Positions 1-64,000 of a DNA stretch of 64,000 bases are shown piece by piece. Where the stretch lies: the sequence record JX128258, one strand, 5' to 3'. Source of the stretch: Escherichia phage ECML-117. The notes beneath the pieces are model-generated. The model saw only the letters and a list, made by a program, of their open reading frames with translations, made no database searches and was not told where the DNA came from. The translations under genes and the position numbers were made by a program. How positions within the stretch are numbered: the stretch's first letter is position 1; every line of letters starts with the position of its first letter.

Positions 1-116
1 GCATGACGCTGACCAGACTTTAATTCAATGGGTAAGTTTTGATAAAACTAGCGGCGGAAAGTATCGCTACTATGGCGACGAGCGATTCACCACTAAATTT
101 TATAAGGTACTCGACC

Positions 117-464
117 ATGGCTCATGTTAAAGATGAAACGCTGTATGGCGCAGAGATCAAGAAGCGTGTGCGTGAGATGGCTGAAGGCGGAACATTGCTA
201 CCGCCGCGAGTCCGCTGCGACCACGTGATTGGCGTATCCGGCACGAAGGAGATGGGCGTGTTGGTGAAAGACATTCGCGTTGGGGATGTCATGGTCATCG
301 ACCGACAAGCGCGAGTCGTTATCCAGGTGCAACCGAACGATGATGAAGGATGTGTCCTATTGAAGCTGAAGAAACTTTCATCCAGCCCAGCAAAGGCAGT
401 CATCAAGAAGGTCTGGCCAGAAGGATTACGCAAACTCATTCGTCGACCCGTGGAGAATGTGTGA
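117..464 (+). CDS. hypothetical early protein (about 115 aa)
   Basis: Track ORF 39..464; in-frame ATG at 117 preceded by AAGG; stop overlaps next start (TGATG). Start uncertain. Confidence 0.4.
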   Translation: MAHVKDETLYGAEIKKRVREMAEGGTLLPPRVRCDHVIGVSGTKEMGVLVKDIRVGDVMVIDRQARVVIQVQPNDDEGCVLLKLKKLSSSPAKAVIKKVWPEGLRKLIRRPVENV

Positions 465-700
465 TGGAAGATTATATTAACGCCATGTATATGGCATTCT
501 ATGTCGTTCAACTTCCCAATGGCGCGGTATTTTATGGCGAGTACACCTTTGACGTTCAATATGGCGTTTCAGAGCGTACAGTGTTAACAAGGGAGTTGAT
601 TGCGGACCTTAAGGACGACATCAAGCGCGTCGCGCGGCAGCAGTTCAATTTGGATGACACAGTCATCGTTCGTATAACCGGAATAACAGAGGTGCAGTAA
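464..700 (+). CDS. hypothetical early protein (78 aa)
   Basis: In frame with track ORF 350..700; ATG at 464 overlaps upstream stop; its stop overlaps next start (TAATG), suggesting translational coupling. Confidence 0.45.
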   Translation: MEDYINAMYMAFYVVQLPNGAVFYGEYTFDVQYGVSERTVLTRELIADLKDDIKRVARQQFNLDDTVIVRITGITEVQ

Positions 701-1029
701 TGACCCGTGATCAGATACTCGCCGCGCATGAGCGTGAAAAGGTCAAAGATATTTGTAAAAGGCACAAATCATTTGCCGATTCTTACGCCTTCTTAAAGTC
801 CTGCATCAAGCAAAATGCAAGGATGGATAACACTGTATTGACATTCAACCTTTTGTCTAACGGAGCAAAGCTTGATGCAATATGCGGCTGCAGATTTGCC
901 AGCGTGATGTTTGAAAGATGTGCTCACAAAGACTCTTTCTTCCATCAAGTCTCTCACCGGACGGGTGATACAAAGATAACAAGGACAAGGCACGAGATAG
1001 AGATTGACCTACTCCACTATGTAAAATGA
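700..1029 (+). CDS. hypothetical early protein (109 aa)
   Basis: Track ORF; start overlaps previous stop; same strand as neighbours. Confidence 0.5.
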   Translation: MTRDQILAAHEREKVKDICKRHKSFADSYAFLKSCIKQNARMDNTVLTFNLLSNGAKLDAICGCRFASVMFERCAHKDSFFHQVSHRTGDTKITRTRHEIEIDLLHYVK

Positions 1030-1053
1030 ATATCAAAAAGGTGAGCTAAATGC

Positions 1054-1082
1054 TTGCCTTTTCTTTTATCAATACTTATACT
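1054..1082 (+). promoter_or_regulatory. sigma70-like promoter (TTGCCT-N17-TATACT) in repeated cassette
   Basis: Hexamers read directly; the same about 80-bp cassette (AAAAAGGTGAGCTAAATGCTTGCCTTTT...TATACT) recurs at 2566-2640; precedes gene at 1115. Confidence 0.45.
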
Positions 1083-1114
1083 CTTTTCATCAAGACTAAC
1101 AAGCAAGGTGAATT

Positions 1115-1432
1115 ATGATTTACTTAGGCATCGACCAGGAACAAGACGAGCGGCTAGGAAGCGTGTTAAACGTAGAATTAAACACAGCTGTACACATCAA
1201 GCCTTGGCCAGAGGCGCACCCCGACGTAGTTGTACCCGTTGCACCTTGGACTCGTTACGTTGCCATTGACAATGATGGCCTTGTCCATTGTTACTCAGAA
1301 AAGCCGACATACTTCGAAAAGTATCACCAATGGCTTATGACTGGTTGGGCAAAGGTGCGATGCTGCGGCGAAGTCGGTCTGGAAGGCTGGAGCTTCAAGG
1401 CTAGTGAATCGTGTGTCGAGGTGCAATTATGA
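1115..1432 (+). CDS. hypothetical protein (105 aa)
   Basis: Track ORF; AAGGTG 7 nt upstream of ATG. Confidence 0.55.
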   Translation: MIYLGIDQEQDERLGSVLNVELNTAVHIKPWPEAHPDVVVPVAPWTRYVAIDNDGLVHCYSEKPTYFEKYHQWLMTGWAKVRCCGEVGLEGWSFKASESCVEVQL

Positions 1433-1647
1433 ATGCCGCGCTGGGTAAGCTGTCTTTCAACAAGCGCAATGAGTTGCGCATGGTGTCTCGTTTTCAATTT
1501 TTATTAAATGCTATGTCAAGCGTTGCCATAGCAATGCTTCGCGCTGATTGCCCTGCTGAAAAGCGTGAGACTTTATTCAAGCGTCACCAACAATTACGAA
1601 ATGCTGCTTATAAACTGCAGCAATATGCTATGGAGTATGCAAAATGA
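1429..1647 (+). CDS. hypothetical protein (72 aa)
   Basis: In frame with track ORF 1411..1647; ATG at 1429 overlaps upstream stop (ATGA). Confidence 0.45.
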   Translation: MNAALGKLSFNKRNELRMVSRFQFLLNAMSSVAIAMLRADCPAEKRETLFKRHQQLRNAAYKLQQYAMEYAK

Positions 1648-1928
1648 AGATGCAAAGATGTCCACATTGCTTGTCCACGATGCGGCTTACTGCTGAAGAA
1701 TATTTACATCACGTTAACGTTTGTGAGGCTAATCCTGAAAATTCGACGCGTTACTATTATCACTATCACGCAGAAGCGGAAGATGGATCAGGCGCAACAG
1801 GAATCGTTACCACGAAAGAAATGGTGATCACCAAAAAGGCGTATGAAAGCCTGCTGGATACAATCAAGGAAGTGTCTGGCAAAGAAATAGTCTGCATTAA
1901 ATCTTTATCTTTCTTGCACGAGGTGTGA
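1644..1928 (+). CDS. small C2HC zinc-finger-like protein (94 aa)
   Basis: Track ORF; N-terminal RCPHC...H...C motif; paralogous to the next gene. Confidence 0.5.
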   Translation: MKMQRCPHCLSTMRLTAEEYLHHVNVCEANPENSTRYYYHYHAEAEDGSGATGIVTTKEMVITKKAYESLLDTIKEVSGKEIVCIKSLSFLHEV

Positions 1929-1929
1929 A

Positions 1930-2307
1930 ATGAGAATGAAGCGTTGTCCGTATTGCCACGATGTGATGCATCTTCCGCATGAAGAGTTCGTGCAGCACAT
2001 GACTAATTGTGATAAGAATCCTAAGAGTGAAAGCCAGCTTGAAGAAAGAATGTTTCTGGTGTCATTCAAGTATTCAGCTTACGATGCACAGCCTGCTTAC
2101 GGTGCACCAAGTGCTGTTTACAGACCATTGAGAAGCGACATTGACTCAATGCAGCTTGCGGCCTGGATTAACGTTAAGGAAGGCATCACTCCGCACTTTA
2201 TCGCGCGCATCCAATCTCAGATTCTACAAATCAAGCGCGAATACAACCGTGACATCACTGAAGTGAAGGTGCTTTCCATTACGCCGATGAATAAGGAGTT
2301 GCCGTGA
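1930..2307 (+). CDS. small C2HC zinc-finger-like protein, paralog (125 aa)
   Basis: Track ORF; N-terminus MRMKRCPYCHDVMHLPHEEFVQHMTNC parallels MKMQRCPHCLSTMRLTAEEYLHHVNVC of the previous gene. Confidence 0.5.
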   Translation: MRMKRCPYCHDVMHLPHEEFVQHMTNCDKNPKSESQLEERMFLVSFKYSAYDAQPAYGAPSAVYRPLRSDIDSMQLAAWINVKEGITPHFIARIQSQILQIKREYNRDITEVKVLSITPMNKELP

Positions 2308-2564
2308 ACAAGGGTCCGATGACTAAGTTGGCCGTTGCCGCGCGGAAGCTTCGACAAGCCGTTAATGGGTCGCGGCCCGTGGTGTTGACACTCGACGACG
2401 CAAAGGCGCTGGTAGAGCTACTCGACGAGCACAACCGACGAAAGAATCTGGAGAACACATTACGCTGGCGCGTCACCCCAGCCGGGCGGGAGAGCGAGAA
2501 GAAAGCTTACTTGCGACGCAAACTAATGTCAGTCGGCCTTCACGAAGAGGCGAAGAAGATTTGA
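2304..2564 (+). CDS. hypothetical protein (86 aa, GTG start)
   Basis: Track ORF; GTG start overlapping upstream stop. Confidence 0.4.
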   Translation: MNKGPMTKLAVAARKLRQAVNGSRPVVLTLDDAKALVELLDEHNRRKNLENTLRWRVTPAGRESEKKAYLRRKLMSVGLHEEAKKI

Positions 2565-2586
2565 TTCAAAAAGGTGAGCTAAATGC

Positions 2587-2614
2587 TTGCCTTTTTATTT
2601 GCCTGTATTATACT
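2587..2614 (+). promoter_or_regulatory. sigma70-like promoter (TTGCCT-N16-TATACT), second copy of cassette
   Basis: Near-identical to cassette at 1033-1082; precedes gene at 2643. Confidence 0.45.
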
Positions 2615-2642
2615 TGTTTCATCAAGCAAAGGAGAATTGATT

Positions 2643-2948
2643 ATGAGTACCGAAGCGATGAAGAAAAAGGTTTCGAATGCTTTGCAAGAAGCCGTGAACT
2701 GTGGTGCCATTAAAGAGTTCAAGGAGACTCAAGAAGGCGGTGAGCCAGTATTCTTCTTTAAGAATAAAAAGGACGGTGTTGCAGCAATCATGTTGTTAAA
2801 GAATAGTGATGACACATTTATCCTTTGCGTCGGAGGATATGACCTTATCGTTGATGATGTATTTATCAATTGTGCCGACGGTCTTAACCCTATGCTGACA
2901 TTTGAGCGTCGCACCATCCGTGTTGCAACGTTTGGAGGGAAGTTATGA
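2643..2948 (+). CDS. hypothetical protein (101 aa)
   Basis: In frame with track ORF 2583..2948; ATG at 2643 preceded by AAAGGAGA; N-terminal region similar to product of 3587..4099. Confidence 0.5.
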   Translation: MSTEAMKKKVSNALQEAVNCGAIKEFKETQEGGEPVFFFKNKKDGVAAIMLLKNSDDTFILCVGGYDLIVDDVFINCADGLNPMLTFERRTIRVATFGGKL

Positions 2949-3130
2949 GTACCGAAGTCCACAACGCATCAGCCTTGGTTAGCTTTTACCGTAACAAAGG
3001 CGTGTCGCTCGTTAAAACGCCGCAAGGGATGTTGTTCTTTGGCACGCGATTCCTGAAAGCATCGGAGCGTGAAACGCTGTCCAAGTTCGACCAGAAAACA
3101 TTGCACGCAGTTTGGAGAAGACAACAATGA
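2945..3130 (+). CDS. hypothetical protein (61 aa)
   Basis: Track ORF; start overlaps upstream stop. Confidence 0.4.
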   Translation: MSTEVHNASALVSFYRNKGVSLVKTPQGMLFFGTRFLKASERETLSKFDQKTLHAVWRRQQ

Positions 3131-3420
3131 GACTAAGCCTAGCGCAAATTCAAACATTGTACCGGATGGAAGACGGAACGCCATACATGCTGCGCGGCGA
3201 CCGCAAGAAGGCTTATGAAAAGCGGCCATCACTGTTTCACGACATCAATGCGCCATCAATCCCTGTCTTATTCCGGTTGGGCCTTGTTGATTGGGCGGCG
3301 CCAGGAGAGAAAGACCCGACGCGCTATTCATCCGTGGTGATGACAAAAGCAGGTCGCGCGGCATTAAAAGAGATTAAAGAAAATATGGCTGGAGGTAAAT
3401 ATTATGACATCAAATCTTAA
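3127..3420 (+). CDS. hypothetical protein (97 aa)
   Basis: In frame with track ORF 3112..3420; ATG at 3127 overlaps upstream stop. Confidence 0.4.
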   Translation: MRLSLAQIQTLYRMEDGTPYMLRGDRKKAYEKRPSLFHDINAPSIPVLFRLGLVDWAAPGEKDPTRYSSVVMTKAGRAALKEIKENMAGGKYYDIKS

Positions 3421-3568
3421 AGCCCGTTTATTATTCATCAAGCCGCATGTGCCATATAAGATTAGTAAGCGCACCTGGCTTAACATTTACAACCGCAGCG
3501 GCGACCGTTGTTTGTACAAGGCAAAGCGGCGCAAGAAGGTATATTCTTACACAACATCCATCAAATAA
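3404..3568 (+). CDS. small basic protein (54 aa), not in ORF track
   Basis: ATG at 3404 with GGAGGT 7 nt upstream; translation MTSNLKARLLFIKPHVPYKISKRTWLNIYNRSGDRCLYKAKRRKKVYSYTTSIK; below the track size cut-off. Confidence 0.4.
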   Translation: MTSNLKARLLFIKPHVPYKISKRTWLNIYNRSGDRCLYKAKRRKKVYSYTTSIK

Positions 3569-3586
3569 GACTAGGAGAAGAATAAA

Positions 3587-4099
3587 ATGAAAATCGAACA
3601 ACTCGAAGCAGTATTGGAAATGGCCGTAAAGGCAGGCGCAATCAAAAGCTATCGTCGCGAGAAGTCAGATAGCGATAAGGTGTTTTGTCGCAACTTCTAT
3701 ATCGTTGGCAACCTTAACGACCACTACACCATCGAGTGGTATACTAACGTGATGACCCTTAAGTCGCGCACCATGGAGCTTTGGTGTGATGACATCTGTC
3801 TTTCGAATACTCACCCAAGCTATGATGTCGCCCTGGCATTCTATCACGGAAGCCGTCAACCTGTCGCCCACATCGGTGAGAAGCATGAGCATCTTAAGGC
3901 ACGACCAGAGGAATCAATGGAAGGTTGGATTGAATGGGCTGGCGGAAAGAATCCGGTGCCTGGTAAGATGGTCGAATACAGGCTGCGCAATGAAGGGGAT
4001 AAAGTGCTGTCAAGACTCTCTGACCATCTGCACTGGGCCCATATAGGAGGACTAAAAGGTAGTGACATCATTGCTTATCGGGTCGTTAAGGAGGGATGA
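3587..4099 (+). CDS. hypothetical protein (170 aa)
   Basis: Track ORF; AGGAGAAG upstream; N-terminus resembles product of 2643..2948 (AVKAGAIKSY vs AVNCGAIKEF). Confidence 0.55.
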   Translation: MKIEQLEAVLEMAVKAGAIKSYRREKSDSDKVFCRNFYIVGNLNDHYTIEWYTNVMTLKSRTMELWCDDICLSNTHPSYDVALAFYHGSRQPVAHIGEKHEHLKARPEESMEGWIEWAGGKNPVPGKMVEYRLRNEGDKVLSRLSDHLHWAHIGGLKGSDIIAYRVVKEG

Positions 4100-4548
4100 T
4101 GGGTAAACGCCTTATCGCCGCTGGTTGGGCCATACCGAAGTGGGGTCATCGTGCGCATTACTTTGACGAAGGAGAAGTGCAAAGCCTTTGTGGTCGCGCA
4201 ACGTATTTCGGTGATGAGCGCGTCAGCGGCGATTATATCGACTCGCTTTTAGGCAAAGGTGATTGCAAGAAGTGTCAGAATATATTAAGGGATATTCTTA
4301 CGCAAAAAGGATTGCTTGAGCTTGATGAATCGGAAGAAGTAATTGAACTTAAGCTGGAAGCCAATCACCTTATTAATATGTTCAAGAACTATTACGCAAC
4401 TAATATGCGCTCAAAAATGAGCGAGGAAGTAATAGAAAAGGTGTTCACCTACAATCCGCTAAGGATGAATAAAACCAAATTGAAGAAGTTTAATATAATG
4501 TTAAGGAAAGAATTTAAAAGGCTAGGGGTGAAGAATTTTATATTTTAA
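4096..4548 (+). CDS. hypothetical protein (150 aa)
   Basis: Track ORF; start overlaps upstream stop. Confidence 0.5.
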   Translation: MMGKRLIAAGWAIPKWGHRAHYFDEGEVQSLCGRATYFGDERVSGDYIDSLLGKGDCKKCQNILRDILTQKGLLELDESEEVIELKLEANHLINMFKNYYATNMRSKMSEEVIEKVFTYNPLRMNKTKLKKFNIMLRKEFKRLGVKNFIF

Positions 4549-4566
4549 TAGTGATTAATGTTAAGA

Positions 4567-4590
4567 GGGCCGATTGGCCCTTTTTGTTTG
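4567..4590 (+). terminator. rho-independent terminator (GGGCC-gatt-GGCCC + T-tract)
   Basis: Hairpin and TTTTTGTTT read directly after the stop at 4548. Confidence 0.6.
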
Positions 4591-4874
4591 CCCGTGGGGT
4601 GTGAGTCTTTATTATCGGATAAAGCGATTGATTTGTGTAAATCTATTAGAGGATGGTGGGGAATGAGGATTGTGACGTGATTTGTGTGTCTTGAATATGT
4701 GTGCGGATTTGGAAGAATATTGTACTGTGGTGCTGTGGGATTGGAGAGGGAATCACTAGGTTTTGGGGCGTGTACCGTGGTGTGTGGGCCTGTAGGCTGC
4801 GCCGTCTCTGGGATTGCCGCCTGAAATTTAAAAGGAGATATAGTTAGCTGGCTAACCTTACGTATAGAATTTAA

Positions 4875-5162
4875 GCGTATAATGACGTAAGATTTGGACC
4901 TATCCGTAGTTCACTCCACACACTTCTATGGTGCGCCGCGACTGGGTTCAGTGGTACATCTTACGGATGATACGGATGATACGCGTCGCCGCTATACTTT
5001 ATACAACTTTGAAAAAAACAATTAACTCCATTTTGAATTAATTTAAATTAATTTTTTTCTACATCCTCATACTTATACTAAACTTATGTTTATACGTATT
5101 ATCCGTAAGATATAAGTAAAAACAAAGACTTGCGGCAATACGGATGATACGTCATGATACGC
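4875..5162. promoter_or_regulatory. iteron/AT-rich control element, copy A
   Basis: GCGTATAATGACGTA at 4875-4889; tandem 9-mers in CTTACGGATGATACGGATGATACGCGTCGCCGC at 4960-4992; AT-rich tract 4993-5100; inverted ATCCGTAAG at 5101; ACGGATGATACG at 5140-5151. Homologous to copy B at 20906-21180. Confidence 0.5.
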
Positions 5163-5389
5163 TTCAACCAGCCAGCAGCGGCTAAGTCATTGATTTGCAT
5201 AACAAGCGGCGAAAGGGATGGATTTCTTTTATACGTATCAAACAGTACACCACGCACCACGGTCCGCTATTCATTCAGCACTATGATTTGTGTACTTTTA
5301 CAGCCAATTTGAACATCAATCTGCACTTGAATATAATGTTCATTCATTGTATAATTCACACTATTAATTTGCACTATGGGATTTGCACT

Positions 5390-5863
5390 ATGAGTCAAGA
5401 TTATGTAGCAATGCCTGAAGACTTTGAAGACCCGCGATTTGCAGAGCATAATCAGGCATTATTCGATGAGTTCATTGACCTTGTTATTCAGGGCCATGAC
5501 ATGCGCGCAGCTTTTGCACTAGTATTTGGCATGGAGGTTGCGACCGATAACTACACTGGCCAGCGAATCCTCTGCACGCAACGCAATCCGTACTACAAGA
5601 TGCGCTACAAAAAGCGTATGGAAGAGATGCCATTGAAGGAATTGTGGAGTGTAAAGAGTTCCATCCACAATTTAGTGAAGCTTGTGCGTGATCCAGAAGT
5701 CGCAGCATCAGCCAAGCTTAATGCCATTCGTGAACTGAATATCATCTACGGCATCACGATGATTGATGAGAATGGCAATAGTAAAATGGGCCGTTCCATG
5801 GACGATTTCTACAAGGATTTTGGAGAGGCAGCCAAAGAGGGTGAGCAATTCTCCCGCCACTAG
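5390..5863 (+). CDS. hypothetical protein (157 aa)
   Basis: In frame with track ORF 5195..5863; ATG at 5390 after two TATAAT-like boxes; the start codon overlaps a copy of the ATTTGCACTAT motif. Confidence 0.5.
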   Translation: MSQDYVAMPEDFEDPRFAEHNQALFDEFIDLVIQGHDMRAAFALVFGMEVATDNYTGQRILCTQRNPYYKMRYKKRMEEMPLKELWSVKSSIHNLVKLVRDPEVAASAKLNAIRELNIIYGITMIDENGNSKMGRSMDDFYKDFGEAAKEGEQFSRH

Positions 5864-5882
5864 CCAATTTGCACTATAAAAC

Positions 5883-5916
5883 GGCCCTAGAACACATTTT
5901 CTCCACTTCTAGGGCC
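5883..5916. other. perfect 10-bp stem-loop (GGCCCTAGAA-N14-TTCTAGGGCC)
   Basis: Read directly; lies 20 nt after the stop at 5863; no clear T-tract on the plus strand. Confidence 0.5.
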
Positions 5917-6261
5917 ATCGGTAATACGACGGGGAAGGTTACAACCATAAACGCTTTAGAAAGTGTATTATTATAAGTCATCTTTTAGTCACTTTACGTA
6001 ACAATTTACGACCTTCCGCCGTCCAGTCGAACGACTCCACCAGCAGATTTGCACTATAACCTAAGACGATGCGCCCTTTCTCGTTATCGACCCGCCAACA
6101 AGTCTCGAATAGCATTCGATTTGCACTATTAACTATCGCCGCAACGCGCGTTGGGTAAGCGCAATTTGCACTATGGTCGTAAAGGGATAAGGTGCGACCA
6201 CTTCCGATGGACAACGTAGCGATGAGAATAAGCGTATTCATAAGCCACCAATTTGCACTAT

Positions 6262-6284
6262 GAAAAGCGACCCCGAAGGGCCGC
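6262..6284 (-). terminator. putative rho-independent terminator for minus-strand gene 6292..6918
   Basis: Minus-strand GCGGCCC-ttcg-GGGTCGC hairpin (one mismatch) followed by TTTT. Confidence 0.4.
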
Positions 6285-6291
6285 CATTCGA

Positions 6292-6918
6292 TTAGATAAT
6301 CTGGAATGTGTAGGACTTGTTGCCGAACTCAAAGGTCAAGCGTCCAGCTTCTTTAAGCTTCATGCGGAAGCGAATGTGCTTGCTATCCGGTAATCCCAGC
6401 GCGGCGAACGCTACGCGGACCGATTTGAACTCGCCTACACCTTCGACCATGACGCCGTTACGGGTGAGACGCTTTTGCGCCACTTCCTTGTTATCCCAAC
6501 TTTTTGCAATACCTTCGCTATTCGAACGGCGATGGGAAGGACTGGCAATTTTATCCGCGCCAACCGGAGCATCATTCAGGCCGCTTTTAACGAAGGCTTC
6601 ATATTCTTCGTCGGTCATCGCGTCGAGTTCTTCCTGGGTCGGCTCCGCTTTTTTAACGACCGCACGCGCTTTGTGCGTTTTTACATCGCTGGACACTTCC
6701 TCGCGCGGCTTCGCGTCTGGGATGGGCGATTCGTTGGACGGCTCATCGAGCGCGTTTAAGGACTCGATTAACGCGATGACGCGAGTCTCAGCGGTGCGAC
6801 GGTCCGCAAACTTCTTAATCGGTTTTGAGCCGGAGTTAGCGTTATAGAATGCAACGAGGTCGGCGGTCTTAGTTGCGATAACGTCGCCGCTAGTAGAGAA
6901 ACGATTCAAGCTAACCAT
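6292..6918 (-). CDS. hypothetical protein (208 aa) with acidic central linker
   Basis: Track ORF; AGGAG upstream on minus strand; antisense plus-strand ORFs are Ser-rich and low-complexity; CpG-rich composition. Confidence 0.6.
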   Translation of the reverse strand: MVSLNRFSTSGDVIATKTADLVAFYNANSGSKPIKKFADRRTAETRVIALIESLNALDEPSNESPIPDAKPREEVSSDVKTHKARAVVKKAEPTQEELDAMTDEEYEAFVKSGLNDAPVGADKIASPSHRRSNSEGIAKSWDNKEVAQKRLTRNGVMVEGVGEFKSVRVAFAALGLPDSKHIRFRMKLKEAGRLTFEFGNKSYTFQII

Positions 6919-6987
6919 AATAAACTCCTAGTTTGGGAGCGGCGTTAACGACCTATTCGCTAACTCATCCCGTCCCGATATGAGTAC

Positions 6988-7015
6988 ATTATAATATAGT
7001 GTAGAAAAAAGTAAA
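6988..7015 (-). promoter_or_regulatory. sigma70-like promoter (TTTACT-N16-TATAAT) for 6292..6918
   Basis: Minus-strand read GTGCTTTACT...TATAATGTACTCATATCGGGACGGGATGAGTTAGCGAATAGGTCG is homologous to the plus-strand module upstream of 7554. Confidence 0.45.
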
Positions 7016-7059
7016 GCACTTTTTCGATAAAAATGCGATAAATTATTTTATCTTTTTTC

Positions 7060-7087
7060 TTTACTTCTTCGTACACTCGCGTATACT
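7060..7087 (+). promoter_or_regulatory. sigma70-like promoter (TTTACT-N16-TATACT) for 7144..7446
   Basis: CTTTACTTCTTCGTACACT shared with promoter at 7458; followed by TGTTTATATCGAGACGGG leader. Confidence 0.45.
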
Positions 7088-7143
7088 TGTTTATATCGAG
7101 ACGGGCGATGGCCCTTCCTTCTACTAGCATCGGGAGCTTTATT

Positions 7144-7446
7144 ATGACTACTTTAATCTCTTCCATCCTTACTTACGACGAAGACCGTTTAACCGTTCGC
7201 TCTCTTATCGCCGCCGTTAACGCGGAACTAGAATCTAGCGCCATTAAGGTCCGCGCGGTCGCCTTCATCGGCCTTTCCTTCGACGATATGAAGTACGCCG
7301 AACGTAGCGCCATCCGCTTCGCGAAGACCGACGACGAAGCCGTTACCCTTATCGAGACGGTTACGCCGCGCGGCGAAGCGTTAATTATCGTCGAGTATAT
7401 CGACGTAGAAGGCGATAAATCTTATAAACATTTTATCGCAGAATGA
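7144..7446 (+). CDS. small acidic protein (100 aa)
   Basis: In frame with track ORF 7087..7446; ATG at 7144 after GGGAG; codon usage rich in CpG, almost no CTG/CAG. Confidence 0.55.
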   Translation: MTTLISSILTYDEDRLTVRSLIAAVNAELESSAIKVRAVAFIGLSFDDMKYAERSAIRFAKTDDEAVTLIETVTPRGEALIIVEYIDVEGDKSYKHFIAE

Positions 7447-7457
7447 CGAAAAAGTGC

Positions 7458-7486
7458 TTTACTTCTTCGTACACTAAGACTATAAT
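7458..7486 (+). promoter_or_regulatory. sigma70-like promoter (TTTACT-N17-TATAAT) for 7554..7844
   Basis: Hexamers read directly; duplicated module of 7060-7087. Confidence 0.5.
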
Positions 7487-7508
7487 GTTTTATATCGAGA
7501 GGGGATGA

Positions 7509-7529
7509 GGTAGCGAATAGGTCGCTACC
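7509..7529 (+). other. leader stem-loop (GGTAGCGA-atagg-TCGCTACC) in 5' UTR
   Basis: 8-bp perfect stem between promoter and RBS; a related imperfect copy lies in the minus-strand leader of 6292..6918. Confidence 0.45.
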
Positions 7530-7553
7530 CTCCCGACTAACTAGGAGAATATT

Positions 7554-7844
7554 ATGATTACTTTAGCCGCTATCCGTTCCGCTCGCGTCGAAACTTCCGA
7601 AAACTCTAACGTATTTGGCGAAACCTTAGAGAGCGTTTATCTCTCTAACGTAGACGCAACTATCGAGTCTATTTATGAGCCGATCAACTTTCTCGACCTT
7701 TACAAGTATCGCGACGAGGACATCGTATCCTACCGCGTAACGATTAACGGCTTCGTTTATACGATCACCGAAATCGGCGGCGAATATATAGCTGTACCGC
7801 AACTCGGCGGCGAAGTAACTTACTTTAAAATCGTAAGCCTTTAA
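7554..7844 (+). CDS. small acidic protein (96 aa)
   Basis: Track ORF; AGGAGAA upstream; same unusual codon usage as 7144..7446; similar size and N-terminus (MITLAAI vs MTTLISSI). Confidence 0.6.
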   Translation: MITLAAIRSARVETSENSNVFGETLESVYLSNVDATIESIYEPINFLDLYKYRDEDIVSYRVTINGFVYTITEIGGEYIAVPQLGGEVTYFKIVSL

Positions 7845-7855
7845 GGAGAAGAAAG

Positions 7856-8065
7856 ATGACTAATATGAATAACTCTCTTAACGCGCGCGCCCATCGCACC
7901 GCCGTAATCGATATGTTTCGCGAGCTTAAGGAATTATGCGATAATATGAACGCGATGTTATCCATCGGCGGCTGGGGATACGAAGAAGAAGTTAAATACG
8001 CGGTTATGCGTCGCCGTCGCGATAACGTCCTTGGACAAATTAAACGCGCCGGATTATTCCTTTAA
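7856..8065 (+). CDS. hypothetical protein (69 aa)
   Basis: Track ORF; AAGGAGAAGAAAG upstream; same codon usage; followed by terminator. Confidence 0.55.
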   Translation: MTNMNNSLNARAHRTAVIDMFRELKELCDNMNAMLSIGGWGYEEEVKYAVMRRRRDNVLGQIKRAGLFL

Positions 8066-8091
8066 TTATAATCACCCACCGTTACTAATAG

Positions 8092-8116
8092 GCCGCGCTT
8101 AGTCGCGGCTTTTCTT
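8092..8116 (+). terminator. rho-independent terminator (GCCGCG-cttagt-CGCGGC + TTTTCTT)
   Basis: Read directly after the stop at 8065. Confidence 0.6.
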
Positions 8117-8586
8117 CGTCCCTATCTCAATGCGCTTCTCCGCGAAAATTCCTTTATCCTTCCCTTCGTCGTCGCATAATCTTCGTCGAGATGCTCCTTA
8201 GTTCGCATAACGGGTATTACGTTAAATGGAGAACATCGCGTAAGTCCTTGTTTTATATAGACACCTATATCGGACCGTTAAGGCGGGTCGCGTAAGTCGT
8301 TGTTTTATAAAGGCGCAAAACTTTCCCTTCGTTCCGAACTAAAACGAGAAATATGCGGACCCTTCGCCCGAAAATAGTACGCATGCGAAATTACCGACAT
8401 CTAGAATAATCCCCGCCGATATTATCCTACACGCAATCATTAGCCTTCGAATCATTATGCTTCATATTATTATGCATCGAATCATTCGCTTTCGAATTGT
8501 AACGCTGGAAACTGTAACGGCGATTGATTATTGCGTTCGTGTGGTTTTTATGGCATGGGTCTTTTGGTGCGTTTTGGTACTTGATG

Positions 8587-8709
8587 AAATTTGCAGTACA
8601 CTAATCAAAATACGACACATTTGGTCCACTAACTTTTCAAAGAAAAAGTCCTAGACAGTACCGTACTATTTTGTGCCCACAGTAAATTTGCAGTACACTC
8701 CTGCGCGGC
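8587..8709 (+). repeat. two copies of 16-bp motif AAATTTGCAGTACACT
   Basis: Exact copies at 8587-8602 and 8694-8709; shares the ATTTGCA core with the 11-bp array at 5367-6261. Confidence 0.7.
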
Positions 8710-8767
8710 AGGCAAAGAAAGGGCCGCCACAGCGACCCACGATTCACGGTTAAATCAGCAACACCCA

Positions 8768-9178
8768 CTATTCGCTCTTATGGGCATCACCAAAGCCATC
8801 CGCAATCTGGCTGATCAATGATTCAATGGACACAGTTTTACCAATTGATCGAGCGGTAATAGCAAGCATATTATCAATCAAACCATGATTGGATGCATAT
8901 GGTCCAGGTTTTGAATCATCTTCAGGACAGCCAAAAAGCTGGTCGCGCAAACTTTCGAGAGAACGCTCAATATTTTCCAGCTTCTCTTCTAAATCAGATT
9001 GGCGACGTAAAACCCATGTTAAGTCTCGGTTGCCGACTTCCAACCCATCAGAATCGCAAGCTGGAACGTCAATTTTGATGCTGCCACCAAAGGCCATTCC
9101 GCTGCCTTTAGTATATGTGTTGTGAATAGAATCATTCTTATTTGACATATCATTACCTTTCATGAGGGTGATTAACAA
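8768..9178 (-). CDS. hypothetical protein (136 aa)
   Basis: Track ORF on minus strand; start may be an internal Met. Confidence 0.5.
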   Translation of the reverse strand: MLITLMKGNDMSNKNDSIHNTYTKGSGMAFGGSIKIDVPACDSDGLEVGNRDLTWVLRRQSDLEEKLENIERSLESLRDQLFGCPEDDSKPGPYASNHGLIDNMLAITARSIGKTVSIESLISQIADGFGDAHKSE

Positions 9179-9208
9179 TAACTATAATAAAGCCGCATAG
9201 CGCGGCAT

Positions 9209-9469
9209 TCAAATCGGTTTGTTAATTGTAACGATTGGATTCATCAATCGATACCAACTGTGCTGGGTCGCCGGATACGGTCGAGCCAATGATACCCATC
9301 TGCTGAAAGAACTCTGAATAAACTTCCTTCCAGTATCTACGCGCTGCTTTCTGAGCCTGCCTTTGCGCTTGAAGCTTTTACCTTGAAAGATGAAACGGTC
9401 GCTTGCCGCTCGATACTCCACCACACCTTCCAGCCATTGTAAGAACGCTACTGATTCATTCTGATTCAT
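9209..9469 (-). CDS. hypothetical protein (86 aa)
   Basis: Track ORF on minus strand. Confidence 0.4.
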   Translation of the reverse strand: MNQNESVAFLQWLEGVVEYRAASDRFIFQGKSFKRKGRLRKQRVDTGRKFIQSSFSRWVSLARPYPATQHSWYRLMNPIVTINKPI

Positions 9470-9476
9470 GTTAACC

Positions 9477-9932
9477 TCAATATTTTAATAAGAAAGCACC
9501 CAACCAACTTTCCTCAATCTCGCGGCCAGTAGCCACACGGTCGGTCTTTGCTATGGGTCTGGATTCGCCGCAAGGTAATCCGTCTTGCAGTTGTGTACTA
9601 TTGCCAATTCTCACCATGACCTTTCCATCAGGGTCGATATAAGCGCGACAACCCATGATTTCGAGTCGTTGTAGACACTGGCGAATCGTTTTCAGCCTTT
9701 CACCGGACCGGATAGAGCGCGGTCGCGACCGCTGACCGTTCTTATTCACTGTCCGCTTAACGACCGGAATCTCATTGGTGCGTTTCGCTTTCGGTCGGTA
9801 ATAGGCTTCTTCGCCAGGAGTCGCACCTGGCGTCAATTCACGCTTGAGCGCCTTTTCAATATCGATGATCATAATTATGCCGCAGCAGCGTGGATGATTA
9901 CGTAAACTATGCCAAATAGCGCGGCAATACAT
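9477..9932 (-). CDS. hypothetical basic protein (up to 151 aa)
   Basis: Track ORF; the Cys/His-rich N-terminal extension looks unnatural, so the start may be the internal Met at 9872. Confidence 0.45.
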   Translation of the reverse strand: MYCRAIWHSLRNHPRCCGIIMIIDIEKALKRELTPGATPGEEAYYRPKAKRTNEIPVVKRTVNKNGQRSRPRSIRSGERLKTIRQCLQRLEIMGCRAYIDPDGKVMVRIGNSTQLQDGLPCGESRPIAKTDRVATGREIEESWLGAFLLKY

Positions 9933-9965
9933 ACCGTGCCCCAGAATGCAAAGCGTCGTGACTCT

Positions 9966-10187
9966 TTATCCATTGTCCACCGCTCCAATATCCTTCAAGA
10001 ACTTGTGCAAGTCACCTTTCTTATTAAGCTTTTGCATAGTTTTGATATCATCAAGTGATATGCCTTGATCGCTTTGTTGTTTGTCAATGCAGACAATGCC
10101 GCCTTTCTTGGCCTTGATTGTCATGCCTTTGGCTTCAATACTTTTTACGAAATCGGACAATAATTTAATTTCCATAATACACCTCAC
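9966..10187 (-). CDS. hypothetical protein (73 aa)
   Basis: Track ORF on minus strand. Confidence 0.4.
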   Translation of the reverse strand: MRCIMEIKLLSDFVKSIEAKGMTIKAKKGGIVCIDKQQSDQGISLDDIKTMQKLNKKGDLHKFLKDIGAVDNG

Positions 10188-10256
10188 TTGTTAACGTATA
10201 ATGAGTATAACTTAATAGCGCATAAAGTAAAGGCGCTTTTCAGCGCCTTGAGTGAA

Positions 10257-12614
10257 TTATTTTGCTGCTTTCAGCGCGGCTATTTCTGCCTTTAGTTCAT
10301 CTATCTGATCCATCAATGCAAGAATTGCCTCGTGATGGAGTGCTGCTGCAACGCCAGAAGTGTTTACTGACTTTACGTCATCCAGAATTGACCCATCACG
10401 CAGGGTGACTGGTGATGATTTTGTTTCTGATACGGCTTCAGGGAAGTCTTTCTCTACGTCCTGCGCGATGAATCCGTATCCGATTGAGCCATTTGTCTCC
10501 AGGACCCATGTGACCCCTTTGATGTTTCTCATCTTGGAGAGCGGATTACTGATGCGCTCAATGTTGCTTTTAATTCTTTCGTCAGATGTGCTTCGCCATT
10601 CCTGGCATCTTGCTATGCCGTCAGCACCAAATAGATAAGAGGCACTGCTGCCAATGCCATTCAAAATGTTAAGTTGCGCACGGTCCAATGCTGTTGTGCC
10701 ACTTCTGACTCCGCCAAGCATCCAATTCCCGTCATACCAGTCGCCGCCAACGGAGTTTATATAGCCTCCTTCTGGCACATTCGCGTAGTTGATCATCCTG
10801 ATGGCATTTCTTTCTGAAGCTGCCACCCCGACTGAATTCAACGGTTGTGCAACGACATCCTTGGGCCTTACGTATGCGTCAATGTGTAATGCGCCGTCAG
10901 GCCTTAGTGTGCCAATTTGAGTCTCTGCGCTTGGGAAGTACAAAGTCCCAGCTTGGTTGAATGACCATTCTTGCACCCCATTAGATATCACCGCACCTTG
11001 TTCAGATGTTAATCCATCAATTTTTCCGTATGCCTGCAAGAATGCTTGATACGCAACGTTCGTGCCAATCTTATATTCAGATTTTACACTACCGCCTCTG
11101 ACAAGCGTTCCGGCTGCAGGTTTTACTGCGTCGCCGTTAATCACACTCCAAGAAGTATTCGCGGCAACAAATCCACCCGATGCACGAATCACCCAAACGC
11201 CAACAAAGTTGCGACCCATGATTTCGTCAGTTGCCGCTCCATAAATCGGGCTTGATCTGGATGCATCAATATTTATTGTATTGAGACGCCCCTCCACTGC
11301 CCCGCTTCCAACAGGTATGGTGTCGCCGCCGCCTTGGGGGTACAAATCGTTGTTTGTGTAAAAAGCACCTCGGACGGCTGTGCCAAAGATTTGCGCATAA
11401 GTGCCTGCCGATACACCAGCAGCTGAGCCTGTGATGTTTGGTGCAGCAGATTCAAATATTTGACCGTTCGCAGTGGAGTTGCCGCCATCACCGCGCCCGT
11501 AAAGCGCCCGTACAGAGCCTGTCTGGACACCGTTAAGGTCTGGGACACGGAATGTCGTTGTGCCGTTACCTGAAGAATATTTTGCACGTTTGAACTTATC
11601 CGCAAGCCAGTCGGCATCTGCGATGGGTGAAAGCATCTGCGCATACGCCCAAAGTTCAGGCCAGTCAGCACGGTTTAGCAATTGCCCGTCTGCAACGACT
11701 TCGTATGGCTGAATATATGATCTACTATTGCGAAGATGGAAATCGCCAACACCATAGTTCATGACACCGTTCATACTTGGGCCAACGGTGCCTGTGTTTA
11801 CTAAGTTTTCAACCCAACGCTTAGTCGCGGCATCATAATCATTTACAGGGTCGCCAGCGAGCGGCGTTGATCCTTGTGGACGGATGTTTAGCCACGCCTG
11901 AGCATTATCTGCAGAGCCTGTGCCGCCCATTGAAGTTGGAACGATGCTCTGATCAGCAACAGGGCCGAATCCGAAAGCAGTCTTCATTCCTTGAATGGTG
12001 GTCTGCCCAGTTCCGCCATTTGCAATTGGAATCGTGCTTTGCGTACTATACATTTGCACCCAATCCGACCAGGATGATGAGCCAGCATTGTATAGCCTTT
12101 GGTATATGGCGTTGATCCAATAAGGCGTATATCTTTGGACGCAGCTTTCTCCTGCGACGCCAGTATTGTAAACTTCAAGAATACCAGCTTGTGAGACTGG
12201 ATAGTTCAGCGCCGATGATGCACCAGCATTTGCTGATTGATGATATTGACCAAACCATGAACCAGTCAAGGCATTGAGATTTATTCCGTTAGGAATCTCT
12301 CCAAAGTTTCGGACAGTACCCGTCAAAGTTGCGGCAGTGGTTCGAATAGAAAGCATGTCGCCAGCCGCCCATGCACGCGCTGCAGTCCCTTCTTGTGCAC
12401 GCTGCACGGTCAGGACGTTTCCAACAACGGCTGTTACTGTGACGATTTCGAATTGGAGGCCTGTTGCAGCGTCGACGATTGTCGCCACTACACGCTCGTT
12501 TGCGCCCAAGGTCGGAAAGCCCGACCCTGAGCGAATTGTGATTGTGGTGTCTGAAGTCGTCGTTGGTTGAGCCAGCGCGACCTCAAAGTTGTTTTTGAAT
12601 ATTAGCCTTGGCAT
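10257..12614 (-). CDS. tail spike/fibre protein with C-terminal intramolecular chaperone (S74-type autoproteolytic) domain
   Basis: 785 aa; Gly/Ser/Thr/Asn-rich fibrous body; C-terminal segment containing SDERIKSNIE and a terminal coiled coil, as in endosialidase-type chaperone domains. Confidence 0.7.
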   Translation of the reverse strand: MPRLIFKNNFEVALAQPTTTSDTTITIRSGSGFPTLGANERVVATIVDAATGLQFEIVTVTAVVGNVLTVQRAQEGTAARAWAAGDMLSIRTTAATLTGTVRNFGEIPNGINLNALTGSWFGQYHQSANAGASSALNYPVSQAGILEVYNTGVAGESCVQRYTPYWINAIYQRLYNAGSSSWSDWVQMYSTQSTIPIANGGTGQTTIQGMKTAFGFGPVADQSIVPTSMGGTGSADNAQAWLNIRPQGSTPLAGDPVNDYDAATKRWVENLVNTGTVGPSMNGVMNYGVGDFHLRNSRSYIQPYEVVADGQLLNRADWPELWAYAQMLSPIADADWLADKFKRAKYSSGNGTTTFRVPDLNGVQTGSVRALYGRGDGGNSTANGQIFESAAPNITGSAAGVSAGTYAQIFGTAVRGAFYTNNDLYPQGGGDTIPVGSGAVEGRLNTINIDASRSSPIYGAATDEIMGRNFVGVWVIRASGGFVAANTSWSVINGDAVKPAAGTLVRGGSVKSEYKIGTNVAYQAFLQAYGKIDGLTSEQGAVISNGVQEWSFNQAGTLYFPSAETQIGTLRPDGALHIDAYVRPKDVVAQPLNSVGVAASERNAIRMINYANVPEGGYINSVGGDWYDGNWMLGGVRSGTTALDRAQLNILNGIGSSASYLFGADGIARCQEWRSTSDERIKSNIERISNPLSKMRNIKGVTWVLETNGSIGYGFIAQDVEKDFPEAVSETKSSPVTLRDGSILDDVKSVNTSGVAAALHHEAILALMDQIDELKAEIAALKAAK

Positions 12615-12652
12615 TTTACGGTCCTCGTTTTGTCGACAACCGTATTATAACC

Positions 12653-12994
12653 TTAATTTCTTTTGAGAGGAATATGACGGTGGCTGCCATTATCTGGTTT
12701 AATAATGAGCATAAAAACGATTAGAAAGATGATGGCTGATATACTTAATTCAATCAGCGCGGCCTGAGATATGGATTGATCTTCGTGATACTGCTTTTGC
12801 ATTTCTGCTTTCTTCTGAGCGCAAACTTCAGGCGATATATAATCACCTTTTGAGTTGCCATAATAAATCTCGCCATTCTCAGAAATAAGTCTGCCGCAAA
12901 TATCCGTATCGGCCTTTGCGCTTGACATCATAATAACAGTGCCGATGATAGCAGCAATTGTCCAGATTAGCAGTTGTGATAAAGTATTGTTCAT
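12653..12994 (-). CDS. membrane/secreted protein (113 aa)
   Basis: In frame with track ORF 12653..13084; start at MNNTLSQLLIWTIAAIIGTVIMMSSAKA (signal-like) with a C-terminal hydrophobic segment. Confidence 0.45.
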   Translation of the reverse strand: MNNTLSQLLIWTIAAIIGTVIMMSSAKADTDICGRLISENGEIYYGNSKGDYISPEVCAQKKAEMQKQYHEDQSISQAALIELSISAIIFLIVFMLIIKPDNGSHRHIPLKRN

Positions 12995-13190
12995 GATAAC
13001 CTCTTTAAATTCCCTTCCCATATCGGGAAGGGCGAATGTTATTTTACGCGAAAGAATAGGCGCGTGCCACACAGCGAGTCCCAACGGCCCTCACCATCCC
13101 ATATCGACCCAACACCAGCGGTGATTGGGCCAGCAGAATTGGCGGCATTGGCCCAGGCGAGACGTTTCAACTTCCAACTGCACCAACGAT

Positions 13191-13454
13191 TCACAGTTCA
13201 CCTCCAGATTGCAAAACAAGTCCCGCATAGAGGATTGCTAAAGCTAAAGGCGCACCACTTCCAGCTTCTCTATTCTCTTTGATTTGAAGAGTGTCCTTAA
13301 GGAATTGCAGCTGAACGTTGAATTCATTTTCAATTCCAAGCACTCCAGCTAATTCTTTTACAGAATCTGCATATGCCTTGTCTAGCACTTCTTTTGGTAC
13401 TGTTAAAGTCAATTCATTTGCCATTTTCTTTCCACTCCACAAATGTGCTGCCAC
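13191..13454 (-). CDS. hypothetical protein (87 aa)
   Basis: Track ORF on minus strand. Confidence 0.4.
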   Translation of the reverse strand: MAAHLWSGKKMANELTLTVPKEVLDKAYADSVKELAGVLGIENEFNVQLQFLKDTLQIKENREAGSGAPLALAILYAGLVLQSGGEL

Positions 13455-13635
13455 TTGTTTCTCTATTTAGCAGGTATCTGCCGCGCATTCCATGAAGGCT
13501 GAATTCAACCGTCGATGGATTAGATTTTGAAAGCCACATCGCTTGACCGTCGAATGGTCCGCCAACGCATGTGTATTTGGCTTTTGGCTCACTCCTTTTG
13601 GGCCGTTTTGCCCGCTCTTTGATTGATAGTCTCAT
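13414..13635 (-). CDS. hypothetical protein (73 aa)
   Basis: Track ORF on minus strand. Confidence 0.35.
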   Translation of the reverse strand: MRLSIKERAKRPKRSEPKAKYTCVGGPFDGQAMWLSKSNPSTVEFSLHGMRGRYLLNRETSGSTFVEWKENGK

Positions 13636-13850
13636 CAGTCTTCACCTTGAGATTCAAGACAAGTAAGAACAAGCCATGTCATCGGAAGAATCAAAACCAG
13701 AGAAATAAGGGACCAGATGGACCAGCACAAGATGACAGACTTGAATGTGTGAACGTCGCCAAACGCAGCAGTGAAACAAAATCCCATCACGAAAGCAAGC
13801 GCGGTGGAGTGGTTATCAATGGCTTTGATGGCACGGTCGATGAGTTTCAT
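13635..13850 (-). CDS. small membrane protein (71 aa)
   Basis: Track ORF; two hydrophobic segments. Confidence 0.4.
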   Translation of the reverse strand: MKLIDRAIKAIDNHSTALAFVMGFCFTAAFGDVHTFKSVILCWSIWSLISLVLILPMTWLVLTCLESQGED

Positions 13851-13939
13851 ATTACCTCCGGTTTTGAGTTAATATGATTATAACGCAGAGCTTCAGAAAG
13901 GCAAACTTTTTGTGAATTTATGCCGTCCATGGCAAATGA

Positions 13940-14170
13940 TTAGTGAGAAGACACGACTAATGTGCCGCTTCCTTTCGCGAAAATCTCAACACCTGGCGGG
14001 ATTGTGACCGTGCCAACCACTGCGATTCCGATCAACTTGTCATCGGCTTTTTCTTCGAAACAGATCTCTGCGCCACCGCCGCGAACTTGAATAAGTGCGC
14101 CTGATACGTTTTCAGCAACAGAAAGAACGGAAGTGTAAGATGGAGTGAGTTGAATATTTACTAGGGCCAT
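13940..14170 (-). CDS. hypothetical protein (76 aa)
   Basis: Track ORF on minus strand. Confidence 0.4.
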   Translation of the reverse strand: MALVNIQLTPSYTSVLSVAENVSGALIQVRGGGAEICFEEKADDKLIGIAVVGTVTIPPGVEIFAKGSGTLVVSSH

Positions 14171-14288
14171 GATTTACTCCTGATAAAAAAATGGCCAGAA
14201 AGAATCTGGCCGAAAAGATCACCCTTTATCCACTACTAAGCTGGAATCATAATTTTACTTGATATAGCTGTCGCAAGCAAACTATAAT

Positions 14289-15749
14289 ATGAATAAAATA
14301 TTAACACATAATTGGAAAGTCATGTACCAGTTGAATCCTGCTTTAAGAGAAGTCTGGAAGACGAAAGCGCGATACAAAGTAATATACGGTGGTCGTGCAT
14401 CTTCCAAATCGCATGATGCCGCTGGTTTTGCTATTTATTTGGCGGCAAACTTTAAATTAAAATTCCTTTGCGTTCGACAATTCCAGAACAAGATTTCTGA
14501 ATCAGTATATACGCTATTAAAAGACAAAATAGAAATTTCTGATTTCAAAGATGAGTTCAACTTATTAAAGAACTCCATTGAACACAAAAGAACAAAATCT
14601 GAATTCTTATTTTACGGTATCGCACGCAATGTTGACGAAATCAAATCAACAGAAGGCGTTGATGTTCTTTGGCTTGAAGAAGCGCACGCACTTACTGAAG
14701 AGCAGTGGGACATCATTGAGCCGACAATTCGTAAGGAAGGGTCAGAAATATGGATCATATTTAACCCTGATGAAGAGGCTGATTTCGTCTACCAGAACTT
14801 TGTTATGCGACCGCCTAAAAATGCCATCGTTAAGAAGATTAACTGGCAGGACAATCCATTCTTGTCGCAAACAATGCTGGACGTTATCGCTGGCATGTAT
14901 GAGCGCGACCCGAAAAAGGCAGAACACGTTTATGGCGGAGTACCGAAGACAGGCGGCGACAAGTCGGTCATCAACCGTGCATTCGTCAAGGCCGCGCTAA
15001 ACCTCCACAAACACCCTACGTTGGGATGGAGCTTGTCAGGGTCTAACCGTATAGGCTTTGACGTGGCAGACGACGGCGACGACTTAAACGCCACAGCATT
15101 TGTCACGGGCAACGTATTGCGCGGCATCAAGACATGGGAAGGTCTGGAAGATGAATTGCTTAAGTCCGCAAGCGGAGTTTGGAAAGATGCATTAACATTC
15201 GGCGCATCAATTACCTATGACGCCATCGGTGTTGGTGCATTTGCTGGTTCAAAATTTGATGAGCTTAATGAGTATGCAATCCATGAAAATCCAACATTCC
15301 CAAGAATCGAATTTAATGCGTTCAACGCGCAAGGTGCTGTTGATGATCCTGATGACGTCTTCCTTGAGTTACCACACGTTGAAATACTCAATAAAGACCA
15401 TTTCGCAAACATAAAAGCGCAAAAATGGACTGAGATTGCCGAACGATTCAGGAAGACATATGAGTATGCAACAGGGCAGGCCGTATACCCGACTGATGAG
15501 CTGATTTCCATCGACACAGACGGCATTCCAGAACTTGGGATTCCTGCTTGGTCTGCGGAAGAAATTGAGACATTTCTTTTTGAGATGTCAGCGCCGCGCA
15601 AAGACACGTCTGTGCTTGGTAAGTTTAAAGTTGAATCGAAAAAGGATATGGCAAAGCGTGGAGTCAAATCGCCTAACAAAGCGGACGCAGCAATCATGGC
15701 GTTGATGAAACCAATTGTTGCAGCATCCGGCTTCTTCTCTAACCTTTAA
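14289..15749 (+). CDS. terL: terminase large subunit
   Basis: 486 aa; Walker A-like GGRASSKS, LWLEEAH Walker B-like segment, C-terminal nuclease-like region. TTGATA-N18-TATAAT abuts the annotated ATG, so the true start may be the internal Met at 14322. Confidence 0.8.
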   Translation: MNKILTHNWKVMYQLNPALREVWKTKARYKVIYGGRASSKSHDAAGFAIYLAANFKLKFLCVRQFQNKISESVYTLLKDKIEISDFKDEFNLLKNSIEHKRTKSEFLFYGIARNVDEIKSTEGVDVLWLEEAHALTEEQWDIIEPTIRKEGSEIWIIFNPDEEADFVYQNFVMRPPKNAIVKKINWQDNPFLSQTMLDVIAGMYERDPKKAEHVYGGVPKTGGDKSVINRAFVKAALNLHKHPTLGWSLSGSNRIGFDVADDGDDLNATAFVTGNVLRGIKTWEGLEDELLKSASGVWKDALTFGASITYDAIGVGAFAGSKFDELNEYAIHENPTFPRIEFNAFNAQGAVDDPDDVFLELPHVEILNKDHFANIKAQKWTEIAERFRKTYEYATGQAVYPTDELISIDTDGIPELGIPAWSAEEIETFLFEMSAPRKDTSVLGKFKVESKKDMAKRGVKSPNKADAAIMALMKPIVAASGFFSNL

Positions 15750-15752
15750 CAA

Positions 15753-15992
15753 TTAAAGCATTCCGTGCTGAAGGTCGAGTTTTCTTGCGGCAAACGACCT
15801 GGCACGGAATCGCTTACCCGCCCTTACTGCCTGTCGAATCTTCTTTTGCAAACACTTACGATCAAAATCGTTGCGGTCGACGGCTTCGAGTAAATCACGA
15901 CGCAGAGCACCCAGTGTCGACTTTTCAGAGACTTCAACGCCCAGCGCCGCTGCAACGTCTTTCAAAACATCGAGTTCGGTTAAAGTTCTCAT
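15753..15992 (-). CDS. small protein with Rho-N/HeH-like helix motif (79 aa)
   Basis: Track ORF; AAGGGGA upstream on minus strand; N-terminus LTELDVLKDVAAALGVEVSEKSTLGALRRDLLEAV. Confidence 0.45.
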   Translation of the reverse strand: MRTLTELDVLKDVAAALGVEVSEKSTLGALRRDLLEAVDRNDFDRKCLQKKIRQAVRAGKRFRARSFAARKLDLQHGML

Positions 15993-16405
15993 TTGATAAT
16001 CCCCTTGATGTCTGATTCTGCCATAAAGATTGGAGTTCCGCCGCCAGGAACAATCGAGCGCGTGACTTTATCAAACATATCGTTTTCTTCAACTTGAATA
16101 CGATAGAATTTATTTTTGGATGAAGATGGGCACAATCCCATAAATTTGCCGATTCCGCGAACGCATTCATCTTCAAAGTATACTGTTTCACCTTGGATGG
16201 AGTCGATGTCGTCTACTGGATAGACCTTGCGACCCAATAGCCACTCGTCCATAGTCGCCTGCAAGACGTTTCGCGCATCTAAAATCCACGGGTCAATAGT
16301 AGCACCTTCGTATCGCGCAGCAGTGGCCTTTGCCAGTTCTTCATATTCGCATACGTTAACGACTTCGCCGTTGTGCAAGACGACAAATACAATTGTTGTG
16401 CTCAT
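15989..16405 (-). CDS. hypothetical protein (138 aa)
   Basis: Track ORF; AAGGAG upstream on minus strand. Confidence 0.55.
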   Translation of the reverse strand: MSTTIVFVVLHNGEVVNVCEYEELAKATAARYEGATIDPWILDARNVLQATMDEWLLGRKVYPVDDIDSIQGETVYFEDECVRGIGKFMGLCPSSSKNKFYRIQVEENDMFDKVTRSIVPGGGTPIFMAESDIKGIIK

Positions 16406-16567
16406 TTCAATCTCCTTTCGTTTGGTTAACTAAAATATAACTCAAAATGATGCAAAAGCAAAATATTTTATGAACTATTTATGATCACCATACATATCAT
16501 TTGCTTACAAACACATGAATATTTATAATATAGATTGATTCCCTTTCACTGTCAGGTGGCGTTAACA

Positions 16568-18943
16568 ATGAAAATTCTTGGCATAAAACTCTGGGAGAAG
16601 ACGCAACCAGAAGCCGAACCAGCGGAGATGCCGCCAGGCGACCCATTGGCACCGTTTGAACGCCTTGAAAGGCGCGGCAGCGGTCAACGCTGGGAAAAGA
16701 CTGAAAGCAATCGACCTACCTTTAAGACGGTTGATGACTTCCCTTTGTATGAGCCTGATATTAATGGCGACGGTGTTGCTATCATAAAAGGTCGTTCAGT
16801 CGATTCCGCAACAGTATCCAAAAAAGTTATGGATAATGCCTTGAAGAACATCAGTTCAGAAGGGCAGGTCAACCCATACACAGTACCTATTCAACTTCAA
16901 AACTGGTATTTGTCACAGTCATTCATCGGCTATCAAGCTTGCGCAATCATCGCGCAGCACTGGCTGGTGAACAAAGCGTGTTCCATGGTAGGCCGCGATG
17001 CAGTCCGTAAAGGCTGGGAAGTCAAATCCAGTTCTGAGTCCGAATTATCAGTGCAGGCCAGCGAACGCCTAAAGCAAATTGATAAAGAATTTAATATCAA
17101 AGAGCACTTAGTTGAAGCCGAACGATTCAAAAATATTTTTGGTATCCGCGTCATCATATTTGATGTGCGTAGCGATGACCCAGAATACTACAGTAAACCT
17201 TTTAACATTGATGGTGTGACAAAGGGGTCTTATAAGGGAATCATTCAGGTTGACCCTTATTGGATGATGCCGTTTCTGACGTCTGAAAACACAGCAGACC
17301 CTGCATCACAGCACTTCTATGACCCAGAATATTGGGTAATCAGCGGACAACGTTATCATCGCAGCCACCTCATAATCTTGCGCAACGATGAGCCAGCTGA
17401 TATTCTCAAGCCGACTTATATTTACGGCGGCATTCCTCTGACTCAGCAGATTTATGAACGCATCTATGCCGCTGAACGTACCGCCAACGAAGCGCCATTG
17501 CTGGCGATGTCCAAGCGTACAACGACGCTGCGGACCGACGTTGACAAGGCTATTGCCAATGAGCGGTCTTTTGCAGAACGTCTGATGATGTGGATCAAGT
17601 ACCGCGACAACTATGCAGTCAAAGTGCTTGGCCAAAAAGAAGAGATGGACCAGTTTGACATCAACTTGTCAGACTTCGACAGCATCATCATGAACCAGTA
17701 CCAGCTTGTGGCCGCAATCGCAAAAGTTCCGTCGACCAAACTGCTTGGGACTTCGCCAAAAGGCTTTAACGCCACTGGTGAATTCGAGATGGTCAGCTAT
17801 CACGAAGAGTTGGAAACGTGCCAGCAGCATGACCTGACAAAAATTCTCGACCGCCATTACAAAATCCTTCTCAAATCAGAAGGGGTGGATGTCGATGTTA
17901 AGGTTGCATGGGAACCAGTTGGCTCACTTACTGCTACTCAACTTGCAGAAATCAATGATAAGCGAGCCAACACTGGCAAAACTCTTATTGATGCTGGCGT
18001 CATTTCTCCTGATGAAGAGCGCGACCGCATCAAAGACGACAAAAACAGCGGCTACAACCGTCTGCCGGAAGACGCAGCAGAAGAAACCCCAGGGATGTCT
18101 CCAGAGAATATGGCATTGCTTGGCAAGTCTGCTGGTGAAGTCCTGCAAGGTAAGGCCGATATTGAACAGGCGAAGGCTGATGTCGTTAAGATGGGCGGCC
18201 AGTTCTATAGCGAAACAGGTATTATGCCAGAGGGTGCCGCGCGTGGTGAGTTGGCGGAAAACCCTGACAAAGCGCCTGTCGAAATCAACATGGACGACAC
18301 CGATGATGAATCAAGCCATCAGGTTGATGTCCTAACGCAGTTGAAAGAAGGGCTGGAGGGCATTGCGGATTACTACCTGAAAGAAGGTCAGGATGTGGAT
18401 TTTGACCCTCAAAAAGATTCACGGTCGGTGCAACCGTCTACCCTTCCAAGCGTTAAAGGACACGTCGTCAACTTACGCCACAACGTGGGTAAAATGGACG
18501 CAGCATCATTACCTAAGATGAAGTTGCACGGAATGATTCTTGGCATTGAGAATCCGCGAAACAGCATTCGTAGAGGAAACAGCCTTGACGGTGAATGGGC
18601 CGTGAAGATGCCGCACCACTACGGATTCATCAAGGGCACCAAGGGCGCAGACGGTGATGAAGTCGACTGCTTTGTGGGTCCAAATCTGAAGTCGCCGAAA
18701 GTCTTTATCGTGAACCAAAACGATAACTACTCTGGCGAGTTTGATGAACACAAGTGTATGCTTGGATTCGATTCAGCAGAAGAAGCGAAAGAAGCTTATC
18801 AAGCATCATTTGGTAACGGTTGGAACGGATTCGACTCAATCCACGAATTAGATGTGAACTCATTCAAGGAGTGGTTGAAGGGTGATTGCTCTCAAGCATA
18901 CGGAGCACTCAATAATCCTACTAATTCACCGAAGCAAGGTTGA
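16568..18943 (+). CDS. portal protein with long C-terminal extension
   Basis: In frame with track ORF 16535..18943; ATG at 16568 after AGGTGG; about 790 aa; sits between terminase and head-morphogenesis genes. Confidence 0.7.
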   Translation: MKILGIKLWEKTQPEAEPAEMPPGDPLAPFERLERRGSGQRWEKTESNRPTFKTVDDFPLYEPDINGDGVAIIKGRSVDSATVSKKVMDNALKNISSEGQVNPYTVPIQLQNWYLSQSFIGYQACAIIAQHWLVNKACSMVGRDAVRKGWEVKSSSESELSVQASERLKQIDKEFNIKEHLVEAERFKNIFGIRVIIFDVRSDDPEYYSKPFNIDGVTKGSYKGIIQVDPYWMMPFLTSENTADPASQHFYDPEYWVISGQRYHRSHLIILRNDEPADILKPTYIYGGIPLTQQIYERIYAAERTANEAPLLAMSKRTTTLRTDVDKAIANERSFAERLMMWIKYRDNYAVKVLGQKEEMDQFDINLSDFDSIIMNQYQLVAAIAKVPSTKLLGTSPKGFNATGEFEMVSYHEELETCQQHDLTKILDRHYKILLKSEGVDVDVKVAWEPVGSLTATQLAEINDKRANTGKTLIDAGVISPDEERDRIKDDKNSGYNRLPEDAAEETPGMSPENMALLGKSAGEVLQGKADIEQAKADVVKMGGQFYSETGIMPEGAARGELAENPDKAPVEINMDDTDDESSHQVDVLTQLKEGLEGIADYYLKEGQDVDFDPQKDSRSVQPSTLPSVKGHVVNLRHNVGKMDAASLPKMKLHGMILGIENPRNSIRRGNSLDGEWAVKMPHHYGFIKGTKGADGDEVDCFVGPNLKSPKVFIVNQNDNYSGEFDEHKCMLGFDSAEEAKEAYQASFGNGWNGFDSIHELDVNSFKEWLKGDCSQAYGALNNPTNSPKQG

Positions 18944-18944
18944 T

Positions 18945-19796
18945 ATGGCTTTTAAAGCTTCGAAAAAACGTGAACGCCGCTCACCCGATAGAATTGGGCG
19001 CGGCAGTCCGATAATCCCATCAAACGCTATTGCGATGGCCTACCGTCGTGAGATGAAAGGTCTTTGCTATGCGATGATTGATGACTATCAGGCAGGAATT
19101 TCAGAGTGGCTTGAAAAGAAGCAGGTGCAGAAGTTCTTTGCGCAAGACTCTGCTGATTCAACATTCCAAACTCTTATGAAACGTCTGCAGCTGAAATGGG
19201 CAAAGGCGTTTGCTCGTGTTGGGTCGAAGATTGCCGCTGATTTTATCAAATCGGTTGAAAAGGGTGCTACTTCTGCTACATTCGCCAGCCTTAAGTCCGC
19301 AGGCATAGAAGCGCCAAAGGCCACATATAACAAATTCGTTGAGAACACTCTTAGAACAAGCGAGACGTTTAACACGACTCTAGTGACTAAGGTCGGCGAG
19401 GATATTCACAACAGAGTGTACGAAGCAGTCATGCTTTCGCTGACTTCGCCCGACCCAGCCCAGCAAGGCACGTCAGGCATTCAGGCGGCGTTGCGAAACG
19501 TAAAACACTTCTCTGCAAAGAGAGTCGACTTAATCGCTAAAGACCAGACAAGCAAATTGTATTGCGTTCTAAGCGATGAAAGGATGCGCCAGAATGGAGT
19601 CGAAGAATTTGAGTGGGCGCACTCAGGAGCAGGAAAGGAGCCGCGAATCTCTCATGAACACGTCGACGGAATGAGATTCAAACTTGATGACAAGCGCCTA
19701 TGGGAAGTTGGCGGCGAATTGAAGTTCAAAAAGGGTGACATCGGTCCTCCTGGATGGGCAATACACTGCAAGTGCAGAAAAATACCAATCATTTGA
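18945..19796 (+). CDS. head morphogenesis protein (minor capsid, Mu F/SPP1 gp7-like)
   Basis: In frame with track ORF 18882..19796; position immediately after portal; basic N-terminus. Confidence 0.5.
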   Translation: MAFKASKKRERRSPDRIGRGSPIIPSNAIAMAYRREMKGLCYAMIDDYQAGISEWLEKKQVQKFFAQDSADSTFQTLMKRLQLKWAKAFARVGSKIAADFIKSVEKGATSATFASLKSAGIEAPKATYNKFVENTLRTSETFNTTLVTKVGEDIHNRVYEAVMLSLTSPDPAQQGTSGIQAALRNVKHFSAKRVDLIAKDQTSKLYCVLSDERMRQNGVEEFEWAHSGAGKEPRISHEHVDGMRFKLDDKRLWEVGGELKFKKGDIGPPGWAIHCKCRKIPII

Positions 19797-19803
19797 GGTC
19801 ATT

Positions 19804-20724
19804 ATGACGATACCAATCAGCACGTTTCCTCTATCTGGACAAACGCCAGTATTGCCTGCTGTATATGCTAACGGCTTGGCGATTGTTTCAGAATTTACAT
19901 CTGATAAAAACCTGATTGTTCCATTGAGTCCGCCATTGGCGTCTGGTTACAACTCAGTTGGTCAATTCTTTATGATCGGTAATGATGGCGATTCTACCAG
20001 CAAGCCGAATCTGACACTTTCAGTTCCCAAAATGAACATAACAGACGTGCAGACTGGTTTAACTGCATCTACAATCACCATCGCTTTTGGAGAAGCAGTG
20101 ATTATAGGTATGGAGTCTGGAGGGTCAAAGAATGCTGTCGCCGTTAAAGTGGTAAAATCAAGCGGCAACCAATACACGTTACCAGCGGCAACGGCTTCTG
20201 TTCTCGGCGGCGTCAAGATAGGAAGTGGCATAAGTGTTGCAGGCGACGGTACAATTAGTGTTACTCAATACTCGTTACCGATTGCATCAGCATCAACCTT
20301 GGGTGGCGTAAAAGTAGGAACGACACTATCAATTGATGGTTCTGGAGTTCTCAATGCTGCTGCAAGCAATGTGCAAAACACAAGCAATAGTGTAAGCAAT
20401 CCTCCGACAACTCTGGTGAATCTGGCAACATTAAACCTGCCTGCAGGGAAATGGCTTGTGACAGCAAGTCAGTTGACTGTAGCAACAGAAGGAGTTCAAG
20501 CGAATACCGGAATTACAGTAAAATTGTCAACAAGTAATTCAGATATTACGGATGATGCATTTACGATGTCGGCTGGCATTCGGGCTGCAGGTCGTTTCGG
20601 CGGCAATATTCCAACAAAGATAATTACTCTTGCCGCGCCTGGCAACGTGTATCTAAACTATCAATGCACAGACGCATTGACATCTACCGTTTACGGACAG
20701 ATCACCGCAATTAAGTTGAACTAA
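19804..20724 (+). CDS. virion protein with fibre-like repeats
   Basis: In frame with track ORF 19735..20724; repeated LGGVKIGSGISVAGDGTISV and LGGVKVGTTLSIDGSGVLN units. Confidence 0.5.
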   Translation: MTIPISTFPLSGQTPVLPAVYANGLAIVSEFTSDKNLIVPLSPPLASGYNSVGQFFMIGNDGDSTSKPNLTLSVPKMNITDVQTGLTASTITIAFGEAVIIGMESGGSKNAVAVKVVKSSGNQYTLPAATASVLGGVKIGSGISVAGDGTISVTQYSLPIASASTLGGVKVGTTLSIDGSGVLNAAASNVQNTSNSVSNPPTTLVNLATLNLPAGKWLVTASQLTVATEGVQANTGITVKLSTSNSDITDDAFTMSAGIRAAGRFGGNIPTKIITLAAPGNVYLNYQCTDALTSTVYGQITAIKLN

Positions 20725-20734
20725 AGAGGAAGTT

Positions 20735-20872
20735 ATGCAAAAGATTATCCAGTCACGTTACGTTAAAGTGCGAAATATTAATTGCAACTCTTTGCTTTCT
20801 TGGAAATGGGCTGTTTACGACTCGATGCTGATTGGCGTTTTAGTTGCTGGAGTGCTTTTTAATATTCACTGA
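20735..20872 (+). CDS. small membrane protein (45 aa), not in ORF track
   Basis: ATG at 20735 after AAGAGGAAG; translation MQKIIQSRYVKVRNINCNSLLSWKWAVYDSMLIGVLVAGVLFNIH with one hydrophobic segment. Confidence 0.35.
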   Translation: MQKIIQSRYVKVRNINCNSLLSWKWAVYDSMLIGVLVAGVLFNIH

Positions 20873-20905
20873 ATCGCCTGGCAATGGATTGTCGCAGGAT
20901 TTTAC

Positions 20906-21180
20906 GCGTATAATGACGTATCATCCGTATCAAGTAAGTAGTTGTTTTCAAAAGAATCTTACGGATGATACGGATGATACGCGTTGCCGCGATACTTTAT
21001 AGGAATTCAAATAAATTAATTTAAAATTATATATCTAATTTAATTTTATTTTTTTATAAACTCTTATATATGAAAAGTATCCGTATCATCCGTATCATCC
21101 GTAGCACACCAGTGATAGCGCGGCTTATACACCGATACGGATAAAAAATACGCCTCATCTTATCCGTATCATCCGTATCA
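20906..21180. promoter_or_regulatory. iteron/AT-rich control element, copy B
   Basis: GCGTATAATGACGTA at 20906-20920; CTTACGGATGATACGGATGATACGCGTTGCCGC at 20958-20990; AT-rich tract 21001-21075; inverted triple ATCCGTATCATCCGTATCATCCGTA at 21079-21103; inverted double at 21162-21180. Confidence 0.55.
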
Positions 21181-21289
21181 CACTAATTAAGGCGCGGCTA
21201 TATCGGCTGTTATACATATTCAAACCATAATTATTGTTTGCCTAAGTTTTTTTCATTAGATATAATACACAATACTTATTTGAGGGTGG

Positions 21290-22708
21290 ATGCGAATGCA
21301 AACGGCACGCGAAATTGACAAAAATGGATTCTTGACGATTGTGGGTTGTCCCATTTCGTCATTTGGCATTTTTGATTATTCTGCAGGTCAGGTTGGACTT
21401 GATGGTGATCCGAATCGCATCGTAAAAGTTTATCGCCCAGAGTCAGCGGTGAAAGACCCCGAAGCGATAGATTCATTCAAAAATATCCCTTTCATCGACA
21501 ATCACGAAATGCTTTCTGGATTCGAAGGTGATGAGGATAACACAGCACCCGAAGAGTATGGCGTTGATGGCGTTCTAACTGGCAATGTTTATTATGACAA
21601 GCCATGGATGCGCGGCGACCTTAAAGTTTTTAGCCGTCGTCTGAAGAAGGCCATCGACTCTGGAAAGGTTGACTTGTCTTTGGGCTATGACTGTGAATTC
21701 ATCATACAGTCTGGAGAGTTTGACGGGCAGCCGTATGAAGTGGTACAGACAACTCTTCGCGGCAACCACATTGCTCTCGTGGACGTTGGTCGAGTACCAG
21801 GTGCACGGGTGCTGGATGGTCGTTGCTTTGACCATCTTTGTTTGACGACTGTAACACCATCCAACGAGGATTTAGACATGCCAAAACCGTTAAAAGGTAA
21901 AGCGCGTGATAATGCTGTTGAACAGCTGAAATCACTGATCCCTGCGCTCGAACAATTTCTGAATGAAGAGAGCACCGAAGCTGCTCATCAGGACGAAGTT
22001 GAAGTGAAAGCAGAAGAGAAGGATTCAACCGAAGAACGTGAAGAAGTGATGGTTGATCCAGAAGTCAAAGCAGAAGCTGAAGAGACTCCAGAAGGTGAAG
22101 AGAAGTTTGAATTTGAAACTGAATCTCACGCTGGCGGCGAGCTTCCGCAACTGATCAGCCAAATCGAAGCACTTATTGCAAAACTGAAAGGTGGCGCGGT
22201 AGGTGATGAAGAAGAAGTTGAAGCCGAAGTCAAAGACGAAGAAGTTGAAGTCAAGGCTGAAGATGTATCACCTTGCGACAAAGCTGAAGATGTGGTTAGC
22301 GGCCTGCAAAACAGCAACGTAAAGGGGGCTTCGGTCGAAAAAGATGACAAACCGACAAAAGCGGCGAAAGCGTCGCCAGGTCCAGCAAAAGGGGAACACT
22401 CAATGGCATCTGATTCAGCAGTTGCTGCTTTCTACGCTGATTCTGCTCGTAAGAATAGCCTCTACCAGCGCCTGTCTAAAGTTGTTGGTGCCTTTGATCA
22501 TGCAACTATGGACTCCAAGTCCGTAGCGAAATATGGCGCTAAAAAGTTAGGCTTGAAGTGCGTTGATGGTGCTGAGTTTGACGTGGTGGATAATTATCTG
22601 CGCGGCGTTGAACACGGTCAAAAACAGCGTGTAGTCGCAAAACAAAAGGCCGCTGCGGATTCTGCAGCAACTGACGAAGCGTTTGAAGCTTGGTTGAAAG
22701 GGGAATAA
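21290..22708 (+). CDS. prohead scaffold/protease-like protein with acidic low-complexity centre
   Basis: 472 aa; Glu/Lys/Ala-rich acidic repeats (EVEVKAEE...); lies immediately upstream of the capsid gene. Confidence 0.55.
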   Translation: MRMQTAREIDKNGFLTIVGCPISSFGIFDYSAGQVGLDGDPNRIVKVYRPESAVKDPEAIDSFKNIPFIDNHEMLSGFEGDEDNTAPEEYGVDGVLTGNVYYDKPWMRGDLKVFSRRLKKAIDSGKVDLSLGYDCEFIIQSGEFDGQPYEVVQTTLRGNHIALVDVGRVPGARVLDGRCFDHLCLTTVTPSNEDLDMPKPLKGKARDNAVEQLKSLIPALEQFLNEESTEAAHQDEVEVKAEEKDSTEEREEVMVDPEVKAEAEETPEGEEKFEFETESHAGGELPQLISQIEALIAKLKGGAVGDEEEVEAEVKDEEVEVKAEDVSPCDKAEDVVSGLQNSNVKGASVEKDDKPTKAAKASPGPAKGEHSMASDSAVAAFYADSARKNSLYQRLSKVVGAFDHATMDSKSVAKYGAKKLGLKCVDGAEFDVVDNYLRGVEHGQKQRVVAKQKAAADSAATDEAFEAWLKGE

Positions 22709-22710
22709 AC

Positions 22711-23328
22711 ATGACTTTCCAAACTAGTGTAGGCCGTCAATATACAACTGGCTTTCCTGGCGACATCGTTCGCGACGGCCCACAGCGTGGGAAGCCAGGC
22801 CGAATTGCCAACGCTAACGAAGGCGCAAACGTAAACGCCATCAGCCGTGTGTTCGGTTTTAAGACTGACGTATCCTTAATGGGTACTGGTCAAACCAAAA
22901 CTTTGGGCGCGCAGGACTTTGAAGTTGAGCTGGGCGGCACTAACTACTACGGCATCCTCGGCAATAGCAAGCGTTACGCGCTGTATGGCAACTCTACTGG
23001 TCCTTTGGGTGCCAGCATGGTTCTGCCTCAATATAGCGAAGGCGAGTTCTATGATATGTGCACGGGCCTCGTAGTTGAAGTATTCAACCCAAGCACCAGT
23101 CCGCAGACGCTTAACTATGGCGACCTGCTTGCTTATGTACCTAAAGGCATTTCCAGCGGTAACAACCCGAACAACTTGCCTATTGGTGCAATTATCGCCT
23201 ATACTGGCTCATTGCCAACTGGCATGGTTGCCATCCCAGGCGGTATTGTGATTGACCCGACGACTATTGCCCTTTCCGGCCCAAGCGTCCAGTCTTCCAC
23301 TTATACCATTGTACAATTGACTCGTTAA
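22711..23328 (+). CDS. head structural protein (205 aa)
   Basis: In frame with track ORF 22690..23328; ATG at 22711 after GGGGAA; between scaffold and capsid genes. Confidence 0.45.
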   Translation: MTFQTSVGRQYTTGFPGDIVRDGPQRGKPGRIANANEGANVNAISRVFGFKTDVSLMGTGQTKTLGAQDFEVELGGTNYYGILGNSKRYALYGNSTGPLGASMVLPQYSEGEFYDMCTGLVVEVFNPSTSPQTLNYGDLLAYVPKGISSGNNPNNLPIGAIIAYTGSLPTGMVAIPGGIVIDPTTIALSGPSVQSSTYTIVQLTR

Positions 23329-23342
23329 TAGGCAGGTGAATA

Positions 23343-24482
23343 ATGACTCGCATTAGCCAAACACACTCTCGCCTCCCAGCGAGCAAGGTGCGCCCTTTTG
23401 ATATGCAATCCGTGACCGACGCGGCTGTTTCCCAGCTTGCGCGTATCGGTATTGTGTTTGATTCCGCGATTGTGCGTGATCAGATTGAGCACTTAAACCG
23501 TGCAGGCGCTTTCCGCGTAGGTGACGCCGCATTTACTGCGCCGCAAACCACGCCATCAATCCCGACCCCGCTGCAGTTCCTGCAACAGTGGCTGCCTGGC
23601 TTCGTCAAAATCATGACCGCTGCCCGTAAAATTGACGAGCTGGTTGGTATTGACACCGTTGGTCAGTGGGAAGATGCAGAAATCGTTCAGGGCATCGTTG
23701 AACCAGCTGGCACCGCAGTTGAATATGGTGATTTCACCTCTATTCCTCTGGCAAGCTGGAACGTGAACTTTGAACGCCGTTCCATCGTTCGCGGTGAAAT
23801 GGGCATGGCAGTCGGCATGCTGGAAGAAGGCCGCGCGTCTGCGATGCGTCTGAACTCTGCAGAGACCAAGCGCCAGCAGGCTGCTGTATCTCTGGAAATC
23901 ATGCGTAACGCAATCGGCTTCTATGGTTGGTATAACGGGAACAACCGCACGTTCGGCTTCCTGAATGATCCAAACCTGCCAGCGGCAATGACTTCAAACA
24001 CCACTTCCGGCTGGGCTACTGCGACCTTCCAACAGGTGACTGCAGACATCCGTTTGATGGTTCGTCAAATCCGTGTCAACTCTCAGGACCAGATTGATCC
24101 AGAGAAGGTTGATATGACTCTGGCGCTGCCGACCAACTCTATTGATTGGCTGTCAAACACCACCGACTTCGGTATTTCTGTACGTGACTGGATCACCCAG
24201 ACTTATCCGAAGATGAAGATCAAATCTGCACCGGAACTCAACGGCGCACTTGGCAGTGACCCGACTTTCCTGAACGTGGCATATCTGTACGCTGATCACA
24301 TCGATTCCTCAATTGATGGCTCAAGCGATGATGGTTCCGTATTCAGTCAGCTGGTCCAGACTAAGTTTATGACTCTGGGCGTTGAGAAACGCGCTAAGAG
24401 CTACGTTGAAGACTACGCAAACGCAACAGCAGGCGTTCTGCTCAAGCGTCCTTTCGCAGTCGTCCGTATGACTGGTATCTAA
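23343..24482 (+). CDS. major capsid protein
   Basis: 379 aa; follows scaffold; typical size and position; followed by stem-loop ATGGGGCG-N14-CGCCCCAT at 24508-24537. Confidence 0.65.
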
Positions 24483-24597
24483 TTGCTGTGATTACACAGT
24501 AAAACACATGGGGCGTGGTCGAAAGGCTTCGCCCCATATCAATAGACCTCAAGGGCTGTAGGGGCTTATCTGAGGCTTATATAAATAGGACTACAAA

Positions 24598-25062
24598 ATG
24601 CCAAAATACATCGTTTCAACTATGTCTATGTCAGTCAACTACACTTTCTATACGGAAGTGAAAGAAAACCCGAATGCAAAAGCTGGTTCAGGCGCTCTTC
24701 CAAATATTCGCAAACAGATTCTGATCAAGGGCGGTGCTGGTCTTACTTCGGCAACTTCCGGCTTTGGTGAAATGGCAAAAGGCGCTGATGGTGCACCTTT
24801 GTGGACTCCTGAAGGAATCGTCACCGTTGTAAGCGATGCTGATTTTGAACATTTAAAAGATCATCACGTATTCAAGCAGCACCTTGAAAAAGGTCTGGTT
24901 AAAGTGGTTAACCACGACATCGTTGGCAATCATAAAGCTGTCGCTAAAGAAGTGCGCGGCATGTCAGATGACCCGTTCGCACCTATGACGCGTGAGACGG
25001 CTGACAAGCGCATCAAGGTTAAATTGAGCGGCGAACAAGAAGATGATTTGTTCCGCGTTTAA
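24598..25062 (+). CDS. head-associated protein (154 aa)
   Basis: Track ORF; AGGACTACAAA upstream; position after capsid gene. Confidence 0.45.
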   Translation: MPKYIVSTMSMSVNYTFYTEVKENPNAKAGSGALPNIRKQILIKGGAGLTSATSGFGEMAKGADGAPLWTPEGIVTVVSDADFEHLKDHHVFKQHLEKGLVKVVNHDIVGNHKAVAKEVRGMSDDPFAPMTRETADKRIKVKLSGEQEDDLFRV

Positions 25063-25067
25063 ATAAG

Positions 25068-25532
25068 GTGAATGCCATGTCATTAGATTACGAAAAGTTC
25101 AGAATAAAATTTCCACAGTTTGCTGATCAGGTAAAATTCCCTGACACAACGCTTCAAGTATTCTATGACATGGCATGTGAATTTATTGAATCACAAGACA
25201 GTCCTTGTCGTGTTTTAAATGGCAGTAAATTGGAGCTGGCATTGGAATATATGACGGCTCATCTTTTATGCATAGCCACAGACCAACAGGTGTCTGTGTC
25301 TTCTGGTGACGGAGTTGAACAAGGCGGCTTCGTGACTGGTGCAACAATCGGTGACATCACCGTGAATAAGGTAGCGCCGCCTGCAAGTGATGGTTGGGAA
25401 TACTGGCTTTCAAGCACTCCTTATGGCATGGCGCTTTGGGCGCTTCTGCAAGCACTGGCTGTCGGCGGCTTGTCGTTTGGCGGTCTTCCAGAGCGCGAAG
25501 GATTTCGTAAAATTGGTGGGGTATTCTGGTGA
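25068..25532 (+). CDS. head-tail connector/completion protein candidate (154 aa)
   Basis: Track ORF; position in module. Confidence 0.4.
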   Translation: MNAMSLDYEKFRIKFPQFADQVKFPDTTLQVFYDMACEFIESQDSPCRVLNGSKLELALEYMTAHLLCIATDQQVSVSSGDGVEQGGFVTGATIGDITVNKVAPPASDGWEYWLSSTPYGMALWALLQALAVGGLSFGGLPEREGFRKIGGVFW

Positions 25533-25915
25533 GGATTCCTGGCGTAAACTTATATCGAGTTGCGACAAAGGTCATCGGTCGCCAACCGATTCAATATTAC
25601 ATGTACAAGGGGCGTACTCTTGATAAAATGCGCAACTACGTTACCACTTATGAAGAGCCAATCACCCTGCTTGCTTCGGTGCAGGCTGTGCTTCGAAATC
25701 AATACGTCGAGCTTGGATTAGAGCTTCAAAAGAACTATGTCAAAATCTGGGTGGACAAAGACATCGTTGACCTTGACCGCGACGCTTCCGGCGACTATTT
25801 TGTGTTTGGTGGGAAAACGTATAAAATGGAAGACGAAACGACATGGTTTGACCAAGATGGTTGGACGTCTTGCCTTGCCGTGGAAGTAAAACAAAGCTTT
25901 CCAGTGTCTACTTGA
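25529..25915 (+). CDS. head-tail joining protein candidate (128 aa)
   Basis: Track ORF; overlapping start and stop with neighbours. Confidence 0.4.
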   Translation: MRIPGVNLYRVATKVIGRQPIQYYMYKGRTLDKMRNYVTTYEEPITLLASVQAVLRNQYVELGLELQKNYVKIWVDKDIVDLDRDASGDYFVFGGKTYKMEDETTWFDQDGWTSCLAVEVKQSFPVST

Positions 25916-25916
25916 G

Positions 25917-26498
25917 GTGCATATGACAGATGTCGACCTGATTGACATGCTGGCAACGCGAATTGAAGAAGGTCTGGCGGCGTATAGTCGTGCAGACCTT
26001 TCTGCTGTTCCGGTCCAGAAAAAGTATCAACCGACTCAACAGGGTATTCCGACTGGTGACCAAATTTGGTTTAACCTTTTATTCTCAGTTCCTTTTGGTT
26101 GGTCCATGAGGAAAAGTGAATTTGTCAATGATGAGTCTCAATTCGTAAACGGAAAATTCAAGGATATTGAAGATCAAATATACGCTACACGTTTTCAAAT
26201 TAGCGGCTTATTTCCAGAAGTCCCTGGCAATCCAGAAAAGCCTACTGCTAATGACGTGTTGACTTATTTGGCAAGATTCATAACTCATAAAGCTAATCTG
26301 AGAGATTGGTTCAAAAAGCACCAAGCTTCAGTATATCGAATCGACATGAATAATAATGAAAAGTTTTATGATGACATGTCGCAATTTGAATCATTCCCTT
26401 CTTTTGATTTAGTAATACTTCACAGAAACGCAATTTCAATTGATACTCCTGCAGTTGCAAGAGCTGTTAATAATGACTTGGGTGACGTTCCGGTGTAA
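25917..26498 (+). CDS. hypothetical virion protein (193 aa)
   Basis: Track ORF. Confidence 0.4.
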   Translation: MHMTDVDLIDMLATRIEEGLAAYSRADLSAVPVQKKYQPTQQGIPTGDQIWFNLLFSVPFGWSMRKSEFVNDESQFVNGKFKDIEDQIYATRFQISGLFPEVPGNPEKPTANDVLTYLARFITHKANLRDWFKKHQASVYRIDMNNNEKFYDDMSQFESFPSFDLVILHRNAISIDTPAVARAVNNDLGDVPV

Positions 26499-26499
26499 T

Positions 26500-26985
26500 A
26501 TGACAAAATCAAAAATGATAGAAAAACAGATTAAGGCACTTCAATCTATGAAGGGTCTTACTGTTGAGGCAGGATGGTTTGATTCAACAAGATACCCTTC
26601 AGAAACTGGTGGAGAAGGAATGTTGGTGTCAGAAGTCGCGCGGCTTAATGAATTTGGTCACATAGCCGTTTTGAACTTTGGGCAAGGGCCAGTCAGGGTA
26701 GAAGTTCCACCCAGACCATTCATGAGATATGCCTATGAATTATTCGTTAGTGAGCGCAGTGAAATAGAGAATAAAATTGCTAAAAAGATTTTTTCCGGTA
26801 AAATAGACGCTAGACAGGCATTAGGTCAAATTGGGCTTGCGATGGAAGCAAAGATTGTCGAATCAATTAAAAACGGACCGTGGCAACCAAACGCCAGATA
26901 TACTGTACGTGTGAAGGGATTCGACAAGCCTTTGATTCACACTAGCCTCATGTGGCAATCTGTCAGCAGCCAAGTCATTAAATAA
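26500..26985 (+). CDS. tail completion protein candidate (161 aa)
   Basis: In frame with track ORF 26440..26985; ATG at 26500. Confidence 0.4.
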   Translation: MTKSKMIEKQIKALQSMKGLTVEAGWFDSTRYPSETGGEGMLVSEVARLNEFGHIAVLNFGQGPVRVEVPPRPFMRYAYELFVSERSEIENKIAKKIFSGKIDARQALGQIGLAMEAKIVESIKNGPWQPNARYTVRVKGFDKPLIHTSLMWQSVSSQVIK

Positions 26986-26997
26986 GAGGACACCGAC

Positions 26998-28536
26998 GTG
27001 ATCAGTCAATCTCGTTATATTAAAATTGTATCAGGGGTCGGAGCAGGCGCGGCTGTTGCAGTTCGCAAACTGTCGCTTCGCGTCATGACTTCTAATACAG
27101 TTCTGCCGCCAGGCATTGTAGCAGAATTTTCAACGGCTGATGCTGTTGGATCATATTTCGGTTATTCTTCCGAGGAATATAAGCGCGCAGCATTATATTT
27201 TGGATTCATCAGCAAGCAAATTAACTCGCCTGATTCAATCAGCTTCTCGCGTATTGTTTCAACTGCGATTCCAGCAATGGTAATCGGTGATACTGAGCCT
27301 AAAGTGCTTGCTACGTTTCAAGCATTCACTGGCGCTATATTAAGCATCACTTACGATGGCACAGACTACCTGACTGACGCAATTAACCTTTCAGCGGCGA
27401 CAAGTCTGGCGAATGTTGCTGAACTTCTGGAGACGGCAATCAATACTAAATTTGCAGCAGAAGGTGGCACATCGGTGCCTGCACTTGCTGATGCAGAGGT
27501 GTATTGGAATGCTAATACTCAGCAGTTCACGCTGGAAGCAGCGCCGTCTACCGCTGGTGCAGGCAACCTGTCTATCAACGTCACAGGCCAACCGACCGAC
27601 CCGTCTCAAGCGTTGGGTTGGACCACCACTGGCACCGTAACAGTTGCAGGCCAGGGCGTTTCAAGTCCGGTAGAAGCAATCGCAGCATCTGTGGAAATCT
27701 CCAACAACTTCGGCTCATTCCTTTTCGCTGGAGCAGACCGAACTCTGGAAGAGATTACCGCTGTGGCAGCGTGGACTCATTCGCAGAATAATATGTACAT
27801 GTATTTATTCTCGACTTCTTTTGCTAATATCGGGTCATACTACACCGCTCTGAAAGGGTACTCAGGCGTTGGCATGATGATTCGCGCAACTAACCTTGCA
27901 AACGATTACATCGACCAAGCACCTGCTGAAATCCTCGCGGCAACAAACTATAATACTGTGAATGCAACTCAAAACTACATGTATTATCAGTTTGACACTC
28001 GCAACGTGACTGTTTCAACTGACTCTCGCGCAGATACTGCTGATCAAAACCGTGCCAACTACATCGGCGCTACTCAGCAGGCAGGACAAACATTGGCGTT
28101 CTTCCAGCGCGGTGTATTGATGGGCGGGTCAACTGCAGCAGTCGATATGAACACTTATGCCAACGAGATGTGGCTCAAGTCCGCTATTACATCTCAGCTG
28201 TTCAGCATGTTCTTGAATCTTGGTCGCGTCCCTGCTAACGAAGAAGGGAAAGCGACTGTACAAGCCATGATTCAGGTTGCTGTGGATAACGCAAAAGTAA
28301 ACGGCACCATCTCTGTTGGCAAGGCGCTGACTGAGATTCAGAAACAATACATCACGCAAACTTCCGGTGACAACACTGCTTGGCGGCAGGTTGAAACTAT
28401 CGGTTACTGGCTGACTGTAGATTTTGATACTGAAACCACTTCCGATGGGCGCACCGAATACTATGCAACATACACGCTAATCTACTCTAAAGATGATGCT
28501 GTGCGTCGCGTTGAAGGTCGTGACGTTCTTATCTAA
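26998..28536 (+). CDS. tail sheath protein candidate
   Basis: 512 aa; lies immediately upstream of a 155-aa tube-like gene; GTG start on track, with an alternative internal Met. Confidence 0.5.
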   Translation: MISQSRYIKIVSGVGAGAAVAVRKLSLRVMTSNTVLPPGIVAEFSTADAVGSYFGYSSEEYKRAALYFGFISKQINSPDSISFSRIVSTAIPAMVIGDTEPKVLATFQAFTGAILSITYDGTDYLTDAINLSAATSLANVAELLETAINTKFAAEGGTSVPALADAEVYWNANTQQFTLEAAPSTAGAGNLSINVTGQPTDPSQALGWTTTGTVTVAGQGVSSPVEAIAASVEISNNFGSFLFAGADRTLEEITAVAAWTHSQNNMYMYLFSTSFANIGSYYTALKGYSGVGMMIRATNLANDYIDQAPAEILAATNYNTVNATQNYMYYQFDTRNVTVSTDSRADTADQNRANYIGATQQAGQTLAFFQRGVLMGGSTAAVDMNTYANEMWLKSAITSQLFSMFLNLGRVPANEEGKATVQAMIQVAVDNAKVNGTISVGKALTEIQKQYITQTSGDNTAWRQVETIGYWLTVDFDTETTSDGRTEYYATYTLIYSKDDAVRRVEGRDVLI

Positions 28537-28583
28537 ATAATTGCCGCCGTAATTGGCGGCCATCTCTCTGAGAGGAATCTGTA

Positions 28584-29051
28584 ATGATTAACGTTTCCGG
28601 TTTTGGCGCTTCGATTCGTTTAGTGGCATCAAACACTTTTCCAAATGGTGTAACCCTTTCTGATTTCGCAGATGATGCTGATCCGATTGACGCGCCTGAT
28701 CTTCAAATCTCTGAAGCGGCAATGGGATTGAACGGTGACTTGGTAGTCTGGAACCGTGCCAACCCTCTTGAAGTAGGCGTCAACATCATCCCTACTTCTG
28801 AAAGCGATGTAAACTTAGATGTTCTGGCAGCAGCTAACCGTGTAGGCAAGCGCAAGAACTCTGCGAAAGACGTGATCACCCTTATTCTGACCTACCCTTC
28901 TGGCATGGTCATCACACTGAACAAGGGCACTTTGACGACTGGTTCAGTGATTCCTGGCATCCAGTCTCAGGGTCGTGTAAAAACACGTCAATATCGCTTT
29001 AAGTTTGAGAACGTAGTCAAAACTGGCGTGAGCAACCAAGAGATTTTATAA
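28584..29051 (+). CDS. tail tube protein candidate
   Basis: 155 aa; AGAGGAATCTGTA upstream; paralogous to 30002..30499. Confidence 0.5.
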   Translation: MINVSGFGASIRLVASNTFPNGVTLSDFADDADPIDAPDLQISEAAMGLNGDLVVWNRANPLEVGVNIIPTSESDVNLDVLAAANRVGKRKNSAKDVITLILTYPSGMVITLNKGTLTTGSVIPGIQSQGRVKTRQYRFKFENVVKTGVSNQEIL

Positions 29052-29380
29052 TGTATCAAATACCACTTGACAGCGTACCTAACCAGAATATCAGCTTTAA
29101 CGTTGACGGTGCTTATTGGCAGCTGCACATATTCGCCGCAATTGAGCACATGTGCGCAGATGTTTACCGCAATGGCGAATTGTTGATTCAAGGGGTGCGC
29201 TGTTTTGGTGGTGTACCAATGGTGCCTTATAAATATCTCATGATTGGGTACGGCAACTTTATTTTTGACAGCGTACCCGATTATGAGAATTTTAACTCTG
29301 GCGGCTGTAATTTATATTACATGTCAGAATCTGAGTTGGCTGAATTCCAGAAAACTGCTGAAGCGGAGTTTGCAATTTGA
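29051..29380 (+). CDS. hypothetical tail protein (109 aa)
   Basis: Track ORF. Confidence 0.4.
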   Translation: MYQIPLDSVPNQNISFNVDGAYWQLHIFAAIEHMCADVYRNGELLIQGVRCFGGVPMVPYKYLMIGYGNFIFDSVPDYENFNSGGCNLYYMSESELAEFQKTAEAEFAI

Positions 29381-29733
29381 CAACTCTAACGATTGAAGTT
29401 AATGATAACAACGACCTGTTTCTGCCTGATGGAAGAAATTTGAATATTCTGTCAGGAGAAAAGGCTATGGTACAAGTTATCAAGGCAGCGCATCAAATGC
29501 GACTTGGTGAAGACTTGTACGATGTTGAAAACGGAGTCGATTATTTGGGCACTGTTTTCAAATCGCCCGTTGATGAAGACGGTGCGAGAAAGTCGATTGC
29601 AGATGCTATTCTGAAGAAAGCAGACGTTGCCGGAATCGACTCATTGACTGTCACCATCCAAAACGGTATTCTTGGATTTACCGCTGAAGTGGTGACTATT
29701 TATGGCGAACGTATAAAGGTGAGTAATCAATAA
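29377..29733 (+). CDS. hypothetical tail protein (118 aa, TTG start)
   Basis: Track ORF. Confidence 0.35.
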   Translation: MTTLTIEVNDNNDLFLPDGRNLNILSGEKAMVQVIKAAHQMRLGEDLYDVENGVDYLGTVFKSPVDEDGARKSIADAILKKADVAGIDSLTVTIQNGILGFTAEVVTIYGERIKVSNQ

Positions 29734-29999
29734 TGGCACAAGTAATTCATTTTGCTAATGGCGTCATGAAATTTGGCGAAAAATTTGAAGACGCATCGGA
29801 ATTATTTAACAAGACTTCAAAGCCTGTTGCGGAGAAGAAAGAACAGGTCGAAGAGAAGACATTAGAGTCGAAAGTTGATTTTGATTCAATGAGCGTCTCT
29901 GAATTGAAGGCTTATGCAAAGGAACATGAGATTGACATCAAAGGTCTTTCTTATAAGGATGAAATTCTTGCGGCAGTTAAATCTGCATCTGCGGAGTAA
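29733..29999 (+). CDS. small protein with C-terminal HeH/Rho-N-like motif (88 aa)
   Basis: C-terminus MSVSELKAYAKEHEIDIKGLSYKDEILAAV. Confidence 0.45.
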   Translation: MAQVIHFANGVMKFGEKFEDASELFNKTSKPVAEKKEQVEEKTLESKVDFDSMSVSELKAYAKEHEIDIKGLSYKDEILAAVKSASAE

Positions 30000-30001
30000 A
30001 C

Positions 30002-30499
30002 ATGGTCAATATTAGTGGATTTGGCACAAGCATTAGAATTGTCGCTCTCCAATCTTTCCCTGTTGGGCTGAATATCAGTTCTTTGTCTGATGACCAGGAT
30101 TCGCTAATTATTGAGGAAGTTGAATCAGTAGGCTATCAACTTACTTATGACGGCGGCATTTGTATTTATGATAAGGCCGCCGTCGTTCGCGTATCCATTG
30201 CGGTGATCCCAAACACTGAAGACGACATAAACCTAAAGCTTTTGCTTTCCGCTCGTAAAGGCGGATTCAAGTGGCTTCCTATACAGGATGTCACGTCAAT
30301 GCTTATTACATATCCTGATGGCGGCAGAGTAGCATTTTCGAACGGGACCATAATCAGCGGTCCGCTTGGCGACTCCATTGAGCAATCCGGTCGCCGTAAG
30401 ACAAACAGATACACATTCGTGTTTGCCAGCTACGGCGGCGCACAGAGCACATCACAAATTGCAAAAGGCGTGGTGCAGAGTATATTGGGGTCAATTTAA
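30002..30499 (+). CDS. tail tube-like paralog (165 aa)
   Basis: MVNISGFGTSIRIVALQSFPVGLNISSLSDDQD parallels MINVSGFGASIRLVASNTFPNGVTLSDFADDAD of 28584..29051. Confidence 0.5.
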   Translation: MVNISGFGTSIRIVALQSFPVGLNISSLSDDQDSLIIEEVESVGYQLTYDGGICIYDKAAVVRVSIAVIPNTEDDINLKLLLSARKGGFKWLPIQDVTSMLITYPDGGRVAFSNGTIISGPLGDSIEQSGRRKTNRYTFVFASYGGAQSTSQIAKGVVQSILGSI

Positions 30500-31032
30500 T
30501 GGCTATCGATTTATTGTCATATAGTCTTTCCAACAGAAGCTTCACAATAAGAAGCTTCAACCTTGGGGAAGTGTCAACGCTTGGTTGGGCGATTGTTAAC
30601 GTTAAAATAAGACTCCAAGCAAAGATATTCAAGAACCAAAGGGAGGATGGGAGCTATATTGTCGATGGCAGGGTCAAAATGCCTAGAATATTGACTGTGA
30701 CTGTAATAGCACAGACAAAAAGCGCGTCCGAAGCAATCGCAAAGATGCTGCAAAATAGGTCCACTATATACACAATAAATTCTCGTGGGCTAATATTTGA
30801 ACGTATGGTGCTGCAAAATAACAATTTCAGCCAAGATGCTGACAATATAACTTCACAACCCATACAACTGGTCTTCCATGAGATATTAACACAGCAGGAT
30901 GTGTCTATTCAAACAGCGCAAGCAGCCGACTCCACTGTCATTGAGCGCGGCATCGCTTATATAAAAGAGACTACTGCCAGCGTCACTGGCGTTGCAACAA
31001 AGGTGATGAATGGCATCAAGGGGATGTTCTGA
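30499..31032 (+). CDS. hypothetical tail protein (177 aa)
   Basis: Track ORF. Confidence 0.4.
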   Translation: MAIDLLSYSLSNRSFTIRSFNLGEVSTLGWAIVNVKIRLQAKIFKNQREDGSYIVDGRVKMPRILTVTVIAQTKSASEAIAKMLQNRSTIYTINSRGLIFERMVLQNNNFSQDADNITSQPIQLVFHEILTQQDVSIQTAQAADSTVIERGIAYIKETTASVTGVATKVMNGIKGMF

Positions 31033-31592
31033 TGGACTTTGTTTCGATTCTGCTTTCTGGTCAATCTCTGACCATAACGAATGAGTCGACAGGGCTTCCT
31101 GTCTGGACAAGGCTTTCTCCAGTGTCTGCAGAAATAACATCACCAGCAGAAACTACTCAATTTCCCCTTGCTGGAACGGCGATGCAGGTGGTGGAAGTAT
31201 CAAGCACATCCTCAGTAAGCAATTTACAGGCGGCAAAAGTAATAATGCCAGCGCACATGGCGCTAAACGTAATTTGCAACGACCAATCGACTATTGAAAA
31301 CATAATTAATACATTCGACAATGATGAAGTCACATTTTCGATAACTTCTCGAAGCATAATTGCAAGCAAAATGTCGATGTCTGATGTCGAAATAACTCAG
31401 TCAGAAGAAAACCTGAATGGAGTCTCAATTGTAATAACATTTGAACAGACGTCATTTAGTATTCAAGGAAGCTTTGACCCTAAACAGTCCGCAGATGAAT
31501 CGTCAAATGGCGTGGCTATTAAAGAGCCAGTCAGTTTGACTACAACTGTGAGTTCGTTATATAATAAAATAAAATCAACAGTAGGAATATAA
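31032..31592 (+). CDS. hypothetical tail protein (186 aa)
   Basis: Track ORF. Confidence 0.4.
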   Translation: MDFVSILLSGQSLTITNESTGLPVWTRLSPVSAEITSPAETTQFPLAGTAMQVVEVSSTSSVSNLQAAKVIMPAHMALNVICNDQSTIENIINTFDNDEVTFSITSRSIIASKMSMSDVEITQSEENLNGVSIVITFEQTSFSIQGSFDPKQSADESSNGVAIKEPVSLTTTVSSLYNKIKSTVGI

Positions 31593-31593
31593 A

Positions 31594-32010
31594 ATGAAGA
31601 TCACCAATAAACAAACTGGTCGCAAAGTAGAAATTAAAATCAGCAAAATGACTGCGATGGAAGGTTGGAACATACAGCGCCGATTCATCGAATTTGCGAT
31701 GTCAAAAGACCCTGCCTTTCGTTCAGAATACACAATGGAAGTATTAAGCTTTGCGAAGGTTGAACTTGATGTCGGGCAAGAAATTCCTCTGAGCACTGGC
31801 GCACTTATTGACAACCATCTTGGCGACTGGGAAAACTTGAAATTGGTTTTCGAAGCAGTATTGATGGAAAACGGAATCAACCCAGAGACTCACGCTGAAC
31901 GTGAAGGATACTGGGAACAAGCTGGCGGCGAAATGGCTGCAGCATTTATTGGCGAATCGATGCGATTAATCGCGCCATTCCTCAGCGGCGAGACTCCAAA
32001 CAAGGGGTAA
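31594..32010 (+). CDS. tail assembly chaperone candidate (138 aa)
   Basis: Lies immediately upstream of the tape measure gene. Confidence 0.4.
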   Translation: MKITNKQTGRKVEIKISKMTAMEGWNIQRRFIEFAMSKDPAFRSEYTMEVLSFAKVELDVGQEIPLSTGALIDNHLGDWENLKLVFEAVLMENGINPETHAEREGYWEQAGGEMAAAFIGESMRLIAPFLSGETPNKG

Positions 32011-32013
32011 ACT

Positions 32014-34194
32014 GTGTCTGACTCATTAGAAAAATTTGTTCTTCAATATACGGTGGACTTGAAAGAGTCCATCAATCGTCTTGAGCAATTGCAAGATAAG
32101 GTTGATCAGACAAACAAAAAGGCAAAGTCCGCTGGTAAAGACTTCACCGGAGCATTCAAAGATGTGTTTGGTGAGTTGAAGCCTCTCACAGCTGAACTGG
32201 GGTCTATTGACGGAATCCTTGCGCGGCTTACTTACCGCTTTGCCGCGCTCGTTCCTGTTGTCGCAGGATTGGCTGTCGTCGTCAAATCCATTGTTGATGT
32301 TCGAAAAGAATACGAAGCGCAAAGGAAGCTGGGATTTGAAGCAGGACTTTCACCAATTGGCGTGGAGCAATTACAGCGACAATTGAATGAGAGTTCAGGC
32401 GGAGTTCTTGGTGCGCAAGGGTCAAGGGATTTAATCAGCAAGGCTTCTAATCTCGCATTCAACGCATACACCAACCCCGATGTGATGAACAAGGACAACT
32501 TGTTGCTGAACAAGATGGGGACCAGTCCTTTCAACAGTAACGGCGGCATAAAAGACACGAACCAGCTGCTTGATGAAATTGGCACAAAGCTGAGAAGTGT
32601 GAATGAGCAAACCGCTCGTGCTATTGGTGCTCTGGCAGGTTTTACCGCCGATGAAGTCCGTGCGCTTCGTGAGCGAAATCAATCAGTCAAAGAAAGCACC
32701 CGTATAAGCGACGAAGAAACCGCGAAGCTGCAAAGACAGCAGGCTGCGCTTGAAACGATACGAAACAGCATGGGGCAAATTCAAGAAGACTGGCGACGCA
32801 TTGAACTGGTAATCGGTGAGAACGTGATGCCAGCATTCTCGACGCTTGTCAGTAAAACCGCCGATACAGTCGAAGGATTCCAGATGATGTTCCAAAGAAT
32901 GTCTGATGGATGGTCCGAATTTGTCGACAATTTCATTGCTGACTTGAAGCACCCGTTTGATAAACAGGCGGCTGTTAACGAGCGCCACGAGCGCGCCGTT
33001 GATAGATGGATCACACAGATGGCAGACGGCGATGTGAAACGCCAGAGGAACCAGGAGCAAAACGCGGCTGAACAACGTTCTGCGCAAGCACTTTTCACTC
33101 GCGACATCAACCTGTTTTCAAGTGCCGTTTCAACCTTTGCTGGAGTCATTGATGAGCGACAAGCATGGGCTGCATGGGCTGGTGAGATAGGACGAAGCGC
33201 AGGCCAATCCGCAATGCCTGGCACGCCAGCACTAAGCACTGGTGCGACCGTAGGCAACAACTTGGGGTCAGGAAATCCGACTGCATATGACTCAATCTAT
33301 GAGGAAGCCTCCAAGCGTTATGGAATCCCTGTTGCGATGATGAAGGCCGTCACAGAAGTCGAATCTGGATTCAACCCTAATGCCGTAAGCGGAGCAGGTG
33401 CGACCGGATTGATGCAAATAATGCCTTCCAACTTCAAGGGGCTTGGCATTACAGACGGTAACGACCCAAGACAAAACATTATGGGCGGCGCTCAACTTCT
33501 CAAGGAATATTTAACTGCTGCCAATGGCGATTGGAATCTTGCGCTGACTATGTATCACGGCGGATATGACCGCAGCGGATGGGGGAAGAACACCCGTGCA
33601 TACCCTGGCAAGGTAATGGCCGCTCTCGAACGACAGGCAAATGGAGAATACGCCACGGGAGCGCCGCAAGGTGCACCAGTGACTCCAGTCCTTAGCGGTA
33701 GCGGAGTAGAAGCGCCGAAAGGAAGCTATGCACCAGTACAAGGCCAATCCCGCCAAACGGTGCAATACAGACAGTTGCAAGAAGCCATTGCAGGATACCT
33801 AAACGTGCCAGTTGAGCAGTTGATGCAAGGGCAAGTTAACAAAGGCGATATTGACTTTGCTCAAACTTACCTTAAACTTGGAACGCAAAGGGATTATATT
33901 AAAAACATGCAGCTGGCTTCAACTCCAGGCGTAAGACCGAACATTCAGGCCGAAGCGATGAAGAATGCTCGTCTTGCCGCATTCCAGCTTGAGGCGTTCC
34001 AGAAATACGGCGGCGACCTCTCCGCGAATAGTCGACCTGGTGGGCGTGATATTACTATGGGTCAGAAAAACGTTGTCATCAACGTCAACGGCGCTCAAGA
34101 CCCACGAAGCACGGCTATTGAGACTAAGCGCGTGCTTGAACAAGATGATATCAACGACATAAACAACCTTACTGCTACACCTTTGAAGTGGTGA
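32014..34194 (+). CDS. tail tape measure protein with lytic transglycosylase (SLT) domain
   Basis: 726 aa; helical N-terminal half; EVESGFNPNAVSGAGATGLMQIMPSNF, an SLT-type catalytic region; GTG start. Confidence 0.65.
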   Translation: MSDSLEKFVLQYTVDLKESINRLEQLQDKVDQTNKKAKSAGKDFTGAFKDVFGELKPLTAELGSIDGILARLTYRFAALVPVVAGLAVVVKSIVDVRKEYEAQRKLGFEAGLSPIGVEQLQRQLNESSGGVLGAQGSRDLISKASNLAFNAYTNPDVMNKDNLLLNKMGTSPFNSNGGIKDTNQLLDEIGTKLRSVNEQTARAIGALAGFTADEVRALRERNQSVKESTRISDEETAKLQRQQAALETIRNSMGQIQEDWRRIELVIGENVMPAFSTLVSKTADTVEGFQMMFQRMSDGWSEFVDNFIADLKHPFDKQAAVNERHERAVDRWITQMADGDVKRQRNQEQNAAEQRSAQALFTRDINLFSSAVSTFAGVIDERQAWAAWAGEIGRSAGQSAMPGTPALSTGATVGNNLGSGNPTAYDSIYEEASKRYGIPVAMMKAVTEVESGFNPNAVSGAGATGLMQIMPSNFKGLGITDGNDPRQNIMGGAQLLKEYLTAANGDWNLALTMYHGGYDRSGWGKNTRAYPGKVMAALERQANGEYATGAPQGAPVTPVLSGSGVEAPKGSYAPVQGQSRQTVQYRQLQEAIAGYLNVPVEQLMQGQVNKGDIDFAQTYLKLGTQRDYIKNMQLASTPGVRPNIQAEAMKNARLAAFQLEAFQKYGGDLSANSRPGGRDITMGQKNVVINVNGAQDPRSTAIETKRVLEQDDINDINNLTATPLKW

Positions 34195-34198
34195 TCAT

Positions 34199-35071
34199 TT
34201 GAAAAAGAGAATCCTTAAAGTCACCTTATCCATGCCGGATGGCACAAGCCAAGTGCTTGACGAAGGATTGATGCTTAGATGCCGAATCAAAAAGGCAGCA
34301 CTTTCCGTTCAGAATAAGGCCACGATTGAAGTTGCAGGATTAACAGGGTACTTGAGAGAGTACCTGCTTTCCAACTTCACGGCATTCAACAAACGTCTGC
34401 GTGATCAAGGCCAGCTGGCGGCGAACTACGTCAACGTGACTATTGAAGCTGGATACAGAGAAGGGAGTGTAATCAGCAGCAACTTGGTATACAAGGGACA
34501 GGTGACGACAGTTGAGATAACAGCGCCGCCGCCGAATATTGTCATCAGAATCACTTGCTACACCAACCAAATAAACAGAACTAAGTTCATCACTCAAGCT
34601 GCGCCATCCAACCCGACTTTCAAAGAGTTTGTGGAATGGTCTGCAAAACAAATGGACATCGATACTGTTATTTGTGATACGTCGATTAACAATCAGCGAC
34701 TTGTGAATCCAGGAAGAACGACATATGTTGCTGCTGCGCTGCTGCTTGAGATCCAGAACTATCAACGCAACTCCATCGCGGCATACATTGATGACGATAC
34801 GTTAATTGTCAAGGATAAAGACAAAATTCTAAATCCAGACCAGATTACGGTCATTGAGGAATTTGTCGGAATACCGATGTGGAACGAGTGGGGTGCAGAC
34901 TTCACTTGTATGTATAACGCAGATTTGAAGCTTGCACAAGGTGTTAAATTCAAATCAGTCTTAAACCCAAGCTTGAACGACACCACATTTGTCATCATGC
35001 AACTTGAATATGATTTAGCAAGTCGTGATGATATATTTACGGTGACGGGCGGCGTTGCACCATCGGCATAA
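34199..35071 (+). CDS. tail/baseplate hub protein candidate (290 aa, TTG start)
   Basis: Track ORF immediately after tape measure. Confidence 0.4.
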   Translation: MKKRILKVTLSMPDGTSQVLDEGLMLRCRIKKAALSVQNKATIEVAGLTGYLREYLLSNFTAFNKRLRDQGQLAANYVNVTIEAGYREGSVISSNLVYKGQVTTVEITAPPPNIVIRITCYTNQINRTKFITQAAPSNPTFKEFVEWSAKQMDIDTVICDTSINNQRLVNPGRTTYVAAALLLEIQNYQRNSIAAYIDDDTLIVKDKDKILNPDQITVIEEFVGIPMWNEWGADFTCMYNADLKLAQGVKFKSVLNPSLNDTTFVIMQLEYDLASRDDIFTVTGGVAPSA

Positions 35072-35073
35072 AT

Positions 35074-35595
35074 ATGAGAAAGAATAAAATAATCGACTTG
35101 TTTGGCGTGACTTATGAAATTCATCAATTCAGTGCAATAGATGCATTTGAAATGGTGGATGACATAAGCATATTGACTCCACTTGAATTATTAAGTGAAT
35201 GTTATGTGATCAAATATGACGGAACTAAAGTCAGATTAAATTCTGAGAAGGCCATCAGTGAAGAAGTGAAAAGTGTGCCAAATCACTTGCCGCCCAACCT
35301 TGTATTGAAAGTTCTAATGGAAGCGGTGAAGAAGCACAATTTTGGATTCCTCAGTGATTGGAAAGGCACTAAGATTCCAAATAGATTCTTGGCTGACGTA
35401 CCGACCGTAGAGCCTAATTATCTTGAGCCGATGGTTGCAAGCCTAATAAACAATGGTCTTGCTTCGTTAAAAGAATTGGAAGAATATTATTCATTGCGTG
35501 ATGCATTCGCTATGTTTGATGGACTAATAGCAAAATCACTTAATGAAGCCTACTCAAACGAAGCTGCCATTAAAGAATCAAAGTCAAATCGCTAA
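35074..35595 (+). CDS. baseplate-associated protein candidate (173 aa)
   Basis: Track ORF. Confidence 0.4.
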   Translation: MRKNKIIDLFGVTYEIHQFSAIDAFEMVDDISILTPLELLSECYVIKYDGTKVRLNSEKAISEEVKSVPNHLPPNLVLKVLMEAVKKHNFGFLSDWKGTKIPNRFLADVPTVEPNYLEPMVASLINNGLASLKELEEYYSLRDAFAMFDGLIAKSLNEAYSNEAAIKESKSNR

Positions 35596-35608
35596 AATAT
35601 TGCTTATA

Positions 35609-35651
35609 GACTCCTTATAGATTATAATTTGTTGATCAGATATAAGGAGTC
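35609..35651 (+). promoter_or_regulatory. 11-bp perfect inverted repeat enclosing TATAAT and the RBS of 35653..36381
   Basis: GACTCCTTATA (35609-35619) and TATAAGGAGTC (35641-35651) separated by 21 nt; the right arm contains the AAGGAG Shine-Dalgarno. Confidence 0.5.
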
Positions 35652-35652
35652 T

Positions 35653-36381
35653 ATGATGGCAGAAAAGTTAACCCAACTTACAAGCCCCAACCAAACTGAC
35701 AAATCAAGTATGTTTGCCGCGCTGCAGGGAATGCTGGACCGTGGCAAGTATACCACTGACGGCATGATTCCTGCACAAGTAATATCTTATGACCGCAAAC
35801 AGAATTTAGCAGTCATAAAGCCTGTTATTCATTTCGTAAGTCTTGATGATAAGCCAGTGGAGCGTCAACCTTTGGTGTCAATTCCGGTACTGGCAATCGG
35901 CGGCGGCGGCTTCGTGATCAACTTCCCTTTGAAGGAAGGGGACTTGGGCTGGATATTCGCTGGCGACCGAGAGTTGTCGACATTCCTTGAAGAATTGAAG
36001 CCGACTGCGCCTACCAATGGCCGTGTAAAAACTTTCGCTGATGGACTGTTCATACCGGATGTATTCCGAAAATACACCATAAGCGGAGAGGATGCAGGGT
36101 CAATGGTAATTCAATCCCTCAGCGGCGCTGTGAGAATTGCACTAAGCGATGACTCAATAAACATAACTGCGTCTGCTGGAGTAAACGTCAAGACCCCGAT
36201 AACCACTATCGATCAACAATTGATAGTAAATGGAAAGGCAACATTCAATGGTGGGATAGAAGGCAAAGAAGGAACGACGGCAACGCTTCCGACTGGCACA
36301 ACGGTCGGCGGCATTGATGTATCCACTCACGGGCATATCGGTAACGGGCCTGGAAACAGAACTGGGAATATGATAGAATGA
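35653..36381 (+). CDS. baseplate central spike candidate (gpV/Mu gp45-like)
   Basis: In frame with track ORF 35629..36381; Gly-rich beta-like body and C-terminal VSTHGHIGNG (HxH apex-like). Confidence 0.45.
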   Translation: MMAEKLTQLTSPNQTDKSSMFAALQGMLDRGKYTTDGMIPAQVISYDRKQNLAVIKPVIHFVSLDDKPVERQPLVSIPVLAIGGGGFVINFPLKEGDLGWIFAGDRELSTFLEELKPTAPTNGRVKTFADGLFIPDVFRKYTISGEDAGSMVIQSLSGAVRIALSDDSINITASAGVNVKTPITTIDQQLIVNGKATFNGGIEGKEGTTATLPTGTTVGGIDVSTHGHIGNGPGNRTGNMIE

Positions 36382-37649
36382 GTGCACAATATTCTTACAT
36401 AGTAAGCACTGGTGTGATCACCATTGACACGGCAGATTTATTGGCTGATGTTCAAGGTGAATGGATTGAGTCTTTAGGGGTCGGGCTTGATGTTGATGCT
36501 TCGACGCCGCAAGGCACGCTAATCGCAACAGAGACATTGGCAAGAACTTCAGTGATGAAGAACAATGCCGAATTGGGAAGCCTCATCAACCCTAACTACT
36601 CATATGGAGTATACCTTGATGCAATCGCGGCGCTTCTTGGCATCGAGCGCACAAAGAATGTAAGCACAATGTTGAAAGGTGTGACTGCAGAGGGAACGCC
36701 TCTGCTGGAAATTCCTGCTGGAAGTCTTCTTACTGATTCAAATGGTACATACTGGTATGTGCTGGAAGACGTTCAAATCACTTCGACTGGCAAGACAAGT
36801 AATATGACTCTTGCGTCAAAAGATTATGGATCATTCACTGTTGCGCCTGATGAAGAGTTTACAGTGGTGCAAGGTTATGACGTCATCGGATGGTCAAGAA
36901 CTTATTCAACGTCGGCAACAACGACCGTGCCAGGAACACAATACATGAGCGACGGAGCATTAAAGGCCGCTCGCGTTAAGCGTCTTTACCAGCAGGGCAT
37001 TGCATCACTTGGTGCCATTCGCGCTCGCGCCATGTCGGTCGACGGTGTAGAATCTGTGATGGTCGTGGAGAACGACACAGGAGCGCCTGGAACGGTGCGC
37101 GGCATCACCTTCTCAACGCCTAACGGTGTTTGGGTGTGCGCAAGCGGAACATTTGACAAGCAAGTTTTTGCGGAGACGATATTCAAGGCGAAGATGGGCG
37201 GTCAACCTTGGGACTTTGGCGCTGCTAATCAAGGTGATCCGGTAAACTCTCCTGATGGAATCGAAGTGGTCGATGCAGAATCACAGCTGTCTTATTTCGT
37301 CAAATTCAACAATGCAGTGATATATGATTTGTATGTTGATATAACCGTTTCAAGAGGAACGGCTACCGCTGATGCTGAGTCTATCATTGCCGCTGTGCTG
37401 AATTACGGCAATGGCAATTTTAACGGTGAGCAGGGATATACAGTAGGTCAATCTCAATCTTCTTTTGAAATCGCTTCAGCAGTATCCTGTGAATATCCAG
37501 GACTTTATATCAAAGATTGCAAAATTGCAGCAGTCAAAAGCGGACAGGCAGCGCCAACTTATCCTTCCGATTATGGCAGCGAGTGGATTGCCAATCCATG
37601 GGATAAGGCCAATACTATGCGCGGCTTCATCAACGTTAAATTTGTGTGA
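36378..37649 (+). CDS. baseplate J-like wedge protein
   Basis: 423 aa; follows spike candidate; size and position typical of gpJ/gp6 family. Confidence 0.5.
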   Translation: MSAQYSYIVSTGVITIDTADLLADVQGEWIESLGVGLDVDASTPQGTLIATETLARTSVMKNNAELGSLINPNYSYGVYLDAIAALLGIERTKNVSTMLKGVTAEGTPLLEIPAGSLLTDSNGTYWYVLEDVQITSTGKTSNMTLASKDYGSFTVAPDEEFTVVQGYDVIGWSRTYSTSATTTVPGTQYMSDGALKAARVKRLYQQGIASLGAIRARAMSVDGVESVMVVENDTGAPGTVRGITFSTPNGVWVCASGTFDKQVFAETIFKAKMGGQPWDFGAANQGDPVNSPDGIEVVDAESQLSYFVKFNNAVIYDLYVDITVSRGTATADAESIIAAVLNYGNGNFNGEQGYTVGQSQSSFEIASAVSCEYPGLYIKDCKIAAVKSGQAAPTYPSDYGSEWIANPWDKANTMRGFINVKFV

Positions 37650-37655
37650 GGAACT

Positions 37656-40394
37656 ATGCAAAAGTTTGACACAAACCTGTTGCAAAACCTTAAGTGGATG
37701 CAGAACAACGCGCCAAACATCACATCTTTGGTTCAGAAGAAGAGTGACTGGTATGAGCGATATCAAGATCAGTTTTGGATTGACTGGTACAAGAACATAT
37801 TCAACATTGATACTTGTGATGCAATGGGCATCTATATTTGGTGTGACATACTATGCATACCAAGGGATTTTGTTGACTTAAGCAACTATGAGCACAACTG
37901 GGCATTTGGACCCACACGCGACAACTTCGAAGGGCCGGACAATATCGGCGGCAACTTCTTTGGTGCTGGCGGAAAGGTTGTGAAAAACATCGAAGAAGCC
38001 CGCATCCTTCTGAAGCTTCGTTATCTGACGCTTACAAGTGATGGCCGCATAGAAAGCATCAACCGTATGCTTAAGTGGATTTTCAACCGTGGAGAAGATT
38101 GGGATTACTCTTCATCGCGCTACGCATATGTGACAGATAATACTCAAGGCGCGGTGTCTTCTTCTGAAGCAACAAACGGCTCATTCCTTCTGTACGACTG
38201 GCAGGGGTCAACTGAGATTCAGCACGATTATAAACAAGTTCTTTTGAGCCACGGCAACAACGCAGGACTTACCATAAGTGGGGTGGCAGGGACCGTTTCG
38301 CGAATGGCACACCCAGACTGGTATTCATGGGGTAATGGTTCCGGCGCTGGTATTGTCGGCGGTGATACACGACAATATGGCGGCCCTGACTATTACGGCC
38401 AACTGTGCGGTGACTACCCAGGAGAGGCCATAGAGAATTTCGCCAACGCAGTACGGGTCATCAAGACCGCTTCCAGCGGCGAGCCTGTGTATTCTTTGGC
38501 CAATAATCCAAGCGCCAAATCTATTGCTCTTCCTTCTCAGGCTGGTGTAAACGTTTGCTATAGCTTCTACATAAAAGTGCTTTCTGAAAACGTGGCTTCT
38601 GTTTCCGTAACAGAGAACAGTGATGCATCGAGTAATGGAAAACTTTTCGACCCAGTGACTGGGCAGTTCAACCTTGACTCTTCTTTGAGTTATTTCATCA
38701 CAGGCAAGTTCGACGGTGTGAGAAGGGAATCAAACCGTGGTGGCATCAAGGCAATCGGCGGCGATTGGTACAGAATCTGGATTGTAGAGCAAACTGCAAA
38801 CGCGACGGCTGGGGTGAAAACAAGCTTTTCAATTGAGTTGAAAGCAACTGCCGCTGGATCAACCCAGACTCGCGAATTGCCTGAAGGGTCTGATGCGCTT
38901 CTTTTTGGATACTCCATTTGTGTTTGCGACCCTGTTCAAAATCCTAATGGACCTGAGCCTTATTTCTATGGGACTCAAAATCCTCCTGCAGATGGAACGG
39001 CAATCCTGTCTGTTACGGCAGGAACGCTCAACAACATATCTTGCGCAAACGGTCCGTTGACAACAAGGGATGGCGTGGTAGGTGAATCATTCATGCAGCC
39101 TGGTTCATCGCTTGCATACTCTGGTTCAATCGACGGCTACCCGTACCCAGGAAACGCAACATTGATTGCAGAGACTGACGGCATCAGACGCTCATGGAAC
39201 GTTAGCCGATTGGACGGCGTACCGCCGCCGCCGACCGCTGACTATTACATGGAATATGTCATCGGGCCTTATTTCGCCAACAACTTATCCGACAACTTTA
39301 AGACGCTAGTTGGCGACAGGAATGAAGGATTCTTGCCAGCAAATGCCGGAATACGTTGGCAGCTTTACCAAGAAGTCGCAGACTTATCTGATATTGATTT
39401 GACTGTCAGCAACATAACAGACACGCGAGTAGGATTCGAAACGGAAGGTGTCGCATGGATTAACACTGACGGCATCATCAGAGTTGGCGGCATAAACGAG
39501 TGGCCGTTGAACAACTTCAAAGGTGTTATACGACAGCTTGAATCTTTGAAAGGTGTGAACCAAGTTATCGACGGCGCACTTGTCAACGACTATTCAATCT
39601 CAAAAGCATCAAGAGATGACTTTGGTCGTGAAATCCCACGTGCCGCGATCACAAACTACTGGCGATACACACAACCCAATGACGGCACATCTTTTGGCAA
39701 TATCGTCAAGGACGGAGATAACACGGTAACGGCGACGCCAATCAGCGGTGTGCCCAACCAGTTCCCATCATTCAAGCTTTCCGCTACAATAGGGACTGTG
39801 CCAGCATCCGGCTATGCACGTGCTGTACTTGCTACTAAATACACTGGCAACCTGACTGGTCCTTTGTCATTTATCGCAATAGTTAAAAACAACACGGTAA
39901 ACGGTCAAAAACTTTTCGTAACCGTACCGGATGGTATGGGCGGCTATATCCCTAAATTCTACAGCATAGGCGCAGGTGATTTGCAACGTATCGAAATTGA
40001 CCTTGCCGCTGAGATTGTTGCAGGAACGACTTGGGATGGTTCGACAGGTGGAATCAGCATTGGTTTGATATCAGGGAAAGACTTGCCGACCGAAGTTGGT
40101 ACGACTCTTGAACTTGATATTTTAAGCTTGATGCTTGTTTCTGGTAATACGATGAATGCGCTTGCGATTTCAACAAGCGAAGACTTTGCAAAGAAAACTG
40201 CAACTTCTATATACATCAAAAACCCAGGGTCACTGGCGACTGGAGTTCAATTGATAGCTTCGAATGGGGATGTTGTAGCGACAGTAAACTTTCCAAGAAG
40301 TGCTGCTGGCGGTTATGTTTCAAGCATGAATATAACTGACTTAACTGGTGATTGGGCATCAACCCTTTTATCAAAAATTAAATACATCGTGTAG
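37656..40394 (+). CDS. large baseplate/tail fibre protein (912 aa)
   Basis: Track ORF; Gly/Thr/Ser-rich; precedes distal fibre gene. Confidence 0.55.
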   Translation: MQKFDTNLLQNLKWMQNNAPNITSLVQKKSDWYERYQDQFWIDWYKNIFNIDTCDAMGIYIWCDILCIPRDFVDLSNYEHNWAFGPTRDNFEGPDNIGGNFFGAGGKVVKNIEEARILLKLRYLTLTSDGRIESINRMLKWIFNRGEDWDYSSSRYAYVTDNTQGAVSSSEATNGSFLLYDWQGSTEIQHDYKQVLLSHGNNAGLTISGVAGTVSRMAHPDWYSWGNGSGAGIVGGDTRQYGGPDYYGQLCGDYPGEAIENFANAVRVIKTASSGEPVYSLANNPSAKSIALPSQAGVNVCYSFYIKVLSENVASVSVTENSDASSNGKLFDPVTGQFNLDSSLSYFITGKFDGVRRESNRGGIKAIGGDWYRIWIVEQTANATAGVKTSFSIELKATAAGSTQTRELPEGSDALLFGYSICVCDPVQNPNGPEPYFYGTQNPPADGTAILSVTAGTLNNISCANGPLTTRDGVVGESFMQPGSSLAYSGSIDGYPYPGNATLIAETDGIRRSWNVSRLDGVPPPPTADYYMEYVIGPYFANNLSDNFKTLVGDRNEGFLPANAGIRWQLYQEVADLSDIDLTVSNITDTRVGFETEGVAWINTDGIIRVGGINEWPLNNFKGVIRQLESLKGVNQVIDGALVNDYSISKASRDDFGREIPRAAITNYWRYTQPNDGTSFGNIVKDGDNTVTATPISGVPNQFPSFKLSATIGTVPASGYARAVLATKYTGNLTGPLSFIAIVKNNTVNGQKLFVTVPDGMGGYIPKFYSIGAGDLQRIEIDLAAEIVAGTTWDGSTGGISIGLISGKDLPTEVGTTLELDILSLMLVSGNTMNALAISTSEDFAKKTATSIYIKNPGSLATGVQLIASNGDVVATVNFPRSAAGGYVSSMNITDLTGDWASTLLSKIKYIV

Positions 40395-40404
40395 AGGAAC
40401 GGCA

Positions 40405-42189
40405 ATGCCAACACTTATTAACAGACCTTTCGCGCAAAGCGGTGATGTATCCGTGGTGCCGGATGCAAGCCCAAGCGGTTATGTGAACTTCCAGCGCGGC
40501 TACACTCCTGACTATGCGCTTGCGCTGGAGGCCGGAAACGTCGCCGCGAAAGCTGTTGAGCGCGAATCGATGAACTGGTTGCTGAATTTGATTACAGACA
40601 ACCTTATGTTTATTCAAGATCATGGCGCTCAACAATATTTCTCTTCTGACTTGAAGCCGGATGGATACCCGAAAAACGCCATTGTTGTCAGCAACTCTGG
40701 AACGCCTTCAGCACCTGAGTGGCGCATCTTTCAAAGCGTGGTCGACGGCAACACAAGCGCCGTACCAGCTAACGGAGAAACGGAATCTTGGCAGGAATTA
40801 ACACTGCCCAGCGAAGCGCGAAAATACATTCCTATGCCTGCTGGCGGCGATGCGCAAAACCCGTACTTCGTTCGCGGATTGATTTCAAGCTTTGTTGACT
40901 TCGATAATATTACGACTTCCACAACTATCGTCATTCAATCCGATGCCGTCGCCGCTCTTTGCTCTAACATCCCGAATGCGGTTGGCGCAACGAAGGTTGC
41001 AGGTCGACTGCAGGTCTGCGCTTGGCAGGTCAATGCGCAGACCTTTGCTTTGCAGCAATATACATCAATGAATGGCTATTTGTTTACTCGCTCTTATACT
41101 TCTGGTGCTTGGAGTGCTTGGATTCAAAATGCCACTGTTCAAGACGTGCAAATCGGAACTCCAAACCTTGCATCTGGTAAAGGCGCGCAAGATATAATCC
41201 TCACCGTTCCAGCAGGGTATTCATGGCCGCCTTCTGCGGGTAGTCGTTTGACCATCGTCAATGACGTGACTACTACCGGACCTGTCACCGTGACCATTGG
41301 TGTAAACAAAGTTGCCGTTCTTGGATTCGACGGCGGCGAGTTACCAGCTGGCGCTATCGTAGGCTTGTTGCCATTCACCATCATTTATGACGGCGCTGTT
41401 TGGCGTCTCCTTCAGGCATTTGGCGCGGCGCAAATCGGCGTTGATGCTACTGAGCCGCAACAGTTTGTTACAAAGCGCCAACTCGATGCTTTGGCTGCGA
41501 AGTTGATCACTATGGGTGACGTATTCGAAGTCGGTGAGACTCGATTCCTTACCAACGGAACCAACCCAAATACTAAACTGGGCGCTTACGGTCAGGTATG
41601 GACACGACTGCCTGATAACATGGTCATTAGAACATCTGGAACGTCGCGGAACGGTCTTGCCACTGGCGGCGCGGACTCTGTCACCCTTACCGCTGCCATG
41701 CTCCCTCTTCACAACCACAGCGTAAACATAACTACGCGTCAGAGCGGCCCATGGTCCAATACTACTGGAGATGCTGGAAATCACAACCACACAGGCGATA
41801 CCAGTCAGAACGGCGCTCACTCTCATGGTATGGATGCAGCAGGAAATCATTACCATGACAGCGGTTGGGGAGAGGCGTATGCGGACCAAGCGCGTTACGG
41901 AGTTTATGACGGTACTCACAACAACCTTGGGAGTGCAAGGTCTGATTATGATAACTACAAATACAACACTTCAACTAATGGCAACCACGTCCATAATATT
42001 CAATCTTCTGGATCACACACTCATGGTTTGAATATAAATTACGCTGGCAATCACAGCCATGGCTATACCCTTCCCGCTCACACTCACGATGTGGTCGGTA
42101 ATACTGGCGATGCAGGGCAGTCGGTGCCAACGGCTGTTGCGACTTTGCCGCGATACGTTGTTTTGAATGGCTGGTACAGAAGCGCATAA
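40405..42189 (+). CDS. tail fibre with His-x-His repeat tip
   Basis: In frame with track ORF 40348..42189; ATG at 40405 after GAGGAACGG; C-terminal GNHNHTGD, GAHSHG, GNHYHD, GNHVHN, GSHTHG, GNHSHG, AHTHD repeats as in metal-binding fibre tips. Confidence 0.65.
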   Translation: MPTLINRPFAQSGDVSVVPDASPSGYVNFQRGYTPDYALALEAGNVAAKAVERESMNWLLNLITDNLMFIQDHGAQQYFSSDLKPDGYPKNAIVVSNSGTPSAPEWRIFQSVVDGNTSAVPANGETESWQELTLPSEARKYIPMPAGGDAQNPYFVRGLISSFVDFDNITTSTTIVIQSDAVAALCSNIPNAVGATKVAGRLQVCAWQVNAQTFALQQYTSMNGYLFTRSYTSGAWSAWIQNATVQDVQIGTPNLASGKGAQDIILTVPAGYSWPPSAGSRLTIVNDVTTTGPVTVTIGVNKVAVLGFDGGELPAGAIVGLLPFTIIYDGAVWRLLQAFGAAQIGVDATEPQQFVTKRQLDALAAKLITMGDVFEVGETRFLTNGTNPNTKLGAYGQVWTRLPDNMVIRTSGTSRNGLATGGADSVTLTAAMLPLHNHSVNITTRQSGPWSNTTGDAGNHNHTGDTSQNGAHSHGMDAAGNHYHDSGWGEAYADQARYGVYDGTHNNLGSARSDYDNYKYNTSTNGNHVHNIQSSGSHTHGLNINYAGNHSHGYTLPAHTHDVVGNTGDAGQSVPTAVATLPRYVVLNGWYRSA

Positions 42190-42197
42190 GGTGATTT

Positions 42198-42842
42198 ATG
42201 ATTAATGCAAACGTAATATCTAAAGGGACCGGATGCAGCATGGATGTTGCAGAGAAATGGGTGGACCCTTTCAAGCAGGCTTGTGAGCACTACGGAATCA
42301 AAAGCAAGAATGCCATCGCGGCATTCCTTGCAAATGTAGGAGTAGAGACAGGCAGCTTGAAGACATTTGTGGAAAATCTCAATTACTCCGCTCAAGGTCT
42401 TGCCAATACATGGCCTAGTCGTTACAGCGTCAACGGTCGCTCTGGAAGCGCCCCGAACTCATTGGCCCTGTCTATTGCCCGTAAACCTGTGGAAATCGCC
42501 AATAATACATATGCAAACCGCATGGGCAACGGTTCAGTAGCATCTGGCGACGGTTGGAAGTACCGTGGCCGTGGTGCCATTCAGCTGACTGGTAAGGCGA
42601 ACTATGCGGAATATACGCGCCAATCAGGTTATGATGCATTGAACAATCCTGATATTCTGACTGAACCAAAATACATCGCTGACAGCGCGGCATGGTTCTT
42701 TAAGAATAGCGGCTGTATTCCTCTTGCGGATGCAGGAAATTTTGATTCAACCGTTAAGCGGATTAACGGGGCCGCGCCGAACGCAGCAAACCACGGTGAG
42801 TTGCGAAGAAAGCGTTACAAAGATGCACTAGCAGTTATGTAA
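42198..42842 (+). CDS. endolysin, glycoside hydrolase family 19-like
   Basis: 214 aa; AAFLANVGVETG and YRGRGAIQLTGKANY motifs typical of GH19 phage lysozymes. Confidence 0.7.
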   Translation: MINANVISKGTGCSMDVAEKWVDPFKQACEHYGIKSKNAIAAFLANVGVETGSLKTFVENLNYSAQGLANTWPSRYSVNGRSGSAPNSLALSIARKPVEIANNTYANRMGNGSVASGDGWKYRGRGAIQLTGKANYAEYTRQSGYDALNNPDILTEPKYIADSAAWFFKNSGCIPLADAGNFDSTVKRINGAAPNAANHGELRRKRYKDALAVM

Positions 42843-42848
42843 GAAAAA

Positions 42849-42875
42849 GGCCCATATGGGCCTTTGTTTATTTTA
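42849..42875. terminator. bidirectional rho-independent terminator (GGCCC-atat-GGGCC)
   Basis: Palindrome flanked by A-tract upstream and TTTGTTTATTTT downstream, between convergent genes. Confidence 0.6.
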
Positions 42876-43098
42876 CGGCTTCAACTTGGACGGGCGGAGC
42901 GGAACTTGTATCAATGTCTGGTAAGTCGAAATAATACCCCGCCATACCAATTGCACCCACAATCGCGGCCCGTGCCACCTTGTTGCTAATTGACTCCCCA
43001 ATAAGCTTTACCAACAGGGACAAGATTTGAGACGTCAAAGCCTTTTTCAGCCTTTTGTTTTCTTCCAAATCTTTCTGCATAACTACCACCCATGTCAA
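42868..43098 (-). CDS. small membrane protein (76 aa), possibly holin-like
   Basis: Track ORF; one hydrophobic segment AAIVGAIGMAGYYF. Confidence 0.35.
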   Translation of the reverse strand: MTWVVVMQKDLEENKRLKKALTSQILSLLVKLIGESISNKVARAAIVGAIGMAGYYFDLPDIDTSSAPPVQVEAVK

Positions 43099-43637
43099 CG
43101 CACTTCCTGTGTCTTAACATTACCTGAAGCATCTCTCAAGGGCAGTGGATAGTAGGCCATTTGGTAGTCTGATACGCCTTCAATGTGATAAAACACGATT
43201 ACGTCTTTGCTGTTGATGAGCATGTTAACGACATCTGATTTATCTTCTGGAGTGAGTATTAGTGCGCCGCCTGTCCTGCTGTCTACTGCAACAGGGTATG
43301 TCTTGTCGACAAGGCCGCTGTCCAATGTATTATACCTGACAACGATTTCAGGGGCATCAACTTTTGCCATTGACATTCCGAACACAAACGACACGACTTG
43401 TCGACCGCGATCATTCATTACGCACATCTTTTCTTTGTCAAATCTTTCTTTTATTACGTCGTATTTGTTCCAGCAGAACTCAAAGGATTGCCCATTGTTG
43501 AAATATCTCGTCAAAACTTTCGCAATTCCATTCGGCGGAGTAAACATATTTTCAGCCGATGCAGTCTTGGTGAAGAATATAACTGTCAGCATGGCCATGA
43601 TGATGATCAAAACAATCTTTAATTTGTTAGCTTTCAT
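43095..43637 (-). CDS. secreted/periplasmic protein (180 aa)
   Basis: N-terminal signal-like MKANKLKIVLIIIMAMLTVIFFTKTASA. Confidence 0.5.
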   Translation of the reverse strand: MKANKLKIVLIIIMAMLTVIFFTKTASAENMFTPPNGIAKVLTRYFNNGQSFEFCWNKYDVIKERFDKEKMCVMNDRGRQVVSFVFGMSMAKVDAPEIVVRYNTLDSGLVDKTYPVAVDSRTGGALILTPEDKSDVVNMLINSKDVIVFYHIEGVSDYQMAYYPLPLRDASGNVKTQEVR

Positions 43638-43710
43638 TATAATTCACCTTTTGATTATGAATATTAATAGTATAGGCTTAAGGTTTTGAAAGTAAATACG
43701 CCGAAAGTAA

Positions 43711-43739
43711 ATAAAAGAAAAGCCGGAAATTTCCGGCTT
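43711..43739 (-). terminator. rho-independent terminator after ligase gene
   Basis: Perfect palindrome AGCCGGAAATTTCCGGCT followed on the minus strand by TTTCTTTT. Confidence 0.5.
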
Positions 43740-43811
43740 ATGTATACACTGTATATTAAATTCTATAAAACGGCGCGATAGATTATACGCAACAATTATT
43801 TATCCAGTGTG

Positions 43812-44786
43812 TTAAAAATACTCCATATCGGTAATATCACGGAAGCACTTATACAAGGCAGAGCGCGGCACGTCAACGATGCCAAAGTTAAAGAATTTAT
43901 ATGTCAGATATTTGTTGCGATAGTTCTCGCGATTCTCCCAAAGCATTTTTCTCTCTGCCATAGGCATTGAACCAGCGGAGACGCGGAAAGGAATCATTTC
44001 GCCTTTCTCATCAACATATTTTGGATTGACAACCACAAATGATCCAAGGTATCCTTTCGCAACTAAGCCTTCAGCCTCTTTCGAACGCTTAGTGCGACCC
44101 AACTCATCAATGAATGCCTCGTTGTTGTTCTCCATCATCTCAACGAAGTCTATGATCAATCCTTCTTCATCGGTCCACGGCTTGTCCTTCCACACATCAC
44201 GTGACTTTGGCGTCGCGCGGCCATGCTTGTATTTGCCCGTCCAAGACTTGCCATACAAGCCTTCATAGCCAAGCTGGTCTGCTTCGATTTGCATTGCCGC
44301 GTACTGTTCCATATTTTCGATGTTTCGATATTCGAGAGCGCGAAGGAATGGGCGTCGACCATGGTTGATGAGGTGCTGATTGACTTCAGCAACTCTAGCG
44401 CGATAGTTTGCATAACGCTTTTCAAAAGGCAAATCAGGGTCGCTGAAGTCATCAAACACCCACCATGTAAAGTTAGTGATTGCATCAGTATTCATGCAGG
44501 CTGTATAGGCTTGCTGCATGACGTTCTTGTCGTTCGGATTGCCGTCAATAAGCTCTCCATCAAGGCCATGAATCAATTCACCCAAAAAGAGGAACTCTTT
44601 TTTGATTTGAATGTTGCGCAGAGCCATGCCGGACGTGCCCATTGGCAAGTTGTCATACGCCATCGCGCGTATGCCATCGACCTTGAAGGACAACCCGCAA
44701 GGCAGCGGCACATCTTCGCCGCGCTCGATAATTTGCTTACGCTGGCAACCCTTCATTGGTTTTAATGCTTTGATTTCCCCTGCCAT
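43812..44786 (-). CDS. ATP-dependent DNA ligase
   Basis: 324 aa; adenylation motif I FKVDGIRAM (KxDG). Confidence 0.7.
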   Translation of the reverse strand: MAGEIKALKPMKGCQRKQIIERGEDVPLPCGLSFKVDGIRAMAYDNLPMGTSGMALRNIQIKKEFLFLGELIHGLDGELIDGNPNDKNVMQQAYTACMNTDAITNFTWWVFDDFSDPDLPFEKRYANYRARVAEVNQHLINHGRRPFLRALEYRNIENMEQYAAMQIEADQLGYEGLYGKSWTGKYKHGRATPKSRDVWKDKPWTDEEGLIIDFVEMMENNNEAFIDELGRTKRSKEAEGLVAKGYLGSFVVVNPKYVDEKGEMIPFRVSAGSMPMAERKMLWENRENYRNKYLTYKFFNFGIVDVPRSALYKCFRDITDMEYF

Positions 44787-45379
44787 TATTCGCGACCCTC
44801 ATTCATTACTTGTTCCATTGCGTAGGCATAAGCCTGATCAGTCGATTTGATGAACGTGCCGTTGTACATCACCCCTTTACGGTCCTTGATGTCTTCATAG
44901 GCGGCTTGAGCGCAATCAGAAAGTCGAAGTCCATAATCATGCGCTACGCCGGAAAGATAATCCACAGCGGCCATGATGGTGACATCAATATCCATGCTCT
45001 GATTTTTAGCAATGGCGTCGCCAAGTCGTCCGAGCGTCTTTGCCAAGCGAAGGATAAAGGAATGAGGGTGAGCGCCTTTGTCAGCGCAACCGCCGCCGTT
45101 AATGTCTTCGATTTTTGCGCCATTTTGCGCGGCAAGAATAGTTAACACAACAAGGCAATCGCCGATGTCGTCCTTGATGGCGGCTTGTAAATCACAGATG
45201 GCCTGCTCTGTATATCCGATTTCAGGGTCAAAGAACACAAGGTCATGTAATTGATCAACGTGGTCGGTCAACTCCCCAAACTCGCTAATAAGCTTCGGGT
45301 ATTGGTCTTTAAGGCCGCAACCTTTGATGATGTTACGGTCAGAAGCCCACTGGCGAATGTTTGCATAAATCTGGTTCAT
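44786..45379 (-). CDS. MazG-like nucleotide pyrophosphohydrolase candidate
   Basis: 197 aa all-helical; EFGELTDH and DIGDCLVVLTILAA segments resembling MazG metal-binding helices. Confidence 0.45.
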   Translation of the reverse strand: MNQIYANIRQWASDRNIIKGCGLKDQYPKLISEFGELTDHVDQLHDLVFFDPEIGYTEQAICDLQAAIKDDIGDCLVVLTILAAQNGAKIEDINGGGCADKGAHPHSFILRLAKTLGRLGDAIAKNQSMDIDVTIMAAVDYLSGVAHDYGLRLSDCAQAAYEDIKDRKGVMYNGTFIKSTDQAYAYAMEQVMNEGRE

Positions 45380-45894
45380 TTATTTTCCTTTGATGCGTTG
45401 AATTGGTCGATTTTAATTTTAGCCTGATTATAAGTATCAATCAAGCTATTAACTTTCTCTTTTAATCGGTTCGTTTCTGCGGCGAACTGAACAAGAAATC
45501 GGACATCCTCTTCTGATAGTCCACAGTTTCCTTCTGGGATAGAGAGGCGTCCAGTGGTCGCAGAGTCGGGCACACTCCTGAGTAATTCACGGGAGCAGCT
45601 GAGTTGCTCGCGCAGCTTGATATTCCCAGACTTGTAACGAGCAATAGTGTCATCAGCAACCAGTTGCGCTTCCTGGCGACCCTTCTCATATGCCGATGCC
45701 GATTCAACCTGTAAAGATGCAATTTGCTCTTCGAGTGCATTTATCTTGTCCTTACGCTCATTAAGCGATGTCAGATATTGATTATCCTTGGCCAGTGATG
45801 CGTTGGTTTGCTGAAGGTCTTCAACGTATGATCCAGCGGCGAACGCGCCAACAAGGGCCAGAATTTTCAGAAGCGGCACAATTCTTTCTATCAT
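45376..45894 (-). CDS. Rz: i-spanin (Rz-like)
   Basis: 172 aa; N-terminal transmembrane segment then coiled coil; contains an embedded out-of-frame lipoprotein ORF. Confidence 0.6.
   Translation of the reverse strand: MIERIVPLLKILALVGAFAAGSYVEDLQQTNASLAKDNQYLTSLNERKDKINALEEQIASLQVESASAYEKGRQEAQLVADDTIARYKSGNIKLREQLSCSRELLRSVPDSATTGRLSIPEGNCGLSEEDVRFLVQFAAETNRLKEKVNSLIDTYNQAKIKIDQFNASKENK
45462..45653 (-). CDS. Rz1: o-spanin (Rz1-like), embedded in Rz gene
   Basis: Out-of-frame ORF wholly inside 45376..45894; MTLLLVTSLGISSC lipobox-like signal; Pro-containing mature part. Confidence 0.5.
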   Translation of the reverse strand: MTLLLVTSLGISSCASNSAAPVNYSGVCPTLRPLDASLSQKETVDYQKRMSDFLFSSPQKRTD

Positions 45895-45951
45895 GATGCA
45901 CCAGATAAATAAAAGGCCGCCAATCGGCAGCCTTGTTGATTTGATTGTCGA

Positions 45952-46812
45952 TTAAAACTCTTCTGCGTCAGTCGGAGTTTCGTTGACAGGACCAGCGGCA
46001 CCGCTTGCTTCTTCCTGCTTGCTGCGGTCAATGTTAACGTTGCCGCCAACTACGTCGTTGTGGAATGCTTTGGCGACTTCATACAGACCTTTGTCCTGCA
46101 CCAGACCTTCCAGCTCAAACTTCAGAACTGACCAGGTGTTGCCGTCTTTGGACTGAGACGCAGTACCCATGCGAACGATGTTCATAAAGGTCGGCGGAGT
46201 TTTCAGGCCCTGCGGAGTCTGAACTTTCTTCTGCTGCAGAGCGGTCATCAGCATGCGAGACGGCTTGATCATGGAAGAAGTCAGAGACAGCATTGCGCTA
46301 CCAAATTCACCAGTTTCTTCGTTTAACAGGATCACAAAGTGGTTACGTGTATCTGCGTAGTAAGGTGATTTCTTCTCGTGCACTTTGCCGTTTTCATCCG
46401 GCACAAACACCTTACCGTTGATCTCAACAGCGCGGCCTGCCGCGACTTCTGCATCAACGTGCTCTTTGGTGAATTCACCTTTAAAGCCTTTATCGTCTGA
46501 CTCGCGACCGCCCCAAAGGATGAAGGTGCGTTTGAATGCGCAAGGGATGATCTGCACGCCTTTCTTGCCGTCATACAACTCACCAGTAACTGTGTTGTAC
46601 AGCATACCAGCTTTTGCGCCAGGCACGTGTTTTGGATCATCTTCGTCGACCATCGGAGACATCTTTTGCAGTACAACGATAAAAGGAATGGCATAAGCGT
46701 CGGCATCGGCACCTTCAAAACCAGCGCCAAAATCGGTCATATCGACAAAATCAGCCATAGCGGACATCTGGGTGTTTTTCACTGCAACTTCGGTAGTTTC
46801 TTTCTTAGACAT
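45952..46812 (-). CDS. putative ssDNA-binding/annealing protein with acidic C-terminal tail
   Basis: 286 aa; C-terminus NETPTDAEEF as in phage SSB tails; call is tentative. Confidence 0.3.
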   Translation of the reverse strand: MSKKETTEVAVKNTQMSAMADFVDMTDFGAGFEGADADAYAIPFIVVLQKMSPMVDEDDPKHVPGAKAGMLYNTVTGELYDGKKGVQIIPCAFKRTFILWGGRESDDKGFKGEFTKEHVDAEVAAGRAVEINGKVFVPDENGKVHEKKSPYYADTRNHFVILLNEETGEFGSAMLSLTSSMIKPSRMLMTALQQKKVQTPQGLKTPPTFMNIVRMGTASQSKDGNTWSVLKFELEGLVQDKGLYEVAKAFHNDVVGGNVNIDRSKQEEASGAAGPVNETPTDAEEF

Positions 46813-46871
46813 TTGATGTTTTCCTATAGTATCAAGTTTCGTGGCAACCTGATTTCAAGATAAAGGTTAAA

Positions 46872-47429
46872 TTACTTTTTGCTTTTAGGCAAGGTTATTT
46901 TAGCTTCTTTATACTCAAAAACGCTAATATCTTCACTAACTGGATTACCCGCTTCCAGCTGTTCTTTTACAAATGACTTCAGTGTAGCAGAATGAACGCC
47001 TTGTTTCAACGTGGCTTCAACACCGTCTTCACGCAGCGCGGCAACAATCTCTTGCGCTTGCTCGATTTCTTCGCGACCGAACTCAGCCGTGACGCTGGAC
47101 TTGATCAAGCCGCCGTAACCGTTGTTGACAAGCCAATCGAATACTTTCAATTCATTTTCTTTCTTGATTGAAGCATTGACTTTTGACTCTACCTTGATTT
47201 TGGTTTTGTCTTCAAGCTTGATTTCGGACACGCCAAGCTCATCCATAACGCCAGGAAGCAGAACAGTTTTGATTTCACTGATGCGCTGCTTTTGCATATC
47301 AGCTTCATCTTCAAGCTCTGTCAAAGCTTCTTGGCGTTCTGCCAATTCCGATACTAAGCGCGCAAGGCGCTCTTGAATGCTCTCAGGAGCGACCTGCGGC
47401 AAATCATCTTCCCAATTAATATTGCTCAT
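46872..47429 (-). CDS. hypothetical coiled-coil protein (185 aa)
   Basis: Track ORF. Confidence 0.5.
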   Translation of the reverse strand: MSNINWEDDLPQVAPESIQERLARLVSELAERQEALTELEDEADMQKQRISEIKTVLLPGVMDELGVSEIKLEDKTKIKVESKVNASIKKENELKVFDWLVNNGYGGLIKSSVTAEFGREEIEQAQEIVAALREDGVEATLKQGVHSATLKSFVKEQLEAGNPVSEDISVFEYKEAKITLPKSKK

Positions 47430-47689
47430 ATTTTACCTTCTTGCATTAGCCCTTCAACACGGGTCATTTGATAACGTTCAGGTTTCCAAGCCGCCAAAGC
47501 CTTCTCAGCGCCTTTTAAAGTTTTATATGCCTTGATGCCAGGCATAATAACGGTATTCACCCCAGCACCGTTGCCATAATCAAACTCTTTTACAACGCGG
47601 AATATGCCGTCAATTTCTTTGACCAAAAGACGTTTGAACGCGATTGCGCCAGTAGCTTCATTTTTGTAACGTTCAAGGATGCGTACCAT
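47426..47689 (-). CDS. hypothetical protein (87 aa)
   Basis: Track ORF; AGAGGA upstream on minus strand. Confidence 0.45.
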   Translation of the reverse strand: MVRILERYKNEATGAIAFKRLLVKEIDGIFRVVKEFDYGNGAGVNTVIMPGIKAYKTLKGAEKALAAWKPERYQMTRVEGLMQEGKI

Positions 47690-47721
47690 TTTGTATTCCT
47701 CTGTTTCGTTTCGATGAAGTA

Positions 47722-47750
47722 ATTATGACTCATCTTCCCTGACAAGTCAA
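47722..47750 (-). promoter_or_regulatory. sigma70-like promoter (TTGACT-N17-CATAAT)
   Basis: Read on minus strand between the SNF2 stop and the start of 47426..47689; overlaps a CGTTTCGATGA element. Confidence 0.4.
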
Positions 47751-47763
47751 ATTATTTTTGATA

Positions 47764-49287
47764 TTAATTCATCTTTTTGCCGTCGAGGATGTGATCAGCA
47801 AGCATAGACTTCATACTTAGTGAACGCTGAATTTCTTCGTCGATGGTATCAACACCAATAAAATCAACATACAATACGCTTGATTTTGTTCCGATGCGGT
47901 GATTTCGGTCTTCGGATTGCTTGCGCAACTCGTTGTCATAGTTGCAAGAATAGTAGATTGCCAAGTCAGCGGCGGTAAGCGTGATGCCGATGCCTGCCGC
48001 TGCAGCGTGGCAAACCAATACCTGTGTTCCGCCATTCGCCACTGTGTTCTTCTGGAAGTCATCAATTAAGAACTCGCGTTGCTCTTTTGACGTTTCACCG
48101 TTGTATACACCAGTGACCACGCCTTCAGACTCAAGCCAATCCTTAATCTGGTTCATCTCTTCCTTAAAGATGGCCCAAACAATGAATTTGCGCTCTGGGT
48201 CATCTTCCAACACCCCTTCCACATAGTCCTTAAATGCCGTGAATCGTGGGTTGTCTTCCATGTAGACCATCTCATCATACACCTTAACAAAGCCGGATGT
48301 CACCTGCTTCATCTTAGTGCGCGACGCGATCATCTCAAACTTGACGTTTTCTTCTTCGCCTTTGTACTCCATCAGATAGTTGTACTCATTCTTGAGTTCA
48401 TCGTAAACATCGCGTTGTTTAGGCGACAACTCGAAGTCAATAAACTTGTACACCTTCTCTGGAAGGTCCGGCAAGTATTCCGCTTTTGTCGCACGAAAAT
48501 AGTGCGGTTCCATCAGCCGGATAAGCTTGTCAAGGTTTTTGTACATCGGTCGGCCAAACTGGTCTTTGCGCGGCACTTGCGGAATCCCATGGCCATTGCC
48601 GCCGATTTTCTTGAGGATGGCTTGCATCTCTGGGTCGTGCGCTTCAAGTAGCACCGTGAATTCAGAGTTGAATGCACGGAATGATTTGGTGCCGAGCAAG
48701 CCTGCTTCAAGGAAGTGGTATTGCATGTAAATATCCGCAGGCGAGCGCGGCAACGGCGTGCCAGAAAGGATTCGACGGGCCTTTGCCAGCCGTCCCAATT
48801 CCACAACCTTGATGGAGCGTTTTGCTGTGTTATTCTTGATTCGCGTTGATTCGTCGATAATCATCAGGCAGCGGTATTTCTTCAAGACCGACTCGATGTG
48901 TTGATAACCGACTGGTGTGTTGACTGTGTCGATGTTGAATGAGAAAATGCGCGCAGGCACTTCGCCTTCAGGGTAGTGATCAGCAAACATCTTCTCCCAA
49001 AGCGCCTTGCCCTTTTTAGTCTTCATCTTGTCATTGCCGCGCCAGTAGTGCCCAATCCACTTGATGGAAAGGTGTTCTGGTGCTTCACGACGAATCCAGT
49101 TTGAGTGGACACCGTTTGGAGCGATGACGACCATGGCATCGAACGCGCCAGCGACGAAGTGCTTTTCAAACTCTGCCAAAGCGGTCCAAGTTTTACCAAG
49201 ACCCTGTTCCATGAAATAGGCAAAGTATTTTCTGCGGCCTGCTTTATCAAGCGCCAGAAGCTGGTGGCGCATCCCTTGTGTTTTCAT
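47764..49287 (-). CDS. SNF2-family helicase/ATPase
   Basis: 507 aa; Walker A GLGKT, DEST box (MIIDESTRIKN), C-terminal helicase domain. Confidence 0.7.
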   Translation of the reverse strand: MKTQGMRHQLLALDKAGRRKYFAYFMEQGLGKTWTALAEFEKHFVAGAFDAMVVIAPNGVHSNWIRREAPEHLSIKWIGHYWRGNDKMKTKKGKALWEKMFADHYPEGEVPARIFSFNIDTVNTPVGYQHIESVLKKYRCLMIIDESTRIKNNTAKRSIKVVELGRLAKARRILSGTPLPRSPADIYMQYHFLEAGLLGTKSFRAFNSEFTVLLEAHDPEMQAILKKIGGNGHGIPQVPRKDQFGRPMYKNLDKLIRLMEPHYFRATKAEYLPDLPEKVYKFIDFELSPKQRDVYDELKNEYNYLMEYKGEEENVKFEMIASRTKMKQVTSGFVKVYDEMVYMEDNPRFTAFKDYVEGVLEDDPERKFIVWAIFKEEMNQIKDWLESEGVVTGVYNGETSKEQREFLIDDFQKNTVANGGTQVLVCHAAAAGIGITLTAADLAIYYSCNYDNELRKQSEDRNHRIGTKSSVLYVDFIGVDTIDEEIQRSLSMKSMLADHILDGKKMN

Positions 49288-49706
49288 GACAATTCCTCTA
49301 AATACTTGATGATGTGGTGAATAGTTCCCTTCACGATTATCTCACGTTGAACGTCTGCAATATTATAACGCTTTAATTCAATCGAAGGGTGGACTAAATA
49401 AAACATCTTCTCAGAATCGACTTTAAGCAAAACAAATGATGGGTATTTCCAATCATTCCACGAAGAAAGAAAGCTGCACTGACCTTTCTCAAATGCATTT
49501 CTGAAAGGTGCAGTGGTGGCCCTTGCAGGCCACGATTCAAAGAACTTCATTTCAAGCCAAAAGCCGCGCCCTTTCCGGTTGGTGCCGATTACGTCCGGCA
49601 CGCCATCACCCGTCATCGATTCGATTCGTTGAAGCTTCAATATTGATTCTGAATGTTTCTTCAAAGGAACGAAAATGTATTTTTGTTCACGGTTATTTGT
49701 TGCCAT
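49284..49706 (-). CDS. VRR-NUC domain nuclease
   Basis: 140 aa; GVPDVIG...GRGFWLEMK (PD-(D/E)xK) motif. Confidence 0.6.
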   Translation of the reverse strand: MATNNREQKYIFVPLKKHSESILKLQRIESMTGDGVPDVIGTNRKGRGFWLEMKFFESWPARATTAPFRNAFEKGQCSFLSSWNDWKYPSFVLLKVDSEKMFYLVHPSIELKRYNIADVQREIIVKGTIHHIIKYLEELS

Positions 49707-52590
49707 CTGGATACACCTGTTTGATCACGTCGACGATAAACATGTCAATGCCTTCAAGCTTGCGGCCTTTCATCAGGAAGAATGCACCGTTCCCAACGTT
49801 CTCTGCGATGTATTTCCCGTACTTCTGGAACTTCTCTGGGCGAATCCTGAAGCGCATTGGCGAGTCTGTCGAATCATCCTTGCACATAAGGTCGATGAAC
49901 TGGGTCTCAATCTTGTTTCCAAACTTATCCTTATCCGCATAGCGGCCATCAGCTTGAAGACCCTTTTTAAGTTTGCCGTGCTTTGTATAAATGCCGCGCT
50001 CAAGACGTTTACGGATGCGTGTTGCTTCGTTTTCATCTGCCAGCACTTTCTTGGTCAACTTGCCGATTACTATTGCACGCTCGTCATCGCCGACTTCCTT
50101 CATCTGGCGTATTGAAGCACCGGAAGTAACGCCAATCAGATATGGGTCATTATACGCCCAACCGAACTTGGTGTGCATCTCTGTAAGGTCGCCGTATTTG
50201 ACTTCAGCATTTGCCAATGCGTCCTTTTGTTTTTGCGTTAAGGTTCCGGCTTCACGTGCTTCGATGTACTTCATCGCCTTCACCATTCCGTACCCTTTAG
50301 CGTTCATTATGCCGCCAATTAGCTTTCCGTTAGCGATGGTCCAGTTCATTGAAGAGTGATCAGGGTCGATTGGCACATAATCCACGCCTTCCTTCGCAAG
50401 TTCACGTAATATCGCAATCGTCTGGTCTTCGTCCTTAGCAGCGCGTAAGCAAGCAGCAGCAAATTCCAACGGGTAGTGTCGTTTAAGCCACAAGGTCCAG
50501 TAGGTCACGACCGCGTATGACACGGAGTGTGACTTGTTAAAGCCCCATGACCCGAACGTCGCCATCGCCTGCCAAAGCTTTCTTGCATCCGCTTCCGGTA
50601 CGCCGTTATTTATTGCGCCTGCAACGAAGTCTTCGCCAAGCTTGTTAAAGTATTCCTCACCCTTACGACCTGACATCGCCTTACGTACAGCGGATGTTTT
50701 CGCCCAGTCAAATGAACCAATCTCTTTAACCACGGCCATGATTTGCTCTTGGTAAAGAAACACGCCGTAAGTCTCTTTTAAGTACGGCTCAAGTTGCGGT
50801 ACGTCGTACTCAATCGGCGCACGTCCTGCCGCGCGTTCAATGTATTTCTGGGCCATACCGGACGACAACGGGCCAGGTCGGCCAAGTGCTGTCAGGTTAT
50901 CGATTTTGTTAAAGTTATCAACGTGCACAAAGTTGGTCACTGAGCGTACAGCGTCGCCTTCAAACTGGAAGATGCCTGACATCTTGTTTTCGTTAAGGAT
51001 GTCAAGGACGCTTTGGTCATCAAGCTTGATTCCGTACAGCGTTTCAGCATCTATCACACCAGTATCAGAAATGATTCCGAGGGTACGAAGACCCAATGCA
51101 TCAAGCTTCAAAAGGTTAAGGTATTCGCTGTCAGGCTTATCAATTTGCGCAATCCCTTCCGCCGTCACTGTACAGTAATCAGAGATTGGGTCATTACACA
51201 CGATGATTCCCGCTGCGTGAACGCCAGTGTGGGAAGGGTGAATCTCAAGGTCACCCATGCATCGCGCGGCATCGGGATATTTAGCCACAAACTCTTGGCC
51301 CGTGGTCGTTGTTGCAAAGGTATCCTCCAGGCCGTGACCATAACGGGCGTCACCAGATGAGTATTCAAGCAATGCGTTTTTAATGTTGGCCGTTTCGTGA
51401 TATCCAATGTTGAATTTCTTACCAACTTGAGCCATTACTGAGTTGGCCTTAAGCGTGTTGATGTTGCCAAGCTTTGCAACGTTCATTTCGCCGTATTTTT
51501 CTTTAAGGTAATCAAACACCATATAGCGTTTGGTATCCTCAAAGTCAATATCAATATCAGGAAGGTCGGCGCGGCTTACGTCGATGAATCGGGCGAACAG
51601 CAGCTTATACGGGATTGGGTCAACTTCCGTGATGCCGAGGCAATAACAAACCAGTGAACCAGCCGATGAGCCGCGAGCGGGTCCGACGAGCATTTTTGTT
51701 TTTGCAAATCGTACAAGGTCCGCTACCACCAGAAAGTATGAGTCGAAATCTTTCAGCTGAATCTGGTGAATCTCTTCGTTGAATCGGTCCTCATATTCCT
51801 GAGTCCATTCTTTGATGTGACCTGCCTTAAGGCGGTACTCCATACCCTCACGAGCAAGCTTTACCATGTCACCAGCAAGGTGGATAATCGGTGCCTTGCG
51901 CAGCTTCAGGTCAAGTCCCACGATTCCGTTTGCAATATCAACCGCATTGGCAGTTGCTTGATTCAACTCATCTTCGGTCAGGATTCCTTTAAGCTGTTTG
52001 CGCAAGTCTTCCGCGTCAACAATGCAGTGCGGCTTGACCGTGTCGCGAACTTCCCAAGCATAAGCAAAGTCAACGTGCTCAGGTGAAGGCATGTGGTTGT
52101 ATCCGGTTAAAACCAGCGGCCTTCCGTTGCTGCGGTGAGCCAATACCTGGCGCTTGGCCAAAAGGAACGATGATGGGTTGACGTCTATATAATCGTAGTC
52201 CTCTGGCCGCAGCAACTCCACGGCACCGCCACAGAATTTAACGACTCCATCGAGCGCCCCGAACTCTGCACGGGTCAGTCCGCCGCGTTGTGTTGCAAGC
52301 GTGGTCGCGTTGTAAAAGGACTTCAGGTCAAGCGCCAATATCCAAGCCTTCGGTTTGAATCCATTTTTCGGGTCCGCATCAGGGTCGATGATTGGAATTT
52401 CCATGCCGAACATAGGCTTGATATCATTCTTCTGACATTCCTTTTCCCAGCGAACGTGACCCCATGTATTATTATCAACTAATGCCGCGACTTCGCAGCC
52501 CAACTCTTTGAGCCGTGCTATAATTTCAGGATGCCGTCCATATACTTCTTTGAACGTGTAACCGCTGCGAACTCTCAATTGTGGAAACAT
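49693..52590 (-). CDS. dnaE: DNA polymerase III alpha-type (DnaE-like) polymerase with PHP domain
   Basis: 965 aa; N-terminal PHP-like region, central palm-like region (GPARGSSAGSLVCYCLGITEVDP). Confidence 0.75.
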   Translation of the reverse strand: MFPQLRVRSGYTFKEVYGRHPEIIARLKELGCEVAALVDNNTWGHVRWEKECQKNDIKPMFGMEIPIIDPDADPKNGFKPKAWILALDLKSFYNATTLATQRGGLTRAEFGALDGVVKFCGGAVELLRPEDYDYIDVNPSSFLLAKRQVLAHRSNGRPLVLTGYNHMPSPEHVDFAYAWEVRDTVKPHCIVDAEDLRKQLKGILTEDELNQATANAVDIANGIVGLDLKLRKAPIIHLAGDMVKLAREGMEYRLKAGHIKEWTQEYEDRFNEEIHQIQLKDFDSYFLVVADLVRFAKTKMLVGPARGSSAGSLVCYCLGITEVDPIPYKLLFARFIDVSRADLPDIDIDFEDTKRYMVFDYLKEKYGEMNVAKLGNINTLKANSVMAQVGKKFNIGYHETANIKNALLEYSSGDARYGHGLEDTFATTTTGQEFVAKYPDAARCMGDLEIHPSHTGVHAAGIIVCNDPISDYCTVTAEGIAQIDKPDSEYLNLLKLDALGLRTLGIISDTGVIDAETLYGIKLDDQSVLDILNENKMSGIFQFEGDAVRSVTNFVHVDNFNKIDNLTALGRPGPLSSGMAQKYIERAAGRAPIEYDVPQLEPYLKETYGVFLYQEQIMAVVKEIGSFDWAKTSAVRKAMSGRKGEEYFNKLGEDFVAGAINNGVPEADARKLWQAMATFGSWGFNKSHSVSYAVVTYWTLWLKRHYPLEFAAACLRAAKDEDQTIAILRELAKEGVDYVPIDPDHSSMNWTIANGKLIGGIMNAKGYGMVKAMKYIEAREAGTLTQKQKDALANAEVKYGDLTEMHTKFGWAYNDPYLIGVTSGASIRQMKEVGDDERAIVIGKLTKKVLADENEATRIRKRLERGIYTKHGKLKKGLQADGRYADKDKFGNKIETQFIDLMCKDDSTDSPMRFRIRPEKFQKYGKYIAENVGNGAFFLMKGRKLEGIDMFIVDVIKQVYPDGNK

Positions 52591-53132
52591 TATTTACTCC
52601 ATATGTCATATACGCCAATTTGTTGGCAGACTTTGTGCAGTAATATTACGTCGTCTAATGCACGGTGCTTCTGTTCATATTTTCCGAAATATAATTCATA
52701 CAGCTCTTGAAGCTTAACTCTTCGGCCAAAAATAGGCAAGGTTTGCTCGACTGTACAAATGTTTATTTCTGGAAAATTAACATCACCAAGTGTAAGACCT
52801 TCGCGCTGTAATGCATAGTCAAGAATGTTTTTATCAAACGCATGGTTGTGCGCGATAGTTGCATCCGTCTTCTTGAAGATTTCTTTTAGTTGCGGAACGA
52901 AATGGATGAAGGGTGGATTACACTCAAGGTCTTCGTTGGTTAATCCGGTAATCTTTGTGATGATTTCTTCAATCACAATTTCAGGATTAATTATGAACTC
53001 GAACGTTTCAAGAATCTCTTTGCCGTCCGTCAGCAGTCCTGCAAATTCAATAGGGCGCGGCTGCATTCCAAGCGGCGCTTTCGGGTGCACGGTTAATCCG
53101 GTTGTTTCGAAGTCATAAGGGAGAAATAACAC
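52590..53132 (-). CDS. DnaQ-like 3'-5' exonuclease (DEDDh)
   Basis: 180 aa; YDFETTG (Exo I), HNHAFD (Exo II), HRALDD (Exo III). Confidence 0.7.
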   Translation of the reverse strand: MLFLPYDFETTGLTVHPKAPLGMQPRPIEFAGLLTDGKEILETFEFIINPEIVIEEIITKITGLTNEDLECNPPFIHFVPQLKEIFKKTDATIAHNHAFDKNILDYALQREGLTLGDVNFPEINICTVEQTLPIFGRRVKLQELYELYFGKYEQKHRALDDVILLHKVCQQIGVYDIWSK

Positions 53133-53186
53133 ATTGGCCTCCTACAAAAAGGCCGCCCATTAGGACGGCCACAGATTCACGATTCG

Positions 53187-53738
53187 TTATGCAGTGTACG
53201 GAGTACCGTCTTGATTCAAGCGCACGATAAACTTCAAATCAACGCCGATGATTTCACGCGTATCAAAGATCACATAGTTGTAACGACGCTGACCAGCAAT
53301 ATTTGGGTTGGTGTGAGAGTCGGTCACAACTTCCTGCGCAACCTGAATGCCTTCTTCTTTAAAGAACTTGCGCCATTCAGCAAGTTCAGCGGCAGTCACG
53401 TGCATACCAAGATGGCTAACCTGATTGTCGTGCGCATCGATGTATTCGATGTTTTCGTGAATCCAGTTGCAACCTTTTGTATAGTCAAGAATTTCAAGCT
53501 CAAGAGGCTTACCAGCGCCGCCATCGGTGCCGTTGCCAGCCTGATAGTTGAAGCGCAAGTCAGCTTCGTTGGTGCAATCGCCGCGCTGACCCTTAAAGAC
53601 ATCAGCTTCAAATACGCGACCAGTAGCAACAACGTGATCATGGAACCATTCTGTCAGGCCGATTTTAGCCAGGAAATTCTGTGCGCGCTGAGCACCTGGA
53701 ATTGACAGGGCGATTTGTTCAATTTTAAAGTGTGGCAT
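53187..53738 (-). CDS. hypothetical protein (183 aa)
   Basis: Track ORF; no confident motif. Confidence 0.5.
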   Translation of the reverse strand: MPHFKIEQIALSIPGAQRAQNFLAKIGLTEWFHDHVVATGRVFEADVFKGQRGDCTNEADLRFNYQAGNGTDGGAGKPLELEILDYTKGCNWIHENIEYIDAHDNQVSHLGMHVTAAELAEWRKFFKEEGIQVAQEVVTDSHTNPNIAGQRRYNYVIFDTREIIGVDLKFIVRLNQDGTPYTA

Positions 53739-53834
53739 TTTGTTTCCTTAATTAAATATTATTGATTAATTACTGTGTTATCTTCGTCCTGTTTCTTTTC
53801 AGGAGCGGGTGTGACAACTTCAAATGTTCGTGAT

Positions 53835-54518
53835 TTATTTCCCAAATGGAATATCAGTACCAGACATAAAACGCCATGCGCCCGTAATTAAGATATGGCG
53901 AATGAAGTCAGCAATTACTTGCGGCTCAGTCTCCAATCCATTCATCAACGCCTTTTTCTGGTATTCAGCAGCATACTCAGGAGTCCAGCCGCGAGTCGCG
54001 CAAACAGCATCTTCAATCTGTTTGGACATACCAGTGCCGCGCAACTTGTTAGGACTAATAGAAAATACCGTGATCCCGTATTTAGGCGTAAGCTCGTGAG
54101 CCATCTGCTTGCTAATCATGAGCGCAGCAGCCTTGGAAGCATTATAACACAAGCTGGACGTCATAGGAATATGCGCAGCGTTGGAAACGATATTGATCAC
54201 AAAACCTTTGTTGTCGATAAGACTTTTCAGCGCGGCTTGAGTCGTGTTGACGAAAGAGAAGGCGTTGGTGTGCATAACGCGATTGAACTCTTCGTAGTTA
54301 ACATCTTCAAACCAGTTGTTGGAGTTGACGCCAGCACAGTTGATCAAGCCTTCTACATCATATGGGCTTAAAATTTCTTTCATCTGTTTCGCGTCGCGGA
54401 CGTCATATCCGTATGCTGAATCGATTCCAAGCACGTTATGACCGTAAGCGCCAAGGGTGTCAAAAATAGATTTACCAAGACCGGAATTGGAACCTGTTAC
54501 AACAATTACTTTTTTCAT
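53835..54518 (-). CDS. short-chain dehydrogenase/reductase (SDR)
   Basis: 227 aa; VTGSNSGLGKS cofactor-binding motif and YNASK catalytic motif. Confidence 0.65.
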   Translation of the reverse strand: MKKVIVVTGSNSGLGKSIFDTLGAYGHNVLGIDSAYGYDVRDAKQMKEILSPYDVEGLINCAGVNSNNWFEDVNYEEFNRVMHTNAFSFVNTTQAALKSLIDNKGFVINIVSNAAHIPMTSSLCYNASKAAALMISKQMAHELTPKYGITVFSISPNKLRGTGMSKQIEDAVCATRGWTPEYAAEYQKKALMNGLETEPQVIADFIRHILITGAWRFMSGTDIPFGK

Positions 54519-54539
54519 TTATTTATCCTTTTTGGACTT

Positions 54540-54573
54540 CGTTTCGATGAGATAAATATAACTCATCGAAACG
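54540..54573. repeat. perfect 12-bp palindrome CGTTTCGATGAG-N10-CTCATCGAAACG
   Basis: Read directly between HAD and SDR genes; a related imperfect element lies at 47706-47733. Confidence 0.7.
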
Positions 54574-54583
54574 CACAAGTAAA

Positions 54584-55456
54584 CTATTTATTGAAATTAA
54601 TATTGTGGGTGTTGACGAGACGTTCACACATGGCGCTGTAAACACCATCGTCGTGTATAGAGTCTTCGTGCTTCAGGCCGCTGATTGCAAAGCGTGTAAG
54701 CTTGACAATCTTAAGCTCGAACAGATGCCACATGTGGTAGTCTTCCGGCGTTTTCAACGTTACGCCATTAGGGAAAAGCACCTGCATAACCTGGCCAACC
54801 ATCACGGCATTATCGCCATAGACAGCGTTGCGCTCACGGAAGGTTGCTGCCATTGCATCAAGAATATCGGCGGCAGTTGCCGGAGATTGTTCAACTTCCA
54901 CAGTCTTAGTCTCTTCTTGTCCTGTTGCGCTTGGATCAATTGCTAATTGTTGCACCACTTCACCTGCCTTGCAAAGATTAAATGTAAAAGCGATTTTATT
55001 TTGAGCAACGGAATTATAATACAATGCTTCATCTTGCATCCGCGCGAGCACGTCTTGTCGGTCGTCGAATACATTGATGATTCGATAATCGCCGTGCCGC
55101 AATGCGTGCGATAGCCATGCAGATTTCATAATAGTTGATGGACGTTTGTCGCCATAGTCTCTCATCTTGATTGTAAATTCATCAAAAGGAAAAACATTGT
55201 CCAGACGTTCAAAAGTCACTTGTCTGTATTTTTCTGGCCTTGCAGTCCAATATTCAACCGCCTCACCGCGAAGAGATGCCGACTCTACTGCTGATGCAAT
55301 GCGAGGATAGAACTGATCATAACCAATACCGCTGTGATAGTCATCATAGTCTGACAACGGACCTGCCACCTTTATGCGGTCCAAGCGCCAACGGTCATCA
55401 AACAGCGTTCCGTCAAGGTCGAATACGTTTAATATTTGGTTATTTTTAATACTCAT
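54584..55456 (-). CDS. HAD-superfamily hydrolase/phosphatase
   Basis: 290 aa; N-terminal motif I FDLDGTLF. Confidence 0.55.
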   Translation of the reverse strand: MSIKNNQILNVFDLDGTLFDDRWRLDRIKVAGPLSDYDDYHSGIGYDQFYPRIASAVESASLRGEAVEYWTARPEKYRQVTFERLDNVFPFDEFTIKMRDYGDKRPSTIMKSAWLSHALRHGDYRIINVFDDRQDVLARMQDEALYYNSVAQNKIAFTFNLCKAGEVVQQLAIDPSATGQEETKTVEVEQSPATAADILDAMAATFRERNAVYGDNAVMVGQVMQVLFPNGVTLKTPEDYHMWHLFELKIVKLTRFAISGLKHEDSIHDDGVYSAMCERLVNTHNINFNK

Positions 55457-56256
55457 CCCTTTGACACTCCATCTTTAGCAACTGGATTGTTGGTGATTGG
55501 CGCGGCATCCCAAAACTGGATGCGCAACTCTTCTTGCTGTGCCGTGGTATCCATCCAATCACGATACCAAGGGCAATGGGCTTTGCCATGACGAGGAAAC
55601 GCGCATTTACCCATACCGATGCATTGCGGCTGTAGTAAAGGATTAGCCCACGGGTGCACCTTGAGGACTTCCGCAACCATTGCGCGAAATACTTCTTGAT
55701 ACTCGCCTTGGGTGCGCGTGCACAAGCGGTTGGAAGCCATCTGTTGCAGCGTGCGCAAGTTGAACTTTGCCATGATATGCGTTTGCATATTAGAAGGCAA
55801 CACGGCACGTGCATCTTGAATCTCTGCGCCAGCCGCGCGAAGTTCTTGGTATAGGGCGTCAATGGTCGCCATTGCATCATCCCAGGTGTTAGCCAACTTC
55901 AAACGCTGCTCGTCGATTCTCTCGCCGATAACCCTGTCAGGGTCGTCATACTCAAACGCTTTCGGACGAATCGCATCAAACGCAGAAGACTCCTGAGCGC
56001 GGCTGGTGCGTTCTTGATATGCGCCTGTGCGTGTGCGTACCATCTGATGGGTCATGTTCTTTGATACATCTGTGATATCAAAAATATAGTCCACAAAGTC
56101 AAAAGGTGACTTGATTGTATCGAGCATGTAGCGCCAATGCTCTTGCTTCTCTGATTCCGTCATCTCAGAGACAGGCTTACCAGTCATGCGCGTGTTCTTT
56201 GTTTCCAGCAAAAGGTCAAGTGCATCTTGGGTGTATCGAATTAATTCAACTTTCAT
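55453..56256 (-). CDS. ThyX-like (flavin-dependent thymidylate synthase fold) protein with non-canonical motif
   Basis: 267 aa; SPFDFVDYIFDITDVS and RTRTGAYQERTS align by eye to ThyX TPFEHIVFTFHVKAP and RHRIASYNELS; the RHR-x7-S signature is altered. Confidence 0.4.
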   Translation of the reverse strand: MKVELIRYTQDALDLLLETKNTRMTGKPVSEMTESEKQEHWRYMLDTIKSPFDFVDYIFDITDVSKNMTHQMVRTRTGAYQERTSRAQESSAFDAIRPKAFEYDDPDRVIGERIDEQRLKLANTWDDAMATIDALYQELRAAGAEIQDARAVLPSNMQTHIMAKFNLRTLQQMASNRLCTRTQGEYQEVFRAMVAEVLKVHPWANPLLQPQCIGMGKCAFPRHGKAHCPWYRDWMDTTAQQEELRIQFWDAAPITNNPVAKDGVSKG

Positions 56257-56269
56257 TTTAATTATCCTA

Positions 56270-56716
56270 TTAACGGTAATTCACTAGTTGCTGATCACCA
56301 GAGAAGGTGCAATGATAAACGAATTGTGCGTTATAAAGCAACTGAAAACTTTTCTTTGGTTCACTATTAGCACTCATCGATGTGAATACTTCTGCACCGG
56401 AACGGTTTTCACCGATTAAGTTGACAAAGCCGCCAGTTGTGCGAGGTTGAACGAAAGTGAAGCGTTGCATCCACGGAGTCCGGTTGGCACCTTTACCTGT
56501 GAATCCTTGAATCTGAATATTCAGACCTTCTTGCTCGTTCACACCGATGTAAGTGGTAATCTTTGCACCAGTCGTTGCTGCGGTCTTCCCGTCCATCGCT
56601 TCGCAATCGTAAACAGCGATTGAATCGGAAGTGCGGATGGCAGCTTCAGTCGCTTCCATATACATGGTGCCGAGAATAGCAGTTGCGGCAAGCGCGATTC
56701 CAGTGATTCGTTTCAT
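56270..56716 (-). CDS. secreted protein (148 aa)
   Basis: Signal-like N-terminus MKRITGIALAATAILGTMYMEATEA. Confidence 0.5.
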   Translation of the reverse strand: MKRITGIALAATAILGTMYMEATEAAIRTSDSIAVYDCEAMDGKTAATTGAKITTYIGVNEQEGLNIQIQGFTGKGANRTPWMQRFTFVQPRTTGGFVNLIGENRSGAEVFTSMSANSEPKKSFQLLYNAQFVYHCTFSGDQQLVNYR

Positions 56717-56781
56717 TTTCGTTTCCTCTATGAGTTCTGCTTCAATGATTAAAGTATACGCCCATTGAAGCAGAAAGCAAA

Positions 56782-57777
56782 TTATTTATTAGCAATATAA
56801 GCAAATTTTTGATAGTTATTTGCTTTGATGAGTTTTTCGACTTCAACAAGGTCATGAGCGACGTCATCAAGCAAAATGTTTCGCCAGGTAGCGAATCTAC
56901 CGACACTAAAAACGTTCAAATCCATAGTCAGCTGCAGGAGTAGGGCGTGTCGCAAGTCTTTCGGAATGTCGACAATCTTGCCATATTTCTGGTCGACCTT
57001 TTCAACTTCTTCAAGAGCGATATCACTCCATGAAAGGCCAAATGCCGTCAACACTTCGTCGACTTCTGCGCGAAGCTTCATGTCACGGTAACGAGTGATG
57101 CCTCCAGCGGCTTCAACTGCAGCTTCACTTACGCTGACTAAAGGAATTGTTTCAATGATAAGCGTGTCACCAGTAATTGATGCGCGGTAAGTTCTGACGG
57201 AGTAGTCAGGGAAGTAAATTGTCTGATACAAATCACACTTACGTTTAATCTTAAAGCGGTAAACGCGAATGTTTGCTTTATCAAATGAAAAATCAAGCTT
57301 TTGATCAATTCCAGCAAGCTTCATCATGACTGGCAGCGGCGACGTGTTGATGATTGGCGTCTCGCTATAGCCGCAAAGAGTATCAACAGGAGTATTAAAG
57401 AATATGCGGTCACCCAGTTTGTCGACAAGCTGATCATAAAAGTCATCAGGCGCAATATAACGCGTTGCAGTCTTAAGCTTCATGATTGAACGGCTGCCAA
57501 ACTGATTGGTGACCTTCATGGAATACATATTGGCAAGGTTAATTGGGCAATGGTCATGGTAGTAGTTGCCGCGAAAATACACAGCCTTGTCAACTGTCAC
57601 GGCCTTAAAGGGGATTCCGGTAATACGGCTTACTTCTTCGCCACGGAAGCGTAGCAATGCCTTGTGCTGTTGCGCTCGTTCCCCTGCTTCGTACACAACA
57701 GAGTTCGGGAAGTGACACGCTGTGATAAGTCCTGCCAGTCCGCCGCCGATAATCATTACAGGTTGTTTCATGTTCAT
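56782..57777 (-). CDS. FAD/NAD(P)-binding flavoprotein oxidoreductase
   Basis: 331 aa; N-terminal IIGGGLAGL Rossmann motif; C-terminal GRFATWRNILLDD resembles the C-terminal motif of UGM/amine-oxidase-type flavoenzymes. Confidence 0.5.
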   Translation of the reverse strand: MNMKQPVMIIGGGLAGLITACHFPNSVVYEAGERAQQHKALLRFRGEEVSRITGIPFKAVTVDKAVYFRGNYYHDHCPINLANMYSMKVTNQFGSRSIMKLKTATRYIAPDDFYDQLVDKLGDRIFFNTPVDTLCGYSETPIINTSPLPVMMKLAGIDQKLDFSFDKANIRVYRFKIKRKCDLYQTIYFPDYSVRTYRASITGDTLIIETIPLVSVSEAAVEAAGGITRYRDMKLRAEVDEVLTAFGLSWSDIALEEVEKVDQKYGKIVDIPKDLRHALLLQLTMDLNVFSVGRFATWRNILLDDVAHDLVEVEKLIKANNYQKFAYIANK

Positions 57778-57909
57778 TTGTCCTTTGTGGGTGATATGAG
57801 AAGTATAATAGCTAAATTATTTTACAGCAACAAGTCATTTTATTTAGTACAGATGAAAAAAGACCCACAACAAGTGTGGGTCAATTACCGCTGCATAACC
57901 GTCCTAAGG

Positions 57910-58755
57910 TTATTCCGCTTGATCACCGTCTTCGGCATCGTCGTTGGATTCAACATCGACAAACTCGATGTGACCCATCTCTTCCAGCTTGCTCAGGTAG
58001 GAGCGAACGGAAGCGCCAAACAGTTGATCTTTAACTTTTTCGCCCAGCTCATCGATAGACTGCGCCACGCCAACTTCGCCTTCTTTGATCGCCGCCAGAA
58101 CGCGTCCACGGGTGGAGTGCTCTTGCGGCTGGCTCAGGCCATTGCCAGTGTAGATGAAGTGAGTAGCTTTTGCACGACGCTGACCGTTTGCCTTTTTAGC
58201 GGCCTTACGTTCTGCGATGGCTTTGCGACGTTCTTCAGCTTCTTTCTTACGCTGTTCTTTCTGCTGTTCTGCAGCTTCTTTCGCCGCAATCTTAGCAGCT
58301 TCACGCTCTGCCTTGCGTTTCGCTTTAGCTTCTTCTTTAGCCTTCTCTTTTTCGGCCTTCGCTGCAGCACGGGCTTGATCACGCTCTGCTTTCTTAGCAG
58401 CAGCTTGCTCAGCTTTCAGACGCTTGGCTTCTTCTTTAGCCTTCGCCTTTTCGATTTCTTTTGCTGCTTTAGCGGCTTCACGCTCTGCCTTCTTAGCAGC
58501 AGCCTTTTCTGCACGCTCTTTGGCTTTCTTCGCTGCTTCTTCAGCACGTTTCTGAGCCTTCTCATCAGCAGCCTGCTTACGTTTCAGTGCAGCTTCTTCA
58601 CGCTTGGCTTGTTTTTCCTGCTCACGCTTTTGGCGTTTTTCTTCGGCTTCTTTCTTTTTAGCCAGGCGTTTTTCTTCAGCCACGCGACGACGTTCTGCTG
58701 CAGCTGCTTGTTTTTCTTCTTTAGATAATACTTTGATTGCTTCGGCCATGTTCAC
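57910..58755 (-). CDS. Lys/Ala/Glu-rich (TolA-like repeat) protein with C-terminal globular domain
   Basis: 281 aa; about 180 residues of KAEEKAA-type repeats; the plus-strand ORF 57664..58728 is its low-complexity antisense. Confidence 0.55.
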   Translation of the reverse strand: MNMAEAIKVLSKEEKQAAAAERRRVAEEKRLAKKKEAEEKRQKREQEKQAKREEAALKRKQAADEKAQKRAEEAAKKAKERAEKAAAKKAEREAAKAAKEIEKAKAKEEAKRLKAEQAAAKKAERDQARAAAKAEKEKAKEEAKAKRKAEREAAKIAAKEAAEQQKEQRKKEAEERRKAIAERKAAKKANGQRRAKATHFIYTGNGLSQPQEHSTRGRVLAAIKEGEVGVAQSIDELGEKVKDQLFGASVRSYLSKLEEMGHIEFVDVESNDDAEDGDQAE

Positions 58756-58908
58756 AGTCCTTAAATAAATTAGTTTATTTTATATTCCCCGTTTGGGATA
58801 ACTTAATTATGCCTTCAGTCGCCGCCAGTAGCAACTAAAAACTCTGGCGGCAATGCCACTTTAATTAAACTGATTTTCAGTTTTATTTTTCGTAAATTTA
58901 CGTCAACA

Positions 58909-60093
58909 TTAACGCGCTTTCAAATCACGGTACACAGTCAGATTCTTCTTAGCGCGGGTAATAGCCGTATACATCATCTTGGCATACGGAACGCCGCGCA
59001 AGATTTCTTCCAGCACGCACACATTGTCCCACTCGCTGCCTTGCGATTTGTGCACCGTTATGACATAGCCATAGTCCATTCCTCCAACAGCGCGTTGGGC
59101 CTCTTTGCGCACTTCCTGATCAGTAGAGAAGGAAAGAGGATTTATCTTCACCTTTATATCTTTGCCATCGGTAAGCGAGCGCAAATTGACATACATTATT
59201 TCATTAGACTCATCTTCATCCCTTTCAAAGTCCGGCACTGGCTCATAACTAATAACAATTCCTTGTTCGCCATTACAGAATCCTGGCCCGTGTTGGTTGA
59301 ATGTGCAAATAACTTTCTCGCCGATTCCTGGCATTGGCGTTATACGTCCGCTCACTTGTCGCAATAATGAATTCCATTTATCTTTGGTGCTATTATAAGA
59401 GCAAATAATTTGATCATCTTCGCCCATAAATTTCTTCAGAGCGGTAACGCGCGGCGATTCAGCCAACACCTTTACATCATCATATTCACGCGGAGGAAGT
59501 CGGTTGCCCTGTCGCACGAAGAAGGAAGCGCGGATTATGTTGGACTCTTTCCCCTGCCGCATGATTTCGGTCAACAGTACGTCAACTGCATCTTCAGTAA
59601 AGTAGGCAGCGGCTTTTACCGGAGGGACTTGTCCAATGTCGCCTAATGCCAGCACAGGGATGCGGTGATCAAGAAGGCGTTCTGTGTCCCACTCACCGAC
59701 CATTGAAGCTTCATCAAGGACGACAAGATGCGGCCTTTCATCAAGAGTTGACTTTCTTGCGAATATTGGTTCATTGTCATCGTTAACGCCGCGCACGTTA
59801 TAGATGAACTGGTGAAGGGTCTTAGCGCCACGACACCCTTTCTGCTTCAATCGGCTGGCTGCCTTTCCGGTCGGCGCAATATAAATGGCACCGTACTCAC
59901 CGACACAACGGCGCACAATCTCACGCGCAATAGAGGTTTTACCTGTTCCTGCATAGCCAGCGATGAAAAATACGCGCTTCGTTGTTTTACCGTCCTGCAA
60001 TCGCTTGTACCATGCAACGGCCTTTTCGATGGCATCAATTTGTTGCGCGTTGAACTGAATCACCGGCTCATCATTAAATTCTGGAATGTTCAT
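58909..60093 (-). CDS. SF1 DNA helicase (Dda/RecD-like)
   Basis: 394 aa; Walker A GYAGTGKTS, Walker B VLDEASMV, C-terminal ITVHKSQGSEWDNV. Confidence 0.7.
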   Translation of the reverse strand: MNIPEFNDEPVIQFNAQQIDAIEKAVAWYKRLQDGKTTKRVFFIAGYAGTGKTSIAREIVRRCVGEYGAIYIAPTGKAASRLKQKGCRGAKTLHQFIYNVRGVNDDNEPIFARKSTLDERPHLVVLDEASMVGEWDTERLLDHRIPVLALGDIGQVPPVKAAAYFTEDAVDVLLTEIMRQGKESNIIRASFFVRQGNRLPPREYDDVKVLAESPRVTALKKFMGEDDQIICSYNSTKDKWNSLLRQVSGRITPMPGIGEKVICTFNQHGPGFCNGEQGIVISYEPVPDFERDEDESNEIMYVNLRSLTDGKDIKVKINPLSFSTDQEVRKEAQRAVGGMDYGYVITVHKSQGSEWDNVCVLEEILRGVPYAKMMYTAITRAKKNLTVYRDLKAR

Positions 60094-60419
60094 TATAACT
60101 CCACTACGCTTTCAAGGTCCAGATATACTGGAATAAAATGGCAATCTTCTTTTCGTTCAAACATCTCACCGTCAACTCGGCTGAAGAAAACAGTCGTGTT
60201 TGGTATCTTCCACCCTTGCTCGTCGCGCACCAGGTACGCCATGGATTCAACAGGGATGTAAAGTGATACCGGATTTGCGGCAAAGATGAATTTGATTCTG
60301 TCTGGTTGACCCAGGAATCGCATAATTGTAAGACTTGAATTCAGTCTTGTATTAAGGAAGGACTCAACGATGCCGACGTGTGTTGCACGTTCGCGTTGCT
60401 TCGTATCTTTTTCGTTCAT
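60093..60419 (-). CDS. hypothetical protein (108 aa)
   Basis: Track ORF. Confidence 0.45.
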   Translation of the reverse strand: MNEKDTKQRERATHVGIVESFLNTRLNSSLTIMRFLGQPDRIKFIFAANPVSLYIPVESMAYLVRDEQGWKIPNTTVFFSRVDGEMFERKEDCHFIPVYLDLESVVEL

Positions 60420-60522
60420 TTCAGGCGACCTTTGTTAGTGCGGAAATATTTTCTGATAGTATAATTGCAGATATAGTATAAAGCAAAGTAAATCGAAATT
60501 GTGAAATAAATGGTAAATATTG

Positions 60523-60550
60523 TTGACTTTGTATCACTCAATATTATACT
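60523..60550 (+). promoter_or_regulatory. sigma70-like promoter (TTGACT-N16-TATACT)
   Basis: Read directly in the divergent intergenic region upstream of 60580. Confidence 0.5.
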
Positions 60551-60579
60551 GCAGGTATTGATCACCGAAGGAAAGAAAG

Positions 60580-61662
60580 ATGGCTAGTTTAAGAGAAGAA
60601 GCAAAAATAATTGAAGAGTTTTTGACGGAACTCCAAAGAGGCATTCCAGAAGATGAACGCGTCATGACCGTGTTTGCGCCTGAAGCAACGGTGCAGACCG
60701 ACGAGCGCGGCAAAAAGATTAACAGCAGCTTCTGGCCTAAGCCTTGGAAGCTTGGCAAGCCGCTGATGCAACATCAGAACGGTTACGCCTGCATAAGTTC
60801 AATGCGTAAGTCTCCCAACCCCAAGACAGGCGAGATGCGATACTGGCGCACGGAATCGGCTTTCGGTCATGGCATGGCGATGATGGTCGACGACATTGGT
60901 CACGGTAAAGGGTCCAAAGGCGATTTAGATTTGGAATTCTTTTTCGAGCGCCTGAAGCCAACCGTCATTGTCGAGACTTCACCGAACAACCACCAGCTGT
61001 GGTATTTCTTTAAAGACCCGATTGACCATCTTATCCAGTTCAAAGCATTCCTTGGGTCTTTCGTAAACATGGTACTCAAGAAGGGCGGCGACAACACGAT
61101 TAAAGATGTAACGCGCGTGGGCCGTGTTCCTGGGTGCATCAACAACAAGCGTGTGACTCACGACGGCCCCTATAAATATGTCGATGAGAACGGCGACCCG
61201 TTCCGCTGCCGACTTGTTCATGCAGACTATTCTTTGCGCTACACAATCGAAGAGATTTGCCAAGCCTTCGGTTTCCACGTCGTTATGCCGCAAAAGCGTG
61301 AAATTCAAATCGACGTTGACGAATACAAATATGACGCTGTTTGGTATAAGATAGCCCAGCAAATCCTTGCGCGCAATAAGATGGGCGAAGGGTCCGATGG
61401 CGATGTGGTTGAAAATATGTCAGGTAAATGTCGCATCATCTGTCCTTGGGGTGAAGAGCACACCAACGGCGACCCATACGGCGCTTATTTTCGCGGCCCA
61501 ATCCCTGGCGCTGAACATGAATTCGTTTTCGGTTGCGCTCACGACTGTCACCGGAAAGGGGAAGGCAAGAAAGGATGGACCGCTTTTGTTGAAGCAGTAG
61601 TCATGCCTTATATTGAGAATCAACTTGATATGATAAATCGTCGCGCAGGTGGCATAAAATAG
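60580..61662 (+). CDS. primase-like replication protein (Prim-Pol/RepB'-like candidate) with C-terminal Cys/His cluster
   Basis: 360 aa; MVDDIGHG acidic motif, C-terminal CPWGEEH...CAHDCH; lies upstream of an SF3 helicase. Confidence 0.35.
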   Translation: MASLREEAKIIEEFLTELQRGIPEDERVMTVFAPEATVQTDERGKKINSSFWPKPWKLGKPLMQHQNGYACISSMRKSPNPKTGEMRYWRTESAFGHGMAMMVDDIGHGKGSKGDLDLEFFFERLKPTVIVETSPNNHQLWYFFKDPIDHLIQFKAFLGSFVNMVLKKGGDNTIKDVTRVGRVPGCINNKRVTHDGPYKYVDENGDPFRCRLVHADYSLRYTIEEICQAFGFHVVMPQKREIQIDVDEYKYDAVWYKIAQQILARNKMGEGSDGDVVENMSGKCRIICPWGEEHTNGDPYGAYFRGPIPGAEHEFVFGCAHDCHRKGEGKKGWTAFVEAVVMPYIENQLDMINRRAGGIK

Positions 61663-61720
61663 TTTGCTTTTATTTTTCTAGCAACTATAATCATTTTATG
61701 AACTGAAGCAGAGGTGATCT

Positions 61721-61867
61721 ATGCAAAGCGAAGAATTGAACATCGAGCTTGAAGGTCTGTTAAATTCGTTAGAACCTAAGCACGTAGAGCTTCCCACCCT
61801 TGAAGGTGTCATGGCTCACAACCAATCGGCTGCGGCCAAACACTACTTTGAATTTGTTAAGGAATAA
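61721..61867 (+). CDS. small protein (48 aa), not in ORF track
   Basis: ATG at 61721 after GAGGTGA; stop at 61865-61867. Confidence 0.35.
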   Translation: MQSEELNIELEGLLNSLEPKHVELPTLEGVMAHNQSAAAKHYFEFVKE

Positions 61868-61869
61868 AA

Positions 61870-62160
61870 ATGAACGAACCAAAAATGATGACTCCTGAAG
61901 AAGCGCAAAAACTTCGCGTGGAGAACGAGCTTAAGCTTGTCAATGAAATTCTTCCTCTGTTTAAAGGCTATGCGGTTGAAGAAGTCGTTGGCGCAATCCT
62001 TAATGTGTCGACGCACGTAGCGATGAATCTGAATGCAGAGCGTTTCAATACTTTGCTGACGATCAACAAATTTACTGTCAGTGCAACATTCACCGTTGAG
62101 CCAGTAAATTTTGAAGAAGCTGCAGCCGCAATTCAACAACAGCGAGATCAAGAGGTGTAG
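61870..62160 (+). CDS. hypothetical protein (96 aa)
   Basis: Track ORF. Confidence 0.45.
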   Translation: MNEPKMMTPEEAQKLRVENELKLVNEILPLFKGYAVEEVVGAILNVSTHVAMNLNAERFNTLLTINKFTVSATFTVEPVNFEEAAAAIQQQRDQEV

Positions 62161-62161
62161 C

Positions 62162-62425
62162 ATGGGCGCTTTCCGCAACGAGTTTATTTGGAACGTCACA
62201 AGCAGTCTTTCGACTTGTCCTAACTGTGCGAGCGATGTGATCAAGGTGCGGCAGCATCGCAGTGCAGAGGAAGGTGCCTGGGAGGACGGCGACCTTGTAG
62301 AGTGCCAGTGCTGCTCTCACGAAGGCGTGGTGGAGCTTTACGCAGGAGAAGGTTGTCCACCAGCAGAACGTTCAGCACGCGTTGAATGGGATGCGACAGA
62401 CTCCATCGGTGATCCTCAACAGTAA
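62162..62425 (+). CDS. small zinc-ribbon protein (87 aa)
   Basis: In frame with track ORF 62111..62425; ATG at 62162; CPNC...CQCC Cys pairs. Confidence 0.45.
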   Translation: MGAFRNEFIWNVTSSLSTCPNCASDVIKVRQHRSAEEGAWEDGDLVECQCCSHEGVVELYAGEGCPPAERSARVEWDATDSIGDPQQ

Positions 62426-62544
62426 ATTTAGGTATAGATACATATGAAAGCCGTAAAGAAATACACATTAATCATTTCCCTTGTTATCATCCTGGGGCTA
62501 TTATATGTATTGGATATGGCATATTATTTGGCAGGGGTGAGTAA

Positions 62545-62835
62545 ATGAATATTGTAATTCTTTATGGTGAGAATATCAGCGATGACGACATCGAAGTTGC
62601 CGTTGATGTTTACGGTATCGATGAGGTGAAACGTGTTGAAGAAATTAATGGCTCAAATCTTAATGAGATTGCCAAAGAAGCTGGTTGCCCTTCGGAAGAG
62701 ATTTTGGTGGTTACTAACGATGACCTGTCTTCTATGGATTGTTTGCGCCGCATCTTCACCGATTGCCAATACCTTCATTCTGTTCAGTCAGTAAACAAAT
62801 TGAGAAAGGCATACGCTGACCAATTTCCTTGCTGA
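62545..62835 (+). CDS. hypothetical protein (96 aa)
   Basis: Track ORF; GGGGTGAG upstream. Confidence 0.45.
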   Translation: MNIVILYGENISDDDIEVAVDVYGIDEVKRVEEINGSNLNEIAKEAGCPSEEILVVTNDDLSSMDCLRRIFTDCQYLHSVQSVNKLRKAYADQFPC

Positions 62836-62886
62836 TAGTTCACCAGTTATATTGCTTTAAACTGAGTTTTACTATATTAATATACA

Positions 62887-62910
62887 ACGCCAGATTTCTG
62901 GCGTTTATTT
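62887..62910 (+). terminator. rho-independent terminator (ACGCCAG-attt-CTGGCGT + TTATTT)
   Basis: Read directly after the stop at 62835. Confidence 0.55.
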
Positions 62911-62971
62911 ACCGCACCCTGAAAGGATATATCCATGCAACAATATAACAAAGCCGTATCAGGAGGATTAA

Positions 62972-64000
62972 ATGTCAATTGAACATGACAATCTTCCAGA
63001 GGATACAGGTGATGAATTTGGTGCAATCTTTGACGAAATTCAAGACGCTGGTGTTTCAGAAGAGATGCAAGCGGCAGAGCAGCAAGGCACCAGAGCTAAA
63101 ATCAGCCTCCAGCATAAGGCTGTTGAGAAAGATGCAGAGCGCATGGAATGCTACGGTGAAGAAGACTTGGTTGAAAGAGCACGCTTGCTCGCCTCACTTC
63201 AGGTAATCAAGTTCCCTCATTATAAACCGACGAAAGATGATTTTGTTCTTCAGGCGGACCGGACGAGTGACATGAACCGTTATGCGGTTTTCGACGCGTT
63301 GTTTGATAAGGGAAGCGGCATTGTCCCATTCCCTCACAAAGATACTTTTCGTGGACGCTTAGTCGACCATCGCGGAGAAACATTCACCGACCGGACGTTG
63401 GAAGTCACAGAGATAGTTGCCGCTGTCGACGCAGCAGGCCTGTCCAACCCAAACTCACGTCAGGTCGCTCAATCCTATAAGGAATGGGCCATGCGTTATC
63501 AGCGCGACGACCTGATGGACTTCTTCTACAAGAAGCTGCCTGAATGGGACGGTACTGCGCGCATTGAAAAATACCTTATCGAGCTATTCCGACCGTTCGA
63601 TACAGAGTTAAACCGACAAATCGGTGTGTATTTTTGGCTATCGCTCTATAACCGCCTGACCAATCCTGGCTGTCAAGCGCCAATCTCCATTGCGCTAATC
63701 GGCGGCCAGAACGCAGGGAAGAGTTATTTTAGTAAGCTACTTTGCGAAGCTATTATGAACGACCGCCACGCAACACCGATTCCGTTGAACTTGGCCGCGC
63801 AAAACTTCAACCCGTTCTTGCGAGCTATTACGGGTCGCTCAATTATCGCGAACGTTGGCGAGATGACAGGCTTTAAAAAGGCTGACATCGAAAACATGAA
63901 AGCATTCCTGACTAAGACGGAAGATGACCTGGACTTCAAATTTGAAGACACGCAGGTTAAACCACGCCAGTGGATTGCTATCATGGACGGCAACGAATAC
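62972..64000 (+). CDS. SF3 (D5/VirE-like) helicase, 3'-truncated by window end
   Basis: ATG at 62972 after AGGAGG; open to window end (343 codons); Walker A IGGQNAGKS and Walker B-like IAIMDG; absent from track because no stop lies in the window. Confidence 0.55.
   Translation, partial: MSIEHDNLPEDTGDEFGAIFDEIQDAGVSEEMQAAEQQGTRAKISLQHKAVEKDAERMECYGEEDLVERARLLASLQVIKFPHYKPTKDDFVLQADRTSDMNRYAVFDALFDKGSGIVPFPHKDTFRGRLVDHRGETFTDRTLEVTEIVAAVDAAGLSNPNSRQVAQSYKEWAMRYQRDDLMDFFYKKLPEWDGTARIEKYLIELFRPFDTELNRQIGVYFWLSLYNRLTNPGCQAPISIALIGGQNAGKSYFSKLLCEAIMNDRHATPIPLNLAAQNFNPFLRAITGRSIIANVGEMTGFKKADIENMKAFLTKTEDDLDFKFEDTQVKPRQWIAIMDGNEY

Follow-up and report, generated by a model that had tools for sequence, protein, structure and literature searches.

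The 64,000-nucleotide stretch of Escherichia phage ECML-117 analysed here (sequence record JX128258; hereafter the window) contains a zone from which the dinucleotides CA and TG are excluded, approximately 3.4-fold in its core. CpG and TpA are in excess in the same DNA as a by-product: both are raised because they are the single-transition neighbours of CA and TG and the change is usually synonymous at third codon positions. The zone is the early-gene part of a 3.5-kb direct terminal repeat (DTR) and stops about 115 bp before the right-hand physical terminus of virion DNA. ECML-117, with which two proteins of the window show full identity, is a Wifcevirus coliphage and a myovirus. The zone and the repeat are positioned as follows.

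5864 to 8450, unstranded: CA/TG-exclusion zone, with a core at 6919 to 8450 and a weaker shoulder at 5864 to 6900
5030 to 8564, unstranded: DTR, one copy in the window, placed by the Ro157lw and Mansfield alignment

An earlier note on this DNA had described an aberrant island dense in CG and TA at 5864-8760. The region is indeed the most deviant of the 64 kb: its dinucleotide distance of 0.159 compares with an average of 0.052 (sd 0.025) over all 2.9-kb windows, and windows overlapping it top the ranking of dinucleotide deviance. Within it, rho(CG) is 1.83 versus 1.12 for the window, rho(TA) 1.12 versus 0.68, and rho(CA/TG) 0.59 versus 1.15. The density of CG and TA is thus real but secondary to the CA/TG exclusion, and the last 200-300 bp of the described island (8450-8760) are of ordinary composition. 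Strongly aberrant composition spans about 6300-8450, the shoulder reaching back to 5864 being weaker. A sliding-window check of GC content, which the note had proposed, reveals no aberration (0.44-0.51 in the island versus 0.40-0.53 elsewhere in the window). The core contains 67 CA and TG dinucleotides, whereas equal-sized windows elsewhere contain 226 +/- 12 (minimum 188), and its z-score relative to base composition is -11. Across successive 300-nt bins that start at the right DTR end, rho(CA/TG) is 0.69, 0.41, 0.43, 0.27, 0.27, 0.47, 0.74, 0.88 and 0.75, and beyond these nine bins it climbs to 1.3-1.6 within the terS gene.

All 27 Wifcevirus records contain the region in synteny, with at least 80% query coverage in 25 of them. 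Three insertions or deletions separate the relatives within the zone. Only internal modules vary, and modules found in just some relatives are equally depleted in CA and TG. Serratia phage MTx, from another genus (Myosmarvirus), has a rho(CA/TG) of 0.22-0.24 in the matching part of its PhageTerm-defined repeat, and its ortholog of the 208-aa protein encoded in the zone is only 39% identical. Since the variable modules are equally depleted and the MTx repeat shows the same anomaly, the exclusion is tied to position and not to particular genes.

The exclusion acts at the level of the nucleic acid. It is equal on both strands, it affects non-coding DNA too, and across codon boundaries it is as strong as within codons, while control genes show an excess there. 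The codon boundaries of the 100-aa gene contain 4 CA where 12.8 are expected and no TG where 10 are expected; those of MTx_004 contain 1 CA (9.7 expected) and 1 TG (15.1 expected). Seven of the 8 trinucleotide classes containing CA or TG are depleted 2.4- to 9-fold, and no trinucleotide lacking both is depleted more than about 1.3-fold. The extreme class is CAG/CTG, with 7 occurrences against 63 expected. CTG, the main leucine codon of E. coli, is eliminated, and His, Gln, Cys and Trp are nearly gone. The codon usage reported in the earlier note for 7144-8065 is reproduced: these 922 nt hold one CAG and two CTG trinucleotides, and leucine is encoded by CTT (10), TTA (8), CTC (3) and CTA (1), with no TTG or CTG codon.

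The limits of the DTR agree between two relatives. In the Ro157lw record, both ends carry one 3533-bp sequence with 100% identity, which aligns to 5030-8564 of the window. The PhageTerm-derived repeat of Mansfield (1-3673) has a left end identical to 5030, and extrapolation from its final aligned block puts the right end at about 8565. For WFC and WFH, a terminal repeat of approximately 3.7 kb has been reported (PMC6563267). Several elements, some of which may be involved in packaging, lie within the repeat or at its ends.

4955 to 5114, unstranded: inverted repeat (4955-4977 / 5092-5114) and ATACGGATGATACG repeats at the left end of the DTR
5367 to 6261, plus strand: array of 7 exact copies of ATTTGCACTAT, starting at 5367, 5381, 5867, 6047, 6119, 6164 and 6251
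5390 to 5863, plus strand: small terminase subunit gene (terS), within the DTR; phrog_4783
8117 to 8564, unstranded: non-coding right part of the DTR, CA/TG-poor up to about 8450
8587 to 8699, plus strand: two copies of AAATTTGCAGTACACT (8587-8602 and 8684-8699), immediately beyond the right DTR end

The midpoint of the inverted repeat (about 5034) falls next to the DTR end at 5030, and the inverted repeat together with the ATACGGATGATACG repeats is a candidate terminase cutting context. The small terminase subunit, for which the Mansfield annotation cites an HHpred match, is encoded by a gene of normal CA/TG content, above expectation at codon boundaries. Exact copies of ATTTGCACTAT occur nowhere else in the 64-kb window and never on the minus strand. 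The ATTTGCA-core repeats, said by the earlier note to bracket the island, are neither a flanking pair nor insertion scars, but a one-strand array adjoining terS and situated for the most part within the left portion, which we consider a candidate terminase (pac-like) recognition array. MTx carries a different, 3-copy motif at the matching position, after its terS homologue. A variant, ATTTGCAGTAC, is found at 8589 and 8686 and has no other exact copy in the window; the AAATTTGCAGTACACT copies located there may mark a boundary or a cutting site. The non-coding right part of the DTR has 25-nt direct repeats at 8236 and 8288, and 8117-8564 gave no match in Rfam.

As judged from its promoter sequences, the zone comprises immediate-early genes. 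Its predicted genes and signals are listed below.

5978 to 6241, minus strand: ORF of 87 aa with an annotation in relatives; no family in PHROG or Pfam
6262 to 6284, minus strand: intrinsic terminator after the 208-aa gene; hairpin dG -18 kcal/mol, then UUUU
6292 to 6918, minus strand: conserved 208-aa early protein; helical N-terminal domain, disordered charged linker, winged-helix-like C-terminal domain
6988 to 7015, minus strand: predicted early promoter P1 (TTTACT-16-TATAAT) of the 208-aa gene; leader and ribosome-binding site reach 6919
7060 to 7087, plus strand: predicted early promoter P2 (TTTACT-16-TATACT) of the 100-aa gene
7144 to 7446, plus strand: 100-aa acidic protein, pI 4.65; no family match (PHROG, Pfam)
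7458 to 7486, plus strand: predicted early promoter P3 (TTTACT-17-TATAAT), then leader hairpin and ribosome-binding site AACTAGGAG
7554 to 7844, plus strand: 96-aa acidic protein, pI 4.23; Wifcevirus only
7856 to 8065, plus strand: 69-aa basic protein; phrog_10377, labelled 'transcriptional regulator'
8090 to 8111, plus strand: intrinsic terminator of the plus-strand early operon; dG -12.7, then U-rich tail

The zone harbors three copies of one sigma70 promoter-leader-ribosome-binding-site cassette, with the three predicted promoters reading TTTACT-N16/17-TATAAT or TATACT. The P1 leader is an inverted copy of the cassette at 7447-7560. The P3 leader (dG -21.3) contains a hairpin at about 7498-7538, and the P3 promoter and the start of its leader recur in MTx. 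The minus-strand 208-aa gene and the three plus-strand genes (100, 96 and 69 aa) described in the earlier note are all present. Each had been assigned a sigma70-like promoter of its own; such promoters exist, but they number three and not four, as the 69-aa gene begins 12 nt past the 96-aa gene and shares its promoter. Both proposed terminators fold well, and the hairpin at 6262-6284 has a z-score of -4.0 relative to shuffles. Whether the 87-aa ORF is a gene is uncertain, because three plus-strand ATTTGCACTAT copies lie inside it.

The 208-aa gene has matches in 354 phage records and belongs to the core genes of the entire Pbunavirus-like lineage; its product is probably DNA-binding. While this protein is conserved, the small proteins of the zone, two of them acidic, are fast-evolving. 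Between relatives, identity of the 96-aa protein varies from 64 to 100%, with a largely invariant N-terminus and a hypervariable centre, and an extra gene in F13 is a paralogue of its gene (28% identity, E 3e-5). Its AF2 model (pLDDT 52) is too poor for structure searching. The 69-aa gene is missing in Mansfield, Bas99, WFC and WFH. A Pfam search with the zone proteins gave zero matches, in line with the earlier observation that they lack a recognisable motif, and no PDB relatives of the early proteins were found.

Published plating data relate the repeat to restriction. Bas98-100 plate with an efficiency of about 1 on EcoCFT_I, EcoRI, EcoRV and EcoCFT_II and form no plaques on EcoP1_I (PMC11990801). 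We deduced the EcoCFT_II site to be CACAG, since no other 5-mer reproduces the published numbers of sites in both Bas99 (92) and T7 (81). Wifcevirus DTRs hold no active sites for EcoRI, EcoRV, EcoCFT_I or EcoCFT_II, and 4-12 for EcoP1_I. In Bas99, the fractions of sites falling in the DTR are 0/19 for EcoRI, 0/4 for EcoRV, 0/3 for EcoCFT_I, 0/92 for CACAG and 6/89 for AGACC, the EcoP1_I sequence. In our window, CACAG occurs 94 times, with none in the DTR (5.2 expected), and the DTR contains 5 AGACC, in both orientations. The pattern is repeated in 8 genomes, with CAGCAG sites confined to one strand. Restriction thus appears to be effective only with sites inside the repeat, as a correlation over the five systems with plating data, EcoKI not being among them.

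Palindromic hexamers give another hint that sites are avoided: in the zone they number 32 where 55 are expected (z -3.1), a shortfall beyond the dinucleotide prediction; in MTx they number 34 against 48.7 (z -2.4), and controls give z-scores of -1.0 and -0.1. GATC is also low. Five of 15 real enterobacterial systems have sites in the DTR, versus 8.0 +/- 1.5 in control windows, which may point the same way; of the 15 compiled recognition sequences only 6 include CA or TG, no more than chance. AGACC is not avoided (5 in the DTR versus 4.55 in controls); therefore the repeat is not broadly purged of real sites. The exclusion confers no generic stealth either, since the share of possible specificities with a site is unchanged between the zone and elsewhere: 0.281 versus 0.283 for palindromic hexamers, 0.631 versus 0.646 for 5-mers in both orientations, and 0.206 versus 0.220 for type-I-like patterns.

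We tentatively propose, as a reading that falls just short of an even chance, that the zone is an unprotected, first-expressed leader hidden from a DNA-level reader of CA/TG. The zone would be the first DNA exposed and expressed, ahead of the protection of the remaining genome by zone-encoded products. It would therefore have to survive unprotected, and its sequence would be kept free of whatever the DNA-targeting activity reads during that interval. Candidate readers are restriction and defence systems whose sites are of the CAG/CTG type, and other CA/TG-reading activities of host or phage. By analogy, the logic would be that of the first-step-transfer region of phage T5, and the plating data point to a T5-like rule: systems without active sites in the repeat have no effect, and EcoP1_I, with sites in both orientations, kills. 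T5-like phages are likewise broadly resistant and restricted only if sites fall in the terminal repeat (PMC10644984); for our phages the parallel is a correlation of site maps and plating. Like the pre-early region of T5 and BF23, the zone has early genes, mostly of unknown function, in a long direct terminal repeat; small early genes driven by host-type promoters, here predicted from sequence; and, as in the T5 annotation, non-coding DNA with repeats along the inner edge. Unlike the 10-kb repeat of T5, that of ECML-117 is 3.5 kb long and also holds terS; ECML-117 is a myovirus, and two-step DNA transfer in it is putative. The zone proteins include no detected homologue of T5 A1, A2 or dmp, with no Pfam hit and only unnamed PHROG families. 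Several observations count against an unprotected leader. In the ECML-117 repeat, CA/TG content is normal over terS, and the T5 region shows only a faint CA/TG dip (rho 0.80). There is no generic stealth, AGACC is tolerated, and CA or TG is no commoner in the compiled real sites than chance predicts. Moreover, polymorphism among relatives, with CA/TG-creating transitions at 29 of 771 opportunities versus 54 of 959 for neutral ones, is a weak test of ongoing selection.

The earlier note had regarded the island as a horizontally acquired or separately evolving cassette. An evolutionary regime of its own and small variable genes do characterise the zone, and its dinucleotide signature is strikingly atypical, several small genes have no relatives beyond the genus, and gene content varies inside it. 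Nevertheless, we find it hardly credible that this is an acquired accessory cassette retaining the composition of a foreign donor. On the refuting condition set by the earlier note itself, the acquisition reading fails: synteny holds in all 27 relatives, and relatives resemble the window in composition here, with the same anomaly at the same place in a Myosmarvirus. In addition, the GC content of the island is normal, its 208-aa gene is a lineage core gene, it coincides with the early-gene part of the DTR, and Pfam and PHROG searches reveal no integrase or transposase. To our knowledge, no organism combines a rho(CG) near 2 with a rho(CA/TG) near 0.25. A local mutational bias is improbable but deserves more weight. 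A transition pressure that depends on sequence context (CA to TA or CG), arising for instance from repeat copying, recombination or transcription, would leave the restriction phenotypes as a by-product. It would account for CG and TA being the exact single-transition neighbours of CA/TG, the stretch does lie in duplicated DNA, which loosely recalls fungal repeat-induced point mutation (RIP), and ongoing purifying selection among relatives is weakly supported. However, GC is unchanged and CG is up, unlike in deamination-type processes; the terS part of the repeat and functional motif copies inside the zone are unaffected; and a dinucleotide bias does not predict a depletion of palindromic hexamers that exceeds dinucleotide expectation. 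The state also persists across genera at 39% ortholog identity, and in current polymorphism CA/TG-creating changes outnumber CA/TG-destroying ones by 29 to 10, the opposite of what such a pressure would produce.

A constraint on RNA, whereby early transcripts shun CA and UG to evade an endoribonuclease or lose internal NUG start codons, seems to us more improbable still. Strong predicted promoters, dense predicted transcription on both strands and the presence of TG in every start codon (ATG, GTG, TTG) are consistent with it. CA and TG are, however, equally depleted on the sense strand of each gene, which counts against an RNA reader because a single-strand reader should leave an asymmetric signal; the untranslated 8117-8450, downstream of the terminator, is depleted too, and the predicted folding energy of the zone is ordinary. 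Self-immunity is a better candidate, although we consider it unlikely: an early phage product would act on very short CAR/YTG sites in DNA and so silence or destroy the host chromosome, the zone encoding it would lack such sites, and the rest of the genome would arrive or gain protection later. Nucleases, DNA-coating shut-off proteins and poisons of a host enzyme are all conceivable as the weapon. The signal is very strong, uniform, strand-symmetric and at di- or trinucleotide resolution, so that a reader of 2-3 bp sites fits better than a set of 5-13 bp restriction sites. The promoters themselves shun the TTGACA consensus and use TTTACT, the feature is common to the two genera sharing the early cassette and absent from T5, and the conserved 208-aa early protein resembles a DNA-binding protein. 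On the other hand, no candidate enzyme was found, and the early proteins lack relatives in Pfam and PDB. Most of the phage genome is CA/TG-normal, and self-immunity must therefore assume an extra protection step; no DNA-modification pathway was seen, the relevant genes being ThyX, a PNKP-like phosphatase and a short-chain dehydrogenase.

The zone can also be compared with other known systems. As in classical restriction-site avoidance, palindromic hexamers fall below dinucleotide expectation, GATC is low, CAGCAG lies on one strand only and active sites for non-restricting systems are absent. Unlike in such avoidance, including that at the leading end of T7, a whole dinucleotide pair is purged here from a bounded 2-2.6 kb zone and amino-acid usage is reshaped; the number of possible recognition sequences is not lowered, and no tuning to the real sites checked is apparent. 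With fungal RIP the zone shares CpA/TpG depletion, TpA gain and duplicated DNA, but here CpG is also up, only part of the repeat is affected, and the zone genes are intact and conserved. A RIP-like signature, that is CpA to TpA with GC loss over the duplication, was thus rejected on the unchanged GC, raised CG and unaffected terS part. We know of no comparable machinery in phages. Finally, the small acidic proteins (pI 4.2-4.65) predicted to be made from the earliest promoters of a phage with broad restriction resistance are reminiscent of the Ocr and ArdA DNA-mimic anti-restriction proteins, although they show no sequence match (PHROG, Pfam) or confident structural similarity to them.

Beyond the unprotected-leader reading, there is a lesser but real possibility that, within the first minutes after infection, an activity reading CA/TG, above all CAG/CTG, at di- or trinucleotide resolution hits exposed DNA, and that two phage genera have responded by avoiding those words in the genes they express first. 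Such an activity could be a defence of Enterobacterales hosts or the phage's own host-destroying weapon. If so, the zone would serve as a naturally occurring reporter of a new type of DNA targeting at very short sites, and would provide a recipe for 'stealth' leader DNA.

The stretch 5864-8760 departs sharply from the rest of the window in its dinucleotide usage, as the earlier note had proposed. The observed/expected ratio (rho) of CG is 1.83 versus 1.12 in the window, that of TA is 1.12 versus 0.68, and that of CA/TG is 0.59 versus 1.15; GC content is ordinary. The dinucleotide distance of this stretch from the window average is 0.159, against a mean of 0.052 (sd 0.025) for all 2.9-kb windows, and the most deviant of these windows are those that overlap it. 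The primary signal is an exclusion of CA and TG from 5864-8450, hereafter the zone. Within its core (6919-8450), CA or TG is found 1-7 times per 200-nt step, where 10-20 is normal, and CA and TG together number 67, versus 226 ± 12 (minimum 188) in windows of equal size outside it. Relative to the remainder of the window, the zone is depleted 9-fold in CAG/CTG (7 observed, 63 expected), 4.5-fold in CAA/TTG, 3.7-fold in TCA/TGA, 3.3-fold in CCA/TGG, 3.1-fold in CAC/GTG, 2.8-fold in GCA/TGC and 2.4-fold in ACA/TGT, and merely 1.4-fold in ATG/CAT. No trinucleotide free of CA/TG is depleted more than ~1.3-fold, and the words enriched in the zone are those with CG or TA. Since a single transition turns CA or TG into CG or TA, in coding DNA usually as a synonymous third-position swap, the CG/TA excess is most simply read as a by-product of the exclusion. 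A longer hidden motif was rejected: with dinucleotides accounted for, the only 4-mers to stand out are GATC, CCGG and AATT, all low, and the pattern cannot be traced to any one word.

The zone lies inside the direct terminal repeat of the phage genome. In the record of a relative, Ro157lw, both ends share 3533 identical bp, which correspond to window positions 5030-8564. The repeat defined by PhageTerm in a second relative, Mansfield (1-3673), shares the left end, and its right end extrapolates to that of the Ro157lw repeat. Repeats of ~3.7 kb have been reported for the relatives WFC and WFH (PMC6563267). From left to right, the repeat comprises an AT-rich end, the small terminase subunit gene (terS), a seven-copy motif array, the depleted zone and, at the right end, a final ~115 bp of ordinary sequence. 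Its features are the following.

5030-8564, direct terminal repeat
5367-6261, plus strand, array of seven copies of ATTTGCACTAT
5390-5863, terS, composition normal
5864-8450, CA/TG-exclusion zone
6292-6918, minus strand, 208-aa gene
7144-7446, plus strand, 100-aa gene
7554-7844, plus strand, 96-aa gene
7856-8065, plus strand, 69-aa gene

In 300-nt bins counted from the right end of the repeat, rho(CA/TG) is 0.69, 0.41, 0.43, 0.27, 0.27, 0.47, 0.74, 0.88 and 0.75; beyond these nine bins it rises to 1.3-1.6 in terS. In virion DNA, the last 2.7 kb before the right end thus consist mostly of the zone.

The exclusion shapes the coding capacity of the zone. None of the 22 Leu codons in the plus-strand genes is CTG or TTG, and the 922 nt of 7144-8065 contain a single CAG and two CTG, which bears out the codon bias described in the earlier note. 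CTG, the Leu codon preferred by E. coli, is abolished in the small genes of the zone; their proteins have nearly lost His, Gln, Cys and Trp, and two of them most Met as well, start codons excepted. This is not an artefact of codon usage or amino-acid content, because CA/TG is excluded as strongly across codon boundaries as inside codons, and equally in non-coding DNA. At the codon boundaries of the 100-aa gene we counted 4 CA (12.8 expected) and 0 TG (10 expected), and at those of MTx_004, from the Serratia phage MTx (Myosmarvirus), 1 versus 9.7 and 1 versus 15.1 expected; control genes show a CA/TG excess at these positions. The exclusion also covers non-coding stretches and is strand-symmetric.

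Several sequence elements accompany the repeat. The seven copies of ATTTGCACTAT and two copies of AAATTTGCAGTACACT (8587-8699), the latter 25 and 120 bp past the right end of the repeat, are all on the plus strand and absent elsewhere in the 64 kb. Two copies of ATTTGCACTAT overlap the terS start codon, and three fall within an annotated 87-aa minus-strand ORF, each coding Ser-Ala-Asn. The left end of the repeat (5030) is the centre of an inverted repeat (4955-4977 and 5092-5114, 87% complementary) and is also flanked by three copies of ATACGGATGATACG; together, at 4955-5151, these may form the structure cut by terminase. A Chi site, GCTGGTGG, one of only 4 in the 64 kb, adjoins one motif copy on the minus strand at 6037-6044, ~1 kb from the left genome end, and is oriented for recognition by RecBCD arriving from there. 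A 25-nt direct repeat, TCGCGTAAGTC(C/G)TTGTTTTATA, is present in two copies 52 bp apart at 8236-8312 in the non-coding, still CA/TG-poor right part of the terminal repeat, a position that matches that of the injection-stop signal of T5. To the left of the repeat, a 240-bp non-coding block (4560-4800) is GT-rich and extremely strand-asymmetric, with 23-33 TG and 0-1 CA per 200 nt of the plus strand; it is not conserved in Ro157lw, where homology begins only at 4958. In MTx, comparable blocks rich in GT or CA follow the terS homologue and lie at the inner repeat edge.

The genes, both terminators and the motif repeats are present as the earlier note had described them; of its four promoters we found three. 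They belong to one expression cassette present in three copies, in which a promoter (TTTACT-N16/17-TATAAT or TATACT) is followed by a leader starting ATATCGAGA(C/G)GGG. The two longer copies contain a stable leader hairpin and the ribosome-binding site AACTAGGAG, and the leader of the 100-aa gene is shorter. One copy each serves the minus-strand 208-aa gene, the 100-aa gene and the pair of 96- and 69-aa genes, and terminators close transcription in both directions. The phage lacks an RNA polymerase gene, so these genes are transcribed by the host and are presumably immediate-early.

None of the zone proteins has a Pfam family, profile searches against Pfam and PDB were empty, and no Rfam family was matched. 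The 100-aa and 96-aa proteins are acidic (pI 4.65 and 4.23). For the 208-aa protein, AF2 predicts two confident domains joined by a charged, disordered linker. The N-terminal one is helical, and the C-terminal one has the element order of winged-helix domains, helix-strand-helix-helix-strand-strand; winged-helix and SAP-like folds are weak leads from this prediction. In one record alone, Pseudomonas phage Ocp-2 (PQ790662.1, 53081-53689), the Pbunavirus homologue is annotated 'deaminated base DNA N-glycosylase', a name for which searches of profiles, PDB and folds gave no support. The 96-aa protein, for which AF2 gave no usable model, is restricted to Wifcevirus. Its N-terminus is largely invariant (most of residues 1-38), and in the alignment of relatives it is hypervariable at 39-60 and 81-90, with alleles down to 64% identity in genomes otherwise 93-96% identical, a pattern typical of an arms race.

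We then compared the region with that of other phages. For window positions 5000-10000, 27 phage records match with 90-99% identity, Ro157lw, Mansfield, WFC, WFH and Bas98-101 among them; the window comes from an E. coli myophage of the Wifcevirus type. Both the 208-aa and the 96-aa protein match their ECML-117 counterparts at 100% identity, and the longest IMG/VR contig listed with this 208-aa protein (66,854 bp) has the compositional zone too. The earlier note had taken the region for a horizontally acquired or separately evolving accessory cassette and had proposed to look for its presence or absence in related phages. All 27 relatives carry it. Homologues of the 208-aa protein occur in 354 phage records, 295 of them from Pseudomonas phages, mostly Pbunavirus. 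In MTx, the 208-aa ortholog (MTx_006) is only 39% identical and the partner genes differ; at the matching place in its own PhageTerm-defined repeat, rho(CA/TG) is 0.22-0.24, rho(CG) 1.9-2.0 and rho(TA) 1.2-1.3, and the promoter and leader start are the same (CTTTACT-N17-TATAAT-N4-ATATCGA). MTx is decisive against a foreign or accessory origin. Together with the normal GC content, the presence in all relatives and the distribution of the 208-aa protein, it led us to reject horizontal transfer, or the composition of a donor, as the explanation, and no support for a donor genome was found. Part of the gene content of the zone varies and evolves fast. Several relatives lack the 69-aa gene, and modules found only in some Wifceviruses, an additional gene (364-394 bp, inserted at 6932) and, in F13, a 303-bp segment, are equally depleted. 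As with MTx, this indicates that the exclusion belongs to the position and not to particular genes. In MTx, the 208-aa protein also has a second and longer paralogue (MTx_016, 19605-20639; 344 aa, with an N-terminal extension), whose gene lies in DNA of normal composition and not in the terminal repeat.

An IMG/VR search via the shared early promoter found the zone on Wifcevirus and Myosmarvirus contigs only; the other six matches were chance hits on low-GC contigs. No zone was seen in the examined genome parts of Pseudomonas phages 14-1 and PS44, Xanthomonas phage XcP1 and Salmonella phage PCSE1. T5 differs in having only a faint dip in part of its first-step-transfer repeat (3000-6000, A2 to T5.010), where rho(CA/TG) is 0.80-0.88 and rho(CG) 1.2-1.6, versus 0.97-0.98 overall.

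Restriction data bear on the function of the repeat. Wifceviruses are very sensitive to EcoP1_I (site AGACC) despite having equally many EcoCFT_II sites (PMC11990801, BASEL collection); in the raw data of that study, plating efficiency is ~1 on EcoCFT_I, EcoRI (0.3-0.9), EcoRV and EcoCFT_II, and EcoP1_I allows no plaques. We deduced CACAG as the EcoCFT_II site, since it is the sole 5-mer that matches the published counts for both Bas99 (92) and T7 (81), by a counting method that reproduces the published AGACC, EcoRI and EcoRV numbers. The window has 94 CACAG sites, of which 0 are in the repeat (5.2 expected), and the repeat has 5 AGACC sites in both orientations. The Bas99 repeat harbors 0 of 19 EcoRI, 0 of 4 EcoRV, 0 of 3 EcoCFT_I, 0 of 92 CACAG and 6 of 89 AGACC sites. 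Across the repeats of eight genomes, CACAG occurs 0 or 1 times, AGACC 4-12 times in both orientations, and CAGCAG, a further site mapped, on one strand only. T5-like phages are restricted only when sites fall in the first-step-transfer terminal repeat (PMC10644984), and the Wifcevirus site maps and plating match this rule exactly. The contrast between EcoP1_I and EcoCFT_II, with ~90 genome sites each, would thus be explained by EcoP1_I alone having sites inside the repeat, which is testable.

Restriction avoidance is not convincing as an explanation of why CA/TG is excluded, and so uniformly. CA/TG is present in just 6 of 15 real enterobacterial sites (the systems named in the sources used), and AGACC is not avoided in the repeat. 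The repeat has sites for 5 of the 15 systems, versus 8.0 ± 1.5 in control windows. EcoRI, EcoRV and Eco29kI sites are absent from the zone, each non-significantly on its own with ~1 expected. Palindromic hexamers fall below dinucleotide expectation (z -3.1 in the window zone, -2.4 in MTx), which does look like a second, weaker layer of classical avoidance. EcoRI has 4 sites in the MTx zone (~1 expected) and none in the repeat of the E. coli phages (8/8 genomes), and SmaI (CCCGGG) has none in 27 kb of MTx, a Serratia marcescens phage; these observations hint at host-specific site avoidance atop the shared exclusion. A reduced vocabulary acting as generic stealth against any restriction specificity was not supported by computation, the share of possible recognition patterns with a site in the zone being no lower than elsewhere. 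CA/TG-context hypermodification finds no pathway in the genome, where only ThyX, a PNKP-like phosphatase and a short-chain dehydrogenase were found, and it would leave resistance to EcoRI and EcoRV unexplained, their sites being free of CA/TG. Folding energies are ordinary, which speaks against selection for RNA or single-strand structure. It is unlikely that the exclusion arose by mutation alone: GC is unchanged, terS is normal within the same repeat, palindromes are depleted separately, and current polymorphism shows more changes that create CA/TG than changes that remove it (29 versus 10, in a test for ongoing selection that is underpowered and confounded by mosaic alleles).

We favor selection at the DNA level. 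The zone would be exposed and expressed before the protective functions of the phage exist, functions probably encoded in the zone itself, and would thus be the Achilles heel of the phage, selected to be unreadable. By analogy with other phages, entry probably begins at the right end, since depletion abuts that end and fades with distance from it, and since packaging from near terS, on the left, would put the right end last in and first out. The uniformity, symmetry and 2-3 bp resolution of the exclusion suggest a reader with a very short site, which could be a host defence or an anti-host activity of the phage itself. In support, we reason that CA/TG would be the cheapest non-self-complementary dinucleotide pair to remove from coding DNA: its loss costs only the rare His, Gln, Cys, Trp and Met, and NCA/NTG codons except ATG have a synonymous transition partner.

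The terminal repeat, the restriction resistance and the T5 rule were already known. The CA/TG-exclusion zone, its conservation over two genera and the site-map account of the EcoP1_I/EcoCFT_II contrast appear to be new, and a literature search returned no prior description of the anomaly. We file the zone under a known kind, the unprotected early leader in a terminal repeat, with a real chance that it reports a DNA-reading activity of a new type with a very short site. A bounded near-ban on one dinucleotide pair that distorts amino-acid usage and is conserved across genera appears undescribed; it suggests either that very short DNA words have an unrecognised reader or that an unrecognised design rule exists for DNA that has to survive unprotected in bacteria, which would be useful in phage engineering and DNA delivery. 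The small, fast-evolving zone proteins, of which two are acidic, are prime candidates for anti-defence functions of a new kind. The puzzle of the BASEL paper, in which EcoCFT_II is harmless and EcoP1_I lethal, receives a concrete answer, and a T5-style vulnerability of the leader only, with the rest of the genome protected afterwards, is suggested in a myovirus family as well, whose relatives, the Pbunavirus, are widely used in phage therapy.

Follow-up and report, generated by a model that had tools for sequence, protein, structure and literature searches.

Three sigma-70 promoter–leader repeats in the terminal repeat of a Wifcevirus, probable immediate-early expression cassettes

RESULTS

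Three modules in the direct terminal repeat

We analyzed 64,000 nt (the window) of Escherichia phage ECML-117 (JX128258), a Wifcevirus, one of the PB1-like myophages of E. coli. Three promoter–leader modules, designated A (6916–7027, minus strand; nhmmer E = 7e-18 with a combined module profile), B (7052–7146, plus strand) and C (7447–7556, plus strand), precede genes at 6292–6918 (minus), 7144–7446 and 7554–7844 (plus), respectively; these gene coordinates, given in an earlier sequence-only reading, are correct. The module occurs only three times in the 64 kb, each time within a direct terminal repeat of ∼3.5 kb (∼5030–8564). In the record of phage Ro157lw, the first 3533 bp equal the last 3533 bp, and the equivalent in the window is 5030–8564. 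The repeat of phage Mansfield according to PhageTerm is 3673 bp, and its end would fall near 8700. The ‘island’ to which the three genes had been assigned is, as mapped from the Ro157lw ends, the phage's direct terminal repeat.

In this genome, module A drives a 208-aa gene (6292–6918, minus; phrog_4730), a core gene also present in Kylevirus and Pbunavirus, with matches in 354 phage records by tblastn. The 100-aa gene behind module B (7144–7446, plus) is found only in Wifcevirus, and the same holds, by tblastn, for the 96-aa gene behind module C (7554–7844, plus). A 69-aa accessory gene (7856–8065, plus; phrog_10377, family name ‘transcriptional regulator’) ends the rightward unit and was found by tblastn in only seven Wifcevirus records. 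For the downstream proteins, Pfam, PHROGs and PDB sequence searches yielded family names but no function.

Modules A and C have the same parts in the same order. In A, an A-tract with AAAGTGC (7016–7026) is followed by the –35 element TTTACT (7010–7015), the –10 element TATAAT (6988–6993), the predicted start at A6979, a two-tier leader hairpin (∼6935–6976, inner stem 6944–6964), the Shine–Dalgarno (SD) sequence TAGGAG (6925–6930) and ATG (6916–6918). The corresponding parts of C are at 7449–7457 (A-tract with AAAGTGC), 7458–7463 (TTTACT), 7481–7486 (TATAAT), 7494 (predicted start A, ATCGAGAGGG), 7498–7538 (two-tier hairpin; inner stem 7509–7516 with 7522–7529, loop AUAGG), 7542–7547 (TAGGAG) and 7554 (ATG). 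Module B has TTTACT at 7060–7065, TATACT at 7082–7087, a predicted start at A7095, a short hairpin GGGC/GCCC at 7100–7117, the SD GGGAG at 7132–7136 and ATG at 7144. The back-to-back promoters of A and B are separated by an AT-rich spacer (7016–7059), which contains the inverted repeat GATAAAA..TTTTATC (7025–7053).

Similarity among the modules is high but uneven

Pairwise local alignments of the modules were each compared with 1000 dinucleotide shuffles. The A–C alignment (93/115 identical, z = 41) spans promoter, leader hairpin and ribosome-binding site. B aligns with C at 44/53 positions (z = 19) and with A at 36/49 (z = 4.8). Its likeness to the other copies is confined to 53 bases, from –35 to about +12, where there is a 14-nt gap. 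Hence the three copies of ∼100 bp proposed from sequence lie where they were placed, and their similarity far exceeds that of shuffled controls, but B is only a partial copy. A core motif, CTTTACTTCTTCGTACACT, is found without mismatch at 7059 and 7457 and with three mismatches at 6998–7016 (minus), against 0.01 occurrences expected. There are exactly three occurrences of the start motif ATCGRGASGGG in the window (0.07 expected).

Two further elements had been described as shared. The GATGAG-type stem-loop leader with a AACTAGGAG ribosome-binding site applies to A and C but not to B, with its GGGC/GCCC hairpin and GGGAG SD. The proposed palindrome AAAGYRCTTT dissolves on inspection into one upstream element, AAAAAGTGCTTTACT, of A and C on opposite strands; comparison of the element with its reverse complement gives only 8 matches in 10 positions, and B does not have it. 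We also considered this element as a separate operator and rejected the idea: it is the –35 flank in A and C, and B lacks it.

Promoters and predicted start sites

In each module, the start sequence ATCGRGASGGG comes after a sigma-70 promoter that is close to consensus. The hexamers and spacings are TTTACT-16-TATAAT for A and TTTACT-17-TATAAT for C (both 10/12), and TTTACT-16-TATACT for B (9/12). Scores of 9–10/12 for hexamers plus spacing bear out the proposal that promoter-plus-leader units drive the divergent genes. The module is conserved in all 12 Wifcevirus genomes examined. Transcription is predicted to start at the A of ATCGRGASGGG, at 6979 (minus), 7095 and 7494, because this A lies 7–8 nt from the –10 element and the sequence matches the mapped start of the T7 A1 promoter. 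A search of papers on Wifcevirus found no transcript, start-site or half-life data for any member of the genus, and no promoter data for this region.

The same promoter family is present in the Kylevirus Pantoea phage PA1, next to a protein with only 47% identity. A GC hairpin is missing from several Kylevirus promoters of this family, so the hairpin is not needed for promoter activity. Two other candidates were discarded. The start of the Pbunavirus 14-1 record is not the equivalent region, and a ‘fourth module’ in WFC and Bas99 (L004, 3550–3561) is a 12-nt match only, with no promoter before it.

A conserved leader hairpin in A and C

Among leaders of the A and C type, all of the 12 distinct sequences (100%) retain pairing of the inner 8-bp stem, and no stem substitution breaks it. 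Two pairs show double changes (G-C/U-A and G-C/A-U), and the G·U and U·G intermediates pair on the sense strand only. These compensatory pairs and intermediates, which represent about 4–5 substitution events among closely related sequences, point to RNA structure on the sense strand. In the B leader of phage ECO71P1, GGGC/GCCC is replaced by GGGAG/CUCCC.

Folding of the leaders, an analysis proposed earlier, gave a mixed outcome. The hairpin of module C is more stable than expected from shuffled sequence (z = –3.4); this does not hold for the A (z = –1.3) or B (z = +0.64) folds. Triplication of the structured leader, as first described, is thus unsupported: B has another leader, whose folding does not surpass that of shuffled sequence. 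When folded at minimum energy, the leaders have a hairpin that begins 4–8 nt from the predicted 5′ end, leaving 3–5 unpaired nucleotides in A and C and 5–8 in B, as counted from predicted start sites. For module C, a fold beginning at +2 costs 5 kcal/mol more than the minimum-energy fold. In classical work on 5′ stabilisers, a spacing of 4–8 nt is at or beyond the limit for protection. Rfam 15 gave no match in the whole window at the gathering score, and only chance-level matches in 6850–7650 at E up to 10.

Post-transcriptional control of the genes had also been suggested. A shared RNA-level role of the A and C leader is plausible, because its hairpin is conserved with compensatory changes, but any regulation is unsupported relative to constitutive strong early expression. 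One form that regulation could take is an operator or RNA-operator, with a protein acting on DNA elements (AAAGTGCTTTACT, the TACACT spacer, the GATAAA..TTTATC inverted repeats) or on the AAUAGG-loop hairpin, such that early expression of all three units would be shut off, or their translation repressed, in concert. In its favour, the conservation between copies and in Kylevirus extends to spacer and upstream positions dispensable for sigma-70; A and C show no variation in the inner hairpin and its loop; and a loop of the GAAUAG type reappears in the leaders of T7 A1 and Kylevirus. Yet common descent plus selection for promoter strength explains the conservation between copies equally well, and B has neither the AAAGTGC element nor the inner hairpin. 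The gene family-named ‘transcriptional regulator’ at the end of the rightward unit might supply the protein, but it is in only seven Wifcevirus records while the modules are in all. We regard such an operator as unlikely.

The leader hairpin is not a terminator

A terminator scan found nothing at the leader stem-loops of the modules. Its sole match inside a module is a weak hairpin over the SD of A (6924–6940, minus), distinct from the leader stem-loop. No U-tract directly follows the hairpins, the sequences there being CGACUAACUAGG, AAACUAGG and UUCUACUAGC. The leader hairpin is not a terminator. Elsewhere, an intrinsic terminator (8090–8111, plus), annotated at the equivalent place in Mansfield and WFC, closes the rightward unit, and a terminator-like hairpin (6262–6285, minus; GCGGCCC-UUCG-GGGUCGC, then UUUUC), annotated as a terminator in WFC, follows the 208-aa gene. 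True promoter/terminator composites are present nearby, at 9184–9212 and 10204–10245 (both minus).

These observations bear on a comparison with the promoter-early stem-loop (PeSL) cassettes described in T4-type phages (Arbiol et al. 2010, PMC2839356; Comeau et al. 2014, PMC4122927). Were the modules of this kind, their stem-loops would mainly terminate or attenuate upstream transcription, and the repeats would serve chiefly as recombination substrates for shuffling small genes. The overall design is indeed similar: an AT-rich upstream region, a strong sigma-70-like early promoter, a G-tract/C-tract stem-loop, and an SD with ATG at the 3′ end (PMC2839356). In both systems, ∼100-bp repeats lie beside small genes without an assigned function in a variable region, and indel junctions, which fall at the cassettes in PeSL phages, may do so here; gene content between the Wifcevirus modules varies, and promoter/terminator composites do exist close by. 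However, the PeSL stem-loop lies between –35 and –10 or over the –10 element and acts as a terminator (PMC2839356). The module hairpins lie downstream of the –10 element and the predicted start, spanning +4 to +45 of the predicted transcripts; they lack a U-tract and drew no hit in the terminator scan. We therefore do not class the modules as PeSL cassettes. The PeSL hosts are T4-like, whereas here the phage is a PB1-like myovirus with only three copies, all in the terminal repeat. A primary role in termination and gene shuffling thus seems doubtful.

Another possible role would be that of RNase III or other endonuclease sites, as between T7 early genes, so that cleavage of a polycistronic early RNA would yield new ends with stabilising hairpins. 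Transcripts reading through from B would include module C, the interval between 7446 and 7554 being free of terminators, and the two-tier hairpin of A and C contains an internal loop. But the helix totals only about 13–15 bp, which is short for RNase III when compared with the T7 R-sites. Moreover, module A, the first element of its own transcript, has the same hairpin; the jumbo-phage versions described below are simple 7–9 bp hairpins; and no Rfam family matches. We consider this improbable, more so than the operator.

The same design in jumbo phages and at T7 A1

A profile built from terminal-repeat modules of Asteriusvirus jumbo phages alone matches C (E = 1.6e-7) and B (E = 8e-4). The Rak2-like/Asteriusvirus phages (e.g. 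CBB) share with Wifcevirus a 25-nt exact identity, TATAATGTTTTATATCGAGAGGGGA, and the same module order. An Asteriusvirus terminal repeat carries 14 such modules within 12 kb. As here, the long terminal repeats of these phages contain many small genes without an assigned function, and a separate sigma-70 promoter precedes each. A hairpin is present at 41 of 72 distinct promoter sites in jumbo-phage loci, with compensatory stem variants. The published description of these phages reports RpoD-like early promoters with UP-like elements; it covers promoters only and does not mention the leader hairpin (PMC5259590). There are also differences: the jumbo-phage hairpins are simple 7–9 bp stems, to which Wifcevirus A and C add the 8-bp inner stem, and the –35 element is TTGCAA or TTGACA rather than TTTACT. 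A scan of IMG/VR with a specific pattern returned only Wifcevirus-sized and Asteriusvirus-sized contigs and one 109-kb contig with jumbo-type modules. A looser pattern, TATNNT-N7-ATCGAGAGGG, was abandoned; it holds too little information, and its matches (at least 119) are at chance level.

Module C also resembles the T7 A1 promoter in its upstream A-tract, 17-bp spacer, 7-nt discriminator and first 10 transcribed bases (AUCGAGAGGG). In C, ATCGAGAGGG lies 7 nt after the –10 element, exactly as at the annotated T7 A1 start. The match to the T7 A1 start is 10/10 for C, 9/10 for B and 8/10 for A, the last with an 8-nt discriminator, and the octamer GCGAAUAG after the start is shared by T7 A1 and C. 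The T7 A1 leader likewise has a nested 5′ hairpin, and both promoters are near a genome end; but that leader runs to ∼400 nt and undergoes processing ahead of gene 0.3. In the Wifcevirus modules, the ribosome-binding site directly follows the hairpin. An nhmmer search of the window with T7 A1 did not find the modules, and module profiles run against T7 positions 1–8000 gave only E = 7, at the A1 start. Homology to T7 A1 over the whole sequence is thus not significant by single-sequence or profile search, and the 10-nt start identity stays as a lead.

A bolder proposal is that Wifcevirus, Kylevirus and Asteriusvirus hold one horizontally exchanged family of immediate-early expression cassettes, of which the T7 A1 start is another instance. 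The conserved AUCGAGAGGG with its purine-arm/pyrimidine-arm hairpin would then be a functional RNA element, read by RNA polymerase or a host factor, that privileges the first genes to enter the cell. This we advance only tentatively.

Inverted duplication and gene turnover at module edges

In relatives of the Mansfield type, module A drives a gene for a 94-aa product, which is a paralogue of the 96-aa protein behind C (BLASTP 32% identity, E = 1e-6) and is deleted in this window. Judging from these sequences, an inverted duplication of promoter, leader and gene took place, of which A and C are the remnants. The gene beside A was probably deleted via TAGGAGTTTA microhomology, which would have fused the leader of A to the 208-aa core gene. 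That the duplication took in a downstream gene could suggest that the modules are neutral leftovers of a recent event, their leader having no function. Against this, the duplicated proteins retain only 32% identity while A and C keep 81% nucleotide identity, every stem substitution preserves pairing, and the same design is found in unrelated jumbo phages. We give this reading very little credence.

Gene content between modules differs among relatives, and three indels or duplications each have one junction at a module edge. The gp005 indel is located at the SD of A; that of a 50-aa ORF is flanked by the repeat AAAATAACGAAAA(A)G at the upstream edge of C; and a 303-bp duplication in F13 ends at the 3′ end of C. 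Breakpoints at module edges would suit PeSL-like shuffling, but they are microhomologies of 10–15 nt, not exchanges between whole cassettes. Secondarily, module edges probably act as the sites at which this variable region gains and loses genes.

DISCUSSION

The best explanation, with a probability of about 0.6, is that the repeats are sigma-70 immediate-early promoters in the Wifcevirus terminal repeat, each a self-contained cassette with its own 5′ leader and SD. Host RNA polymerase (sigma-70) would begin at the A of ATCGRGASGGG (6979, 7095 and 7494), and the purine-rich start sequence may favour productive initiation. In the RNA, the start sequence would pair with a downstream C/U-rich tract, forming a GC-rich hairpin 4–9 nt from the 5′ end, atop which A and C would have the extra 8-bp inner stem. 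This hairpin probably protects the 5′ end from decay, and probably also prevents interference by the SD-like G-tract at the genuine ribosome-binding site, which is unstructured.

Both the layout and the proposed leader function have parallels. The ompA 5′ UTR and the T7 phi10 leader each have a stable hairpin near the 5′ end, followed by an unstructured ribosome-binding site. The predicted Wifcevirus hairpins would be placed likewise, although an onset of 4–8 nt is borderline for such 5′-terminal stabilising stem-loops. The pre-early genes of T5 and the host-takeover module of SPO1 are sets of small early genes with strong host-type promoters inside a terminal repeat. The Wifcevirus repeat is much smaller than these clusters; the likeness is one of layout, early timing here being predicted. 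Wifcevirus phages have been reported to replicate very fast (PMC11990801).

The three repeats are largely ordinary, save for the presence of a nearly identical cassette in unrelated jumbo coliphages. If the hairpin is inert, they are three ordinary early promoters only. The cassettes mark the probable immediate-early genes of Wifcevirus, and offer three exact predicted starts and a hairpin. Their near-identical counterparts in jumbo phages of a different family suggest either that such cassettes move between coliphages or that very strong early expression in E. coli has a single favoured solution. Either option would aid the annotation of early regions in new phages and the design of compact expression parts.

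Three promoter–leader modules in the terminal repeat

The window carries three conserved, non-random promoter–leader units of the sigma-70 type in the phage terminal repeat: module A (6916-7027, minus strand) precedes a 208-aa gene (6292..6918, minus), module B (7052-7146, plus) a 100-aa gene (7144..7446), and module C (7447-7556, plus) a 96-aa gene (7554..7844). Two perfect copies of the 19-mer CTTTACTTCTTCGTACACT lie at 7059 and 7457, and a third copy, at 6998-7016 (minus strand), differs at three positions, against 0.01 matches expected; ATCGRGASGGG occurs three times in the window versus 0.07 expected. Pairwise alignments were scored against 1000 dinucleotide shuffles. A and C share 93 identities over 115 columns (z = 41), B and C 44 over 53 (z = 19), and A and B 36 over 49 (z = 4.8); the whole unit is therefore common to A and C only. 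Module B resembles them from –35 through about +12, shows a 14-nt alignment gap at the position of the inner stem-loop, and has GGGAG instead of AACTAGGAG as its ribosome-binding site. A combined module profile found the three modules and nothing else of comparable score in the 64 kb (in order of score, E = 2e-24, 7e-18 and 4e-17, with 7e-18 for A). The next match, at 2576-2636 (plus; E = 0.047), has the promoter TTGCCT-17-TATACT followed by TGTTTCATCAAG, a start region of the module and jumbo-phage type, without the hairpin. The three ∼100-bp copies described in the sequence-only reading are real, but calling B a full copy overstated the case, and the interpretation built on them was right in part. 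The AAAGYRCTTT palindrome placed at the –35 boxes turned out to be one element, AAAAAGTGCTTTACT, present upstream in both A and C and seen on opposite strands; B lacks it. A reading of the modules as operators, at the DNA or RNA level, that shut off expression in a coordinated way is disfavoured.

All three promoters have hexamers scoring 9-10/12: TTTACT, a spacer of 16 or 17 bp, and TATAAT (A, C) or TATACT (B). An A-tract lies upstream in A and C. The start sequences, ATCGAGAGGGG (C), ATCGAGACGGG (B) and ATCGGGACGGG (A), fall 7 nt past the –10 (8 nt in A). In T7 promoter A1, the annotated start is the A of ATCGAGAGGGACACGGCGAATAGCC, likewise 7 nt past the –10, and from this match in sequence and spacing we predict transcription starts at 7494, 7095 and 6979 (minus). 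Transcription from these starts would be early and strong. The likeness to T7 A1 covers the first ten transcribed bases, discriminator length, the octamer GCGAAUAG and a nested hairpin at the 5′ end. Whole-sequence similarity in profile searches was not significant, so T7 A1 is a lead rather than a demonstrated homologue. Two AT-rich inverted repeats of the form GATAAA(A)..(T)TTTATC occur at 7025-7053 and 7412-7439, with their centers ∼56-68 bp upstream of the start predicted for each of A, B and C. They may serve as UP-like elements or as a binding site; a similar CGATAAAT motif occurs upstream of Kylevirus promoters (locus L013, about 2990). Terminators lie at 8090-8111 (plus) for the rightward unit and at 6262-6285 (minus) for the leftward unit.

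Leader hairpins

The module C leader folds into a two-tier hairpin, GGGA/UCCC beneath an 8-bp stem, GGUAGCGA/UCGCUACC, capped by the loop AUAGG. The fold reaches –20 to –21 kcal/mol; z is –2.3 when the leader is taken up to and including the start codon, and –3.4 when the hairpin segment is folded by itself. Module A adopts the same two-tier architecture (z = –1.3 to –1.7). In module B only GGGC/GCCC forms (z = +0.64), so the proposed triplication of a structured leader stands for A and C and fails for B. The Shine–Dalgarno sequence is mostly unpaired in all three folds, and at the predicted 5′ ends about 3-8 nt stay single-stranded in the minimum-energy folds; a module C fold beginning at +2 is 5 kcal/mol costlier than the minimum. 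No U-run follows the hairpin in A, B or C. Such a hairpin would protect the 5′ end and insulate the ribosome-binding site; the alternative that it serves as an RNase III site is disfavoured.

In an alignment of A and C leaders from 12 genomes (12 distinct sequences), standard pairs filled 96 of 96 stem cells. Three pairs varied: G-C changed to U-A, a second ran through G-C, G·U and A-U, and a third was either U-A or U·G. The G·U/U·G pairs exist solely on the promoter-transcribed strand (minus for A, plus for C). In module B of the relative ECO71P1, GGGAG/CUCCC replaces the GGGC/GCCC hairpin. Since independent events are few (about four or five), this sense-strand-specific covariation of the inner stem is supportive, not conclusive, of the hairpin mattering at the RNA level.

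Genome setting and origin of the modules

Megablast with 6200-8100 matched 27 phage records at 90-97% identity, all Wifcevirus-type myophages of E. coli or Shigella. The annotation of one, Mansfield, includes a PhageTerm-predicted direct terminal repeat of 3673 bp enclosing the equivalent region, and in the Ro157lw record the first 3533 bp equal the last 3533 bp (5030-8564 in the window). The modules therefore lie mid terminal repeat, not in the generic island suggested earlier. Nine ATTTGCA[CG]TA copies, all on the plus strand (5367, 5381, 5867, 6047, 6119, 6164, 6251, 8589 and 8686; 0.08 expected for the 11-mer), occur in the repeat, the last two at or slightly past its right boundary, depending on the boundary estimate. 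They could have a part in packaging or replication, or be phage-specific promoters. Across that boundary, ∼650 bp (8112-8767) hold no convincing gene; direct repeats TCGCGTAAGTCNTTGTTTTATA lie there at 8236 and 8288.

In Mansfield, WFC, Bas99, AV128 and others, an extra gene of 94-104 aa directly follows module A. The Mansfield product (94 aa) is paralogous to the 96-aa product (32% identity, E = 1e-6); by this comparison, A with the extra gene and C with the 96-aa gene form an inverted duplication. The window, Ro157lw, vB_Eco4M-7 and RCIP0319 lack the extra gene, and the A leader is fused straight to the 208-aa gene, with the deletion junction within a shared TAGGAGTTTA at the Shine–Dalgarno sequence. 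Modules A and C are 81% identical versus 32% for the duplicated proteins, a contrast that speaks for selection acting on promoter and leader.

The region acts as a small zone of variation, with module edges as junctions. AV128-type genomes have a 50-aa ORF between direct repeats AAAATAACGAAAA(A)G at the upstream edge of C. In F13, a 303-bp tandem duplication (L002, 3119-3520) ending at the 3′ end of C comprises the 3′ part of the 100-aa gene and module C, giving two tandem C copies. The 208-aa gene is a core gene that Kylevirus and Pbunavirus also have; the 96- and 100-aa genes are found in Wifcevirus only. A 69-aa gene (7856..8065; phrog_10377, by name a 'transcriptional regulator') was probably acquired horizontally, since only 7 Wifcevirus records have it and the rest of its matches, at about 45% identity, come from about 310 Klebsiella siphophages.

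Related cassettes in other phages

Asteriusvirus modules are significantly similar to those of the window. With module C as query, sensitive blastn picked out 25 nt, TATAATGTTTTATATCGAGAGGGGA, that Asteriusvirus-type jumbo phages (e.g. 121Q, PBECO4, K64-1) share exactly. The terminal repeat of vB_Ec-M-J spans 21.5 kb and includes 12 kb with 14 small genes, each of which follows a common series: promoter (AAAAGTACTTGCA, 17-bp spacer, TATAAT), start region and 5′ arm (GTTTTAYATCRAG(AG)GGGGA), loop and UCCCC(UC), then ACUAA, AGGA and ATG. A profile of these 14 modules, with none from Wifcevirus, matched C over nearly its full length (E = 1.6e-7) and B (E = 8e-4) but no other sigma-70-like site in the window. 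One metagenomic jumbo-type module has TAACTAGGAGA in common with C. Of 72 distinct promoter sites at jumbo-type loci, 41 have a hairpin of 5 bp or more between +1 and +40, always with a purine-rich 5′ arm, and stems vary in compensatory fashion (GGGGAGAA/UUCUCCCC, GAGGGGAA/UUCCCCUC, GUGGGGAA/UUCCCCAC). Most terminal-repeat promoters of vB_Ec-M-J (L012, 7623-19647) also have AGTACT palindromes just upstream of the –35 (AAAGTACTTGCA) and of the –10 (AGTACTGTATAAT). The Kylevirus Pantoea phage PA1 has four Wifcevirus-type promoters, (AAAGTG)CTTTACT...TATAATGTTTATATCGAAA, mostly without a GC hairpin. A published description of the Rak2-like phage CBB reports RpoD-like promoters, with UP-like elements, in front of short early genes, of which some lie in the terminal repeat; that account does not mention a leader stem-loop (PMC5259590).

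An Rfam search returned no matching family. The closest described kind is the promoter-early stem-loop (PeSL) of T4-type phages, in which a strong sigma-70 promoter is likewise joined to a G-tract/C-tract stem-loop and SD/ATG; PeSLs border small genes of unknown function and mediate their shuffling (PMC2839356). PeSL stem-loops are terminating and lie between –35 and –10 or on the –10, whereas those of the modules lie in the transcribed leader and lack a U-tract; on this difference the modules were rejected as PeSLs proper. Readings of the modules as an attenuator or a recombination cassette are likewise disfavoured. Two composites just outside the repeat, at 9184-9212 (minus) and 10204-10245 (minus), join a sigma-70-like promoter to a terminator-type GC hairpin between –35 and –10 (GCCGCGCTATGCGGC) or on the –35 (GGCGCTGAAAAGCGCC-TTTACT), and fit the published PeSL layout better than A–C do.

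Repeated early promoter cassettes are already known, and the modules are a variant of them. What is modestly surprising is the covarying leader hairpin, along with the near-identity to cassettes of unrelated jumbo coliphages and the T7 A1 start sequence.

What the first reader, a model, noticed from the sequence alone, without database searches (positions are those of the whole stretch)
7144..8065. Operon of three small, mostly acidic proteins with no recognisable motifs: candidate anti-defence or host-takeover genes
The products of 7144..7446 and 7554..7844 are about 100 aa, strongly acidic and apparently paralogous; 7856..8065 encodes a 69-aa helical protein. Small acidic proteins in phage accessory islands are frequently DNA mimics or inhibitors of host defence such as restriction or CRISPR. 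Here this is only an inference from size, charge and context.
Basis: inference. Interest (0 to 1): 0.6.

Follow-up and report, generated by a model that had tools for sequence, protein, structure and literature searches.

The report
Early genes in phage terminal repeat
Three small genes of unknown function sit in the first DNA that an E. coli Wifcevirus phage injects, behind strong host-type promoters, which makes them good but unproven candidates for host takeover or for this phage group's unexplained resistance to restriction enzymes.

Summary
The three ORFs are real genes under purifying selection, but the description needs correcting. A (7144-7446) and B (7554-7844) are only moderately acidic. 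C (7856-8065) is basic. A and B are not detectably paralogous. The unit has an internal promoter.

The window is a Wifcevirus, an E. coli myovirus of about 68 kb. The genes lie inside its roughly 3.5-kb direct terminal repeat. A repeated sigma-70-like promoter/leader cassette occurs three times there and drives A, B-C and the divergent 208-aa gene.

A and B are in all 27 Wifcevirus records and have no known domain, PHROG family or fold match. A has two remote metagenomic homologues. C is in only 7 records and is shared with more than 310 Klebsiella Weberviruses (phrog_10377, labelled 'transcriptional regulator' with no support I could find).

Published data show that Wifceviruses resist every tested restriction system except EcoP1_I. 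I find that the terminal repeat has no cleavable EcoRI, EcoRV, EcoAI or CACAG (EcoCFT_II) sites but has head-to-head EcoP1I sites. Phage T5 follows the same rule. This suggests that an early function encoded in the repeat protects the rest of the genome. A and B are two of about four candidates. No direct functional evidence exists.

The parts
5030..8600 (.). Direct terminal repeat (DTR) of the Wifcevirus genome, collapsed to one copy in this window. The right end lies at about 8540-8645, depending on the reference record.
   Evidence: Base 1 of the PhageTerm-defined DTR of phage Mansfield (1-3673) maps to window 5030. The two identical 3784-bp terminal copies of phage WFC map to 5030 to about 8645. 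Records of 72 kb carry the region twice.
6912..7026 (-). Promoter/leader cassette copy 1. It has -35 TTTACT, a 16-nt spacer, -10 TATAAT (7015-6988), a leader hairpin and an SD. It drives the 208-aa gene.
   Evidence: (I1, I2, I6). It is conserved in 9 of 10 related loci.
6292..6918 (-). Divergent early gene encoding a 208-aa basic protein (pI 9.0, phrog_4730, unknown function). It is a co-candidate for the function encoded in the repeat.
   Evidence: dN/dS is 0.08. Its orthologue vB_Eco4M-7_19 was detected by mass spectrometry (PMC7048862).
7059..7143 (+). Promoter/leader cassette copy 2 (P_A). It has -35 TTTACT at 7060-7065, -10 TATACT at 7082-7087 and a short leader without the hairpin.
   Evidence: (D9, D10).
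7144..7446 (+). Gene A, encoding a 100-aa acidic protein (pI 4.65). It is core to the genus and has no known family.
   Evidence: It is present in 27 of 27 Wifcevirus records and none elsewhere by tblastn. An exhaustive HMMER search found two remote homologues, P0039 and P0040. dN/dS is 0.24. The AF2 model has pLDDT 65 and no fold match.
7447..7553 (+). Promoter/leader cassette copy 3 (P_B). It has -35 at 7458-7463, -10 TATAAT at 7481-7486, a leader hairpin at 7498-7538 and an SD.
   Evidence: The hairpin folds at -21.3 kcal/mol with z = -2.9, and shows a compensatory G-C to U-A change relative to copy 1.
7554..7844 (+). Gene B, encoding a 96-aa acidic protein (pI 4.23). It is core to the genus and occurs as two allele types about 65% identical.
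   Evidence: It is full-length in 26 of the 27 Wifcevirus records; the 27th shows only a 23-residue fragment, and it is found nowhere else. dN/dS is 0.36. A weak paralogue exists in other Wifceviruses (Mansfield_005/F13_0024; E = 2e-6). The AF2 model has pLDDT 58 and no fold match.
7856..8065 (+). Gene C, encoding a 69-aa basic protein that I read as mostly helical from its sequence (no structure was predicted). It is an accessory gene shared with Klebsiella Weberviruses.
   Evidence: It matches phrog_10377 at E = 1.6e-37. It is present in only 7 Wifcevirus records, but more than 310 Webervirus records hold homologues at 40-46% identity (alignment A4). Profile searches of Pfam, NCBIfam and PDB found nothing.
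8090..8121 (+). Intrinsic terminator that closes the A/B/C unit.
   Evidence: It has an 8-bp stem with 6 G-C pairs followed by a T-rich tail. Phage Mansfield, which lacks C, has an annotated terminator directly after B.

Best explanation
A, B and C are immediate-early genes of a Wifcevirus and lie inside its direct terminal repeat (DTR) of about 3.5 kb. Whichever genome end enters the cell first, they are within the first few kilobases of injected DNA.

The host sigma-70 RNA polymerase reads them from two copies of a repeated promoter/leader cassette: P_A drives A, and P_B drives B-C up to the terminator. A third copy drives the divergent 208-aa gene.

The products are small soluble proteins that are not part of the virion. 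Most likely they act within the first minutes of infection by binding host proteins, for host takeover or counter-defence. This is the same logic as the pre-early module in the T5 terminal repeat and the host-takeover module in the SPO1 terminal redundancy.

The module as a whole probably encodes the unexplained restriction evasion of this genus. DNA entering after the DTR would be protected once the DTR genes are expressed, so only restriction systems with cleavable sites inside the DTR can restrict the phage. A and B are two of about four candidate effectors, along with the 208-aa and 87-aa genes. C is a horizontally mobile accessory gene and is not needed for that phenotype.

Shown here: gene reality, location in the DTR, promoter and terminator anatomy, distribution, and restriction-site geometry. 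Inferred: early timing, binding of host targets, and which gene protects against restriction.
For: - DTR location.
- Three conserved copies of a sigma-70-like promoter/leader cassette, found only in the DTR (4 matches against 0.02 expected by chance).
- Purifying but relaxed selection compared with neighbours.
- A and B are in every Wifcevirus record.
- Absence from virions: the orthologues gp20-22 were not detected in published vB_Eco4M-7 particle mass spectrometry, while 33 other proteins were (PMC7048862).
- Cassette-like evolution:
  - The histories of A and B disagree. The window's A is 100% identical to that of WFC and Bas98, but its B is only 65% identical.
  - Phage F13 carries a partial tandem copy of A plus a fourth cassette.
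  - The slot between the 208-aa gene and A varies and sometimes holds a B paralogue.
  - C is present or absent depending on the phage.
- An A homologue, P0039, lies in a long array of small genes in an unrelated 141-kb E. coli phage contig.
[quoted passage not shown] EOP is about 1 on EcoCFT_I, EcoRI, EcoRV and EcoCFT_II, and below 1e-13 on EcoP1_I, with 18-19 EcoRI and about 93 EcoCFT_II sites per genome.
- Site geometry: in the window, Bas98 and Bas99 the DTR holds 0 EcoRI, 0 EcoRV, 0 EcoAI and 0-1 CACAG sites (never head-to-head), but 5-6 AGACC sites in both orientations.
- The DTR coincides with the longest CACAG-free interval of the window, 4733-8678.
- Precedent: T5 and BF23 are restricted only through sites in their terminal repeat (PMC10644984). 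The SPO1 host-takeover module occupies its terminal redundancy (PMC10531801).
Against: - No expression data or functional test exists for any of these genes.
- No homology or fold match ties A, B or C to any characterised takeover or anti-defence protein. The AF2 models are low-confidence (pLDDT 65 and 58).
- The restriction-site argument is circumstantial:
  - It rests on five restriction systems and three closely related genomes.
  - The EcoCFT_II motif (CACAG) was inferred by matching site counts.
  - With the DTR's own composition only about 2.2 CACAG sites are expected, giving P(0) = 0.11.
  - The rarer sites are expected less than once in 3.5 kb anyway.
- The published T5/BF23 precedent is itself imperfect for type III systems. 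Tequintaviruses resist EcoPI although most carry head-to-head AGACC pairs in their terminal-repeat region.
- Two-step injection or delayed entry has not been shown for this genus.
- The phage's DNA ligase and polynucleotide kinase, or an unrecognised DNA modification, could account for the resistance.
- The basic 208-aa protein is at least as good a candidate as A or B for shielding DNA.
Confidence: 0.55

Rival explanations
1. A and/or B are classical DNA-mimic anti-restriction proteins of the Ocr or ArdA type. They would occupy the DNA-binding groove of type I restriction or BREX enzymes.
For: - They are acidic, small and among the first DNA to enter, behind strong promoters, like T7 gene 0.3.
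- The genus resists restriction.
Against: - Net charge is only -0.07 to -0.08 per residue. Two other proteins in the window are more acidic.
- The predicted folds are mixed alpha/beta with a hydrophobic beta-meander.
- Mimics of type I enzymes do not explain the resistance to EcoRI and EcoRV seen in BASEL.
Confidence: 0.1
2. The genes serve the phage's own programme rather than attacking the host. C would be a small transcription or translation regulator, for example of the early-to-middle switch. A and B would be needed for completing DNA entry or starting replication, like T5 A1/A2.
For: - C belongs to phrog_10377, labelled 'transcriptional regulator'.
- The early leaders carry a conserved hairpin that could be a regulator's target.
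- T5 pre-early genes A1 and A2 control second-step DNA transfer (abstract of bioRxiv 10.1101/866236, listed).
- A and B are strictly conserved in the genus.
Against: - Pfam, NCBIfam and a PDB profile search detect no DNA-binding domain in C.
- C is missing from 20 of 27 Wifceviruses, so it cannot be an essential switch.
- A and B evolve 3-8 times faster in dN/dS than neighbouring genes, and B has alleles only 65% identical. That is more typical of host-interaction genes.
Confidence: 0.2
3. The genes are dispensable, moron-like passengers of a mobile promoter cassette, with little or no contribution to infection under most conditions.
For: - They behave as cassettes: presence or absence of C, partial duplication of A in F13, a variable neighbouring slot, and recombination between A and B.
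- Their distribution is ORFan-like.
Against: - dN/dS is below 0.4 for all three.
- A and B are retained in all 27 sequenced members. A-like genes are kept in the same gene order in a more distant contig (P0040).
Confidence: 0.1
4. The genes encode structural or housekeeping phage proteins.
For: None was found. The neighbouring terminase small subunit gene also lies in the DTR.
Against: - There is no homology to any structural or replication family.
- They were not detected in particle mass spectrometry.
- The fold searches found no structural-protein match above noise.
Confidence: 0.03

Closest known systems
Pre-early (first-step-transfer) module in the terminal repeats of phage T5 and BF23
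   Same: - The genes lie in a long direct terminal repeat and are read by host sigma-70 RNA polymerase.
- They are mostly small proteins of unknown function.
- The phage resists type I and II restriction unless recognition sites lie in the repeat (PMC10644984). The window, Bas98 and Bas99 show the same geometry.
   Different: - The DTR is about 3.5 kb with roughly 5-7 genes, against about 10 kb and more than 15 genes.
- There is no sequence homology.
- Two-step injection is not known for Wifceviruses.
- A terminase small subunit gene also sits in this DTR.
- Tequintaviruses resist EcoPI although most carry head-to-head sites in their repeat, whereas Wifceviruses are highly sensitive to it.
SPO1 host-takeover module (24 genes in the 13-kb terminal redundancy, including the acidic DNA mimics Gp44 and Gp46)
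   Same: It is a terminal-redundancy location with arrays of small ORFan genes. Several SPO1 products are acidic inhibitors of host RNA polymerase or HU (PMC10531801; PMC8208478 and PMC8892312, abstracts listed).
   Different: - The host is Gram-positive and the phage family is unrelated.
- There is no homology.
- The module here is far smaller.
- No toxicity or target data exist for A, B or C.
T7 gene 0.3 (Ocr) and ArdA DNA mimics
   Same: Small acidic proteins made first from the leading DNA end by host polymerase.
   Different: - The charge density of A and B is much lower.
- There is no sequence or fold similarity.
- Ocr does not protect against type II enzymes.
PeSL mobile regulatory cassettes of T4-type phages (early promoter plus stem-loop flanking small ORFan genes; Arbiol et al. 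2010, cited from my own knowledge)
   Same: - A repeated unit of early promoter plus stem-loop precedes small ORFan genes.
- There are signs of recombination and duplication at the repeats.
   Different: - There are only 3-4 copies, and they are confined to the DTR.
- Sequence relatedness to T4 PeSLs was not tested.
- The hairpin here lies downstream of the promoter, in the 5' leader.
phrog_10377, small 'transcriptional regulator' of Klebsiella Weberviruses (applies to C only)
   Same: Full-length match with 40-46% identity, the same length, and a location in an array of small genes.
   Different: I found no support for the family's functional label: no Pfam or NCBIfam domain and no PDB relative.

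Membership tests
Ocr/ArdA-type DNA-mimic anti-restriction proteins | Very high negative charge density imitating the DNA backbone (from my knowledge, roughly -0.15 net charge per residue or stronger, pI about 4 or below) | tested here: not met
   A has -0.07 per residue and pI 4.65. B has -0.083 per residue and pI 4.23.
Ocr/ArdA-type DNA-mimic anti-restriction proteins | Sequence or fold homology to a known mimic family | tested here: not met
Ocr/ArdA-type DNA-mimic anti-restriction proteins | Inhibits type I restriction in vivo or in vitro | not testable with these tools
   This needs an experiment.
Terminal-repeat pre-early / host-takeover modules (T5 FST, SPO1 HTM) | Genes lie inside the direct terminal repeat | tested here: met
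   The Mansfield PhageTerm DTR and the duplicated WFC ends map to window 5030 to about 8600.
Terminal-repeat pre-early / host-takeover modules (T5 FST, SPO1 HTM) | Promoters of the host sigma-70 type in front of the genes | tested here: met
   TTTACT-16/17-TATAAT (or TATACT), matching 9-10 of 12 consensus positions. The motif is repeated three times and conserved across the genus. This is an in silico result only.
Terminal-repeat pre-early / host-takeover modules (T5 FST, SPO1 HTM) | Expression within the first minutes of infection | not testable with these tools
   I found no transcriptome for any Wifcevirus.
Terminal-repeat pre-early / host-takeover modules (T5 FST, SPO1 HTM) | The phage is restricted only through sites located in the repeat | tested here: inconclusive
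   The pattern is consistent for all five systems with published EOPs. The statistical support is modest, and one recognition motif was inferred.
phrog_10377 (C only) | Significant full-length profile match | tested here: met
   E = 1.6e-37 over residues 1-69 of a 70-position profile.
Transcriptional regulators (C only) | A recognisable DNA-binding domain | tested here: not met
   No Pfam, NCBIfam or PDB profile hit reached significance.
   Only the order of predicted secondary-structure elements is similar.
PeSL-like mobile promoter cassettes | A repeated unit of early promoter plus stem-loop flanking ORFan genes, with recombination at the repeats | tested here: met
   for the repeat and hairpin. 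for mosaicism and duplication. Homology to T4 PeSLs was not tested.

The most novel reading that the evidence does not exclude
A and/or B is the effector of a broad restriction-evasion mechanism of the T5 type. Made from the first-entering terminal repeat, it would render all later-entering phage DNA insensitive to type I, II and III enzymes. Because this repeat holds only about four candidate genes, it could finally identify a mechanism that has stayed elusive in T5 for decades.
Probability: 0.2. Interest if true: 0.8.

Novelty: new member of a known kind. Interest (0 to 1): 0.5.

Why it matters
Wifceviruses are candidates for therapy and biocontrol against E. coli O157. They have an extremely short infection cycle and a published, unexplained resistance to restriction.

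Placing A, B and C in a compact early module in the terminal repeat narrows the search for the responsible gene to about four ORFs. So does the finding that the one effective restriction system is the only one with cleavable sites in that repeat.

The model gives sharp predictions. Adding sites to the repeat should sensitise the phage, and removing the EcoP1I sites should make it resistant. A genome-synthesis platform already exists for a member of this genus (PMC11074155), so these tests are feasible.

If confirmed, the system would be a much smaller model than T5 for protection of the genome against restriction after entry.

Tried and rejected
- **A-B paralogy.** BLASTP, shuffled Smith-Waterman and three hhalign runs were all negative.
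- **MucBP relationship for A.** The exhaustive search listed two MucBP repeat proteins (E = 2e-5 and 1e-4). The match is an 11-residue beta-hairpin motif, inflated by 4-7 repeats. hhalign gives a probability of 4.9%. Rejected.
- **Family libraries.** Pfam, NCBIfam and PADLOC gave nothing for A, B or C. PHROGs gave nothing for A or B.
- **Solved structures.** Sequence and profile searches of the PDB gave nothing significant.
- **Word-indexed homologue search.** It found only Wifcevirus copies and missed the Webervirus homologues of C at about 45% identity. It is therefore not evidence of absence.
- **Viral-contig scan with B.** Only Wifceviruses.
- **Literature.** Searching for the protein accession numbers found no papers. 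The synthetic-phage paper does not mention terminal repeats or these genes.
- **RNA genes.** Rfam and tRNA scans of the DTR found nothing.
- **Upstream TTG start for A at 7087.** Rejected, because it lies inside the -10 hexamer of P_A.
Full report
**What the window is**

The region 6900-8300 is 93-98% identical to 27 GenBank phage records, all Wifcevirus. These are E. coli and Shigella myoviruses of about 68 kb, or 71-72 kb when both terminal repeats are written out. In the records that include both ends, the region occurs twice.

Phage Mansfield carries a PhageTerm-defined direct terminal repeat (DTR) at 1-3673, and its base 1 maps to window 5030. The two identical 3784-bp ends of phage WFC map to 5030 to about 8645.

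The finding therefore lies inside the DTR, roughly window 5030-8600. It is not in a generic accessory island.

**Checking the observation**

- The three ORFs exist as described, with good ribosome-binding sites.
- Across 5-10 related phages, dN/dS is 0.24 for A, 0.36 for B and 0.14 for C. They are real coding genes, but less constrained than their neighbours at 0.04-0.08.
- A has pI 4.65 and net charge -7. B has pI 4.23 and net charge -8. C has pI 9.5 and net charge +3.
- B is the 2nd-3rd most acidic of 92 putative products, and A is within the top tenth. A charge density of -0.07 to -0.08 per residue is moderate.
- A and B are not detectably related:
  - BLASTP gives no alignment.
  - Smith-Waterman scores lie below the shuffle mean.
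  - Three profile-profile comparisons give probabilities of 0.1-0.8%.
- The low-confidence AF2 models (pLDDT 65 and 58) do show the same order of elements: an N-terminal helix, a short strand, a helix, then a four-stranded meander. Ungapped agreement is 61%, against a 33% mean for circular shifts. A shared fold cannot be excluded, but it is not shown.

**Anatomy of the unit**

A cassette of about 110 nt occurs three times, and only here in the 64 kb: 4 matches to its core against 0.02 expected by chance, the fourth being a weak three-mismatch hit outside the DTR at 19416.

The cassette consists of:
- an A-rich upstream stretch;
- -35 TTTACT, a 16-17 nt spacer and -10 TATAAT or TATACT;
- a conserved initial transcribed sequence, TTTATATCGAGAGGGG;
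- a leader and an AGGAG ribosome-binding site.

The three copies are arranged as follows:
- Copy 1 is on the minus strand (7026-6912) and drives a 208-aa basic protein gene (6292-6918).
- Copy 2 (7059-7143) drives A.
- Copy 3 (7447-7553) sits between A and B and drives B and C.

Supporting calls are 10, 11 and 56.

No terminator follows A. One good terminator follows C, at 8090-8111. The unit is therefore an operon with a strong internal promoter.

Copies 1 and 3 carry a leader hairpin, at 7498-7538 in copy 3. It folds at -21.3 kcal/mol with z = -2.9, and has a compensatory G-C to U-A change between copies.

All three copies were found in 9 of the 10 related loci examined; vB_Eco4M-7 matched only the two plus-strand copies, and phage F13 has a fourth.

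**Distribution and relatives**

*A and B*
- Every one of the 27 Wifcevirus records matches both A and B. One record (ECP_WGS_SA1) matches B over only 23 residues. No other phage record matches at E <= 1.
- The word-indexed search of 5.8 billion proteins found only Wifcevirus-size contigs.
- An exhaustive HMMER profile search of 1.84 billion representatives with the A alignment found two genuine remote homologues:
  - P0039 is 99 aa, E = 2e-12.
  - It lies in a long same-strand array of small genes on a 141-kb contig. Part of that contig is 80-90% identical to E. coli phages of about 140-150 kb, including Phapecoctavirus records.
  - It hits A reciprocally.
  - P0040 is 108 aa, E = 4e-7.
  - It lies on a 3.7-kb contig whose gene order mirrors the Wifcevirus DTR.
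- The same search listed two MucBP repeat proteins. That match is an 11-residue motif inflated by repeats, and I reject it.
- B has a weak but real paralogue, Mansfield_005/F13_0024. It is 94 aa and highly acidic by inspection of its sequence (charge not computed), with BLASTP E = 2e-6 and a full-length alignment. It occupies a variable slot between the 208-aa gene and A in some Wifceviruses, but not in this window.

*C*
- C is present in only 7 Wifcevirus records.
- It has full-length homologues at 40-46% identity in more than 310 Klebsiella Webervirus (Drexlerviridae) records, in their array of small genes.
- It matches phrog_10377, 'transcriptional regulator', at E = 1.6e-37.
- I found no domain or solved-structure support for that label.

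*Mosaicism*
- The window's A is 100% identical to that of WFC, Bas98 and Bas99.
- Its B is 65% identical to WFC and Bas98, but 98% identical to Bas99.
- This implies recombination between A and B, where the repeated cassette sits.
- F13 has a truncated tandem copy of A (residues 36-100, 89% identity) with an extra cassette.

**Function: what the searches could not say**

- Pfam, NCBIfam, PADLOC and PDB sequence or profile searches gave nothing for any of the three proteins, and PHROGs gave nothing for A or B.
- Foldseek against BFVD was run for A only and gave nothing at E <= 1e-3.
- No homology to structural or housekeeping proteins appeared.
- In published mass spectrometry of vB_Eco4M-7 particle preparations, the orthologues gp20, gp21 and gp22 were not among the 33 proteins detected. 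The neighbouring 208-aa protein (gp19) was detected (PMC7048862; locus-tag mapping).

**Function: what the context says**

Published phenotypes:
[quoted passage not shown] The exception is EcoP1_I, and the authors note this is puzzling because EcoCFT_II has a similar number of sites (PMC11990801).
- Their tables give 18-19 EcoRI sites, about 93 EcoCFT_II sites and 82-89 EcoP1_I sites per genome.
- EOP is about 1 on EcoCFT_I, EcoRI, EcoRV and EcoCFT_II, but below 1e-13 on EcoP1_I.

Inferring the EcoCFT_II site:
- I reproduced the published site counts for Bas98 and Bas99.
- CACAG is the only 5-mer whose count equals the published 93 (Bas98) and 92 (Bas99).

Site positions in the window, Bas98 and Bas99:
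- The DTR contains no EcoRI, EcoRV or EcoAI/EcoCFT_I site.
- It contains 0, 1 and 0 CACAG sites respectively, never in the head-to-head arrangement that type III enzymes need.
- It contains 5-6 AGACC sites in both orientations.

Statistics:
- The DTR coincides with the longest CACAG-free interval of the window, 4733-8678.
- Only 0.7-1.6% of same-length sliding windows have as few CACAG sites.
- A first-order model of the DTR's own composition expects only 2.2 sites, with P(0) = 0.11.

Parallel with T5:
- This is the rule described for T5 and BF23. Those phages resist type I and II restriction unless sites lie in the first-entering terminal repeat, and the authors take this to mean that a pre-early product protects the rest of the genome (PMC10644984).
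- The parallel is imperfect for type III. Tequintaviruses also resist EcoPI despite head-to-head sites in their repeat, whereas Wifceviruses are extremely sensitive to it.
- In T5 the responsible gene is still unknown.
- SPO1 likewise places its host-takeover module of small genes, several of them acidic inhibitors, in its terminal redundancy (PMC10531801).

**Best explanation**

A, B and C are immediate-early genes of a compact pre-early module in the terminal repeat. Host RNA polymerase reads them from repeated strong promoters. They most likely encode small binders of host proteins, for takeover or counter-defence.

The module probably contains the restriction-evasion function of the genus. 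A and B are two of about four candidates, together with the 208-aa and 87-aa genes.

C cannot be required for that phenotype. Bas98 and Bas99 carry no gene between B and the next downstream gene, and only seven Wifcevirus records match C at all. Yet all four BASEL isolates resist restriction.

The specific 'DNA mimic' idea is weak. The charge is moderate, there is no homology, and type I mimics do not explain resistance to type II enzymes. The basic 208-aa protein is at least as plausible for shielding DNA.

Alternatives that remain open are an unrecognised DNA modification, or repair by the phage's ligase and polynucleotide kinase.

**Novelty and verdict**

These genes are already annotated as hypothetical in all related records, so the ORFs themselves are not new.

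New here:
- their placement in a terminal-repeat early cassette array;
- the two remote A homologues and the B paralogue;
- the link of C to Weberviruses;
- the restriction-site geometry that accounts for the published EcoP1_I versus EcoCFT_II puzzle.

I classify the finding as a new member of a known kind, namely a terminal-repeat pre-early or host-takeover module. Interest is 0.5.

Noticed in passing
window 5367-6261 (+ strand): There are seven exact copies of ATTTGCACTAT, all on the same strand and all inside the DTR. They flank and overlap the terminase small subunit gene (5390-5863), and none occurs elsewhere in the 64 kb (1.8 expected at one mismatch or fewer). They may be a packaging or terminase-binding array, or a phage-specific promoter element.
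   Followed up: partly
window 4733-8678: This is the longest CACAG-free interval of the window, and it coincides with the DTR. CACAG is the inferred EcoCFT_II site. EcoP1I sites (AGACC) occur there at the normal density and in both orientations. This matches the published sensitivity pattern of BASEL Wifceviruses.
   Followed up: yes
window 4955-5151, around the left DTR boundary at 5030: An inverted repeat (4955-4977 and 5092-5114, 87% complementary) and three copies of ATACGGATGATACG (4961, 4970, 5138) bracket the position where the terminal repeat begins. They are possible signals for terminase recognition or end formation.
   Followed up: no
window 8236-8312 and 8587-8699: The gene-poor right part of the DTR holds two 25-nt direct repeats (TCGCGTAAGTC-TTGTTTTATA-AG). 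Two exact 16-nt repeats (AAATTTGCAGTACACT) straddle the right DTR boundary.
   Followed up: no
window 6292-6918 (- strand): This 208-aa basic protein (pI 9.0, phrog_4730, unknown function) is driven by the same early cassette. Its orthologue was detected by mass spectrometry in vB_Eco4M-7 particle preparations. It is at least as good a candidate as A or B for a DNA-protecting early or injected protein.
   Followed up: partly
L009 (phage F13) 2914-3313; L001 (Mansfield) 1971-2255; L011 (Bas98) 2062-2587: The cassette array varies between Wifceviruses. F13 has a truncated tandem copy of A plus a fourth promoter cassette. Mansfield, F13 and Bas99 carry an extra minus-strand gene that is a paralogue of B. 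Bas98 carries an unrelated 104-aa gene in that slot.
   Followed up: partly
L017 8001-8300 (141-kb metagenomic contig): A remote homologue of A (P0039, about 39% identical) sits in a long array of roughly 25 small same-strand genes. The contig is from a phage partly related to E. coli phages of about 150 kb (Phapecoctavirus-like). This shows exchange of the A family between unrelated E. coli phages.
   Followed up: partly
window 62162-62835 (+ strand): Two small proteins (87 and 96 aa, net -10 and -11, pI about 4.2-4.3) are more acidic than A or B. They lie in the long array of small genes upstream of the DTR. If charge is the criterion, they are better DNA-mimic candidates.
   Followed up: no
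window 7498-7538 and 6935-6975 (- strand): A conserved leader hairpin (GGUAGCGA-AUAGG-UCGCUACC) lies in two of the three early 5' UTRs, with a compensatory base-pair change between copies. It could be an mRNA stabiliser, a processing site or a regulator's target. It has no Rfam match.
   Followed up: partly
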